From contig NC_086108.1 of the NCBI RefSeq assembly GCF_963921235.1, positions 67,644,001-67,708,000 on the forward strand: 64,000 bases of DNA. The letters run 5' to 3'. The stretch is from Mobula hypostoma (Eukaryota). A model generated the notes under the pieces. It worked only from the letters and a program-made list of their open reading frames with translations, was not told where the DNA came from and did no database searches. Below, piece after piece: positions 1 through 64,000 of this stretch; the stretch's first letter is position 1; the number at the start of each line of letters is the position of its first letter. The position numbers and the translations under genes are program-made.

Positions 1-440
1 CTCTCTACCTTACATCTATATAAATATGTCAAAGAGTATTTGATGACATACCAAATCTCCTCAAACTCCAAACAAAGTAGAGCTGCTGATGTGCCTGCTT
101 TGTGATTGAATCAATGTGTTGGGCACAAAATTGGGCCTCCAACGTTGATGTCCAGGAACTTAAAAGTTACTCATTCTTTCCAGCAATGACCACTCAAAAA
201 GGACTCCTGTATGTTCTCCCCACTCCTCCTTCTTAAAGTCCACAATCAATTCCTCGGTCTTGTTGACACTGAGTTTGAAGTTGTTGCAGTTGTGACAGTC
301 CTAAACCAGCTGATACATCCCTCCTGAACACCTACTTATCGCCACTTAAGACTTAACTAACATCAGCAAATTTATAGATGACATTTGACTTGTAATTAAC
401 CACACAGTCATGAATGTGGAGAGAGTAGAGCAGTGTTATA
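1..440 (-). mobile_element. Degenerate Rex/Babar-type LINE fragment
   Basis: Aligns by eye with the better copies at 9.1-10.1 kb and 18.0-18.7 kb (CCAAATCTCCTCAAACT, AAGTCCACAATCA, CAGCAAATTTATAGATG). Confidence 0.65.
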
Positions 441-1706
441 TTGTGCTATTTAGAGTATATCATGTGAAATAAAGCAGAGTAGAGTATTTTCTTAAATCAG
501 AGACCTATAATATAACAAACAAGTCCTTACATATCTCCCCTCTGTCCCCCGCCCACTTTCAGCCGTCCCTCAGGGGTCAAGGATGACTTACTTCCAGTTC
601 AGCTGGGTGGGTTTGTGATAGTTCACAAGAGCAGTATTGAAGTTGCATAATGAACGCTACGTGGAGCTGGTGGTCCATGACGGTGTTGGTAAAAAGGGTA
701 ATTTGGGAACTGGTGCTCTTTCCACCAGTTATGCCAGGCTTCTGCATGCTCCAGCTGAAGGAATTCAGGATTATAAGTGCCATTCTGAATGTTTCTACTT
801 CATTTTGAATTGTTGTCCGCTAAGGAATCCCAGTGGTCAGTGAAATTGCCATACTTTTTCTAAGGAGACACAGCAAATTATTTTTGTTGTCCACAAAATG
901 GTTGTCAAATAGTTGCTGGATCTTCTGCAGCCTTTCCAATACAATCTGTTCTTTACACAGTCAGCTGGACCTTAGCCCTCAGACATCAGTAGATTTCGTA
1001 ATACAAGATCATTTTATCTTTAGATAATTAGCACCCAGACAATCCTGATCATTCTTATCAAATCAACCCAAATGTATTCAGGTAGAGAAGCCAAGGGTCT
1101 TTACATAGGTGGCAATTGTCTTGGAACTCAGATCAGTCCAGACTTATGTGAATACTTGAAAACTCCTGATAACAGATGCTTTCATTGTGGTTCCTTTAAC
1201 TTTGCTTAAGAAAAGGTGGTGCAAGTACGGACAGTGTATAGAGGGAAATTGTCAAAAGTTCCAATATTTGTAGACCATATTCCAAGAAGTCACGAGAGAC
1301 CCCATGCTCCTATCTCAATTTCTCCTTTCATCTATTATAAAATCATAATAACCTTCTTATTCTTGTTCCCAACATCATCTAGGCCTGTTTATTCCCCAAC
1401 TTACAGAGACAGAGTCCTAGAATTATGCTGGATGGGAACAGGTCCTTGGGCCCAACTTGTCCTCAAGTTGCCTCTGTTTGCCCATGACCTTTGAAACCTT
1501 TCCTATCCACGTATCCGTGAAAATGTCTTTTAGAAGATGTAAATACTTCCAACTCCATCACTTCTAAATGCGGAGATTGCATGCAATACTTCTAAAATTA
1601 CAAATTTATATTGACATACTACCCATACTTATGTTCACATGAACAGAATATTACTAGTCTTAAAATAAGTATAAATGTGAAAAGAAAAAAAAATGTAGAA
1701 AACTAC

Positions 1707-1882
1707 CTCTCTCGAAGAGATAATCGCTTTAAGATAGGGCTTTGTTTCTGGAAATATGATGATGCTGAACAGTTCATTACCATCGCAGGAGAGAATTGTC
1801 TGCCAGCTGGTCCTGACATAATATGTGCATCAGTGCCTTCAGAAAAAACATCTAGATCTTTCTCACGAGGCTTCTTGATGGC
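1707..1882 (-). CDS. spata6: SPATA6-family exon 10 (AIKKPREKDLDVFSEG...QKQSPILKRLSLRE); gene continues left of the window
   Basis: 176 nt, TTTCTAG acceptor, GTAGTT donor, phase 0/2. SPILKRLSLRER parallels SPATA6 SPVLNRASLRER. No further exon recognised in 1-1706. Confidence 0.85.
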
Positions 1883-2149
1883 CTAGAAAGTAATAAAAAA
1901 AGGCTGTAATTATTATCACTAGAAATACACAGAGAGAGCTTTGACCTTGGCAAATCATAAGTCTTTAGAAATACCACTGTATCTTGATTTAACAGAAGCT
2001 CCAAATAAAACATCCTCTATGCTTTTTAAATGGCAAAACACAATAAAAATTATGTATTACAAATTCAAACATTTTGCATTCACTTATGAAAATGTTGGTG
2101 TCACAGTTTCATGCATATACCAAATTACCTATTCATGAACAAATTACAA

Positions 2150-2460
2150 CTCAACACAAAAATCCTAGAGGAACGCAGTATTTTAGGCAACACTACGGAG
2201 GAAAGTGACCAGTCGATGTTTTGGGCTGAGACCTTCATCAGGACTGGAAGGAAAGGGAAGAAGCCAGAATAAAAGGGTGGGAGGAAAGGAAGGAGCATGA
2301 GCTTGTGGGTGATAGGTGAATCCAGGTTAACACAGAAGGTAGGAGGGTGGGGTAGGGGTGGGAGAAGTGGGAATGAAGTGAGAATCTAGAAGGTGATGGG
2401 TTCTATCAGATTCTATTTTATACAGCCCTTTGCCTCTTCCACCCATCTGCAGCCATTCTT
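2150..2460 (-). mobile_element. Old Penelope-like terminal fragment with a decayed hammerhead motif (2211-2245)
   Basis: Resembles the PLE end at 26264-26500. Minus strand reads AGTC-CTGATGA-AGGTCTCAGCCC-AAAA-CATC-GACT. Confidence 0.6.
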
Positions 2461-3198
2461 GGGTATCAAAATTCTAATTTAAGTTTGGATTATCTAAATC
2501 AAAGGCCAATAAAAGAGGCAAGAAATAACAATAAATAAGGAAATATAGAACAAATCAAGCACATACAGTAAGAAAAATCGAGGAATTTTGGAATTCTTTT
2601 AAACAATCATGGTGATTTAAAAAAATACTAGCAGGTATACAATTTCCACATAGTACAAAAGTTGATTTTATGTGATTGGGAAACGTGGGACTGGAATTTG
2701 AAGCTTAGCATTAGTGAATTCTCTGTAACACAAAATATTACGGCTTTGAAAATGCACCTGCACCTGGAGCTCCTAGAACTTATGAATATTGTCATAAGTT
2801 GCAGAATAATCAGTCACAGATATAACATGAACATTCTATACTTATGAGCCAATTCTGCTGAAAGCTTACATTTCTATTAAAGAGATTGTGTACTTAGCAA
2901 ATTTTGCATAGGTAAAAACAAAATTAATTCAAGACCAATATAAATGTAATTAAACTGAAATAAATGTAATTTGGTACCTCCTGTAGACATAAAAATAATA
3001 TTTCTGTATTTAAGTATCTAATGCAACTAACATTCCTATAAATAGTTGAAAAGAAACTTTAAAAAAAAGTTTGTTTTGAGTTCAGTTTTCCAAGGCCTTC
3101 GATGTAAAAACTAACGCACAAGAACAGATGTGTCACAAACTATGTCAATCATTATCAATTAAATGCACACTTTTTGGAAGAAATTAAAATAAAAATAC

Positions 3199-3245
3199 AT
3201 TTTCTGAAGTCTTGCTGGGTCTGTAACTTCCACGTAGTGATGGAT
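3199..3245 (-). CDS. spata6: SPATA6-family exon 9 (DPSLRGSYRPSKTSEN)
   Basis: 47 nt, TTTTTACAG acceptor, GTATTT donor, phase 1/0. Resembles the short D.S.LG..RP exon of SPATA6. Confidence 0.75.
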
Positions 3246-4559
3246 CTGTAAAAAGATGATATAATGACTGATCATTCTCACAAAAAATGAGTAACATTTT
3301 TTCATTCCATTATGTGTTAATTAAATAATGCCTGGCAAAATAAACACAAATGTTTCCCTGACCATAACAGCAAATAAAAGCTGGTTTCAAGTTGGTGGCA
3401 GTCTGAAAACTCAATGTCCAACCCATCTAAATGATTTGATAACCCGTTTTCAATATCACCTCACCACTACATACTTGCCACACTTAACCCAACCGAGAGA
3501 GGAAAGGAGAACCGTATCTTTCAAGGAGTCACATATATAGTTCAGAAAGAAAACGAAGGCTATCCAGAGAAGAACTAAAGTGTATCCACCAACCAGAGAG
3601 CCTTCTCAGAGGCAATGGAGTTGATAGCATTACTCCAAAGTAACATTAATCAAAGAATGCATAAAGTTGATGACAGATCCCTCCTGCAGGAAATCTGAAA
3701 CAATTAGATACCCTGGCAGGGCAGAGAGAGGCTCATCTACTTCCAAAGGTACCAGCTTTCTTTGGGTGCAGGGGTCTATTCTAAAGACACAGTCTCAAAT
3801 TTCTGTCACATTTATCAATATTGGTTGAGAAAACAACCACTGTCTTCACTGCCCAGTTCAAGAATCTGTATGGAAAATGATAAGGTACTCATGATGAGAA
3901 AGTGCAGAAAGCATACATTAACTTTTACAATTATTTTCATAGAGCATTTGAGTTTTTAATTTAAGTAATTACATTGATTTCAGAAGCTACAGCTCAAATG
4001 CCTCCTACTTCTATATCTTAACCTGCTCACCTATGTGTAGTACTGTGTGGATGATATGTAAACTATTAAAACCTATTATTAACCTAGCACTGACCTCAAC
4101 GTACCACATTGGAGGTAAAATTCTAGAAAATTTGGATTGTATGAATGAGGAGCTTAAAAGTCCAAATAACAATATTGTCTCCAAACAATTTCAGAACAAA
4201 AATAAAGATTATTAATATAAATAAATAATTTTTAAAAATTATACATGCTAATATCTTATAGGAAGAGTACATTTTATCTGTTGGTATTAAATTTAAATGT
4301 CAATTGTTATTTAGAAATATGAGGATTGATTTGAATATTATAGGCTATCGGCAAGATGTTTCCAATGAGCCACTGCAACGTTTTACAGGTTGCTTACAAA
4401 ACTTCTAAATATATCTCATTTGGATTACTCTCACTGCAATCTGCAGCCTGTAATTTCCCTATAAGTGTACTATTGAACCATCTTAATGAACTAGCAATTT
4501 CACAATCTTCTGAAGGCCTTCCATTCCATGTCCAGGCAGCACTTTGGGAAGTCTAATTA

Positions 4560-5765
4560 TTTGAGTGTCCTTCTCCTACCTGCATACAGACAGAGAATAA
4601 AGAACAAGGCTCCAGAGATGAGGACAGCAAATAATTGGTCATGGGAAGCAGAGGGACGGCTATGGGATTGCTTCCAATCGGTGGACTGAGCCTGGTTCAA
4701 GGACTCACCAGAGGATCTAAATGAATACACAGACTTTATTAAAACAGACGTACATGTGTGTGTCCCCAGAAAATCAGAGTTCTTCCCAATCAGAAGCCTT
4801 AGATGAACCACGACAGCCACAATCTGCAGAGGGCCAGATCAGTGGCATTAAGGTCTGGTGACCAAGTAACATACAAGAGGTCCCTGTGTGATTTCTGGAA
4901 AACAATCACACGGGCAAAGTGGCAATTCTGAACAAAGTTATATCACTGAAGGATGCTCGACAGCTGTGGCAGAGCTTGAACACTATTACTTCTTACAAAG
5001 TGAAACCAAGCCACATAGGTGACAAAAAGGCTTCACTCCCAGATGAGGTCAATGCCTTCAATGATTACTTTGAACATCAAAACATGGAGGAACCGTCACA
5101 AACTCCCACAGCTCCGAATGACCCTGTGATTTCAGTTCTGAGGCCGACTGTGAGCATCCTTTAGGAGGGTGGACCCATGGAAAGCATCCAGCCCAGATGG
5201 GGTACCTGGCCAGAGTACCAGAGACCCGTGCTCATCAACTGGCTGGTGAATTCACCGATATTTTTAACTACTTGCTTCGGCAGTCTGAGGTACCCACAGC
5301 TTCAAGCAGACTTCAATTATACCATTGCCTAAGAAGAACGTGGTACCTGCCTCAGTGACTATCCGCCAGTAGCACTTCCATCCACTGTGATGAAGTGCTT
5401 TAAGAGCTTGGCATTGAAACATATCAACTTCTGCCTGAGAAGCAAATTGGATCCACTCCATTTTGCTTACAGTCGCAACAGTTGCCATTTCATTGGCTCT
5501 TCACTGAACTCTGGAACATCTGGACAGTAAAGAACATCAAGATGCCCTTTATCAGTTACATCTTGGCATTCAATACCATCATCCTGTCAAAACTAATCAA
5601 TAAGCTTCATGACCTTGGCCTCAATACCCCTTTGTGCTACTGGGTCTTCAATTTCCTCACTTGTAGATTCCAGTTAGTTCGGATTTGCAACAACATCTCC
5701 TCCACAATCTCCGTCAGCACAGGTGCACCACAGACTGTGTGCTTTGCCCCTGCTCTACTTGATTT
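4560..5765 (+). mobile_element. Rex/Babar-type LINE fragment (pre-RT and RT region), frameshifted
   Basis: Peptide pieces include DARQLWQSLNTITSYK, SLPDEVNAF, AFNTIILSKLINKLHDLGLNTPLCYWVFNFLT and STGAPQ, typical of Rex1/Babar RT. Confidence 0.75.
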
Positions 5766-7430
5766 GTACTGCTGGATCTCTGTTTATTTTCTGATCCTTA
5801 GGGTTTTTCCAGGAGTCAGGAATGATGAGCAGTCTTAATTCTACAATTTCCATTTATTTTAGAGTATAAACAAACATAGAAGTACTAAGCAAACCAAATA
5901 AATAGCTGAGAAATGATGCAAAAGGGTGCATGGATGCAAAGACAAAGGAATAAAGTTAGCTAAGATGGTGCCTCTGAAAACTCTATCACTTTTATAATAA
6001 GATAAGGAAATTTCCTGAGATAGGAATGAATTAGTTAATAGGCTACATAATTAAAACAATTACATCATGTGGGTAATATGCTAATATACTTTGATAAGTA
6101 AGTGGAATACCATCTGAGTCACCTTTGCTGTGCTACCCATCCCCTGCAAATAATAACACAAAAGGTGGATGTACATAGTGATTATATTTTTCTGCAGTTA
6201 GAAGGCAAGGGGGTTCTGAAAATATGTGAAAACCCTCATTCTAACAGAAGAATGTCTGGAAGTGTTGAGCTGAAAAGGTAAAAATAAAATATTTTTTAAA
6301 AGTTGCTAATAAAACTCCAGAATTTTCTCATCAGATGCACCTTTCTATTGCTAGCATCAGCTAATCTTGGGAAATACAGCAATTTATGGATCTTGGTTTA
6401 TATCAAATTTCATAAAAAAATTAGAACCATAAAACTAACTACTACTGCATCATTGGCTCTTATTTTTCCATGAGCAAATTAATTTGGTAAGTACTGAGTG
6501 TTGTTTCACAGGAAGTCTGCTAACAGAGGGATCTCTGGAGATTGCTTTCAGCCTAAAAGAAACATTTTCAAAGCTATTTTTACAAAAAAAAACAGCGAAC
6601 TAATTTACTTTCTAACATTGGCCAAATTGCTTGTAGGTAATAAATAGAATTGGCGAGAAAATAAGGTTCATAATGAACTTTTGGATTTATTAGGCATTTT
6701 TCTAGTTAAAGGGTGAAGAGCCACATGCACGCACATTAAAACTATCTGCCCAGGGCAGGGTTGCTCCTGCTGACACAGCAGAGAGCAAGGTTGACAATAT
6801 CAGCTTAATTCTAGAAATAAGCAGGATAAGGTAATTTACACAGGTCACTGACTGCCCAAGGGCACTCCAACTCAGTTTCAGCAGAACCTGTATATCTGTA
6901 TTGCAAGTTTGTTAATCATTCTTAATAATATGCTTGCATCATCTCTTTGGAGAATGTGCAATGCAGCACTACTCTTAGACTAACTGAATCAAAATTAATT
7001 ATAATGCATATTGTAATATCCATTAGAAATGATCTATAATGTCGTGCTTTAAAAATCTGATATTCATTATTCTTCATTCTGAACTATTAGTGTATCTTTG
7101 CCAAAGTCGCCATTGTTATCATCTATTAAACGATGTTTTCAGATCCTAGCTTCTTGGAATTGTTATAACAATTTGAGTTGTCACGCTGTAGTCTAATTTA
7201 TATGGCTGGATTAACATGACAGCTAGATACAATGAGGACAAAATCTTAGCCAATCCAAACAGTTGACATCTTAACAAGTCTCCTGACTAATTGAAATTAT
7301 AATATTTTAGGTTGTGATCAACACAGAAAAGTAGGTATAACAAAATGCAATAACTAAATAGTAAAGTTAAGTACTTTGAACTTAATCACTAATGTTTAAG
7401 AACACAAAATAGAGAAGGTATTGGTCCTAC

Positions 7431-7536
7431 CATCACAAAATGATGAACTCAGAGGCCAACTCTTCTGATAATTCGGTTTAGGATAAAGGGATGTGTTAAT
7501 GCACAGATCATCAGTGGGCAACAACTTATGATCAAT
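7431..7536 (-). CDS. spata6: SPATA6-family exon 8 (IDHKLLPTDDLCINTSLYPKPNYQKSWPLSSSFCD)
   Basis: 106-nt open segment, TATCTTCAG acceptor, GTAGG donor. Phase 0/1 exactly bridges exons 7 and 9, but sequence conservation is weak. Confidence 0.7.
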
Positions 7537-8419
7537 CTGAAGATACAAATAAAGTTTAAATTAAGCATGCAAAAGTAACTTTCCACATTGATTTATGTTT
7601 TTTTTCCAATACAAACTCAGGTTTTCATATACAATCCCATACTTTAACCTAATATATAGAATAAAGTATTATCATCAATATATTGAACAGAAAAGCCAAT
7701 CCCTGTTTTGTGGAAAAATAGATAACATCTCTGTGTTAATTGACCAGTTAATTTACATTAATGATATTGCTTGAAGCTTAAATGTTAGCCAGAACAGCAT
7801 AAAATATTTTCTTCAAATAGCAGTCATATCTTTTAAATCAAACAAAAGAGGCACATTTTCTCTGGAAGATAGTTCTTCTTCAGTGCAGTACTCTCTTAAT
7901 AATTCACTGTGGTATCATCCTAGATTTTGTGTTCAAACATAGAAAGGTGATTAAATCTCTAGTTTAATGCAGGTCTGCCAGTTGTAATGACCCAAGAGGA
8001 AGACAATACATTAAGACAATGGTCTGGATTTTATGTTGGCATGAGAGCAAAATTACTCTGTAAAATTGATAGCAACTTTGGGATTGCCTTATTTGCATGA
8101 TTTGTTGCAAAAAATCTGAAGCTGCTTTCAATAATTCATTGCAACACTGCCAGTTCCAATCCAACAATTATATCAACACAGGCACCAACAAAGAGCAAAA
8201 ACTTAAAATAAACTTCCATCTAAAGAGAGACAAAGAGAGCTTTCCCATGTCAGAGGAGCATTTTAAGGGATATAGCTCAAAGAAACCAAGATAACAGATT
8301 TCAATTAGCTTGTTAATTAAAAATCTCTTCAGCAGCACGTTAATTTAGGAACAGTTTATTAGAATTATTTAAAATGATATGCAATGTCTATTAACTCTAC
8401 ATGAGTAATAATGTCCATG

Positions 8420-8725
8420 CTGTGAACTACGGAGGTCAATTGGCTCAGAGTTAGGAAGCAGAGTGGTAGTTGAAAGTTATTTCTCAGAATGGAGATCAGT
8501 GACTAGTGGTGTGGCATAGGGGTTGGTGTTATTTGTTATTTATATAAATTGTTTGGATGCAAATATCCAATACTTGCCTAGTAAATTTGAGATCACACCA
8601 TTTAGGAGTTGTTGTTGATAGTGAAGATTATCATAGATTACAGAGGAATCTTAATCAGTTAAGGAAGTGGGCCGAAGAATGGCAAGTGGATTAAATACAG
8701 TTAAGTATGAGAAAAGTCAAACCAG
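8420..8725 (+). mobile_element. Degenerate CR1 RT fragment
   Basis: AGGAAGCAGAGTGGTAGTTGAA...GTGACTAGTGGTGTG matches the CR1 copy at 53.9-54.2 kb. Confidence 0.55.
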
Positions 8726-8734
8726 CAGAATCAT

Positions 8735-10150
8735 ATTTAGATTTAATATCACTGGCATATGTCGTGAATTATGTTGCTTTGTGGCAGCAATATAACACAA
8801 TCTATAAATTACAATGATATATAATAAAAATAAATAAACTGCAAAAAAGAGCAAAGAAAAAGAAAGAAATAGTGAGGTAGTGTAACACACACAAAATGCT
8901 GGAGGGATTCAGCAGACCAGGCAGCCTCAAAGGAAAAAAGTAAACAGTCAATGTTTAGGGCCAAGATCCTTCAGCAGTCCTCATGAAGGGTCTCGGCCCA
9001 TAGCGTCGACTGTTTACTCTTCTCCACAGATGTTACCTGGTCTGCTGAATCCCTCCAGCATTTTTTGTGTATTGCTTTGGATTTCCTGCATCTGCAGATT
9101 TTCTCATGTTTGTGAGGTAGTGTACATGGGTTCATTGTTCATTCAGAAACTGATGATTGTGGGGAACAATTTGTTTCTAAAATGTTGTGTGTGTGTTTTC
9201 GGGCTCCTGTACCTCCTCCTTGATGGTAGCAATGAAAAGAAGGAATGTCATGGGTGATAGGGGTACTTAATGATGGACACTGCCTTTTTGAGGTATCGCT
9301 TTTTCAATATGCCCTCAATACCTGGGAGCTTAATGTCCATGATGGAGCTGGCTGAGTTTGCTACCCTCTGCACCCTTCCTTCCAATCGTGCACTGCGGTC
9401 CTTCCATATCAGACGGTGATGCAACCAGTTAGAATGCTCTACATGGTACATCTGTAGAAATTTATGACAGCCTTTGATAACGTACAGTCTCCCCAAACTC
9501 CTAATGAAATATAGCTGCTGTTGGGTGTTCTTTGTAATTTAATATGTTGGCCCTGGGATAGATTTTCAGAGGTATTTGCACCTAGGAACTTGAAGCTGCT
9601 CACTCTTTTCACTGTTGATACCTCGATGAGAACTGGTGTGTGTGTGTGTTCCCTCGACCGCCCCCTCCTGACATCCACAGTCAAGTCCTTGGACTTACTG
9701 ACGTTAAGTACAAGATTGTTGTTGTGACACCACTCAACCAGCTGATCTATCACACTCCTGTATGCTTCTTCATCACCATCTAAAATTTAGCCAATAGTTG
9801 TGACAACAGTAAATTTACAGATGGCATTTGAGCTGTGCCTAGCTACAGTTGTGGGTGTAGAGAGGATAGAGCAGTGGGCTAAGCACACATCCTTGAGGTG
9901 TGTGATTGTTAATTGTCAGCAAAGAGATGTTATTTCCAATCTGCACTGACTGTGGTCTCCTGATGTGAAAGGCAAGTATCTAGTTGCAGAGGGAGGTACA
10001 GACACTCAGGTTTTGGAACTTGTTCATTAGTGCTTAAGATATGATGGTGTTGAATGCTAAGCTGTAATAAATAAACAGCAGCCTGATGCCAGGTATTGAT
10101 ATTGTCCAGGTGATTCAATGCTGAATGAAGAGTTAGTGAGATTGCATCCA
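8735..10150 (-). mobile_element. Rex/Babar-type LINE 3' portion, interrupted by the fold-back element at 8885-9111
   Basis: ORF 9439..9753 has LVEWCHNNNLVLNVSKSKDLTVD and VSSFKFLG; SIIKYPYHP follows. The 3' tail is shared with the 17820-18000 copy. Confidence 0.8.
8885..9111 (+). mobile_element. ~227-bp PLE-derived fold-back element with 13-bp TSD
   Basis: TSD GTGAGGTAGTGTA at 8872-8884 and 9112-9124. Long internal inverted repeat centred on CCTTCAGCAGTCCT. Confidence 0.85.
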
Positions 10151-12075
10151 TTGTAACGAAGGACTTGTACAATGAATGAGAAGTGTCATGGAACAGAGAC
10201 CTTGGAATGCAGTGCATAGCCCATTGAAAATTGTATTACAGCAGATGATAAAAAGGCCTCCATTAGTTAGGCCACCAAACACAGGAGCTAGGACAATATG
10301 TTGCAGTTGTATTATTCATTAGTGAGGCCGCACTTGGAATACTGTGTACAGTTTTGGCTGCCCTTTTATAGGGAGGTCATGGTTAAACTGGAAGGATTAC
10401 AAAAACAAATTATGAGGATATTGCCAGGACTAGAAGGCCTGAGTTAGAGAGAGGTTTATTCCTCGGAATGTAGGAAAGTAAACCTATAGAAGTGATTAAA
10501 ACATAAAGAAGCGTAGATAAGGTTGATGCTAACAGTTGTTTCACAAGGTTGGCGAGTCTAAAACTAAGGTGCATAAGTTTAGAATGAGAGGGAAAAGATT
10601 TCAAAAGGACCTGAGAGGCAACTTTTTCGTACAAAGGGTAGCGAGTACATGGAACTGGTTGAGATAAATGGAGTGGTGGGGCTTGGAGTGATATGGGCCG
10701 AACACAGGAACTAGCTGGGTGGGCACCATGGGTGGCTTGGGTTCACTGGGCCAAAACACCTGTATTTGTGCTGTATTGCTCTAAGTTATTTAGAGAGATT
10801 GGACAGGCTGGTTTTGTTTTCCCTGGAACAAAGGATGACGAAGGGTGACCTGACAGAGATGGATATAATTAGAAAAGGCATGGATATGCAGATAGTCACG
10901 ATTATTTTTCTACAGCAAAGGTCTCAAAAACAAGCGAGTATAAATTTAAGCTGACAGGAAGAAGTTTTAAAGGGCATTTGAGGGTAAGATTTAAAAAAAA
11001 ACACTGAGAGTAATCTATATCTAGAACTCACTGCCAGAGGAGTCAGATGCAATCAGTACAATTAAAAGAGATTTAGACTGGCATTTATATAGGTAAGGCA
11101 CAGAAAGATATAAACTAAACATGGCCAAATAGGATTGGTGCAAATGGGCAAGGTTAACATGAATGTGATAGGCCAAAGGGCCTTTTGTGCTGTACAATTC
11201 TCTGATAGGGTTTTAACAAGTTATTTTAAATATTTCCAATTTTCCTAATGCTCAGTTCAATTGCCTATCATACGTATATTGCCGATAAAAACACATACAA
11301 ATGCTTGACAATGAATCAACACATGAACTATGTAAAAGCAAATTAGTATGAATGCTCCAAATGCTAGAAAAATGAAATCCAGAGGTTTTTTTTAAATGGT
11401 AAGAGACTGAAAAACATTGGTACTCAGAGGGAAGCTATAGCAAGCAAGAGGATAAATGACAACGTAACTTTTATGGAATGAGGATTTTAGTACAAGAGTA
11501 AGATATCCTGCTTCACTTACATAGGGTCATAGTGAAAACATATCTGAATTACTGAGTGCAGATCCTAGCCAGGCCATGCAGAGGCGATGCAGCAAAGGTT
11601 CACCAGATTGATTCCTGATATGGCAGGTTTGTTGTACAGGGAGAGATTAAGTAAACTGAGCCACCTGACCCAAAAGGGGTTACAAGTTCTTAAGGAGTTC
11701 AACAAGGTAGATGCTACGTTGCTATTTCTCCTGGCAGGTTTCCACAATCAGGAGGTAGGTCGCTGCATCAAATTGTTTAATTTTTAGTAATGAACGACAG
11801 AGTTCAGAAGAAATTTCTTCACCAGGTTCAATGAATCTTTTGAATTTGCAATACAAAATGACTATGGAACCCTAGTCACTCAGTTTATTCAAGATGGAAA
11901 TGAAAAGATTTTTGGTAATTAACAGATATAAGATTTGTGTGGAAAAGTTGTGTTAAAAAGGTAAATCCCAATAAAAAGATTTAAAAAAAAAAAAAAAAAA
12001 AAAAAAGGTAAATCCACTATGAACTTATTGAATGACAATGCGGGAACAGGGGGCTTCTCCTGCTACTTCTAATGT
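10150..12075 (+). mobile_element. Cluster of three degenerate CR1 3' fragments (~10150-10765, ~10780-11205, ~11385-12075)
   Basis: GTGAGGCCGCACTTGGAATACTGTGTACAG (VRPHLEYCVQ), YLERLDRLVLFSLEQR and QQRFTRLIPDMAGLLYRERL are CR1 ORF2 C-terminal motifs. Confidence 0.75.
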
Positions 12076-12184
12076 AGAACAGAAAATTCTGAGTACTCAA
12101 CATGTTAGGAAGCATATGTGGAAATAAAAAGGAATGTTAATGTTTCAAGTCAATGCAATGTTTTGATTATCGTTGATCACATAC

Positions 12185-12469
12185 ATGTCTTATTACAAAT
12201 GGAGGCTTGCTATTGGTTGTCTTTTTAAATTCATAAGGTCCTAGATTTAGGTGCGCAAGTCTCTGATTTGCTTCCTCTGAGAGAGCTGCCATTCGTCTTT
12301 TGGTATATGGTGATGGAGACCGTGTCTGGGATGCGATTGTAGGTTCCTCATAGTGGTTATGTTTGCTGAACTTTCTTTGGCATTCTGCAAGGCAAGTTTT
12401 CCTCTTAGATGATTTTGTCAAAGATTGTCTGACTGGAGAGGTCTGTGTTTTCAACTTCATATTGCTCTC
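12185..12469 (-). CDS. spata6: SPATA6-family exon 7 (ESNMKLK...YEEPTIASQTRSPSPYTKRRMAALSEEANQRLAHLNLGPYEFKKTTNSKPPFVIRH)
   Basis: 285 nt, TTTTTTAG acceptor, GTATGT donor. SPSPYTKRRM and RLAHLNLGPYEFKK..KPPFVIRH are SPATA6 hallmarks. Confidence 0.93.
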
Positions 12470-13465
12470 CTAAAAAAGATTATTTTGCACAAAGGCATTA
12501 ATAAAAAAAATTAAAATAATCTAGTAGATTAAACACAAAAAAGTTAGCAAGTACAGCAAATAATTAGGAAAACTAATGGGTTGTTGGCCTTTATTACAAG
12601 GACTATAAGTGCAGGGAAGTGTTGAAATTGCCAAATAACAGAGTGCTCTTTATATCCTTGTAGGTAACTTCAACAACAGCACCTCCAATATACTTTAGCT
12701 GTCTCACTAAAAGTTTATAGTAATCTAAAATTCAATAATGTACTCCTAAGACTCCAGAGTCCCCCAAAGTAAGTAAAAATTCAATAGTACTGTCAACAAA
12801 CTACACAAAGATTTTCTGAAGATTGTGAATCCTGCTGAATCAGTACTAGATGAGACTGGGTGCAGGAAATGCGTGCCCACTCTGATCTCCCTCTGCAGAA
12901 AGGAACGAATATTTCTTTCCTTTAGTAAAGACATTTGTCTCCAATACAGGGTGAAAGGTTTAGTCAAAGATGGGTAAGCAATTCTTTATACATCTCGCTC
13001 CTTTCCCCGGTAAATTGCCCTCTGAATCATTAGGAACTCTTAATATGCTTCAGGTAGCTTAAAGAATGAGAAAGGTGTTAATTTTGATGTGTGTCTAATA
13101 CTGCAAATGTAATGTTCATTTTGTCAATTTTTACAGCATTTTGCTGCACTTCCAATTATGTCAACTTACTGTTAATCTATGTGTAATACATAATTCGATT
13201 TTAATCCTTGAATTAAATGACTGCAAACTATCCTTCAACACTATTTTTTCTTTCTAATAATTATGTGATGTGTGTTAGAATTATAGAGTTATATAAACAT
13301 TAAAGAAATAGTTGTTTTTAATAAGAAGGACATTCACACAACTGACAGGAGCATTAATCCAGAACATATTCAGCAATGTGGGCAGATTTACTATACATGG
13401 CAGAATAAATAATTAATATTTTAAAAATAATATTATTTTAGTCAATTATTTAGTGCAAAGCTCAC

Positions 13466-13546
13466 CTCATTTTGTACTTGTATAGGGTTGAGTAGGCATT
13501 CTTTGATAACTGATGTTGTTGAGAATTCTAGTCGGGGAGCTATACC
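13466..13546 (-). CDS. spata6: SPATA6-family exon 6 (GIAPRLEFSTTSVIKECLLNPIQVQNE)
   Basis: 81 nt, CTTCAG acceptor, GTGAG donor, phase 0/0. APRLEFSTTSVI matches the end of the SPATA6 domain. Confidence 0.92.
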
Positions 13547-14614
13547 CTGAAGGAGAAGAGACCAAATAACATCAACGATTAAATCTACATCTCTCACATA
13601 ATATCATGGGGAAAAAGAAACACGAGTTATCAGAACATACCTAAACATCATCCTGTACAGATCTACTGCTAACATTGCCTAAATTACAGAAAATCATATA
13701 TTCATTCTAACCAGTTTATAATTTTCTACTTCAGAAATTAATGTTTCAAGCATCCTCACAGTGTGCCTGAGGTGATCTACTAGAAGTTCACTAAAGTGGG
13801 TGCAGAGGGATTGTTTCTTGACAAGAGAAGTATCATCTTTTTATGTGTTGATTAAAATTTCTGGAGATAAATATACTTCCATTATTGTACCCAAGATCTC
13901 TCTCTCTAATCACCACTAAATACATGCTAAATAGCTATTTACATAATCTGGAGTTTTAGGGCCTTACTAGGGTTGTCAGCCTGTCTACATGTCACTCTAA
14001 CTTCACTTTTTAAATCAGTTCTTTTAACATCAAAACAGGTGCAATTTCCTGAGAGTCAGATACAATTCCAGCTTTCCACAGAACTGAGGCTGAATAAATA
14101 CAGTATTTGCAATCTGAAAATCAGAGGGCTTAATTGCTGCAAGAATTCTTCTAATCATCTTCAATAAGTTTGGTGGACCATTCTTATTTCTTGCTGTTCC
14201 TCTGATTTTTGTAGAGCTTTAGGGGAGAAACAAAGTTTGAGATAAAATGGCCTCAGTTTGCCCACCTGCTCATCTGGCAAATTATATTAGAAAACTCTTG
14301 ACTTATTTTTTTGTCATTGCTCACCAAACATCCCAAAATGTTTATTTTCCCTTAATACTTGCTCTAAGTAGCTTCAATCTCCAGCTCAACCCTCTGCTAA
14401 TCTCACCTGCATTTACTGTCCTTCCTTGCTTTGCTTAATCTTTCTATCCAAATAAACTTCACCACACTTGTTTATAGCTGCCCACTTTGCATCTTCTGTG
14501 ACCTATTTATTTCAATGACCTAAATTATTAAAAAAAAGTCATCTCTGATCACTTAGTCATATATTTTCCTAATCACATCTCTAATCCACTCCAATCCTTT
14601 TTCCTATTTCTTTC

Positions 14615-14985
14615 ATAGAACATTATAGCACAGGAACAGGCCCTTTAGCCTACTATGTCTATATGACCACATTGCTGATTTGAACTAATTCCTTCTGCTT
14701 GGATCTGACCCATATCACTTCATTCTCTGACTAAGTGCCTTTTAAGCACCACTATGATATCTGCCTCCAGCATCACACTGGCAGCCCATTCTAAGCACTA
14801 ACCACACTTTGTATAAAAGAAACTTACCTCCTTTAAACTTTCCCCTCCTACCTTCAACCTATGCCCTCTAGTACTTAACATTTCCACCCTGGGGAAAGAA
14901 CTCTGTCTACTTTATCAAACATGCCTCTCATAATTTTTGTAATCTTCTTTCAGCCTCTGACACTCTGGAGAAAACAAGTTTCGAA
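14615..14985 (-). mobile_element. Degenerate CR1 3' end
   Basis: CATAGAACAT...ACAGGAACAGGCCCTTTAGCC tail, then TTAAACTTTCCCCT, as in the other CR1 3' ends. Confidence 0.6.
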
Positions 14986-15764
14986 AGAACTCCCAAGTCA
15001 CTAACAAATAAACAGTCACTTTCTCTATACCCTTTCACCCTCCCATAAAATTTCTCTCTCTCTCCCTCTCATCTGAGCTTTCTCCTTTAAGATTCGCCAT
15101 ATACCCACACTTTTAACAAAGCTTTTGAATACTGTATGCAGTCTTCATATTGTTTGATAAAGTTCTTAGGTATGTCCTGTTGATTAAAGCACTACATAAA
15201 TGTGCACTGCACTTGTTATTTTCCTTTTCTGACCTTCTGCTCCCATCTTCACTAAATATTTTTCCTCCAACAGCTCCTGTTCTGCTTTAGAAACAGTCAT
15301 CTGCCTTGTGGCAATGCTAGCAGTGGCAGAAGTTTCTAGTTTATATCATTCTTACATCCAATTCTTATACAGTTTTAGGAACATTGCAGCTCCTCTTCAC
15401 TAACCATTAACACAGGTGCAACTCAAACCTGTGGGCTTAGCTTTCTGCTCTATCCCCATACATGACTGTGTGGCTAAACACAGCTCCAATATCATCTCAG
15501 AACATAGAATAGTACAGCACAGTACAGGCCCTTCGGCCCACAATGTTGAGCGGACCCTTAAACCCTGCCTCCCATATAAACCCCCAGCTTAAATTCTTCC
15601 GTATACCTGTCTAGTAGTCTCTTAAATTTCACTAGTGTATCTGCCTCCACCACTGACTCAGGCAGTGGATTCCACACACCAACCACTTTCTGAGTAAAAA
15701 ACCTTCCTCTAATATCCCCCTTGAACTTCCCACCCCTTACGTTAAAGCCATGTCCTCTTGTACT

Positions 15765-17133
15765 CAGACACCCCACCTCTCCCGGAAGTTCCGGGAGTCT
15801 CCCGCATATCGATAGTGGCTCCCTGACGCCCGGAAAGTATATACAATATCCCGGAAATAGATTTTTTTTGAGCGGGAGAAGGAGAGGGAGAGTGAACATC
15901 CTGATTGGTCTCTCTTCGTGCTAAGAGTGGTCCCCAACCATCGGGCCATGAGGAAACAATATGATTTGGCGATATGAAACGATATGAGTCAGCTGCATCT
16001 TTCTTCATTCCCTGTCACGCCCACTGTTGAATTTGAACGCACGCGAGGTCATCAGTGACCCGAGACGTGCAAAGGAATGGGTCCGTGACCCATTTGTGAA
16101 TGTCCCCGGTGAATCATCCATGTCAGCGCGGGAAGAAGATCAACTCCTTGAGCTTGCAAATGACGATGGGCTGAAAAGTATGCTTGATATAACATCTCTG
16201 CCGGTATTCTGGATCAAAGTCAAGGCTGAATATCCTGAGATAGCCACGAAAGCACAAAACGTTGCTTCCATTTCCAACATATCTCTGTGAAGTGGAGTTT
16301 TCTGCAATGAATGCAACGAAAACTAAATTGCGGAATAGACTGGACATAAGGAACCCCCTTCGAGTATCACTGTCTCCCATCACCCCTCGATAGGACCGTC
16401 TTGTTGCAGGGAAACAAGCCCAGGGCTCCCACTGATTAAGCGATATTGGTGTGTTGCAATTATTTTATATGTTCATACGGGGAAAATATGCGCTGTGTAT
16501 TTAATATCCAAACGTTACTTAAAATGTTATGATGCGATTGACTTATCACCTATACTCCGGTTGTGATTAACACCCCCGCCCCCAGTCGGCCGGTCCGCAA
16601 GAATATTGTCAATATTAAACCGGTCTGTGGTGCAAAAACGATTGCGGATCCCTGCTAAGTAGACCTATCAGTTTTCTCTGTGGGTGGGCTTTACAGTCGA
16701 CCTCAAAAATAATGACAGCGTTGCTCGCTGCACTGTTTGCAACAGTGACTTTTCTATTGCCCATGGTGGGTTAAAATGTAAAAGACATGTTGAGGTGAGT
16801 TTAACAGGTGTCACTCGTTCATTAGCATAACTAACGTTATTTAAACTAGCTGGCTCGCTGCTAAGGAGCTGCGCTACTGATGTCCTACTTGATGAGGTCA
16901 AACTCCCTGTAGACTTGCTTAAAGTTGTAATAGAATAAACATGATAATATAAGTACATATTTTAATGTCACATTTTCTGCATATACCCAACTTGGTTTAC
17001 AGATTAGACAAAATCACTAAACAAAGTATTACATACACCCTTGGAGGTCGACTGTGGGGGGGTGGGGATATGGGGTTGCGGGGGGTAGGGGTGCTATCTC
17101 CCTGAAATGAGTTTTTGCAGGGTGGGATGCCTG
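15765..17133 (+). mobile_element. Non-autonomous hAT-superfamily element with 6-bp TSD and a BED-finger remnant
   Basis: Termini CAGACACCCCACC...GGTGGGATGCCTG. TSD TGTACT (15759-15764, 17134-17139). 16720-16795 encodes ARCTVCNSDFSIAHGGLKCKRHVE. Confidence 0.8.
15926..16654 (+). mobile_element. Charlie/Buster-type hAT deletion derivative nested in the 6-bp-TSD element
   Basis: Left end AGTGGTCCCCAACC, degraded right end ...GATCCCTG, CTAAG on both flanks. Encodes the hAT C-terminal dimerisation region EWVRDPF...FWIKVKAEYPEIATKA...YLCE..FSAM..TKTKLRNRLD. Confidence 0.85.
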
Positions 17134-17214
17134 TGTACTGAGCAGTGGTGCCCTGGGGAAGAGGCACTGGCTGTCCACTATCTATTCCTCTTAATATCTT
17201 TTATACCTAAATCT

Positions 17215-17810
17215 ACTACGACACCACTGTTGTTGGATGAATTACAGGTGGTGATGGGTCAACTTACAGGAGAAAGTTAGGTTACATGGTTGAATATGTG
17301 CTGCAAAAACCTCTCACTTATCGTCAGCTAAACTAAAGAGCTGATTGTTGACTTCAGGAAGGGGAAAGAGGATGATCATGCACCGGTCTACACCAAAGAG
17401 TCAATAATTTTAAATTCCTGGGTGTTACTTTATCAGATGACTCATCCTGGGACAGTACACAGATGCAATCACAAGGAAATCATGCCAGTATCATTGCTTT
17501 CTCACAAGACTAAGGAAGTTCAGCTTATCATTGAACACTAACACCTACGTTTAAAAGTACCCTGACGGGTTGCATCATGATCTGCAATGGCAATTCAAAT
17601 GTGCAGGAGCATAAGAAACTGAAGAAAATATTGGATTCTACCCATATCCCGGGCACATCCTTCCCCACAACTTGTATTACCCACAGGAGGCAATATTTAA
17701 TATCAAAAATCCCTGCCATCTGCACTATGCCATCTTTTCACAGCTATCATCAGGCAGGAGATAGAGTAGTCCAAAGTCCCATGCTACCAGGTTCAAGAAC
17801 AGCTACTTCC
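17215..17810 (+). mobile_element. Degenerate Rex/Babar-type LINE 3' fragment
   Basis: AAACTAAAGAGCTGATTGTTGACTTCAGGAAG (KTKELIVDFRK), FKFLG and CCAGGTTCAAGAACAGCTACTTCCC (RFKNSYFP). Confidence 0.7.
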
Positions 17811-17819
17811 CTTTATCCA

Positions 17820-18760
17820 AAATCAGATTTAATATCACTGGCATATGTCGTGAAAGTTGGTTCTTTGATAGCAGCAACACAATATAATAGATAATAATAA
17901 AAACTGTGAATTGCAGTAGGTATATTTGTTGTATATACATAAAATAGTTAAATTAAATAAGCATAGCAAAAAATAGTGAGGTAGTGCACATAGATTCAAT
18001 GTCCATTCAGGGAAGAAGTTGTTCCTGAATCATTAGAGTGTGTGCCTTCATCCTTCTGTATCTCCTTCCTCAAGGTAGCAATGAGAAGAGGGCATGTTGT
18101 GAATGGTGGGGAACTGATGGATGCTTTTGAGGTATCACTTCTTGAAGATGTCCTGGATGCTACAGAGGCTAGTGCCCATGATGCAGCTGATAGAGTTCAC
18201 AACTTTCTGCAGCTTCTTTTAATCCTGTGCAGTAGCCACCCCCCCCCACCCACCCTCCCCACCTCCATACCAGATGTGATGCAGCCAGTTAAAATGCTCT
18301 CCGTGGTACATCTGTAGACATTTGCGAGCATCTTTGGTAACATATCAAATCTCCTCAAACTTCTAATGAAATATAACTGCTGCAGTGCCTTCTTTGTAGC
18401 ATAAATATGTTGGGCCCAGGATAGATCCTCAGAGAAGGTGATACCCAGGAACTTGAAATTGTTCACTCTTCCCACTTCTGATCCCTCTATGAGGACTGGT
18501 GTATTTTCCCTCATCTTACCCGTTCTGAAGTCCACAATCAGTTCTATAGTCTTACTGACAGAGTGCAAGGTTGTTGCTGTGACACCACTTAGCTTGCTCC
18601 TGTACACCTTCTTGTCACCATCTCGAATTCTGCCAACAATAGTTGTGTCATCAGCAAATTTATAGATGGCATTTGAGCTGTGCCTAGCCACACAGTCTTG
18701 GATGTAGAGAGAGTACAGCAGTGAGCTCAGCCCATATTCTTGAGGTGCACCAAGGGTGTT
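17820..18760 (-). mobile_element. Rex/Babar-type LINE 3' fragment with RT motifs
   Basis: ORF 18197..18769 contains GAPQ...LLYSLY..DC...IYKFADDTTIVG, KTIELIVDFR and YRCTTESILTGCIT. Confidence 0.85.
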
Positions 18761-18787
18761 CTTAACCAACTAGCTAAATCATAATTA

Positions 18788-18935
18788 AAACGCAAACAAC
18801 AGGAATTCTGCAGATGCTGGAAATTCAAGCAACATACATCAAAGTTGCTGGTGAACGCAGCAGGCCAAGCAGCACCTCTTCGTATAGATGCTGCTTGGCC
18901 TGCTGCGTTCACCAGCAACTTTGATGTATGTTGCT
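18788..18935 (-). mobile_element. 148-bp PLE terminal insertion with a perfect 48-bp inverted repeat
   Basis: Arms at 18827-18874 and 18889-18936. 13-bp TSD TAAATCATAATTA (18775-18787, 18936-18948). Same family as the element at 26264. Confidence 0.9.
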
Positions 18936-20907
18936 TAAATCATAATTACTACAGTTTAGCAACATTATGAACACTCTGACCACCTTCCACTAAAATGAAC
19001 CTTTTTTGTTCTGATTAAGTTTGTTTATCAAAATCTTGCATGTTTTTCTCACGAATACTGCTTATATATGCCTATCATACTGCTGCAAGTAAGTTTTAAT
19101 TGCTCAGGTGCATACATGTACTTGTGCATAAGACAATAAACTCAACTTTGACTTTGAGCTCAACCTTCATAACTAGCTCCATAAGATTACTGTCTGTAGT
19201 GAGGTGTTCAAGACAAAAAGTCTTGTGGCTATCCTAAGTGTCTTCAATGGAAATACAGGAATATCCCATCTCCCAAAGTATATTGTCTGAAACTGAAAAA
19301 AGAGCAAACATATTTTGAGGAAGGGCAATTCCTAATCAGCAATCAACTGAAAAGGAATTGAGCAAATTTTTCTTTGTGATAGATTTGATGTTAATGGCAA
19401 TGAGCAAGACTTATTTGGTTGGATGACAGAAAAGTAATCAGATTGTAGAAAGGCAATCTGAATATTATAATGTACACATAGTGCCCACCACATTAATCCC
19501 TTGAAGGTTGTTTTAAATTTGTAAAATGTGTGCTCTTATTTCTAAGAGATCTTGAGAAACAGCAAATTGTAGATTGAATGTATTTAATCTTCCCTGCTGA
19601 ATGAAATATCTTTTTGAGCACAATAAGTAGTTCAAGCAAAATATTTTAATAGGTATTCAAACGTTAATTTCAATATATAAACAACTTAGCCACTAACACG
19701 TGATCATATTATGACAAGTGGATAAATCTTGATTATTATAACTTTGTTTTGAAATGACCTTGAATATTTTTTCAAGAACTATTTTATATGCCTTAAATAT
19801 ATGTCGATAATGAAATGCTGTTGTTTCTTCAGTGTTCTTCCAAAAAAATAAATTGCCATATAATAGCGTTTATGGATGTTTTACTGTATATTCAGAAAAA
19901 TTTAACCAAATTTTACATGCAAATAAATATATAATCCATCAAGTTCAATGTTGTTATCATAACACATTTTCCTTAACCTACTGTTACAACATCAGAAGAG
20001 ATCTGACAAGACTTTTTATAATTTTCGGCTAAAATGGTTGAAAGTTGCCTTTCAACTCATGGTAAGTTCAACTAGAATTTTGAAGGTGATATTTCTAATG
20101 TTATGTAGGTCTGCCTTGTCTGTGAAATGACATCAGCCTTCCAATATTATGTTTTTGCAAAGGATTGTATCAGACTAGCCTCTGGACCATTCTTTTTAAT
20201 GACAATCAATGTGCACCAATGGTGAATTCAATGGGGAACCAACAATTCATAATATCATTAACTCCTTGATCCACTGAGATAATCTTTGGTCAGAGACATC
20301 AATGGCATTGCTGTGAAAATGTGGTGCTGCTGATACAAGCACAATCATAATAATAGCTTATTTGCAAAAGCATCAAGAACAATTTTCTAACACATTTAAG
20401 CTGGCACTCTACACTTAACCTACACTCACTTTCGCAAAATGTTTCCAATATGCACTGAAAAATCTTGTAAATAACTGTCAGCAATTTGGTCTTCAGACAT
20501 GATTCCAAAATATACCTGCTTAGTTTAAAAAAACAAGTCAGCCAGAGGTTAATTTGCGCAATAGGCAGATTTCTAGCTCATGATCCTAATATCAGAGACC
20601 ACGTATTCACACCAATGTTGCTTCCCAGGTATATTCAAATGAAGTATCCAGCCAATCTACATGTAAATTCTGTGGGTAGGGAATTGGGGTTCAGGAAGTG
20701 AGCACAGACTAAACCAAGCCCATAGCCTTGCTGGGCAGGCAATGGAATTCCTGTTCTTACTGGTAAGAACAAAGAAACAAGTCTTCTTGAGCATTTTCCA
20801 ATGGCCGCTTTAATTCACAACGAAGTCCAAAATCTGATCACTGCATCATCACATGCTACACTCAATGTCTGCCTAATTTGCTAATAGGCAACAAAAACAG
20901 CTGCTAG

Positions 20908-21427
20908 TGGTCACCAAATTACAGGAAGGATATAAATAAGGTTGAAAGAGTGCAGAGAAGATTTACAAGGATGTTGCCGGGACTTGAGAAACTCAGTTAC
21001 AGAGAAAGGTTGAATAGGTTAGGACTTTACTCCCTGGAGCGTAGAAGAATGAAGGGAGATTTGATAGAGGTATATAAAATTATGATGGGTATAGATAGAG
21101 TGAATGCAAGCAGGCTTTTTCCACTGAGGCAAGGGGAGAAAAAAACCAGACATGGGTTAAGGGTGAGGGGGGAAAAGTTTAAAGGGAACATTAGGGGGGG
21201 CTTCTTCACACAGAGAGTGGTGGGAGTGTGGAATGAGCTGCCAGACGAGGTGGTAAATGCGGGTTCTTTTTTAACATTTAAGAATAAATTGGACAGATAC
21301 ATGGATGGGAGGTGTATGGAGGGATATGGTCCGTGTGCAGGTCAGTGGGACTAGGTAGAAAATGGTTCGGCACAGCCAAGAAGGGCCAAAGGGCCTGTTT
21401 CTATGCTGTAGTTTCTATGGTTCTATG
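20908..21427 (+). mobile_element. Young 5'-truncated CR1 3' fragment
   Basis: Unbroken ORF 20950..21354 (QRRFTRMLPGLEKLSYRERL...FFTQRVVGVWNELP) and a TTCTATGG-type tail. Confidence 0.9.
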
Positions 21428-22542
21428 AATTGGCATTGACTCCATTTGTGAAGTCATCAGCTGCTAATTTGGAGTCATAGACTTCCAGAAATCTAGTTCT
21501 AGAAATAAACTTCTCAGTCAAAGATAACTTGAATTTTCTACCCATAAGAAAATAAAAAGTGATACTTCTGTCAGCTTATATTCAAATACAGTCAATCCCT
21601 GTGTTATTGAAATTTAGATAACAGAAATTCACACTGACAGAATTCCTTAATCATCATATAATGGTTTGAGATGCATAATAAAATGCACTTCCCAGAAATT
21701 TGCATGAAAAGCCAATAAATAACACAATACGTTGCTTTCAACTCATATTTCTTGATGTATGTGCAGATAACATAGGTTTGCATTACAGAAAACTACAAGA
21801 ATGAGCTCCCCAACCCCCACAGCACAGCGGCAGACTATAACATTCCAAAGGGTTACAGTTTAAAATTGAAAGGATTTAAAATATACATTGTCAAACAAGG
21901 ATGATGAACTGCAATAATTATAAATAATATTTAAAATATGACTGTTTCTATTAAAATCAGATTCTATTTTAAGGATAGCTAAGAAGCTTTGGATTAATAG
22001 TTTGATATTATGCTGTTGGAAAAAGTTTGAATTAAATTTTTTTAATGAAAAATCTTAGCAAATTTGCATGCAATTTTCAAGAGTTGTATCCTATTAAGTT
22101 CTCCATTCTTGTCACTAGTGCTGTTCAAAGAGATCATGTTAGTTGTTGCTCAGTCAGAAAGCACAGTACAGAAGGAGCTGTGATGTGTGGAAGAGCATTG
22201 TGTATACTGAGCTGCGTAATAAGTTAGCCTAGCAGACTTATTACCTTCAGGAGCCAAGTTTAATCTAGGTCACTGGGCAGATAAATGCTTCCCAATTCAT
22301 GCAAACTGTCCTGCTTATGCAGAGGGGTGATAATACTGTCAAAGTAAAATAATACTTCCTTTTTCTAATACGATATGCCTAAAATGGATTCTTGTCTCTT
22401 TCAGCAGAAATACTATATTTGAACTTGATAAACCTTAAATTCACCTTCAATTTCTTGAAGATGATTACTTGCTAGAATGAAATTTTGGAAAATATGTTGC
22501 AATGTAATATATATTCTGCATTAACTGCACATCAATACTTAC

Positions 22543-22667
22543 AGGAAAATCAATTGATCTTTTCATTAATAGTTCTCTGTCCATTCCTGGATAGCTTGGT
22601 GTCAGCCTGTGACCAGGATAAAGAAACTCCCTCGTGTTCTGCTCATAAATAGACAGTGTTTCGCCCA
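22543..22667 (-). CDS. spata6: SPATA6-family exon 5 (VGETLSIYEQNTREFLYPGHRLTPSYPGMDRELLMKRSIDFP)
   Basis: 125 nt, TTTGCAG acceptor, GTAAGT donor, phase 1/0. Contained in ORF 22465..22695. Confidence 0.93.
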
Positions 22668-23009
22668 CTGCAAAGAAATATTTTGAAGACATCATACCTT
22701 GAAACTTATGACCTATTTCTCTTCTGTAACAATAGTAATTCAGAACCCCTAATGCACTGCATAGTAAAATACTTGATTTTACAGAATTACCAGTTCAGGC
22801 AATAGATTGACATGCCACTATGAATAGCATTGGGGTTCCTAATGATGGAGAAGAATGTTAGGCAATGAACAACAAAATAAGGGTAAGAGTGCTAAATGCT
22901 TGGCTGGTGCTGAAAAAGATAATACATATAAAAAACCAAGAACAATAATTTGGATGGGAGATGATAATGATGGTAAAACCTTTACAATCGATAAAACTAA
23001 TCTGACACA

Positions 23010-23995
23010 CCCATATCCTATAACCATATAACAATTACAGCACGGAAACAGGCCATCTCGGCCCATCTAGTCCGTACCGAACTCTTACTCTCACCTAGTC
23101 CCACCGACCTGCACTCAGCCCATAACCCTCCATTCCTTTCCTGTTCATATAGCTATCCAATTTAACTTTCAATGACAACATCGATCCTGTCTCAGCCACT
23201 TCTGCTGGAAGCTCGTTCCACACAGCTACCACTCTCTGAGTAAAGAAGTTCCCCCTCATGTTACCCCCCAAACTTTGGCCCTTTAACTCTCAACTCATGT
23301 CCTCTTGTTTGAATCTCCCCCACTCTCAATGGAAAAAACCTATCCACGTCAATTCTATCTATCCTCCTCATAATTTTAAATACCTCTATCAAGTCCCCCC
23401 TCAACCTTCTACGTTCCAAAGAATAAAGACCCAACTTGTTCAACCTTTCTCTGTAACTTGGGTGATGAAACCCAGGTAACATTCTAGTAAATCTTCTCTG
23501 TACTCTCTCTATTTTGTTGACATCTTCCCTATAATTCGGTGACCAGAACTGTACACAATATTCCAAATCTGGCCTTACCAGTGACTTGTACAATTTCAAC
23601 ATTACATCCCAAATCCTATACTCAATGCTCTGATTTATAAAGGCCAGCATACCAAAAGCTTTCTTCACCACCCTATCCACATGAGATTCCACCTTCAGGG
23701 AACTATGCACCATTATTCCAAGATCCCTCTGTTCTATTGCATTCTTCAATGCCCTACCATTTACCATGTATGTCCTATTTTGATTAGTCCTACTAAAATG
23801 TAGCACCTCACATTTATCAGCATTAAACTCCATCTGCTATCTTTCAGCCCACTCTTCTAACTGGCCTAACTCTCTTTGCAAGCTTTGAAAACCTACTTCA
23901 CTATCCACAGCTCCACCTATCTTAGTATCATCTGCATACTTACTAATCCAATTTACCATCCTATCATCTAGATCATTAACGTATATGACAAACAT
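23010..23995 (-). mobile_element. 5'-truncated CR1 LINE
   Basis: ORF 23261..23833 (MEFNADKCEVLHF...LVRPDLEYCVQFWSP); YADDTK just upstream; tail repeat reads ATAACCAT on the + strand. Confidence 0.9.
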
Positions 23996-24314
23996 TGGAC
24001 AAACAATGTTAACAACTCTGCTTCTCTTCCTGCCTCACAGTTGTCCTGTTCTTTGTTTCACAATAGAACAAGGACTGATTTGTAAGAACCTCAGCATGTC
24101 TTTAACTAGCACTAATGACGCAACTCTCCTGTTGCTAGAATCATGATAGGAAAATCTATCACGCAGAAGGTCAAGCCAGTTCAAATGTGCCAAATTAATG
24201 TGTTATACCTCAAGGGGATGTCTGCACAGTCCTTTTCAAACATGAGAGCAAGAACTAAGAGGAATAATGGCAAATCTAAGACACAAGAAAGACCGTACAT
24301 GCTAGAAACCTGGA

Positions 24315-24400
24315 GCAACACACAAAATGCTGGAAGAACTCAGCAGGTCAGGCAGCATTTATAGCGGGAAATGGACAGTCAATGTTTCAGGTTCAGACCC
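24315..24400 (-). mobile_element. Short PLE terminal fragment
   Basis: GCAACACACAAAATGCTGGAAGAACTCAGCAGGTCAGGCAGCA...CAGTCAATGTTTCAGG. A similar piece lies at ~46150-46220. Confidence 0.65.
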
Positions 24401-26263
24401 AATTACAGTTAATGACGTAGTCCAATGAGTTTTGGTTCTATTCCTGGCATCAAGCTCCAAGGAAGCAGAGATAAAAACTACACAAATAGAGGAAATCCTG
24501 ATACATGTTAAAACAATGCCATTCAATTAATCATGTCATAAAGTTTGTTAATATTTACATTGGAAATAAAATGAACTGAACACAATTGTACGACAAAAGA
24601 ACTTGTAAGTCTATGTCCTTTATCATATGTTTAAGACATTCTGAATGTTTTAGCAATGGTTTACCAAAGGACTGGACTCACTATTTTTATGTAGTAAAGG
24701 GTGGGAATTTTTTTTCCCCCACAATAAACAAAATTCTATAAGCAATTTAATTAACAACTTGATTATCTGCATCTTTTAAATGATAGCTTTAGTAGAATTT
24801 CTTGCTCTTCAAATATTACAATAAAACTGTTAAAATCTAAATTTTAGCAAATGTTCACAGACTTAGATTAAGATTTCATCTGAAGGACTCTGATATCCTC
24901 TCCTTATACTGCATTTGCATGAGATCAAACCAGTTCTCCAACTCAGCAGTGAGACCACTGCTAACCATTGCAATCATATGTGGGAAATTCATTAATGATA
25001 AATGCACATGTAGTAGTGGTACAGAACATGATATTTTCTCGCTGATACAAACATAGGAGATGCAATTTTGCCTCAACTTTTTCCACTAATTAGTGCTGTG
25101 AATATTGCTTTCAAGTGAAGCAACAATTTACGTACTTTTATTAATGTAATATTATGCACTTGCTGATCCATGCAGGACCTATTTTACAGGGAGCCCAAAG
25201 GTATATTGGGCAAGTTCTTTATTGAACATCACCGTTCGGTCCAGGTGACTGAGCTTCCAATCACTTGGGATCTCAAATAAAAACAGATGCTTGATAAATA
25301 GGAGCAGGCCATTCATCAGGATCAAAGCTCGTCATCTACCACAGCACCATTTTCTAGCTCCTGATTAACTAGAATAATTTCGAAGGAGAAAGTGGATAGT
25401 GTTGGTCAAGTTGTGTAATAAATCGACAGTACACAGCATGCAACAAAACTGCAATTTTTCAAATGCATTCATTGTAGGTCTGAGCCAAGACAGAAAGATA
25501 AGTTATAGAGCAGAACAAAGTATTAAAGAAAATATTCTCTCAACTACTGTTTGCTGCTCAGCATGGAAATGATGTGCTTTGTTCAAGTATGATATTTTAG
25601 TAATAGCTATTCATATCCCTGTCAAATTTTAAAATTCCCCTCTTACGAAATTGCAGATGTTAACAGGGCAAAGTTGCAAACTGAGATCACAATATAGAAA
25701 CTAACTTCTCAAAGAATTTTAAATGCCAACTCTATCACAGTACACTTTCAGTAGAATTTCACTTAATATTATTCGAAATGAGCAAATAATGCAGAAATTT
25801 TTAACGTTGCAATTCTACATTATTTAAATGACCACAAAGCCACCAGTTTGTTTTAAAACTTAACATAATCATGGTGGCAGAAATGCACCCCATTTACCTG
25901 AAACGATACCATTAAAGTTTAGCAGGTCATGCTGCATCTATGGGATAATAAATAGAGTTGACTCTTCAGATCAAAGTCATTTTGTCTGAACCACAGAGGT
26001 CAATGTTTAGAACGCAATCTGTATCAACAGTTTGGTGGAGGGAACCAAGTGCCATATTTGCAAGTTTGATAACAGTATTAATCAAGACAGCATTGTGAGT
26101 ATTGAGCAGGATGTAAGGTGGCTTCAGGGGAAAATAGACAACTATGGGAGTGGGTAAGAATATGGTAATGTAAATTAACACGAAAAGTGCAAGTAGTAAA
26201 ATGCAGATGTTTTTATACATAATTCACTGAAGCCGGTGGGCAATTTGAAGAGCAAATGATACA

Positions 26264-27248
26264 AACAACAGGAATTCTGCAGATGCTGGAAATTCAAGCA
26301 ACACACATCAAAGTTGCTGGTGAACGCAGCAGGCCAAGCAGCATCTATAGGAAGAGGCGCAATCGACGTTTCAGGCCGAGACCCTTCGTCAGGACTAACT
26401 GAAGGAAGAGTGAGTAAGGGATTTGAAAGCTGGAGAGGGAGGGGGAGATGCAAAATGATAGGAGAAGACAGGAGGGGGAGGGATAGAGCCGAGAGCTGGA
26501 CAGGTGATAGGCAAAAGGGGATACGAGAGGATCATGGGACAGGAGGTCCAGGAAGAAAGACGGGGGGGGGGGTGACCCAGAGGATGGGCAAGAGGTATAT
26601 TCAGAGGGACAGAGGGAGAAAAAGGAGAGTGAGAGAAAGAATGTGTGCATAAAAATGAGTAACAGATGGGGTACGAGGGGGAGGTGGGGCCTAGCGGAAG
26701 TTAGAGAAGTCAATGTTCATGCCATCAGGTTGGAGGCTACCCAGACGGAATATAAGGTGTTGTTCCTCCAACCTGAGTGTGGCTTCATCTTTACAGTAGA
26801 GGAGGCCGTGGATAGACATGTCAGAATGGGAATGGGATGTGGAATTAAAATGTGTGGCCACTGGGAGATCCTGCTTTCTCTGGCGGACAGAGCGTAGATG
26901 TTCAGCAAAGCGGTCTCCCAGTCTGCGTCGGGTCTCACCAATATATAAAAGGCCACATCGGGAGCACCGGACGCAGTATATCACCCCAGTCGACTCACAG
27001 GTGAAGTGATGCCTCACCTGGAAGGACTGTTTGGGGCCCTGAATGGTGGTAAGGGAGGAAGTGTAAGGGCATGTGTAGCACTTGTTCCGCTTACACGGAT
27101 AAGTGCCAGGAGGGAGATCAGTGGGGAGGGATGGGGGGGACGAATGGACAAGGGAGTTGTGTAGGGAGCAATCCCTGCGGAATGCAGGGGGGGGGGAGGG
27201 AAAGATGTGCTTAGTGGTGGGATCCCGTTGGAGGTGGCGGAAGTTACG
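26264..27248 (-). mobile_element. 5'-truncated Penelope-like retroelement (Neptune-type) with GIY-YIG endonuclease and terminal repeat
   Basis: 14-bp TSD GAGCAAATGATACA (26250-26263, 27249-27262). Open frame to the stop at 26691 with Cys linker PCKRNKCYTCP and VIYCVRCSRCGLLYIGETRRRLGDRFAEH...E..LI..LGSLQPDGMN. Confidence 0.92.
26361..26396 (-). ncRNA. Minimal type-I hammerhead ribozyme motif in a PLE terminus
   Basis: AGUC-CUGACGA-AGG(GUCUCGG)CCU-GAAA-C-GUC-GAUU: intact core, 3-bp stem II, stem I with one G-U pair. Confidence 0.7.
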
Positions 27249-27559
27249 GAGCAAATGATACATCAATTTTTGTAATGAGGGCATTTGATTACAGAAGCAA
27301 GGAAGTCTTATTACATTGTGTTAATCTTTGCTAAGAGGTCACCTGGAATTAATGTGTAGAATTTTGCTCTCCTTCTCTAAGAACGTATGTACTTGCCATA
27401 GAGACAGTGCAAAAAAAGACTCTAGACTGTTTGCAGGGATTCACTGTAAGAGGAAAGAACAGTAATTTGGATGGAAGGTGATAAGGAAGGTTAAATTATC
27501 ACCTCCCATTGTACTTTTTTACAGTTTGGTTAATAGCATTTTCTGCTGAATGTCAGGCA

Positions 27560-28025
27560 ACACCAGTGAGGTAATGCTTAAATAAATAGAGTGCAAAGAA
27601 AAAAAAGAATAATGAGGTAGTATTCATAGGTTCATGGAACATTCAGAAATCTGATAGTAGAGGGGAAGAGGCTGTTTCTAAATCATTGAGTGTGGGTCTT
27701 CAGGCTCCCTTACCTCCTCCCTGATGGTAATAATGAGAAGAGTGCATGTCCTGGACAGTGAGGATCCTAAATGTTGGATGTCACCTTCTTGAAGTTCTGC
27801 CTCTTGAAGATGCACTCTTACGGTAGCGAAGGTTGTGCCCATGATAAGGTAAACAACCCTCTGTGGCCTCTTGCATCCCTGTGCATTGGAGCCTCCAGAC
27901 CCCTGTGCAACCAGTCAGAATGCTCTCCACTATACATAGACAGAAAATTACAAGAGTGTCTGGTGACATACCAAATGTCCTCAATCTCCTAGGAGTAAGC
28001 CATTGCTGTACCTTCTTCATGTTTA
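27560..28025 (-). mobile_element. Rex/Babar-type 3' fragment; continues at ~30253-30335 beyond the inserted CR1
   Basis: RRLRTFGMSPDTL...CIVESILTGC. CCCAGGAACTTAAAGCAGCTCAC (VSCFKFLG) resumes after the CR1. Confidence 0.7.
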
Positions 28026-30252
28026 ACATAGAAACATAGAAAATAGGTGCAGGAGTAGGCCATTCGGCCCTTCGAGCCTGCACCGCCATTTATTATGATC
28101 ATGGCTGATCATCCAACTCAGAACCCAGCCTTCCCTCCATACCCCCTGACCCCTGTAGCCACAAGGGCCATATCTAACTTCCTTTTAAACATAGCTAATG
28201 AACTGGCCTCAACAGTTTGCTGTGGCAGAGAATTCCACAGATTCACCACTCTCTGTGTGAAGAAGTTTTTCCTAACCTCGGTCCTAAAAGGCTTCCCCTC
28301 TATCCTCAAACTGTGACCCCTCGTTCTAGACCTCCCCAACATCGGGAACAATCTTCCTGCATCTAGCCTGTCCAATCCCTTTAGGATCTTATACGTTTCA
28401 ATCAGATCCCCCCTCAATCTTCTAAATTCCAACGAGTACAAGCCCAGTTCATCCAGTCTTTCTTCATATGAAAGACCTGCCATCCCAGGAATCAATCTGG
28501 TGAACCTTCTTTGTACTCCCTCTATGGCAAAGATGTCTTTCCTCAGATTAGGGGACCAAAACTGCACACAATACTCCAGGTGTGGTCTCACCAAGGCCTT
28601 GTACAACTGCAGTAGTACCTCCCTGCTCCTGTACTCGAATCCTCTCGCTATAAATGCCAGCATACCGTTCGCCTTTTTCACCGCCTGCTGTACCTGCATG
28701 CCCACTTTCAATGACTGGTGTATAATGACACCCAGGTCTCGTTGCACCTCCCCTTTTCCTAATCGGCCACCATTCAGATAATAATCTGTTTTCCTATTTT
28801 TGCCACCAAAGTGGATAACTTCACATTTATCCACATTAAATTGCATCTGCCATGAGTTTGCCCACTCACCCAACCTATCCAAGTCACCCTGCATCCTCTT
28901 AGCATCCTCCTCACTGCTAACACTGCCACCCAGCTTCGTGTCATCCGCAAACTTGGAGATGCTGCATTTAATTCCCTCATCCAAGTCATTAATATATATT
29001 GTAAACAACTGGGGTCCCAGCACTGAGCCTTGCGGTACCCCACTAGTCACCGCCTGCCATTCTGAAAAGGTCCCGTTTATTCCCACTCTTTGCTTCCTGT
29101 CTGCTAACCAATTCTCCACCCACACCAATACCTTACCCCCAATACCGTGTGCTTTAAGTTTGCACACTAATCTCCTATGTGGGACCTTGTCAAAAGCCTT
29201 TTGAAAATCCAAATATACCACATCCACTGGTTCTCCCCTATCCACTCTACTAGTTACATCCTCAAAAAATTCTATGAGATTCGTCAGACATGATTTTCCT
29301 TTCACAAATCCATGCTGACTTTGTCCGATCATTTCACCGCTTTCCAAATGTGCTGTTATCACATCCTTGATAACTGACTCCAGCAGTTTCCCCACCACCG
29401 ACGTTAGGCTAACCGGCCTATAATTCCCCGGTTTCTCTCTCCCTCCTTTTTTAAAAAGTGGGGTTACATTAGCCACCCTCCAATCCTCAGGAACTAGTCC
29501 AGAATCTAACGAGTTTTGAAAAATTATCACTAATGCATCCACTATTTCTTGGGCCACTTCCTTAAGCACTCTGGGATGCAGACCATCTGGCCCTGGGGAT
29601 TTATCTGCCTTCAATCCCTTCAATTTACCTAACACCACTTCCCTACTAACATGTATTTCGCTCAGTTCCTCCATCTCACTGGACCCTCTGTCCCTTACTA
29701 TTTCTGGAAGATTATTTATGTCCTCCTTAGTGAAGACAGAACCAAAGTAATTATTCAATTGGTCTGCCATGTCCTTGCTCCCCATAATCAATTCACCTGT
29801 TTCTGTTTGCAGGGGACCTACATTTGTCTTTATCAGTCTTTTCCTTTTTACATATCTATAAAAGCTTTTACAGTCCGTTTTTATGTTCTCTGCCAGTTTT
29901 CTCTCATAATCTTTTTTCCCCTTCCTAATTAAGCCCTTTGTCCTCCTCTGCTGAACTCTGAATTTCTCCCAGTCCTCAGGTGAGCCACTTTCTCTGGCTA
30001 ATTTGTATGCTACTTCTTTGGAATTGATACTATCCCTAATTTCTCTTGTCAGCCACGGGTGCACTACCTTCCTTGATTTATTCTTTTGCCAAACTGGGAT
30101 GAACAATTGTTGTAGTTCATCCATGCAACCTTTAAATGCCTGCCATTGCATATCCACCGTCAATCCTTGAAGTGTCATTTGCCAGTCTATCTTAGCTAAT
30201 TCATGTCTCATACCTTCAAAGTTACCCCTCTTTAAGTTCAGAACCTTTGTTT
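28026..30252 (-). mobile_element. Young 5'-truncated CR1 LINE with an uninterrupted 697-aa ORF2 (RT) segment
   Basis: ORF 28118..30211 has KSPGPDG, NYRPVSLTS, QHGF, LDFQKAFDKVPH, GVPQGSVLGP and FADDTK. (TTTCTATG)n tail at 28026-28042. Confidence 0.95.
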
Positions 30253-31269
30253 CATTATTTTTTCCCAGGACAGAACCTCTGAGATGATGACACCCAGGAA
30301 CTTAAAGCAGCTCACCCTTCCCACCACTAACCACTTAATCTATTCTTTCTGTGCACCTCATAATTTTGTACACTTTTTATTTATTCCCTTCCCTTGCTTC
30401 TAGCATACCCCTCTAAAAGTATGAATCATTCACTTTCCTCTTAACTAAAATCCCAGCGATACTTTTTTTTGAATCTCCTCTATATGCTTTCCAATGATGT
30501 GGTGAAAGATATCTGATAAAGAAAGAAGTATTTAGTGATGAGGATGGTGGTGCAAGACAAATGGGATGGTAAATGATCAATAGAAATAACAGAAAATAGA
30601 TTTGTGGAGCTGTAAAATGCAACACAGTACTGTCATCAGCAGCTGTTGTCTGAAAACCACCAGGAATGGTGATTATAACCTTGTATTCTTGAGCTCAGGT
30701 ACAGAATTTGCCAGCTATAACATGTCATAGTAAAAAAAAACACAACTATGAGGTGCTTTATCTCCAAACTTTCACTGCACTGTATTAGAGCAGAGAAGCA
30801 GATCAGGGCTGATGTGATTGATACAATATATATAAAATAGGGAAACCAAAAAGTGTGATGGACTTAAGAGTTCCAGAATGAATTTGATTAAGTCCCACAG
30901 AGATTAATCAAGACTAGAGCACATGACATCTGAGGTAATGTACTAACATGGACAGAGAATTGGTTGTTAGACAGAAAGCAATGGAGGGAATAAATTGGCA
31001 GTCTGTGATGTTCATAATTTGACATTGTCAGAAGATGATTGAGAATATAAAAGACACTTTAGGACTATACAACATCCCGAATGAAGACTTTTACAATTGC
31101 ATTAACATCTAGCCAGCAAAATTAAAAACTGACACAATGGATGATATTATATGTTGTGTAAAAGATGGCTGCAGTTATTGAAAGCCAATTAGTCCAGCCC
31201 CAGGATATCAATGTAGGAGTTCCTTCGGGAAGTGTTCTTGGTCCAATTATTTTGAGCTCATCAGATGCC

Positions 31270-31425
31270 AATCAAGTTCCCAGCTCTTTACTTCACCTCT
31301 TTCCCCTCTCCTGGTTTCAACCATCTCCTGCCACCTTCCTCCCTTCCTCCCACCTTCCTTTCCAGTCTTGATGAAGAGACTTGGCCTAAAACATTGATTG
31401 TTTACTCCTTTTCATAGATGTTTTT
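31270..31425 (+). mobile_element. Old PLE terminal fragment with a decayed hammerhead motif
   Basis: Pyrimidine-rich stretch followed by AGTCTTGATGAAGAGACTTGGCCTAAAACATTGATTGTTTACTC. Confidence 0.55.
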
Positions 31426-31484
31426 CCAGTTTACACTGTTCACCCTTTCCCATGATAAATTCTTTCATAAATTATGATTACGAA

Positions 31485-32100
31485 CTTCCTGAAGCAGCCC
31501 ACATTTGCTGAATGGGTGGACTTAATTTGATAATGTGCGGTGTTTCACATGCCAAACGTAGCATTTAGTCTGGTGGCCACAAAGCTCAATTTTGGTTTCA
31601 TTAGACCATAGAACCTTCTTCCAACTGAAATTTTCTTAAGTCCATCTCCTAACTTATGCTTCTCAGTAACTTTTCCATGGAGCTGTGTGGAGTGTTCTTT
31701 TGTCTTCATGATGTAGTTTATGTCAGGATACTGACTCATCAGCATTTGGACCTTCCAGATACAGGTGTATTTTTACTACAATCAACTGAAACACCCTGAC
31801 TGCACAGGGTGATCTCTATTTAATTAATTATGTGACTTCTAAAACCAATTGGCTGCACCAGTGATGACTTGGTGTGCATATTAAAGGGGGCGAATACTCA
31901 AGCAATCAATTATTTTGTGTTTTATATTTGTAATTAATTTAAAATCACTTCGTAAAGATTTGTTTTCACTTTGACATGAAAGAGTCTTTTTCTGTTGATC
32001 AGTGTCAAAAAAAGCCAAATTAAATCAACTGTGATTCAATGTTGTAAAATGATAAAACATGAAAACTTCCAAGGGGAGTGAATACTTTTTATAGGCACTG
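31485..32100 (-). mobile_element. Tc1-like (IR/DR type) transposon remnant, internally deleted
   Basis: Ends ...GAATACTTTTTATAGGCACTG followed by TA (32101-32102), with an inner repeat GGGGGCGAATACT near 31886. MKTKEHSTQLHGKVTEKHKLGDGLKKIS is joined to WKKVLWSNETKIELCGH. Confidence 0.85.
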
Positions 32101-32104
32101 TATC

Positions 32105-32630
32105 TACACCAGGGTCGTAGCCCTCCATTTCTCTCATCTATGTACCTATCCAAACTTCACTTAAATGTTGCAATTGAGCTCACATCTATTAGTTACACAG
32201 GCAGTTCGCTCCACACTTGCAGCACCTTTTGAGTGAATTAGTTGCTCCTCAGATTTCCCATAAACAGTTAAATTTTCTCCTCTAGTTCTAGTCTCACCCA
32301 ACACATTACCTATACCCTCATATTTTTGTATACCTCTCTACGATTTACGCTCAGTATTCACTGGAATGCTGGGGAAAGTCCTAACCTACTCAGCTTTTCC
32401 CTGTAAGTCAGGTCAAGTCCCAGCAATACCCATGTAAATTTTCTATGCACTTCCTAAAACTCATTGATATCTTTCCTGTAGGTAGGTGACTAAACTGCAC
32501 ATAATATTTCAAATTCAATCTCACCGATGCTTTATACAACATTCCAACTCCACTACCCAATGCCTTGATTTATGAAAAGCCAATGTGCCAAAAACTCTCT
32601 TTATAACTTTACCCATCTGTGATGCAAGGT
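32105..32630 (-). mobile_element. Degenerate CR1 3' fragment
   Basis: Parallels the CR1 at 49630-50700 (TACCTATCCAAACTT, TTTCCTGTAGGTAGGTGAC, GCCAATGTGCCAAAA). Confidence 0.7.
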
Positions 32631-33636
32631 AGATAGGCCATAAACATTATTGTAATAAATTGCTATTATGGTTTTTCCCCATTTGAAGAAGCACCTTAAG
32701 TAGTCCTGCTGGATTCATAGGTTCATGGATAGCTACTGCCTAGACTCACGGTTGCTATCTCATTGTGCAGTGCTGGATGAGAAATGGGTCAGTATTAATA
32801 AAGAGTATTCTCCATTGAAGCTACAAAGGCTGCCATGGAATTATGGCGAACGAGGTTAAGGAGAATGGAAAATCAAGAAGGGAAAGGTTCAGCAAAGGAA
32901 GGCAGTGTGTTCGGTAATGGAGCCCTCCAATCAATAGAGCAGTCCAATTAGATCCTGCACTGCCACTGCAATCACAAGTGACAGATTGCTGCATCTACAC
33001 ACTACTGCCCAGATCCTGCAGTCTTTTTCAAGACTACCTGCAGAAAAGGCAACATTTGTAAATAAATGTAGATGAGTCAGTAACAATAAATGTCCCCATG
33101 ATGTACTTGGTTAGTCTAAGTGAGTGATTAACAGAAACAAGAAGCCTGAACCACTTTCTTTGATATGGAATGTACAAAATATGACAAGGGACTAGTATTA
33201 TATTTCAGCTAAGTTATGACAGGAAGTGCCAATGTCTGGGACTTGACACTTCCTGTCATAATTCATCTGAAATATAACACCAATTCTTCAGACAATTCAA
33301 AACATCTGAATAACACCTGTTATGTGCAATTTCCATGTAAAAACATATTTACCAATCTAATATCTAAGCGCTTCTCTTTTTCCACTTCTGCTCACTTGTT
33401 TATTTCTACCCACATTTGTGCATTACCTTACAAAGTACTTTTTTCTATTACTTTTCCTTCTTGGCTTATTTATAAGAGAGAAATCTCAGGATCTCAGGAT
33501 AATCTCTGGCTCACTATGCATGTATAATGGCAGTAGCGCTCTACTGCTGATAGCAATCTTCAGAAAATATATTTCCATTGAGCAAACAATAACCGATCAG
33601 TGCACATTTTAATATTTTTGCAAATTTTCATAGTAC

Positions 33637-33678
33637 CTGGTGGAGTCAGTTGTATCAATTCAAATTTTGTTGTGTCCA
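33637..33678 (-). CDS. spata6: SPATA6-family exon 4 (MDTTKFELIQLTPP)
   Basis: 42 nt, CAG acceptor after a pyrimidine tract, GT donor, phase 1/1. FELIQL motif; preceded by a 95-nt intron. Confidence 0.9.
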
Positions 33679-33773
33679 CTGCGAAAGAAAAAGAGAAAAT
33701 CAGAGTAGCTAAGAGAACATCATCAGTAATTAAATGATAAATGGGTGTTAAAGATGTAATGCATTATTCTTAC

Positions 33774-33822
33774 TTTCCAGCATGCCTGCAACATCCCCTG
33801 GATTCATAGCTTCTGGAAAGCT
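33774..33822 (-). CDS. spata6: SPATA6-family exon 3 (SFPEAMNPGDVAGMLE)
   Basis: 49 nt, CAG acceptor, GTAAG donor, phase 0/1. Resembles SPATA6 FPDAVDPGDV as recalled. Confidence 0.9.
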
Positions 33823-34633
33823 CTGTTTTATAAAAAACAGAAAATAGAAGTTTAACTGCAAAAACAAACACGCTAATTCATCACTTGGAAATAATCTTCC
33901 CGTAACAGGAAAGACATAATTAAAATGTAATTGCTGTCCTTGAAACACCAAAGGGGGATGTTTTAGAAAACCCATACAAATCTGGACCAAGATTAATTTG
34001 AAATTAAAAGGGAATACTTAAATGGTCAATAGTAACAATTTTCTGCTGGAATCAATAAACTGTGGAATTCATGCAATACATCTTGCAATTAATTTAACTT
34101 GTGGAATGTACTGAACTATTAAAAATTCAAGTCAGAGCTCTCCATTTTTAAAATTTATTTAGCGTACAAATAATGTCATCATGAAAATAACTTCTATTAT
34201 GTTTCTATGAATATAGAATATCCTGAAATTAGATTTAGTGTAGATCTGTTTTCTTTAAAGAAGCCAACATTCATTATATTTTCAAAGGGCTGTAGATATG
34301 ACATGCTATCTGCTAAAATGAACAGGCAGATTTCCAAACGAGTTATCAAGAAGGAAAAGGTGGGTTTGAAGGAGAAGGTCAGAATTGTCAATGGTTAAAA
34401 ATAAATGTTTGAACAGTGGGAAGAGATGAGCCAAATTGTTTTGGTTTGTAGAGGTAATTCCAGACCACAGCAACTTAGCCATGGCTGAGTAGAGGGAATG
34501 AGAATAGAACAGTTGATTCAAGTGAGAAAAAGGTGCAAGCAGGAACATATGGCAAGAAAGTTCAGCTGTAGTTCAGAATCCCTGTAGAGATTTACTAGGT
34601 TTATCTCAGGGTAATACATATTGAATTTAAGAC

Positions 34634-35318
34634 TGTTATAAGGAAGCAGGTTCACGGGTTTGTTAAGTGAGACAGAAGACACTGATTACAGATAAGCACA
34701 TTAAACATTTATTTACAAACAGAAAAACATTCACCCTAAGTTACAGACACTACAACACTAAACATTCAGTAACACTTCAAACTCAACAGGTACTTTATTA
34801 AGTCTCCCCAAGTTAAACAGCTACAAAACTAAACATTCAATAAACAGATACTTAGCTAAGTGTGCCTCTGATATCTGCAGCATACTTTCCCAGAGCAGCC
34901 CCTGGAGACAAAGGAAAAGCCACCCAGTCTCTCTCACGTGCTACTGTTATAACCCTGAGGTGTCCAGAACCAGACACTGGTGCTGTGGCACATAAGGCAA
35001 TCAATGGGAAAGAGCTGCTGCATCCTGTGAACAGGCCAATCAATGACTGGCATGGCAAAAGCAACTTTCGACCGACAAGTAAACTAACCCTACACATTAC
35101 AAAGACAATTTTTGATGTGGTTAGGAAATACCCAAGGGAGCAAAATAATGAATACAAGCATGTCTTTGGTTGATAGTCATAGGAAATAATACAGGCAATG
35201 GAGCTCCAGACAAGATGGAGTTTCTTCAAAACTTGGTAATGTAAAGCAGCAAGTTGTTCGAATAGTCGGGTCCAGGTGTAATCGAGATATGTGAAAGTCA
35301 TTTTCAGTGGTGACCACA
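34634..35318 (-). repeat. Possible solo LTR
   Basis: TG...CA ends (TGTTATA...GACCACA), composition distinct from flanks, and minus-strand AATAAA signals near 34.7-34.8 kb. No TSD found. Confidence 0.3.
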
Positions 35319-35662
35319 GTTAATTAGAAAGGTAGAATGGATATGGTGTATGAAGTTTCACCTGGGGATACAACCCCACTTGTAACCCACAATCTTTATC
35401 TACTTCTGCACTAGACTCAGCCACATCCTCTGAATTTCCTGATTTAAAAGTCTGCTTCAATGATATGCAGAATAAAAGGCTAGATATTTTAAGGTCCCAC
35501 CACATTGGCTATTGCTCCACCATGCTAGGATCATTTAACAGGCCTTTATAGACACCAAGGAAATTCTTGACCAACGCACTTCAAATAAATTTGCCTGATA
35601 CCAGCAGAAAATAAAAACAGTATAAACCAAAATATTTTTAAACATGTTACAAAATCTACATG

Positions 35663-36495
35663 ATCAAAGATTCAAAGTACATTTATTATCAAAGTTTGTG
35701 TGCAATATACAATCCTGAGATTCGTCTTCCACATTCAGCTACAAAACAAAGAAAACCATGGAACCCATTCAAAGAAAAAAAATCAAACTCCCAACACGCC
35801 AAAAAAAGAACAAATCACGCAAACATCAAAAAAAGAGCGAAAAACACAACATAGAAAACACCAAATCACAAAGTCATGGAACGAGTTCAGGCATATTCAT
35901 TTTGGCTCAGTTCAGTTTAATCCAGCATCACATTGCTCGTCATCTGCAGGCCACAGCGCCAGTCCGCCCTGATCAAAAATTAACAAAGTAGCAACAAAAA
36001 AAAGTGACAAGAAACCAGAAACACATCATAATGTTAACTACAGAGTCCAATCCATAAACCGTGCAAATTAAACCTTGCCCAAGATCCAGGACTCCGGCAC
36101 CTTCCTCCACAAGCAGCAGGCAAGAGGGAGAGAAAAACCAGTCACACGCAGGTAGACAGCACTGAAAACCTGCCTGCCTTCCACTCTCATCCTTGTTGGT
36201 TTCAATCTTGCTCAACGCTTTAATTGGCGAGATCAGCAAGAAATAGAGTCAATCATGGTCTTGCGCCCATCTTGGCCCTTCGGTGTCCAGGAGTTTGAAA
36301 CCTCACCGAACTCCTTTGGAGACAGTAAAGAGCAAGACTGCTCAACTGGCCCGAAAACACACCACCAAAATGTAAATCACAGGCTCCAACAGTAACAGAA
36401 CCACATTCGAAAGAAAAAGGTGAAATAAACAAAGTGAAAAAAGTAGTTTTGTGAACTGTCTGAAGGATGCTGCCCTTGGTCACATTGTTCAACTA
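35663..36495 (-). repeat. Probable non-autonomous LINE-related repeat
   Basis: Begins TCAAAGATTCAAAGTACATTTATTATC, similar to the LINE tail at 43501, followed by an A-rich non-coding body with no RT motifs. Confidence 0.35.
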
Positions 36496-37508
36496 AAACT
36501 ACAACATACACATCGCCTAGAAAAAATGGTTTCATTGATTCAGTTTGTAAAAGTAATGCTGCTATCCAGTCTCAGGAGAACTCAAGGATTACTACTTAAT
36601 AAACACAAAACCCTAACAATTAAATGTAATACAGATGCAGAAATGGAATGGCATAGAAAATAAGTTGAGCAAACAGCAAGTGTACATAGATGAAAAATAC
36701 TTATTTTAGAAAAGATCTCAAATTGTTTTGCTCATAATACATATACTGCAAAGATGAACATCAATATCTAATTTGTGTTCAACTGAATTGGTTAAAAAAA
36801 ACTGGCAAGAGAGCCAATTGCATCTATTGAGTATAGTAGCATTAGAGACAGCTAAACCTGCGGTGACAATATTGTGGCATCCTTAACATTTAAAGTTCCA
36901 CATAATACAAGAAACTTGTATTACAAGTATAGGGTTGAAATGTAATTGTAAGGGATGAAATTTAATGTACAAAATCCTAACACAGTTGTAAATGCAAATA
37001 AGAAAATGAAAAGAAATTAAGCTTTATAATGAAGAATAAATTTTACCTGTGGGCCTCATCCCAATTAACCTCCATCACCTATTTCTACATACATGCATAA
37101 CATATATGTCATAGAAAGGTAAAGTACAAGTACATCACAAAGCAGCATGAAAATTACATACATAGTACCTTCATTGGTAGTTCTAAGAAGTTATTTATGT
37201 GAACTTAATTACTTTGAAACACAAACTATTTTATAAGTTCAATTAAATTTAAGTGTTACAAAACTAAACTGCAAAAGAAAATGAAGCCTTTGATGTTCAG
37301 AATATAATAAAAAAACAGCAATTGAATTGCACAAGGTCACACTAACATATCAGAAAGTGAAAACATTTAATAGTCTCAATGGAGGCCCTTCATCAGAAAA
37401 TTTATTCCTGAACCATTCTTTTCCATTTCCTGGTTTTCCACCTTTTTCATTTTCAATGTTTAGAACAGCTCCTTTCAATAGAAAATGCTTTAACTTGACA
37501 GTTCATAC

Positions 37509-37646
37509 CTTTTCAAACTTCATTTTGTCATTGAAGGTCAATGGAAAGACAGAAGGGAGAAATTTGGTTTTCTGGAATTTTCCTAACATGCATACACTGA
37601 CGTAGACATCATCCTTTTCCGATAGGTACACTCCAGGACATGTAAC
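37509..37646 (-). CDS. spata6: SPATA6-family exon 2 (VTCPGVYLSEKDDVYVSVCMLGKFQKTKFLPSVFPLTFNDKMKFEK)
   Basis: 138 nt, TAG acceptor, GTATGA donor, phase 0/0. VTCPGV...FP...M.FEK is the conserved SPATA6 N-terminal domain. Confidence 0.93.
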
Positions 37647-38169
37647 CTATAATAAATTATTTCAAATGAATAGCATTACAATATTAATATAGATTAATAA
37701 CCCCTAATAACTTTACCAACATTAATTGAAATCACTCATTTTGACAATATTGCAATGTTAATGCTTAAATTATTCTTTTGGCAAAGCTTTTTCAATTTCC
37801 TTCCCTTCTTTTTATGGCAATTCTGTCTTTATGGTCATGCCTTAAATTGCAATTAATAATGCTGATGAAAGATCGTATTAAATACTAAACTTACTAAACG
37901 TACATTTTCACAAACAAAATTAAATACTTCATAGTTCAAACCTTGCAGTTCCTAAATGTTATCATAAAAATACCCTTAAATATAGGAAGCAGTTTATAAA
38001 CATTCTTACTAGATTTTCAATGAAAATAAAGAGAACTAGTTGCTGTGATTGCAGGTATCAATGAAATAATTGAAATGCCTCCAACCAGGTTTAAAATCAA
38101 ACAAGGATAAATCCTTTTAATTGTTGAACTGACACAAAACATATACATTTGTTATAATCAATTAAATCC

Positions 38170-38570
38170 TGCCTTTCCACTGTATTGGACCCCTACCAGT
38201 GTCCATATCACCCAAATCAGTCCACTGATGATGCAACAGCCTCTGCCCTCTACTCAGCCTTAGCCCACTGGAGAATGGTGTCTCCTACATCAGAATACTG
38301 TTCATTCACTTCAGTTCAATGTTCAATATGATCATTCCTCAGAAGCTGATAGGTAAACTGTCCTTGTTGGATTTCAACACCCCCCTCTGTAACTGGACCT
38401 TGACTTTGTGATGGAAAGACCTCAAACATCTGTGTTGGCAGCAACATCTCTGGCTTTATCACACTGAGCAGCAGCACCCCCCCCCCCCCCAGGCTGTGTG
38501 CCCAGGCCACTGCTATTCACACTGACACATGACTGCACTGGTAGATTCAGCTCCAAACACATCTTTAAGT
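38170..38570 (+). mobile_element. Degenerate Rex/Babar-type RT fragment
   Basis: TCCACTGATGATGCA (STDDA) and ATACTGTTCATTCACTTCAGTTCAATGTTCAAT (ILFI.FSS.FN). Confidence 0.65.
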
Positions 38571-39784
38571 GCTGTAGTGCTCTATGACTCTACAAAATAA
38601 GTACTGCCATCTCCCGACTTCTGAGCATTACCTCCTCAATATTGAGGTTAATCTGTTGCAGCATTAGAAATTCCTCCACTCAATACAATAATATTGTGCT
38701 CCATGCAAAATAATTAAACTGAATGGTTCTCGTGAAGCATTCATTTGGCTTTGCACCTTTCAAACACATGAAATGCAAGCTCAGAGAAAGCTGGTAGATC
38801 CAGCACGTATTATGCCCCTTAAAAAATTCTTCTTGTTGGGTCTGCCCCATATAGAGCACAGGCTAATCAAGGAAGCAAAATTGAACAGCCAGACCACTCA
38901 CAGACATGAAATCAAACATATGGATCATCCTATGGGTGATCTGATGATGGGTTTTTCTTCTCACAGATGTGTGCCCTATCCTGCTATATCCACGATTTTC
39001 TGTTTTCATCCTATGGGTAATTCTCCACCTACCCACACTCCCAACAACCCAGTGGCGGCACCAGAGATTTTTCTTGCTGGTTCTACAGTGGGGCTGAGTT
39101 ATTCAGTGATGGTGCTGAGGGACGTGCTGTATGGTAATATGTATTCGCAATAATACATATTTTAGACATGTGACATTCAAAAGTCAGTTTCAAGCATTAT
39201 GTGCCTATTATAAATGCCTCTGTTGGTTCACAAGCAACAGCAATTGGTAGATCTAATATAGAAGTGAACTGTGACAGTGTTAACAGCATCGGAGACAACC
39301 CGGGCTACACAGGGCATAAACAAACGAACCAACAGAGCATCCGACCCACAGCGCACAACATGAATCACGCATCAATCAGCGTCAATTGCGTGCTTTTCAA
39401 CTGAAAAACACAACACTAACCCACAATGTCCACTGCTATTCACATTACATAGACAGACAATGCCAAAAGATACACCGTTATTAAAGTCAAATAAGGCAAA
39501 CAACAGATGCAAGGCTTTATCAGGAGTTGGACAAATCGTACTCTGACCATGCAATACCTCAATTAATTCGGCTACTGAATTTAAAACAAAAATCAACAGA
39601 ATCACCGCTTGGAAGTATAAGCAAAACCAGTATGCTTAATAGCAGTAGATGTATTATTTTAGAATTTGCAGGAAACATAAGGACTATGGGGTATCCATCA
39701 CAAAATAATAATAATAATAATAATCAGCATTAGTCTTGGCCCAAATTTCTTAAAAATCAACTGCACTCACCATTGATGTTGTTT

Positions 39785-42161
39785 TCAGAGAAGGACAACC
39801 CGTTTGTTGTTGTGATTGGTGGCGAAAGCATCAATGATTTTCTGGATGTCAAGTGCTTTGGTCCTCCGGCTGTTTATGGCCAACAGGGCCAAGTTGCTGT
39901 TCCGTGCATCGCCGCCGCTATTCCTTAGGTAGTTTTTGAGGCGTCTGAGGCAAGAGAAACTCCGTTTGCATGAGGCAGATGTCACAGGCAGAGTCTGTGA
40001 TATGCAGATTAGTTTGTATAAATCTATAAATGCATCGCGGTAGGGTCTCATTAGAGCTAGAAATTCCACTGTGTCATTCACTGTCTGTCCTTGCTTTTGT
40101 TTTGTTTCCAGCAGACGCCGAACCTGATGTAGCTCTGTAGTCATGTTCACTTCAGTCACTCCATAGTACTCGGCCATTGGCCAAAGACAATTCTTGTCTA
40201 GGAAGAACTTGTGTTTGGAAGTCAGTGCTGAGACTCCAATCAGAACACCCCCAGTCTCAGCTGAGAACCGTCCTTTCATTTCAGTCAGAAGTCTGTCTAT
40301 AACCGGATAGAAACAGTGCGTACGAAGGTCAGAGGATGTGACAGGTCTGCGTTCACAACAACAAAATCATGTAGGCGGCAGGGTGGTTGGGCCTGTCTCC
40401 TTTCATGTGGTTTGTCTGCTCTGTATACCAACCTTGACGCACAGGTCCCTAGCTCTTGCCTGAATTTCACTTGATTCTTCTCCCCGTTTTGCTAAGAGTG
40501 CATCGATAACAGACTGAGCCAAATCCACAGCTGATGAAAGCTCCAAACTGGGAGATTGTAGTTGGTCTGACATGAACTTGGTGACTCGGAATAAATCCTC
40601 AAACAGAGTGAGAAGTAAAGCAAACTGCTCGTCAATCAGTCCATTTACAGCTCTGGCCTCCATTTTCCTCAGTGCATTTGGTTGACCCATAATATCCTGT
40701 AGTGTAGCTAGAATGGCAGGGAGTGATTTCCTTATAGCCCACAAAGCTGCATACTGCCATGCCCAGCGTGTATCCGACAATTTCTTCAACTCCACGGGCT
40801 GTGCAGTTGATTCCAGTTCTCTCTGTTTCTTCATGAAAAGATCGTGGGGCAACAGAGTTTGAAAAGAAGTTGTAAAACAGCTGCACAGTTTTAAAAAAAC
40901 TCACCCGCTTGTCGTACATTGCTCACAACATCCACAAAAAAAAAGGTTAGGTTAAGTCTGTGAGCATGGCAGTTTATATATAATGCCTGCGGGACCTCTT
41001 TCCTGAACCTCTCTTGTACCCCGTTATTGCACCCGGACATCACTGCCGCCCCGTCATAACACTGACCTATACACGCGTTCTTATCAATAACACACTGGGC
41101 GAGTGTCTGTTCAATGCTTTGAAGAAGCGACACTGCGTCCAAACCTTCTGCTGGAGTGAAGTGCAAGAATTCTTCAAGCACTGTTTCGTTATTCAAATAC
41201 CGTACCACTACTGATATTTGCTCCTTTTTACTCAAGTCTTTACTTTCATCCACCATGATGGCAAAATGACCAGCCTCCTTGATTTCTGCACTTATTTGAC
41301 GTCTGACCATATCTGCTAAAATACCCATAATTTCATTTTGGATATTGTGATGGATGTTCTTTGCATTTCCAGGATTATCCTATTTTTTTTAGCTACAGTC
41401 TTATCAAACTGCCCAATTACACTGAGCAACTCAACAAAGTTTCCCCTATTGCCAGATCCATCATTCTCCCGGTGTCCTCGCTGAGCAATGCCTTAGCACG
41501 CTGTATAGCATAGAGACTCAACCACTGCTCTCATATACTCACGATTTTCTTGGACAACCTTTGCATATCCTTTATCAAGCATATTTCCCAATCTTGAACC
41601 GTCTTGTTTTCTCAATCTGAATTCGGCCCATGCCTCCATCGCAAACTTATGAGCTGCACTTGCATGGTGGGTTTTGAAAGCTGTTGTAGCTTTCCACCAG
41701 TTGCGGTAACCGGTGACAGTGAAGGTAGACTCAGAATGGAACCCATGTCCTCCACACAGGAAATGCCTGCATGCAGAGCAGAACGTAATATTTTTCGTGA
41801 TCGAATATTCCAGCCTGGAGTACAGGTCAAATCAGCCACGAATAAAACTCCTTTGCTGATTGCCAAACTGTTGCGAAGGGTACTTTTTCAATGCTGGCCA
41901 ACAGGGTCCTTCCTCAGGCTGCTGGCTAACATTGCTAACAGTACTCCAACTAGCACTATGACCAGCTTCATCCACGTTCTCTTCTGAATCCCGCTCCATT
42001 TCTTGTTCCTCTACTTCGCCCTCACACTCCTTCGATGAACTGCTGTCGTCCTCATCCCCACTTACTTCCTTCTGCATGTCACTTTCAATTAAGACAGGCT
42101 TAGGCTGAGACACCACTGATTCCTCTGGATGAGGTCGTTTTCTCACTAAAAATCGATCCAT
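39785..42161 (-). pseudogene. Frameshifted hAT transposase (ZMYM1-like)
   Basis: Consecutive ORF pieces: MDRFLVRKR..., FAIMVDESKDLSKKEQISVVVRY, GQCYDGAAVMSG, YINCHAHRLNL, LKKLSDTRW, LPVTSASCKRSFSCLRRLKNYLR. Confidence 0.9.
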
Positions 42162-42220
42162 TTTTCACGCCGGCCAAAATAATGCACGTGCCAGGCCCAC
42201 TCTAGCTTGTAAAAGCACAA

Positions 42221-42248
42221 TGTGTGTGTGTGTGTGTGTGTGTGTGTG
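42221..42248. repeat. (TG)14 microsatellite
   Basis: Read directly from the sequence. Confidence 0.9.
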
Positions 42249-43499
42249 GCATCCGTTAGTCTCGCGAGACCATGGCTCTGCGCCTGGATGTATACTATCA
42301 ACCTCTCGCGTGAGTGAAAGTAAGTGACATCACCACCTTAAGTGATCTTAGATCAGCTTAACTGATCTGAGGACAGCAATGGCAAGACATTGACAACAAA
42401 TGAATAAGCAGAAGCGTAGAGCGGATGTGACAGAGTTTAAACTTTATTGCTGCGTGGGTGCTATGGTAATTGGGGACGCTGTTTCACTAGATCAACTGGA
42501 GAAACAAGCTGTATTCAAAACTATACAGAGAAAGCAAAGCAGCTGCAATTTGTACGTGAAATTTCAGTTAATTTCTTGGTGGTGCTACGGTGGTGCTATT
42601 GTATTTCTGCTGGGGCTATAGCACCAGCTAGCACCACCTTAGCGCCACCCCTGTACCAACCTCCTGCAAATGCACATTCTCTTTAAACACCAAACTTACA
42701 CAGGTCACCCAGTGTAACACTAGAGTGGATTTCAGAAAATACTGTATTCACCACCTCCACCTCAAATGCTTCAGGAACTGTAACATCTCTGAGTTCATCC
42801 ACATCAAAGGAATAATCTATCTACAAATTTAATGAGGCAAGGCCTGTAATATTGTACTTGACACCTTGGACCTCACACACACTGTCTGTGCACAAACCAT
42901 GTATTGGCTAGTACACCGTCTGTTCAAACATCTGCTTGACCTTTACATTTAATAGGTAGTGGGAGCTTATCCCCACTACCACCGCCCACCGCCCACCCTG
43001 GCTATAACATTATGACTACATACAATCATACTTCAACCAGACATTTACACTAATCCCAGTTTATACTCCAGAAGTTTCTAGCAACTCTCCCAGATTCTAT
43101 AATTTACTTACACAGGTGGAATAATTTACAAACAAATGCAGCTTGGGATATGGAAGGAAACTGGAGCACCCAGAGGAAACCCTTGATAAGAGAATAAACC
43201 AAGACCATTCATAGAAAGACTACCAAAACAAAAAGATTTGTCATCAAGACACCCAAGGTTCCATTTTGTAGATAATTAAAAGAATAGGCAAATTAGGTAG
43301 GTTTTGAGCTTCTTAAGAATAGGAAACAGAGAGGCAAAGATTTACACAAATAAAGCAGTAATTTTGCAACCAACTTTTTCCTGCAATAACCAAAACCTTC
43401 CTTCCATTCCAGCACTTCTCCATGTATTAAACTTCAGAAACTACACTGCTCAGTAGCAAATGCAAAACACAAGACTCCATGGACAGTGATATTTTCTAC

Positions 43500-45350
43500 T
43501 TCAAGATTCAAGATAGTTTATTGTCATTCTTCAATACAAAAATGTAAAGGAGAACAAAATGATTGTAATTCCAGATCCAGTGCCGCATAAAAAAACAATA
43601 AATATAAAAGCAATCTTATAAAACACAATGTACAATTGTTGAGTATGGTTGTTTATACATAAGATGAGCCTATATACATAGACTATAGATAATATAAGAT
43701 AGGTACAGGAGTATCTGATCATAAGATGACTGACAAGAAATGATAAAGTGACAGTGTGAACTCTTCTAGGTAACAGCAGACATCCTACCCTGTAAAAACT
43801 CATTTCAGGGAGGTAGCACCATCAATTTGTGGGAGACTTCCGGGAGAGGTGGGATGTCTGCAATAGAGTAGCTCCTTAGCAGCTAGCCAGCTAGTTTAAA
43901 TAATGTTAGCTATGCTAATAAACAAATGACACCTGTTAAACTCACCTCAACATGTCTTTTATAGTCTTAACCCACCATGGGCAATAGAAAAGTCATTGTT
44001 GCAAACAGTGTAGTGAGCAACACTGTCATCATTTTGACCCCTATTAGGCAGAGGTACACTTTAGTGTAGTCTGGGGTGACGTACGTTTTATATTTTTTTT
44101 TGAACACTCTGCAATGGCGCGCTCTCGCTCACGATCTCTCTCTCTCTCTCGCGGTCGCTCTCTCTTGCTTTCTCTCGCTCGCTCTCAAAAAAATTGATTT
44201 CCGTGATATTGTATATAATTTGCGTGCATCAGGGAGCCACTATTAATATGCGGGAGACTCCCGGAAGTTCCAGGAGAGGTGGGATGTCTGTAACAGCAGC
44301 GCAGATGAAAACATAGCGAAGGTTTCAGTTTAGATATCAAGAGTAAAATGGGGAAGATGAAGGGTGCTGAGGGCCTGTGGAGAGGTGTGACTGATGTAGA
44401 TGGGGCCGTGGGCTTCAAGTCTTCAGGGAAGCAACTGTTTTGAGTCTGTTGGTGCTGATGTAGATGCATCATAGCTTCCTCCATGATAGGACTGGGACAA
44501 ACAGTCCATTAGCAGGGTGGGTAGGATCCTGCATGATATTGCTGGGCTTTTTCTGGCACCTTTCTGTATACATGTCATTGATGGTGCATGGGGTGCTGCC
44601 AGTGATGCATTGGGCAGTTCTCTCTACCCGTTGTAGAATCCTTCAAACTGCCGCAGTACAGTTTCGATGCCATACAGTGATGCAGCATGTTGGGACGCTC
44701 TCAACTGTGCATCTGTAAAAAGCCCTGAGTACTGATGTGCATAGTCCAACTCTCTTCACTTTCTCAAAAAATAGAGGCATTGGTGAACTTTCTTGATGGT
44801 AGAGGGTGTGTTTTGGGACCATGAGAGGTTGTGTGAGATGTGCACTCCCAGGAGCTTGATCAGTTTCTACTGCTATACCACCAATGTATAGAGGAGTGTG
44901 AATGGTGCATGTTTTCCTGCAGTCGATAACCATTTCCTTTGTCTTGTTGACATTGCAGAAGAGGTTATTTGCCTGGCATTAGACTGAGCTTCTCCACCTC
45001 CTCTCTATAGGCTGCTTCATCACTGTTGTGTCATCGGTGAACTTGACAATGCGATTGCTTAGGTGTTTGGGTCGTGCAGCCGTGTGTGAGCAGTGTACAG
45101 CAGCAGGCTCAGCACACAGCTCTGGGGGGCACCTGTGTTGTTGATGATGGGGAGGGAGGAAAGGTTGTGTATCCCGACTGTCTGAGGCCCATTGGTTAGG
45201 AAGTCCAATACCCAGTTGTGCAGTGGTGTATTTAGATCAGAGTAGGAGTTGGCGCATCAAGGAATTTGGAAAAATAGTGTTGAATGCCGAAATGAAATCC
45301 AGAAACAGCTTTCTGAAAAGTGTCCTCATTTTCTGGGTGTGTCAGGGCCA
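43500..45350 (-). mobile_element. Rex/Babar-type LINE (43500-43776 plus 44297-45350) split by a hAT insertion
   Basis: FYRCTVESVPTCCITVW, KFTDDTTV, TGAPQS and DFISAFNT motifs; TCAAGATTCAAGAT tail at 43501. Confidence 0.8.
43777..44290 (-). mobile_element. Second member of the 6-bp-TSD hAT family (514 bp)
   Basis: Termini CAGACATCCTACC...GGTGGGATGTCTG. TSD TAACAG (43771-43776, 44291-44296). BED-finger remnant at 43945-44025 and an extra internal terminus ending at 43860. Confidence 0.85.
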
Positions 45351-45832
45351 GGTGACTGATACATTATGTGGTCATACTATGGTATCTGTAGTAAAGGGGT
45401 TCTGTTCATTAGCATATTGCTGATTGTCTACTATTCCATTAAGGATACTTGAAAAACATCCTCAGAATTAATCACGTCTCCAAAATTAAGAAATTTAATT
45501 CCATTGATGAGCGGCAAAATGTTGGATCAGATAAGTGGGGGGGGGGAGAACTCTAACATTGGGGCAAAACGGCCTGTTTTCTGCATGAACAGTTGTCCTC
45601 AGCTTCAGAAACTTCCCGCTCCCCTCAGTGCCTCATAATTCAATTAACAGCTCAGAATCCCAACTGAACAGCATTTTCCCACAGGCTATCGATCTGAAAT
45701 ACGTCAATCAAACTTCAAACCAACCCGTTACCTGCTTATCCTAGCCAACCCCTCCCCATCCCCATCCCCTGTCTTTCCAGAAAAGAAATACCACATCACC
45801 CCAACCCCCGAGCAGTCGGCATCCGCACTCAC

Positions 45833-45880
45833 CGCCTGGATTTTCAGATGCACCGTTAACTTCAGAACTTTTTTCGGCAT
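45833..45880 (-). CDS. spata6: SPATA6-family gene, coding exon 1 (MPKKVLKLTVHLKIQA)
   Basis: ATG at 45880-45878, 48 nt, followed by a GTGAGT donor (45832-45827). Lies in a CpG-rich patch and joins exon 2 in frame. Confidence 0.88.
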
Positions 45881-46100
45881 TTTTCTCTGAAACTTGTTAA
45901 ATCACAATTTCCGGAAGCTGTGCAGCAAACAACTGCCAATCGAATCGCAAATGTTACCACGTTGTCATGGTGTCTGGCCACAGCGTGACGCTACATGAAG
46001 GAAGTGACGTTCGTCACTGTACGTGGTGCGACTGCGAATGGTATTTCTATAAGCTCCTCTTGGTGTAAACTGATTCGGAAGTGTACGGGTTGCTAGATTC
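45881..46100 (-). promoter_or_regulatory. CpG-rich 5'UTR/proximal promoter of the SPATA6-family gene
   Basis: Local CpG enrichment in an otherwise CpG-poor background. Motifs: TTCCGGAA ETS (45909-45916), CCAAT (45936-45940), X-box-like GTTGTCATGGTGTC (45961-45974), GGAAGTGACGT ETS-CRE (46000-46010). Confidence 0.65.
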
Positions 46101-46879
46101 ACCTTAAAAAAATCACTTTAATAAAAGGTAGTAATTAAGCCATACAACAGCAACACACAAAACGCTGGAGAAACTCCGCAGGTCAGGCGGCATCTACAGA
46201 GAGAAATAAGCAGAAGACGTTTGGTGGGGTGGGAGGCTATCAGGACTTTGCACCAACTAAATTTGAAGACAGAGAGGAAGGTAAAGTTGATGAAATTGAC
46301 GAACTCGGCACGGATATAGAGGAAGAGTGGGGAACGTTAGCAGTACAGGCTTTGAACTTGGACCGTACTAAGTAGCCGATAGAAGGGCAGACACAGCTAA
46401 GGCCCATATGGATGCCCATGGCTATGGGGGGGGGGGGGAACCACTGGAATCTTAAGTAAAGAATGTGATAGCAAGATATTTAAAGAATGATATAAACCCT
46501 ACTTTCAATTTATTAACACCACGTGCATAGCAACAAGCTCCTAATGAACAACCAGTCTGAGGGGAAAACCCTGTTCACATATAACCTCTTTGCAAGTAAT
46601 CAAAGAGCACAGTCTACTTATTCAACCCCAGGAGTCCACTTAAAAGTTTTACTTTAGAAATTGCCAATCACTTCTATTGAAATTTGTGCAATAATATTCT
46701 ATTAAATGATGTAACATCACTGATACTTCAAGTCCATTGAACCCAGCTGTTGGCGATGCTGATGCTGTATCAAATCAAAGGTTTATTTTCAATTAATAGT
46801 CACAAGGCAGGTGAGAATATATACACATTCATGCTAATTGACCCTTATCAAGATGATTCAATGCAGTACTGTGGAGGTC

Positions 46880-48660
46880 CAGTCTATCATGGCTGTTTTA
46901 TTATCCCTTTCAACTCCATTCACCTGACTTCTCCCCATAACCTTTGACACCCTGACTAATCAAGAACCTATCGACCCCCACTTTAAATATATTCAATGAC
47001 TTGGCCTCCACAGCCATCCAAGCATGAATTCCACAGATCCCCTATCGTCTAGCTAAAGAAATTCCTCCTCATCTCTATTCTAAATAGACGTTTCTCTATT
47101 CTGAGGCTGTGCCTTCTAGCCCTAGACTCACCCACCATAGAAAACATCCTCTCCACGTCCACTTAATATCCAATAGGTTTATTCTTCTAAACTCTAAACT
47201 TCTAAGCAGGTACAGTCCCTGAACTATTAAACTTTCCTCATACGTTAACGCTTTCATTCCTGGAATCATTCTTGTGAACCTCCTCTGGACTGTCTTCAAT
47301 GCCAGCACATCTTTTCTTAGATATGGGGCCGAAAATTGCTCACAATGCTCCACGTGTGATCTGCTAATGCTTACAAAGCCTTCACCATCACATATTTCAG
47401 GTCCTCTCGAAATGAATGCTAACATTGCATTTGCCTTCCTTATCACATGCAAGTAAACCTTTTGGAAATCCTGCATGAGGACTCCCAAATCCCCTTGTAC
47501 CTCCGATTTTTGAATTTTTCCCGTTTAGAAATTACTTGCCCCTTGACCTATCTTTATATCATCCGCAAACTTGGCCACAAAGACTCCAATTCCATCATCC
47601 AGATCATTAACATATAATGTGAAAAGAAGCAGTCCCAACACCAACCTCTGCAGAACACCACTAGTCACTGGCAGCTAACCAGAAAAGGCCTGCTTTATTC
47701 CCAGTCTTTCCCTCCTGCCAGCAGCCAAACTTTTATCCATGGAAGTGCTTACCTGTAAGATACCATGAGCTCTTACCTTGTTAAGCAGCGTCATGTGTGG
47801 TACCTTGTTAAAGGCCTTCTGAAAATCCAAGTAAACAATATCCACTGACTCTCCTTTGTCTATTCTGGCTGTTATTTCATCAAACAATTCCAACAGGTTT
47901 GTCAAGCAAGATTTCCCCTGAAGAAAACCATGCTGACTTTGTCTTGTTGTATCATGTGCCTCCAAGTACCCCAAAACTTCATTCATAATAATAGACTCCA
48001 ACATCTTTCAACCATTGAAGACAGGCTAACTGGCCTATAATGTCCTTTCTTCTGCCTTTCTCCCTTCTTAAAGAGTGGAGTAACATTTGCAATTTTCCAG
48101 TCCTCTGCAACCATTCCAGAATCTAGTGATTCTTGAAAGGTCATTACTAATGCCTCCACAATCCTTTCACCTACCCCTTTCAGAACCCTGGGATGTAGTC
48201 TATCTGATCCAGGTGACACCTACCTTCAGACCTTTCAGCTTCCCAAGCATCTTCTCCTTGATAATAGCAAATATACTCACTTCTGTCACTTGACATTCTC
48301 GAATTTCTGGCATAGTGCTAATGTCTTCCACAGTGAAGACTGACGCAGAATACTTATTAAGTTCATCTGCCATATCTCTGTCCCCCTTTACTACCTCTCC
48401 AGTGTAATTTTCCAGTGGTCCAATATTCACTTTTGCCTTTCTTTTACTCTTTATACATCTGAAAAATCTTATGGTATCCTGTTTTATACTATTGCCTGTC
48501 TTTCCTTCACCTTTCATCTTTACTACCCCTATGGCCTTTGCTTTAGTTGCCTTCTGTTGGTTTTTAAAAGCTTCCCAGTTCTCCAACTTCCCACTAATTT
48601 TTGTTCTATTATATGCGCTATCATTTCCTCTCTTTTCTTTTGTGTATTTCCACCTTCAAA
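46880..48660 (-). mobile_element. Degenerate CR1 LINE
   Basis: ORF pieces QSQHGFLQGKSCLTNLLE, YLDFQKAFNKVPH and DWKIANVTPLFKKG, with several frameshifts. Confidence 0.88.
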
Positions 48661-48739
48661 AAATCAAATTCTGAAAGTCTGAAAAATGGAGCCTGCTCAT
48701 AGCCCTTGGATGGCCTGTAGAGCTTATGAGAATGATTAT

Positions 48740-49360
48740 GTTTTGGCTAATGTATTAGAATACTTTGAGGACTTAGCTAATGGAGTGGATGAGGTGACCC
48801 CAGAAGATAAGACTCGCAGAAAGCTTTCAGTTACATCCTAGCTAGAAAGTTGCTGAAGAAATTTATAACCTATTGAACAGGGGATTACATACTAGCGCAG
48901 AATGACAGCTGATTAAGTGATAGAAAACATGGGGTTTTCTCACCTTCTTCACAGGTGGGCAGAGTGTGAACAGTGGAATACCACAGGAATCAGTGGTTGG
49001 GCCCAGACTAGTCACAATCTATGTCAAAGATTTGGCTGAAATAACTAAATATAATATTTTCAAATTTGCCTTTGGCACAAGATGCACAGGGATGCAAAGA
49101 GATTTAAGCTGATATCGACAAACTGAATGAGTGAGAAGCAACTTGGCAAATGGAATACTGTAGTTGAAAGAGCTTCCCTGTAATTGGTAGGATAAGCAGA
49201 AATTTTAAGTATTTTTCTAATTGCTGAGAAATTGAGAAATGTTCAGAAGGACTTTGGTGTCCTTGTACCCAAGTTACTAAAACCTAAATTACAAATGTAG
49301 CAGATATTAGGAATGAAATTGGTATGTTGGCCTTTATGGCAAGAGGATTTGAATAAAAAT
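48740..49360 (+). mobile_element. Highly degenerate CR1 RT fragment
   Basis: AGTGGAATACCACAGGAATCAGTGGTTGGGCC (SGIPQESVVGP) and GGTATGTTGGCCTTTATGGCAAGAGG (GMLAFMAR). Confidence 0.6.
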
Positions 49361-49780
49361 TACATTTGTCTTAACACAGCAGTTACAGCTCTGTAGTTAT
49401 ACTGAATGATACAATTTTGAAGAAAGGGTCACTAACCTGAAGTGTTAACTCTATCTCTCTTTCTGCAGAGTGTTGCCTGATCTACTTACTATTTCCAGCA
49501 TTCTTTTTATTTCAGATTTCCATCTATACTTTTTTTTAAAATTGCTATTGTATAAAGTCTTGGCAAAACCAGACCAGGAGATTTAGGTAAAATGTTGGTT
49601 GCTTTACCTGAAAAAGGAAGTGCTTGCTCTAGAGTCATAGAGAAGTACAGCATAGAAATGGGCCATTTGGCCCATCTAGTCCATGCTGAAAACATTTAAA
49701 CTGCCTACTCCCATTGACCTGCACCAAGCCCATAGCCCTTGCCTTCTATATACCTATCCAAACTTTACTTAAATGTTGAA

Positions 49781-50168
49781 GCAACACACATCAAAGTTGC
49801 TGGTGAACGCAGCAGGCCAGGCAGCATCTCTAGGAAGAGGTACAGTCGACGTTTCAGGCCGAGACCCTTCGTCAGGACTAACTGAAGGAAGAGTTAGTAG
49901 GAGATTTGAAAGTGGGAGGGGGAGGGGGAGATACAAAATGATAGGAGAAGACAGGAGGGGGAGGGATGGAGCCAAGAGCTGGACAGGTGATTGGCAAAGG
50001 GGATATGAGAGGATCATGGGACAGGAGGTCCAGGGAGAAAGACAAGGTGGGGGGAACCCAGAGGATGGGCAGGGGATATAGTCAGAGGGACAGAGGGAGA
50101 AAAAGGAGAGTGAGAGAAAGAATGTGTGTATAAAAATAAATAACAGATGGGGTACGAGGGGGAGGTTC
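49781..50168 (-). mobile_element. PLE terminal-repeat insertion with 15-bp TSD
   Basis: TSD TACTTAAATGTTGAA (49766-49780, 50169-50183). Closely similar to 26299-26686. Confidence 0.9.
49844..49879 (-). ncRNA. Minimal type-I hammerhead ribozyme motif (best-preserved copy)
   Basis: AGUC-CUGACGA-AGG(GUCUCGG)CCU-GAAA-C-GUC-GACU: perfect stem I (AGUC/GACU), with palindromic ACGU in place of stem III. Confidence 0.75.
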
Positions 50169-51499
50169 TACTTAAATGTTGAAATTGAGTTTGTAATGGC
50201 AGCTCATTTCACATCCTCACAACCTTCTGAGTGAAGAAGCTTCTCTTCATGTTCCCCTTAAACTTTTTATCTTTCACCCCTAACATATGACCTCTGGTCA
50301 TAGACCCACCCTATCTGGGTGGAAAATCCTGCTTGCATTTACCCTATCTTTACCCCCACATAATTTTGTACAACTCTATCAAATATCCTCTCAGTCTTCT
50401 ACATTCTAAGGAATAAAGTCCTAAACTACCAAATCTTTCCTTATAGCTCAGCCCCTCCAGACCTAGCAATATGCTTGTAAATGTTCTCTGTACTCTTTCA
50501 ATTTATTTACATCTTTCCTGTAGGTAGGTGACCAACACTGCCCACAATACTCCAAATTAGGCCTCACCAACATCTTATACAGCTTCAACATAACATCCCA
50601 TCTCCTGTACTCAATATCTTGATTTATGAAGGCCAATGTGCCAAAAGCTTTCTTCATGACTCTATCTACCTGTGATGCCACTTTCAGTGAATTATAGACC
50701 TATATTTCCAGATCCATTTGTTCTACCACACTCCTCAGTGCCCTATTGTTCACTGTGTACCTTTCCTGGTTGGTCCTATCAAAGTGCAACACCATGCACT
50801 TGTCTGCATTAAGTTCCATCTGCCATGTTCAGCCTATTTTGCCAACTGATGCAGATTCCTCTGCAAACCATGATAGCCTTCCTTGCCGTCTAGCGGAACC
50901 CCAATCTAGTCACCTGACTATCAGAAAATGTTGATAATAATGGAATTACAATATCTCTTAAAAGTTTCTTAAATATTTATTCTATCCACAGCTCCCACGC
51001 CATTGTTGCCTGCTGCCCTAGATATTATTGCTCTTAACCCCTCTCAGCTGAATGCATGTTCAGTGGGAAAGGCCCTTCTCTAGAATTTTTTCAAAGGGGA
51101 TCATTAACTAGCTTCAGTTAGCTGCAAGTTGATTTTTGATGGTTGTTGCACCAATTCTACAGGTATTTGTGCTTTCTAGAGCTGCTTATATTCACAAAGG
51201 TCGTATGGTAACCAGTGAAACGTTCTGTCATCATAACTGCCTTTGTCCAAGCCTTAAATGAATTCATTGATCTGCATTCAAGTGGAATAAATCAGCACTG
51301 GCAGAATGAAGAGAGGATGACAAGCTGGTAGAAGGAGCAGGGCAGAAATGTTTCTGTGGGCTTGAGGTATAATGAGCTTGTTGGAGGCATACGAGCTGAG
51401 TGCACTATTCAAAATGCAAGCGAGGCCTTTCGGAATTTTATGGCAGGTTTCAGACACCACAGTTTATTAGAAACATGGCAAAGGTTTATACAAAGAAAT

Positions 51500-52640
51500 T
51501 AGGTCACTGTGAGAGTGGCTATTGTGTGAGTAGGCCAGTGTTAGAGTGGAGAGTTTGAGATTTTGGCACAAAGGGGTGGAGGTAAGGTAAGTTTCTGTTA
51601 AGTTTCTTTCTTTCCTGGTCTATTAGGTATAGATAGAGTAGTGAAAATAGATCTAGGGTTAGTGGTATATTCTTCGTGTCAGATGTGAGAGTTCTGGGAG
51701 ACCTCCAGTCTCCCTAATAACTATATCTGTGTGAAATACATCTAGCTGCAGATCCTTACAGACCGTCTTAGGGAACAGGAGCTGCAGCTGATTACATTCG
51801 GCTCATACAGGAGAATGAGGAGGTGATAGGTAAGAGCTGCGGTGGTAGTCACACCTAAGTTGCAGGATAGCTGGATGACTATCAGGAGAGGGAAAGGGAG
51901 TAGGCAGGCAGTGTAGTGTACCCTGTAGCTGTTCCCCTCGCTTAAAAGGGTACTGCTTTGGATACTGTTGGGAGTGACCAACTACCAGGAGAAAGCCATC
52001 ACAACAAGATCTCTCAAACTGAGTCTGGCTCCGTGGCTCAGAAGGGAAGGGGAGAGAAGAAGAGAGCAGTGGTGATAAGGGATTCAATAGTTGAAGGAGC
52101 AGAGAAAAGATTCTGTGGACATGGAAGAGCCAGTCGGGTGGTATGTTGCCTCCCTAGTTCCAGGGTCAGGGATATCTCAGATTAGGTCAATGATTTCTAA
52201 AGGGGGAGGGTAAGCAGCCAGTACTCATACTGGTACTAACGACATAGGTAGGAAAAAGGATGAGGTCCTGAGGAGAGAATATAGGCAGCTAGGTCGGAAG
52301 CTGAAGAGCAGGATCTTAAGGCTAGTAATCTCTGGATTTCTGCCCATGCCATGAGTCAGTGAGGAAAAGGCAGAAATCTTGAGATTACTAGCCTTGAGAT
52401 GATTATTCCTGAGTAAGAAAATGGTGATTTGGGAGATGAATGTGTGGCTGAGGAACTGTTGCAGGGGGCAGAGTTTCAGATTTCTGGATCATTGGGATCT
52501 CTTCTGTGGAAGGTATGATCTGTACAAAGAGTACTGGTTGCACCTAAATTTCAGGGGGACTAACATGCTTGTAGGTAAGTGTGCTAGAACTATTAGGGAG
52601 GGGTTAAACTAGTCTGGAGGGGGTATGGGCACTGGAGTGA
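51500..52640 (+). mobile_element. CR1 5' region with a decayed ORF1 (SGNH/GDSL esterase-like)
   Basis: AVVIRDSIV...RFCG...VVCCLP..RVRDIS, GTNDI and FRFLDHWDLF...LHLN..G are CR1 ORF1 motifs. Confidence 0.8.
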
Positions 52641-52689
52641 TAAGTCAGAGAATGGGCAGATAACTATGGGAAGTGAGGAAGAGAATATT

Positions 52690-55600
52690 GTTCCTTTGGC
52701 GCTGATCTTTGTCTCCTTAGTGGCCACAGGAATCGTACCAGATAACTGGAGGTTGGCAAATGTTATTCCTTTGTTCAAGAAATGGAGTAGAAATAACCCC
52801 AGGAATTATAAACTAGTAAGTCTTACTTCAGTAGTGTAATTTCCAGTTTTGTGGAAATGAGAAAGGATCTAGGAAGAGTGGATTGGGATAAGTTGTTTTC
52901 TGGCAAGGATGTGTTCAGTGAGTGGAAGGCCTTCAAAGGCGAAATTTTGAGAGTGCGGAGTCTGCATTTTCCTGCCAGGATTAAAGGCAAAGTTAACAGG
53001 CATAGGGAACCTTGGTTTTCAAGGGATATTGGTGGTCTGGTTAAGAAAAGGAGAGAGGTGTATAGCAGGTATAGGCAACAAGGAACAAATGAGGTGCTTG
53101 AAGAGTATAGAAAATGTAAGAAAATACTAAAGAAGGAAATCAGGAAGGCAAAAAGAAGACATGAGGTTGCTTTGGCAGATAATGTGAAGGTAAACCTGAA
53201 GGGTTTCTACAAGTACTGTATATTAAGAGTAAAAAGATAGTAAGGAACAAAATTGGTCCCCTAGAAGATCAGAGTGGTCGTCTATGTGTGGAGCTTCACG
53301 AGATGGGGGAGATCTGAAACAATATATTTTGCATCAGTATTTACTCAGGAAACTGGCATAGTGTATATGGAAGGAAGGAAAACAAGCAGTAGTGTCATGG
53401 AACATATAGAGATTAAAGAGGAGGAGGTGCTTGCTACCTTACAGCGAATAAAGGTAGATAAATCCCCTGGGCCTACCATGATACTTCCTCGGACCTTGAG
53501 AGAGACTAGTGTAGAAATTGCAGGGGCCCTGGCAGAAATATTTAAAATGTCCTTAGCCACGGGTGCGGTGCCGGAGGATTGGAGGGTAGCTCATGTTGTT
53601 CCGTTGTTTAAAAGAGGCTCCAAAAGTAAACCAAGTAATTACAGGCCGGTGAGCCTGACATCAGTAGTAGGTAAATTATTGGAAGGTGTTCTGAGAGATC
53701 AGATATACAAGTTTTTGGACAGCCAAGGGCTGATTAAGGATCGTCTGCATGGCTTTGTGCGTGGTAGATCATGTTTAATGAATCTTGTAGAGTTTTTCGA
53801 GGAGGTTACCAAGAAAGTAGATGAAGGCTGTGGATGTTGTCTGCATGGACTTTAGTAAGGCCCTTGACAAGGTCCCACATGGGAGGTTAGTTCAGAAGGT
53901 TCAGACACTAGGTATCCATGGAGAGGTTGTAAACTGGATTCGAAATTGGCTGTGTGGGAAAAGACAGAGAGTGGTAGTGGATGATTGCTTCTCAGACTGG
54001 AGGCCTGTGACTAGTGGTGTGCCTCAGGGATCTGTGCTGGGACCATTGTTGTTTGTTGTCTATATTAATGATCTAGATGATAATGTGATAAACTGGATCA
54101 GCAAGTTTGCTGATGACACTAAGATTGGAGGCATTGTGGACAGCGAGGAAGGCTTTCAAAGGTTGCAGAGGGATCTGGACCAACTAGAAAAATGGGCCAG
54201 AAAATGGCAGTTGGAATTTAAGGCAGACAAGTGTGAGGTGTTGCATTTTGGAAGGACAAGTCAAGGTAGGACATACATAGTAAATGGTAGGGCACTGAGG
54301 AGTGTGGGGGAACAAAGAGATCTGGGTGTTCAGATACATAATTCCCTGAAAGTGGCATCACAGGTAAACAGGGTTGTAAAGGTTTTGGCATCCTGGCATT
54401 CATAAATCAAAGTATTGAGTATAGGAGTTGGGATGTTATGGTGAGGTTTTATAAGACATTGGTGAGGCCAAATTTGGAGTATTGTGTGCATTTCTGGTCA
54501 CCTAACTATAGGAAGGATATCAGTAAGATTGAAAGAGTGCAGAGAAGATTTACTAGGATGTTGCTGGGTCTTCAGGAGTTGAGTTACAGGGAAGGATTGA
54601 ACAGGTTAAGACTTTATTCCTTGGAGTGTAGAAGAATGAGGAGGGATTAGCTAGAGGTTTACAAAATTATGAGGGGTATAGACAGAGTAAATGTGAGTAG
54701 GCTCTTTCCACAGATTAGGAGAGATAAAAATGAGAGGACATGGCCTTAGGGTGAAAGGGGAAAGGTTTAGGGGGAACAATAGAGGGGAGTTCTTCACTCA
54801 GAGAGTGGTGGGAGTGTAGAACGAGCTGCCATCTGACGTGGTAAATGCGGGCTCACTCTTAAGTTTTAAGAATAAATTGGATAGATACATGGATGGGAGA
54901 GGTCTGGAGGGTTATGGACTGGATGCAGATCAATGGGACAAGCGGAATAAAGTTTTGGCACAGACTAGATGGGTCGAATGGCCTGTTTTCTGTGCTGTAG
55001 TGTTCTATGGTTCTATGGTGGGCAAATTATTGGGAAAGATTTTTATAGACAGGATTTATGAGCATTTGGTAAAACATAGTATGGTTGGGGATAGTCAGCA
55101 TGGCTTTCTAAAGTGTGGGTCATATCTCACAAACCTGACTGAATTCTTTAAGGATGTGACAAAGCACGTTGATGAAGGTAGAGTAGTGGGTATGGTGTTA
55201 GGCATTTGATAAGATTCCCTCTGGTAGGTTAATTCAGAAAGTCACGAGGCATCGGATTCAGAGAAACCTGGCTTCGTAGATTCAGCATGGCATGACCATA
55301 AAAGGCAAAGGAAGGTTGTAGATGGAGTGTTTTCTGTCTAGAAGTTGACCCGTGGTTTTCCACTGGGAACTATTCTGGGATTCCTGCTCTTTGTGATATT
55401 TAAATATAACTTGGATAAGGAAGTGGAAGGGTGGGTTAGGAAACCTATAATAAATAACATTAAGGTTGGTGGAGTGGTGGATAATGTAAAGGATTGTCAT
55501 AGGTTATAACAGGGTTTTGACAAGATGCAGAGCTGAGCTGAGAAGTGGCAGATGGAATTCAACCCTGGAAAGTGTGAAGTGATTCATTTTGGAAGGTTGA

Positions 55601-56345
55601 ACTTGAAGGCAGAATAAAGGGCTGGTGGCAGGATTCTTGTCAGCGTAGAGGAACAGAGGGATCTTGGGGTCCACATCCATAGGTCTCTCAAAGTTGCTGT
55701 GCAAGTTGATAGAGTTGTTAATAAGACATCTGGTGGGTCAGTCTTCATTAGCTGGGGGACTTTCAAGAGCCACAAGTTAATGTTGCAGCTCTAAAACTCT
55801 GGTTTGACCACACTTGAAATATTGTATTCAGTACTGGTCGTTTCATTACAGGAAGAATGTGGAAGTTTTAGAGAGGACACAGAGGAAATTTACTAGGATG
55901 CTGTCTGAAATGGAGGGCATGTCTTATGAGTATAGGTTGAGCAAGCTAGGGCTTTTTGCTTTGGGAAAAAAGGAGGATGAGAGGTGACTTGATAGACTGT
56001 ACATGATGATAAAAGGCACAGATCGAGTAGGTAGCCAGCGACTTATTCACAGGATGCTGATGGCTAATACAAGGGGGCATCATTCTAAGGAGATTGGAGG
56101 AAAGGATAGAGCAGATGTCGGAGGTTAGTGTTTACACAGAGAGTAGTGGATACGTGGAATGCCCTGCCTCGAGTGGTAGTTGAGGCAGATACAGCATATT
56201 AGGGACATTTGGGTAAGTGCATGGATGATAGAAAAAATGGAGGTCAATGTAGGAGGGAAGTGTTAGTCTGATCTTGGAATAGGTTGAGAGGTTGACACAG
56301 CATGGAGTGCCAAAGGACCAGATCTGTACTGTTCTCTGTGTTCTC
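52690..56345 (+). mobile_element. Older CR1 (52690-52836 plus 55018-56345) split by a younger CR1
   Basis: NYKLVSLTSV at ~52805-52835 continues as VGKLLGKI...DSQHGF at 55018. Confidence 0.75.
52837..55017 (+). mobile_element. Younger 5'-truncated CR1 with a few frameshifts
   Basis: ORFs 52851, 53274, 53821 and 54438 tile ORF2 (NYRPVSLTS, GVPQGSVLGP, FADDTK). TTCTATGGTTCTATG tail. Confidence 0.9.
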
Positions 56346-57009
56346 TGAAATGTCCTCAGCAGGACACCTTATCCGTTCAGGGTGTTCAGGTGCCTAAGCC
56401 TCCGTTTGGTACAGTGTGAATGACATCTGCACTTGAGGATGTCCTCACCGGTATCAACTATCTACCACAGCCGTGATGGCTACTTCAGAAAACATGTGGC
56501 CTCTCTGATGCCCGTTAAGACCAGTTTTATACGTTGGACCACCAAGCAGGAGCTAGAGATATTTAAATCACCCTGCAATTTGTTGCTCACTCTGCGTAAG
56601 ATATAATATAATCAAAAAGGTCTAAATATGTTTCACCAGAAACTGCACATAAAAGAAGCATGCTGTTTTGTGAGGCACATAGGCTTCCCCATAGTTCAAG
56701 ATGGCACTATTGGCATATTTGCTTTGTTAGATTCCTGATTGGTCAGCTTATGAATGGATATGGGGAGAAGGTACGAGACTACGGGTGAGAGGAAAATTGG
56801 ATCAGTTATAATGAAATGGGGGGAGCAGACTTGATGGACCATGCGGCCTAATTCCTCTCCTATATCTTATAGTCTTATATTAATTCAGAAGTGAAAAGTT
56901 CCTATTTCATCAGCATCCAAAGTGCATACAACTACACGTGGTGCATCATGCAGTTCAGACTTGATATCCTTGTATTAATTATACTACCTATACTTATAGT
57001 AATTTGTTT

Positions 57010-58140
57010 ACCATAAGGATTTGAGCAAACAGGATTTAGAAGCATTTGAAGAAACCTAGTTTGATTAGAGATAGTCAGCATGGCTTTGTGTGCGGCAAGT
57101 CATGCCTCACAATTTTGAATGAATTCTTTGAGAATGTGACAAAGCACATTGATGAAGGTACAGTATAGGGATTATAGTAAGGCATTTGACGTGATTCTTC
57201 ATGTTAGGCCCATTCAGAAAGTCAGGAGGCATGGGGTCCAGGGAAAACTGGTTGCATGCTTCCAGAACTGGCTTGCCGTTGAAGGCAGAGGGAGGTTGTA
57301 GATGGAGCTTACTCTGGTAACTAGTGGTGTTCTGCAGGAATCTGTTCTGGGATCTCTGCTCTTTGTGATTTTTATGATTGTCTTGGGTGAGGAAGTGGAA
57401 GGATGTAGATGACATGAAAGTTGGTGGAAGTGTAGAAGGCCGTCATAGGTTACATTGGGACAGTGAAAGGATAGAGAGCTGGGCTGAGATGTAGCAGATG
57501 GAGTTCAACCTGGAAAAGTGTGAAGTGATTCATTTTGAAAGGTTGAATATGATGGCAGAACACAGGATTGATGGCATGATTATTGACAGTGTGAAGGAAG
57601 AGAGGGATCTTGGGGTCCATACCCATAGATCCCTCAAAGCTGCTGTGCAAGTTGACAGGGTCATTGAGAAAGCGTATGCTGTATTGGCCTTCATTAGTTG
57701 GAACACACTGTGAGGTAATGTTGCAGCTCAAAAAACCCTGGTTAGACCACACTTGAAATATCGTAACGCTCACAAAATGCTGGAGGAACCAGGCAGCTTC
57801 TATGGGAAAGAGTAACCAGTTGACGTTCCCGGCCGAGACCCTTCAGCAGTCCTGATGTAGAGACTTGGCCTGAAATATAGACTGCTTACTCTTTTCCATC
57901 AATGCTGCCTGGCCTGCTGAGTTCCTTCAGAATTTTATGTGTGTTACTTTGAGTTCCAGCTTCTGCAGATTTTCTCCAGCTTGAAACATTGTGCTCATTT
58001 CTGGTCACCTTATTATAGGAAGGATGTAGGCACTTTAGAGAGGGTGTAGAGGAGATTTGCCAGACTTCTGCCTGAATTAGAGAATATGTTTTATGAAGGT
58101 AGGTTGAGTAAGCTCAGACCTGTGCTGTAGAGTTCTAAAG
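57010..58140 (+). mobile_element. Degenerate CR1 interrupted by a fold-back element
   Basis: DSQHGFVCGKSCLT, MEFNLEKCEVIHF and LVRPHL motifs. Confidence 0.78.
57765..57979 (+). mobile_element. Second ~215-bp PLE-derived fold-back element
   Basis: Degenerate 13-bp TSD CTTGAAATATCGT (57752-57764) / CTTGAAACATTGT (57980-57992). Same centre CCTTCAGCAGTCCT as the 8885 copy. Confidence 0.8.
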
Positions 58141-58919
58141 TATGTACTATGTTCAAACATCTAAATTGTAAAGGTAAGATTTGGGTAATAAAATTTAATT
58201 AGTTACAACATAACTCTTGACTAGGAAGTGTAAACCACACATTCATTTGGAGTATGTATTTAATAAAGGCTAAATGGTGATGGAGCAGAATTATTGAAGC
58301 ATTGCTCCTATGGCATCCTACAGAGTGGATACATCCTACACGGTGGCTGCCAAGGTTCATGTGATCTATGTACACTTTATGGTTGTCATTAAGAAGGTAC
58401 AAATATATAGAGGATAAGTGAGGAGACGAAAAAATGAGGAAGAAAAGGTGGAGGAGGTGGAACAGGAAAGGAAGACATCTTAGAAAGGCCCCTTTCCAAA
58501 TATGATATCAATAAATGCAATCCGTATTCTCCATTCACCAACAGTTCACACCCTCTCTGTTACATCATCATAACTTTAGTTTGTATTGTCATGGATGGTG
58601 AGGGATTAGCTGGCTGATAGACTGACAGTCACAGCAGGTAGCACTCAAACTGCCATTTAGCGAACATCAATGGTAATTTATGTAAAGCCTTCATGAATGC
58701 AGTCTAATGTGGGATAAGCTTATTTGCAAGAAAACACTCTCATGTTTTACATATTTTGGAACTCTGCACCTAGCATGCTCATCTTTAAACCCCATCACAC
58801 AGCCATCTGATCTTTCCTCTCTAGCCCTCAACAGTTCCGAAGGTTAAAGATCAGAATTACATCTGATCTTTCATTCAGGGCCATTGCAGATGTCAGAATT
58901 AAATAAATAAATTAAATGG

Positions 58920-60459
58920 TTTTCAGACAGGAGTGGCCTGCATCCAAGGCAAATGGAAAGGTTACTGAGGTTCCAGCTACTGGAGTCGCATTTGATTTCT
59001 TCTGCAGGGAACTCAAACATAGACATTGTGTATACCAGTGGAGAAAACAACAACTGGATAAGCTTACTGCATCGGCAGAAGGTCTACATTCAATATCAGG
59101 AGCTTGAAGAAGTCCTACAGCAAGTTTGCACAAAGCTTTGCTGAAGCCTGGAACCCATCCTTTCCAGCATGGAAATGATGGACAAAATGATGGACTCCAC
59201 CTGATATCAAGAAACATCTGCGAAGGCGATGGGCCCAGACAAAATCCCGGCAATAGTTCTGAAGATTTGAGCTCCAGAACTTGCTGCACCACTAGCCAAG
59301 CTGCTCCAGTACAGCTACAACACCGGCATCTATCCAGAATGTGGAAACCGTCCAGGTATGTCCTGTACACAAGAAACAGGGCAAGTCCAACCCAGCCAAT
59401 TACTGCCCTATCAGCCTACTCTCAATTATCAGCAAAGTAATGGAAGGGATCATCAACAATGCTATCATGCAGCACGAACTCGGCAATAACCTGCTTACGG
59501 ATGCCCAGTTTGGGTTCCGTCAAGGCCACTCTGCTCCTGACCTCATCACCTCCTTGGCCTAAACATGGACCAAATACCAGAGGTGAGGTGAAAGTGATAG
59601 CCCTCGACATCAAGGCAGCATTTGACCAAGTATGGCATTGCTAAAATGGAGTCAATGGGAATTAGGGGAAAACCCTCTGCCGGATGGAATCATACCTGAC
59701 ACAAAGGAAGATGGCTGTAGTGGTTGGAGGTCAATCATCTCATCTTCAGGACATCACTGAAGGAGTTCCTCAGGGAAGTGTCCTAGGACCAACCATCTTC
59801 GGCTGCTTCATCAATGACCCGCTTTCCGTCATAAGGTCAGAAATGGGGATGTTCACAGATGACTGCACAATGTTCTGCACCATTTGTGACTCCTCAGATA
59901 GTGAAGCAGTTCATACCCTGGACAAATGCAGCAGAACCTGAATGATACCCAAGCTTGGGCTGACAGGTGGCAAGTAACATTTGAGCCATGCAAGTGCCAG
60001 GCAATGACCATCTCCAACAAGAGAGGCTCTCACCATCATCCCTTGACATTCAGTGGCATCACCGTCACTGAATATTCTACTATCAACATCCTGGGGGTTA
60101 CCATTGACAGGAAACTGAACTGGTTTAGCCATATAAACACCATGGCTACCAGAGCAGGTCAAAGGCTCGGAATCCTGTGGCGTGTAACTCACCTCCTGAT
60201 TCCCCAAAGCCTGTCTGCCATCTACAAGGCTCAGGTCAGGAGTGTAATGGAATACTTGCCACTCTCCTGGGTGAGTCTGCGTCATCAACACTCAGGAAGC
60301 TTGACACCATCCAGTACAAGGCAGCCCACTTGATTGGTACCCCTTCCACGATCATCCATTCCCTCCACCATTGAAGAACAGTTGCAGCAGTGTGTACGGT
60401 CTACAAGATGCGCTGCGACAACACACCAAAATTCCTAAGGCAGCACCTTCCAGACCCAC
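58920..60459 (+). mobile_element. LINE of a distinct CR1/L2-group lineage, frameshifted, cut by the Gypsy insertion
   Basis: NPANYCPISLLSIISKVME, QFGFRQGHS, ALDIKAAFDQVWH, GVPQGSVLGP, FTDDCT and IYKAQVRSVMEY. Clearly divergent from the other CR1 copies. Confidence 0.85.
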
Positions 60460-60885
60460 TGTCACAACCATGGATTTGACAGCACAGGAGATACAGCAAT
60501 TGTGCTTGTGAATATGCATGTGTCAGCTAATTATTATTTAATCATGATAGTATTTAACTCCATAGTTGTTGTCGTAGTGCTTGTCGAGACTTGGACAGAG
60601 CACAGCAACGCTTCGCTGACTGTTTGCTTTTGGCCTTCCCTAAGAAACTGGACTTTGGAGTCAACTGACTCTGAAGACTAGCAGTATTCATTTAATGTTT
60701 AGGTTTTCTTTTCAGCTGCAGTGTAGGCTTCATTTTCCATTTGAGAGTTTTAGTTAACTGCCCTATTTGACCTAGCGTTTATTGTTTTATTTTCCTTTTA
60801 ACACTGTTTGCATTAAAGTTTGTGAACTATCGACCTGCTTCGGTGTCTCTTATCCGCACTTGGGCCATATCCAAACCTGGTGACA
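60460..60885 (+). repeat. 5' LTR of a Gypsy element (426 bp)
   Basis: TGTCAC...GTGACA inverted termini, ATTAAA at ~60812, immediately followed by gag. Confidence 0.75.
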
Positions 60886-63800
60886 GCGAGTCTCGAACAC
60901 ACAGTGATGGACCCAACAGAGAGAGAGCAGCTGACCTTGGCCGTGAGATTCATTGGTCAGGTAGGAGGCAAGCTACAGGCAATGGAATCTGTTCTCAGTG
61001 AAGTTACAGAGGCAATGACGCAGATAACCTCATGCCGACAAACTCAGTCTCACTTGAAGGAACAGGTATCGTCCTTAGCTGCAACTGTTCAACAGCTCAC
61101 CACAGACAATTGGACACAGGTGTCTGCAATTTTCGCACTCACGGCCACCGTCCACGAACTTACTGAGAACAGCCAGCATCAGCTGACAGCCATTAACGTT
61201 CTCGCCAGCTCAATTCAGCAGCTTCAGGCCACCTCAGTCCCACTCCCAGCATCTCACAGGTCCTCCGTTTCTGCTGCCCCAACAACCTCTGCTACTAATG
61301 CTCCCGCTCCCGCGCCTGGACCAGAGCCAACTCCCACGACCATACAGGAACCGAATATTCTATCACCAGGCAGATATTCTGGTGATCCCGATGGTTGCAG
61401 GAATTTTATTACCCAATGCGAGCTGACATTCCAAGCCCAGCCTGGTCGTTTTGGTGATAGTGTGTGAAAATTGGCGTGCATGGTCAATCTTCTTGACGGA
61501 CCTCCAATCAGCCTGTTCAATGCTTTACGGCAGCAAGGATACTCCGCAGCCCAGTCATTCTGACATTTTGTGACGGAGTTAAGGAGGGTTTTTGATCTTC
61601 CAGTACGGGGTCAGGAGGCTGCCCACCGACTCTTGGACCTGTGCCAAGGCATAGGTAAGAGCCTATGCAGTTAAATTCCGTACCCTTGCAGTAGAGACAG
61701 AATGGAATGAGAGATCTCTCATCAGTGCCTTACAGCGTGGACTGAATGCGGGGGTCCGGCATAAGATTGTTGCCCGGGATGAGCAGGATAGTCTCGATGA
61801 CCTGATTAATCTGGCTATTCAAGTTGACAACTGGGTAACTGAGTGGTGCAGGGAAAGAATGTTTCAAACTTCCTGATCACTGTCTTTCCTCACCCTCTCC
61901 CCCCTCCCTCACCAGTCAGCATCCAACCAACGGAGGAGCCTATGTGAGTGGGGCGCATATGCCTGTCTCAGGAGGAATGAGAGCGCTGCCAGAGAACAGG
62001 ATCCTGCCTCTATTGTGGTGATCCAGGACACTTCCGGGCTGCATGTTCCAAGAGTCCAGTAAAAGAGAATACCCGTCAGCAGGGAGGGGAATCTTGATGG
62101 GTCGGTTCTCTCTACACTCAGCTTCCCCTAATCCTGTAGTGCTCGTAGCTTCCTTGTTGTGGAGGTCTCAGACCCATGAACTTAAGGCATTTATTGACTC
62201 TGATGCAGCCGGGAAGCTTATGGACATCTCTCTCACTCAAAGATGGGAAGTTTCAATTCAGGAATTAGAGAAAAGATCAACATCAAGGCGCTGGATGGTT
62301 GACTTCTGGGTGCCGGCCAGATCCACCTTTCCACCCAACCCCTCCAACTGGTGCTCGAAGGCAACTATCATGAAGAAATATCTTTCTATCTGGTTAATTC
62401 ACCTGACCTGCCACTGGTACTTGGCCTCCCCGGTTATCCTGACATAATCCACGGATCGATTGGTCTCTGAAGGTACTCCAAGAGTGGGGACCGGCATGCC
62501 TGTCTACCTGTCTGGGTCCAGCTCAAGCTCCATTCCATGAATCCCCTCCTGTGACAGCTAAGGATGTGGACCGGTCTGGGATTCCAGCTGGATCTGCGGA
62601 TCTCCTTGAGGTTTTGAGTAAAAGAAAGGCCACCACCCTGCCCCCACACCGGCCATACGACTGTGCCATAGACCTCCTACCTGGCACTAGACCTCCCCAG
62701 GGCCAGTTCTTTTTCCTCTCTCGTCCTGGAACGATGGCCATGGAGGAATACCTTAATGAGACATTGAACATGGAGTTTATCCATGCGTCAACCTCGCTGG
62801 CAGGAGCGGGCTTCTTTTTTGTGAGCAAGAAAGATGGCAAGCTCCATCCCTGCATCGATTATCGGCCCCTGAACAATATCACTGTGAAGAACCGCTACCC
62901 TCTTCCCTTGCTGGTGTCTGTGTTTGAACAGGGAGCAACCATATTTTCCAAAATTGATCTGCACAATGCTTACAATCTGATTTGCATAAGAGAAGGGGAT
63001 GAGTGGAAAGCAACTTTCATCACCTCTAATGGCCACTATGAATACCTGGTGATGCCTTTTGGTCTGGCCAATGCCTCCGCTGTATTCCAGGCCTTGGATA
63101 ACGATGTGCTCAGGGACATGTTGAATCAGTTTGTGTTTGTGTATTTAGATGACATCCTTATCTATTCCTGATCTCAGCAGGAGCATGTCCAGCATGTCTC
63201 GAAAGAACTCAGATGCCTTCCTGAAAATGACCTGCATGGCAAGGCTGAAAAATGTGAATTCCATAAAGACCAAGTGTCGTTTTTCGGCTATATTCTTGCC
63301 CCATCCAGTGTTCAAACGGACCCCAGTAAAATTCAGGCAGTTGCAGAGTGGCCAAACAGTCTACAATCAAACAGGTACGGCACTTCATGGGGTTTGTGAA
63401 CTTTTATCACCACTTCATCTGGAATTTAATGCACTCATCAAGAAAACCTCAGCAGGGTTCCATTGGACGGACGATGCTGACCAAGTATTTTCAGAGCTAA
63501 AGCGACATTTCACCACTGCCCCGCTGCTGCAACACCCGGACCCATCTCAGCCATTCATTGTCGAGGTGGATGCATCCGATGTAGGCATTGAAGCTGTCCT
63601 CGCTCAGCGCTCGTCTGCAGATAGCTGGCTGCACCCTGGTCCCTTTCTTTCCCATTGCTTGGCTCCGGCCGAGAGGAATTACAATGTTGGGAACCAGGAG
63701 CTTCTGGCTGTCAAGGAGGCCCTGGAGGAATGGCAACACTGGCTGCAGGGGGCAGAGCATCCATTCTTGATCTGGACAGATCACAAGAACCTCACCTATA

Positions 63801-64000
63801 TTCAGGATGCTAAGAGACTCAACTCTCGTCAAGCCCGGTGGGCTCTCTTCTTCACATGGTTCAATTTCATCCTCACTTAAAAAGACAGTTTTGGTGGCCA
63901 TCTATGTCCCAGGATGTCCAAGACTTTGTATCTGCCTATCCCACCTGCACTTAGAACAAGACATCACGCCAGCATCCTGCAAATCTGTTATGTCCACTGC
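60460..64000 (+). mobile_element. Sushi-like Ty3/Gypsy LTR retrotransposon, decayed, truncated by the window end
   Basis: Gag from MDP at 60907 (PGRYSGDPDGCRNFITQC), zinc knuckle CLYCGDPGHFRAAC (~62005-62046), protease [22 protein letters not shown]...YLDDILIYS, RNase [10 protein letters not shown]...TDHKNL, integrase piece FWWPSM. Confidence 0.93.

Follow-up and report, generated by a model that had tools for sequence, protein, structure and literature searches.

Introduction

How Penelope-like elements (PLEs) form their inverted arms is still treated as an open question in the parts of Craig et al. (2021, PMC8557442) concerned here, and the stretch of DNA analysed in this work (64 kb in all, hereafter the window) raises it in a particular form. 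Two inserts, E1 (8885-9111) and E2 (57765-57979), are fold-backs of a PLE 3' end, and they turn at the same point, beside a hammerhead motif. Does this common centre mean that one fold-back was amplified as a family, or was the inverted arm made again at each insertion, with a preferred place of turning? A preliminary description of the window favored the first answer, and saw in the inserts a SINE- or MITE-like parasite of the PLE that might be new to science.

Several features of such inserts have been reported for other PLEs. In Pen2a, Pen2 and Pen3a of Adineta vaga, according to the passages of Arkhipova et al. (2013, PMC3846280) that deal with them, the inverted pLTR is shorter than the direct one, a 31-bp tail is found on one side, and the target-site duplications (TSDs) measure 8-10 bp; the palindromes at the pLTR 5' ends and at the inverted junctions are read there as self-priming. 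Craig et al., in their general account of PLEs, name an inverted and 5'-truncated adjacent copy, a 30-40-bp tail and heavy 5' truncation, and Schostak et al. (2008) noted that PLE inverted repeats differ in size between copies. For Poseidon of Anolis carolinensis (PAc), the sections of Frangieh et al. (2024, PMC11167929) on insertion equate the tail with the distance between two internal RT start sites, and report cutting of both target strands, together with an insertion in vitro for which hammerhead cleavage is dispensable. The hammerheads of PLEs are of a minimal type I, with an extra base after A9 and a palindromic C-G at 15.2/16.2, as defined in the relevant part of Cervera and de la Pena (2014, PMC4209133), where pairs of minimal hammerheads, one on either strand and separated by 100-700 bp, are also described in Schistosoma. 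The same authors suggested, in the text on metazoan non-LTR retrozymes (Cervera and de la Pena 2020, PMC7229834), that these depend on PLEs.

Results

Anatomy of the two fold-backs

The whole sequence of both inserts is PLE 3' terminus. E1 begins with an inverted, tail-less arm (8885-8973, minus strand), followed by a sense arm (8975-9073, plus strand); the aligned stretches 8884-8973 and 8984-9073 are 90 nt long each, with a complementarity of 81%. A tail of 38 nt (9074-9111, plus strand) is present on the right side only, and ends where the 3' ends of matched contigs cluster (9111-9115). E2 has the same build, with an inverted, tail-less arm carrying a 9-nt deletion (57765-57845, minus strand), a sense arm (57847-57945, plus strand), central arms of 61 nt with 74% complementarity, and on the same side a tail of 34 nt (57946-57979, plus strand). 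Inverted repeats of the PLE terminus with a one-sided tail of about 35 nt are what the preliminary description had proposed, and the fold-back arms indeed align to the 3' end of P26, a PLE copy described below.

Both inserts lie within LINE copies, E2 in one of CR1 type. The TSD of E1 is perfect (13/13; 8872-8884 and 9112-9124, plus strand) and that of E2 matches at 11 of 13 positions (57752-57764 and 57980-57992, plus strand). Empty sites were found by flank-by-flank local alignment to paralogous LINE copies: both halves of the E1 duplication align to a single site at 17976-17988, and both halves of the E2 duplication to about 54473-54485, where the left-flank alignment is weak (score 31). 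Since the two halves lead to one paralogous site in each case, they are true duplications, and the 13-bp length given for them earlier stands.

At the centre, the 14-nt junction CCTTCAGCAGTCCT is identical in E1 (8968-8981, plus strand) and E2 (57840-57853, plus strand). As had been stated, the identity is exact, and these are its only two exact matches in the 64-kb window; three matches are obtained when up to two mismatches are allowed, against 0.57 expected. The junction holds a TC loop (8978-8979 in E1) and a G (G8974) that breaks the mirror in both inserts. The left ends of E1 and E2 agree within 1 nt, and the overall identity of the two is 74.6% over 224 columns. Both gave strong hairpins on RNA folding (z = -14.7 for E1 and -6.0 for E2, with none of 200 shuffles equally good in either case), in agreement with the fold-back character first assigned to them, and the E1 hairpin is predicted at -125 kcal/mol. 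A contig of organism B differs from E1 at 1 position over 8945-9081, so that E1, judged by this sequence, likely predates the split of organisms A and B.

The PLE and its other copies in the window

P26 (26261-27320, minus strand) is a 5'-truncated PLE 3' end that retains a GIY-YIG domain (Pfam PF01541, E 9.4e-05) preceded by a CX4CxxC linker. The sense arms of E1 and E2 are 69-71% identical to it, and the PF01541 frame lies upstream in P26; no PLE RT domain was found within the 64-kb window. The linker recalls the CX2-5CxxC linker of Neptune and Nematis as given in the corresponding part of PMC8557442. The hammerhead of P26 is located at about 26360-26397, together with an imperfect palindrome centred on the TC of E1 and E2. 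P49 (49781-50168, minus strand) is an ordinary, tail-less, single-arm copy of a younger subfamily, with a 15-bp TSD and a built-in palindrome on the E1/E2 centre. The 3' end of P49 is the tail boundary and that of P26 is the tail end, and the two arm ends of E1 and E2 are the two 3' ends used by ordinary copies. Related copies in the window have TSDs of 13 and 15 bp. Given the ends of P49 and P26 and the 15-bp duplication, neither the tail, nor the ends, nor the TSD separates E1 and E2 from ordinary copies. An old single-arm copy (46149-46247, minus strand) seemingly runs from the helix-I edge to the tail boundary; its stem II region is too decayed for certainty.

A profile derived from the PLE copies of the window gave 15 matches at 12 loci, 9 of them strong, with three weak loci left out of the nine (12077-12147, 25921-25967 and 49424-49504; E 0.0015-0.031). 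Six of the nine strong PLE ends are single-arm copies and three are fold-backs, namely E1, E2 and a further one, E3 (18788-18935, minus strand), which is absent from the preliminary description. E3 belongs to the younger subfamily and has a 40-nt tail, a 13/13 TSD (18775-18787 and 18936-18948) and arms that are 96% complementary. Its centre is near 18881, 3' of the hammerhead, with microhomology at 5 of 6 positions at the join.

Hammerhead motifs

Because no Rfam hammerhead model matched, the hammerheads were read by eye against the layout in the relevant part of PMC4209133. At gathering score the whole window gave no Rfam match, and relaxed scans of P26 and E1 returned no hammerhead family. 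The matches obtained in these scans were all sub-threshold, for E1 mainly to generic hairpin (miRNA) models, and were rejected. P49 displays the minimal type-I layout, with helix I, the core, an extra base after A9, a short helix II, GAAA and the palindromic CG.

The first base of helix I is also the first base of the sense arm (8975 in E1, 57847 in E2), so the junction does lie at the 5' edge of the hammerhead, as first noted. The tail-bearing strand carries a whole minimal type-I motif at 8975-9012 (plus strand) and at 57847-57884, decayed in both inserts: in E1 the core G5 has become C and the GAAA box reads ATAG, and in E2 A9 has become T and stem II is broken. On the other strand, the antisense motif of both left arms has a C at the A6 position and is devoid of the 5' strand of helix I, a loss due to the inverted arm turning inside that strand. 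The earlier claim of one decayed hammerhead on each strand is thus sustained for the tail-bearing strand and fails for the opposite one, where the motif is incomplete. To judge from these letters, a whole minimal hammerhead appears to have been present in the tail-bearing arm only, and to be dead in both copies. A transcript of E1 or E2 would, on the predicted fold, bury both hammerhead cores in one hairpin. Since the inverted arm never held a whole motif and the cores would be buried, the apparent back-to-back hammerheads are best taken as a geometric result of the arm's turning point.

In P26 and P49, base pairing is predicted between the hammerhead core and the sequence upstream of helix I (26386-26405 and 49869-49888, minus strand). 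According to this model, such pairing could silence the ribozyme in read-through RNA.

Comparison of the arms and the mirror-breaking G

If a master hairpin had been frozen and then copied, left-arm-specific changes would be expected in all copies. Alignment of the four arms of E1 and E2 (about 85 columns) revealed one left-versus-right site outside the loop, together with two E1-versus-E2 sites and two crossed sites. This sole left-arm-specific base is the G at 8974 and 57846, where a perfect mirror would need T. Moreover, three letters found in both arms of E1 are minority letters among the matched contigs and are missing from E2 where alignable; they may reflect a distinct source molecule or a later conversion from arm to arm, and are mild evidence. 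The three letters lie in a 29-bp perfectly complementary stretch of E1 (8893-8921/9036-9064; P about 0.01).

Both P26 and P49, the younger PLE copies, have CCTTCAG just upstream of helix I, and both are predicted to fold back on the E1/E2 centre as RNA and, weakly, as cDNA (DNA -3.2 and -3.9 kcal/mol), which suggests that the G may come from the sense strand of the parent, with a crossover within the 6-nt CCTTCA match. Old-type ordinary copies (F2, F31 and the listed loose ends at 8975) show a majority upstream sequence without CCTTCAG, and among these no old-type copy with CCTTCAG was found; we therefore only infer a parent that supplied the G. Alternatively, the G may stem from the RNA end, either as a copy of the cap or as a base added without a template. 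Both kinds of event are known for other RTs. A third source may be a mutation that arose in a master copy. The question rests on two copies, E1 and E2, which are too few to separate the three.

Recurrence of the centre across contigs

Contigs of organisms A, B and G were matched to the reference segment 8945-9130 at 80% likeness, which gave 19,745, 18,522 and 17,521 matching contigs respectively; the PLE is a very abundant one. Run X1 is possibly the window's own sample, and B and G are therefore regarded as the independent runs. The statements below refer to the best 15 of 42 joints, 40 of 133 letter rows and 24 of 942 loose-end rows.

Nine opposite-strand joints are among those listed, and three of them pass through the centre: 8953-9066 (X15), 8954-9063 (X1 with X19) and 8954-9072 (X15). 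In each of these three the piece is too long for the space left of 8954, so that the joint has to cross the centre. The remaining six comprise two joints that must be head-to-head and have 8975 or 8984 as the start of one arm, one tail-to-tail joint and three ambiguous ones. Through-centre records at other loci come from organisms A and G. Reversed loop letters (8978 T>G) occur in 54, 41, 32 and 3 contigs among the rows listed (organisms A, B and G); these contigs are presumably same-centre fold-backs aligned backwards, to which antisense ordinary arms could contribute. The junction is thus no one-off, as the preliminary description had supposed: the centre recurs at several loci, yet other centres exist.

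Matching stops at 8975 in 166 contigs of X1 and 157 of X5 among those listed, with pyrimidine-rich sequence upstream, and these contigs are ordinary, common PLE copies. The ratio of the depth at 8966-8972 to that at 8987-8993 was 0.032 (X1), 0.030 (X5) and 0.137 (X15), a weak measure, given that contig depth is not copy number and that changes private to E1 shift the alignment ends. Tandem (tail-to-head) contigs were also seen, for example one arrangement in which 9115 is followed, after 39 intervening letters, by 8974; they represent direct pLTR repeats.

A translated-ORF search for junction variants gave no match at E 0.001. The 22-23-nt PLE-end motif was found at no locus in viral contigs, at none in prokaryote genomes and at one in metagenomes; this single match has no flanking similarity and was dismissed as chance.

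Surrounding sequence

The window is vertebrate DNA, presumably of a cartilaginous fish, and is rich in repeats, with fragments of CR1-type and other LINEs, hAT elements, LTR retrotransposons and PLEs. A 727-aa open frame of a LINE ORF2 (28118-30301, minus strand) contains an RT domain (RVT_1, E 6e-34) and is, we assume, of CR1 type. A broken hAT transposase (Dimer_Tnp_hAT, DUF4371) lies at 39785-41379 (minus strand). Pieces of an LTR-retrotransposon pol (RT, RNase H) with shifted frames, which we take to be Gypsy-type, were found at 62443-63880 (plus strand). Two short palindromes unrelated to PLEs, at 33195-33280 and 52313-52400, are 83% and 79% self-complementary and have no Rfam match at gathering score.

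Discussion

The build of E1 and E2 is already known in its outline, and on sequence grounds the two may be regarded as a new instance of it. Indeed, they share with the Adineta vaga unit of PMC3846280, as far as its relevant passages go, a shorter inverted arm in head-to-head position, a one-sided tail, a TSD around the whole and a palindrome at the junction. They differ from it in that the arms there frame an ORF or cargo, whereas E1 and E2 consist of two arms alone, and in that the TSDs there are 8-10 bp long against 13 bp here; the passages in question make no mention of a junction at the edge of hammerhead helix I. The heavy 5' truncation, the inverted adjacent copy and the tail at one end (38, 34 and 40 nt in E1, E2 and E3) likewise fit the general PLE features in PMC8557442, whose parts concerned describe no class of ORF-less inserts with a fixed centre. 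Since the build corresponds to the published PLE insertion unit in these portions of PMC3846280 and PMC8557442, the idea of something undescribed is not supported. A search of the literature by titles and abstract openings found, among the matches listed, no description of a PLE family made up of fold-backs with one fixed centre in cartilaginous fishes. The cited PLE work concerns a rotifer, flies and a lizard, and elements other than that of E1 and E2.

We think it probable that both E1 and E2 arose by insertion of a PLE 3' end in head-to-head form and have since decayed, that the inverted arm was likely made afresh each time, and that the 5' edge of helix I is a likely hot spot for the turn. 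The anatomy, the TSDs, the arm ends, the recurring centre and the existence of other centres are seen directly; what we infer is that the RNA ends or the RT stalls at helix I, how priming takes place and where the G comes from, as follows. The PLE protein would nick both target strands about 13 nt apart, and cDNA synthesis would start at the outer of two internal start sites, that is, at the tail end. The cDNA would reach helix I or go slightly beyond it, since this is probably where the RNA has its start or where the RT comes to a halt. At this place the short palindrome around the TC loop could allow the cDNA 3' end to snap back, or the cDNA could anneal with a second cDNA primed at the inner start site; either event would leave an inverted arm that extends no further than the tail boundary. 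As for the odd G, it would belong to the parental sequence that precedes helix I, or else be a single base, copied from the cap or added without a template. Because the long hairpin would bury the ribozyme core, we predict inserts that are inactive from the moment of insertion. The tail-defining start sites of this model are shared with PAc, for which clade and host differ, and the inverted arms are left unexplained in the corresponding sections of PMC11167929. A hot spot, as opposed to a fixed centre, is supported by E3, one of three fold-backs of the window and centred elsewhere. It is harder to reconcile with a junction whose mirror-breaking G and all other letters are identical in copies otherwise about 75% alike, and the recurring centre is predicted by a master copy as well.

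Such a master copy is the substance of the amplified family, in which one fold-back, or the inverted head of a master PLE locus, would have been transcribed across the junction and retrotransposed repeatedly by the PLE protein. We regard this as rather unlikely. It would account for the identical junction with its mirror-breaking G in E1 and E2, for the agreement of their left ends and for the recurrence of the centre in three species, and it is made plausible by short non-autonomous PLE derivatives (MRC1, in the part of PMC8557442 that treats it) and by the ability of the pLTR alone to mobilise cargo in trans (PMC3846280, in the passage concerned). However, the left arms have no further diagnostic site in the four-arm alignment, the two arms of E1 have common letters missing in E2, and E3 shows that a fold-back can be formed at another centre. 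The ends and the TSD length are those of ordinary copies, the low depth left of the centre is a further, weak objection, and the RT would presumably have to get across a perfect RNA duplex of 90 bp. Thus, with E3's other centre, the ordinary ends and TSDs, the palindrome built into the younger copies and a single left-arm-specific base, the SINE- or MITE-like parasite of the preliminary description is not upheld. Coincidence, meaning two independent inversions at random positions, for instance by DNA repair after insertion, seems improbable to us. The different centre of E3, with its microhomology, would be in keeping with it, and the window was picked because two copies agreed; yet the loop and the odd G are common to both copies, and more through-centre records exist at other loci and in other species. 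In addition, a single clean TSD encloses both arms of each insert, which indicates that the arms were formed at insertion.

A working double-ribozyme element, retrozyme- or viroid-like, that would cleave both strands and spread via small or circular RNA is in our opinion very improbable. Hammerhead core letters are indeed present on both strands, and metazoan retrozymes with type-I hammerheads exist and are proposed users of PLEs (PMC7229834, in the portion on these elements), which E1 and E2 resemble in being small, non-coding and hammerhead-bearing with long TSDs. But in both copies the antisense motif carries a C in place of A6 and is without the 5' strand of helix I, core bases are missing from the sense motifs, and the -125 kcal/mol hairpin would bury both motifs. 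Moreover, the arms of E1 and E2 are head-to-head, and their motif is of the minimal PLE type; retrozymes, as portrayed in the same source, consist of direct repeats in tandem, bear canonical hammerheads and form abundant circular RNA, to be compared here with inverted termini and dead minimal motifs. The dual motifs of Schistosoma in the relevant part of PMC4209133 are not alike either, for in E1 and E2 the two motifs overlap at a single junction, and parts of the antisense motif are missing. Finally, a MITE or foldback DNA transposon, moved by a transposase via terminal inverted repeats, would also be short, non-coding, palindromic and flanked by TSDs, and can hardly be believed in: the tail of 34-40 nt keeps the inverted repeat from reaching the right end, the entire sequence is PLE terminus, the 3' ends vary (9111-9115), and TSDs of both 13 and 15 bp occur among related copies.

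Formation of the inverted arm at insertion, with a preferred turn at the ribozyme edge and one recurrent extra base, offers features that can be counted genome-wide and tested in vitro, and such counts and tests could separate snap-back from twin priming. For annotation, it means that repeat libraries may list PLE stumps as MITEs or as unknown palindromic families. More tentatively, and with less than even confidence, the junction might be a fossil of PLE replication, recording an RNA that starts at helix I, a cap or extra base and self-priming, or else the mark of one fold-back turned ORF-less PLE parasite across these species. If either were true, the junction would give a precise and countable handle on how inverted pLTRs are formed.
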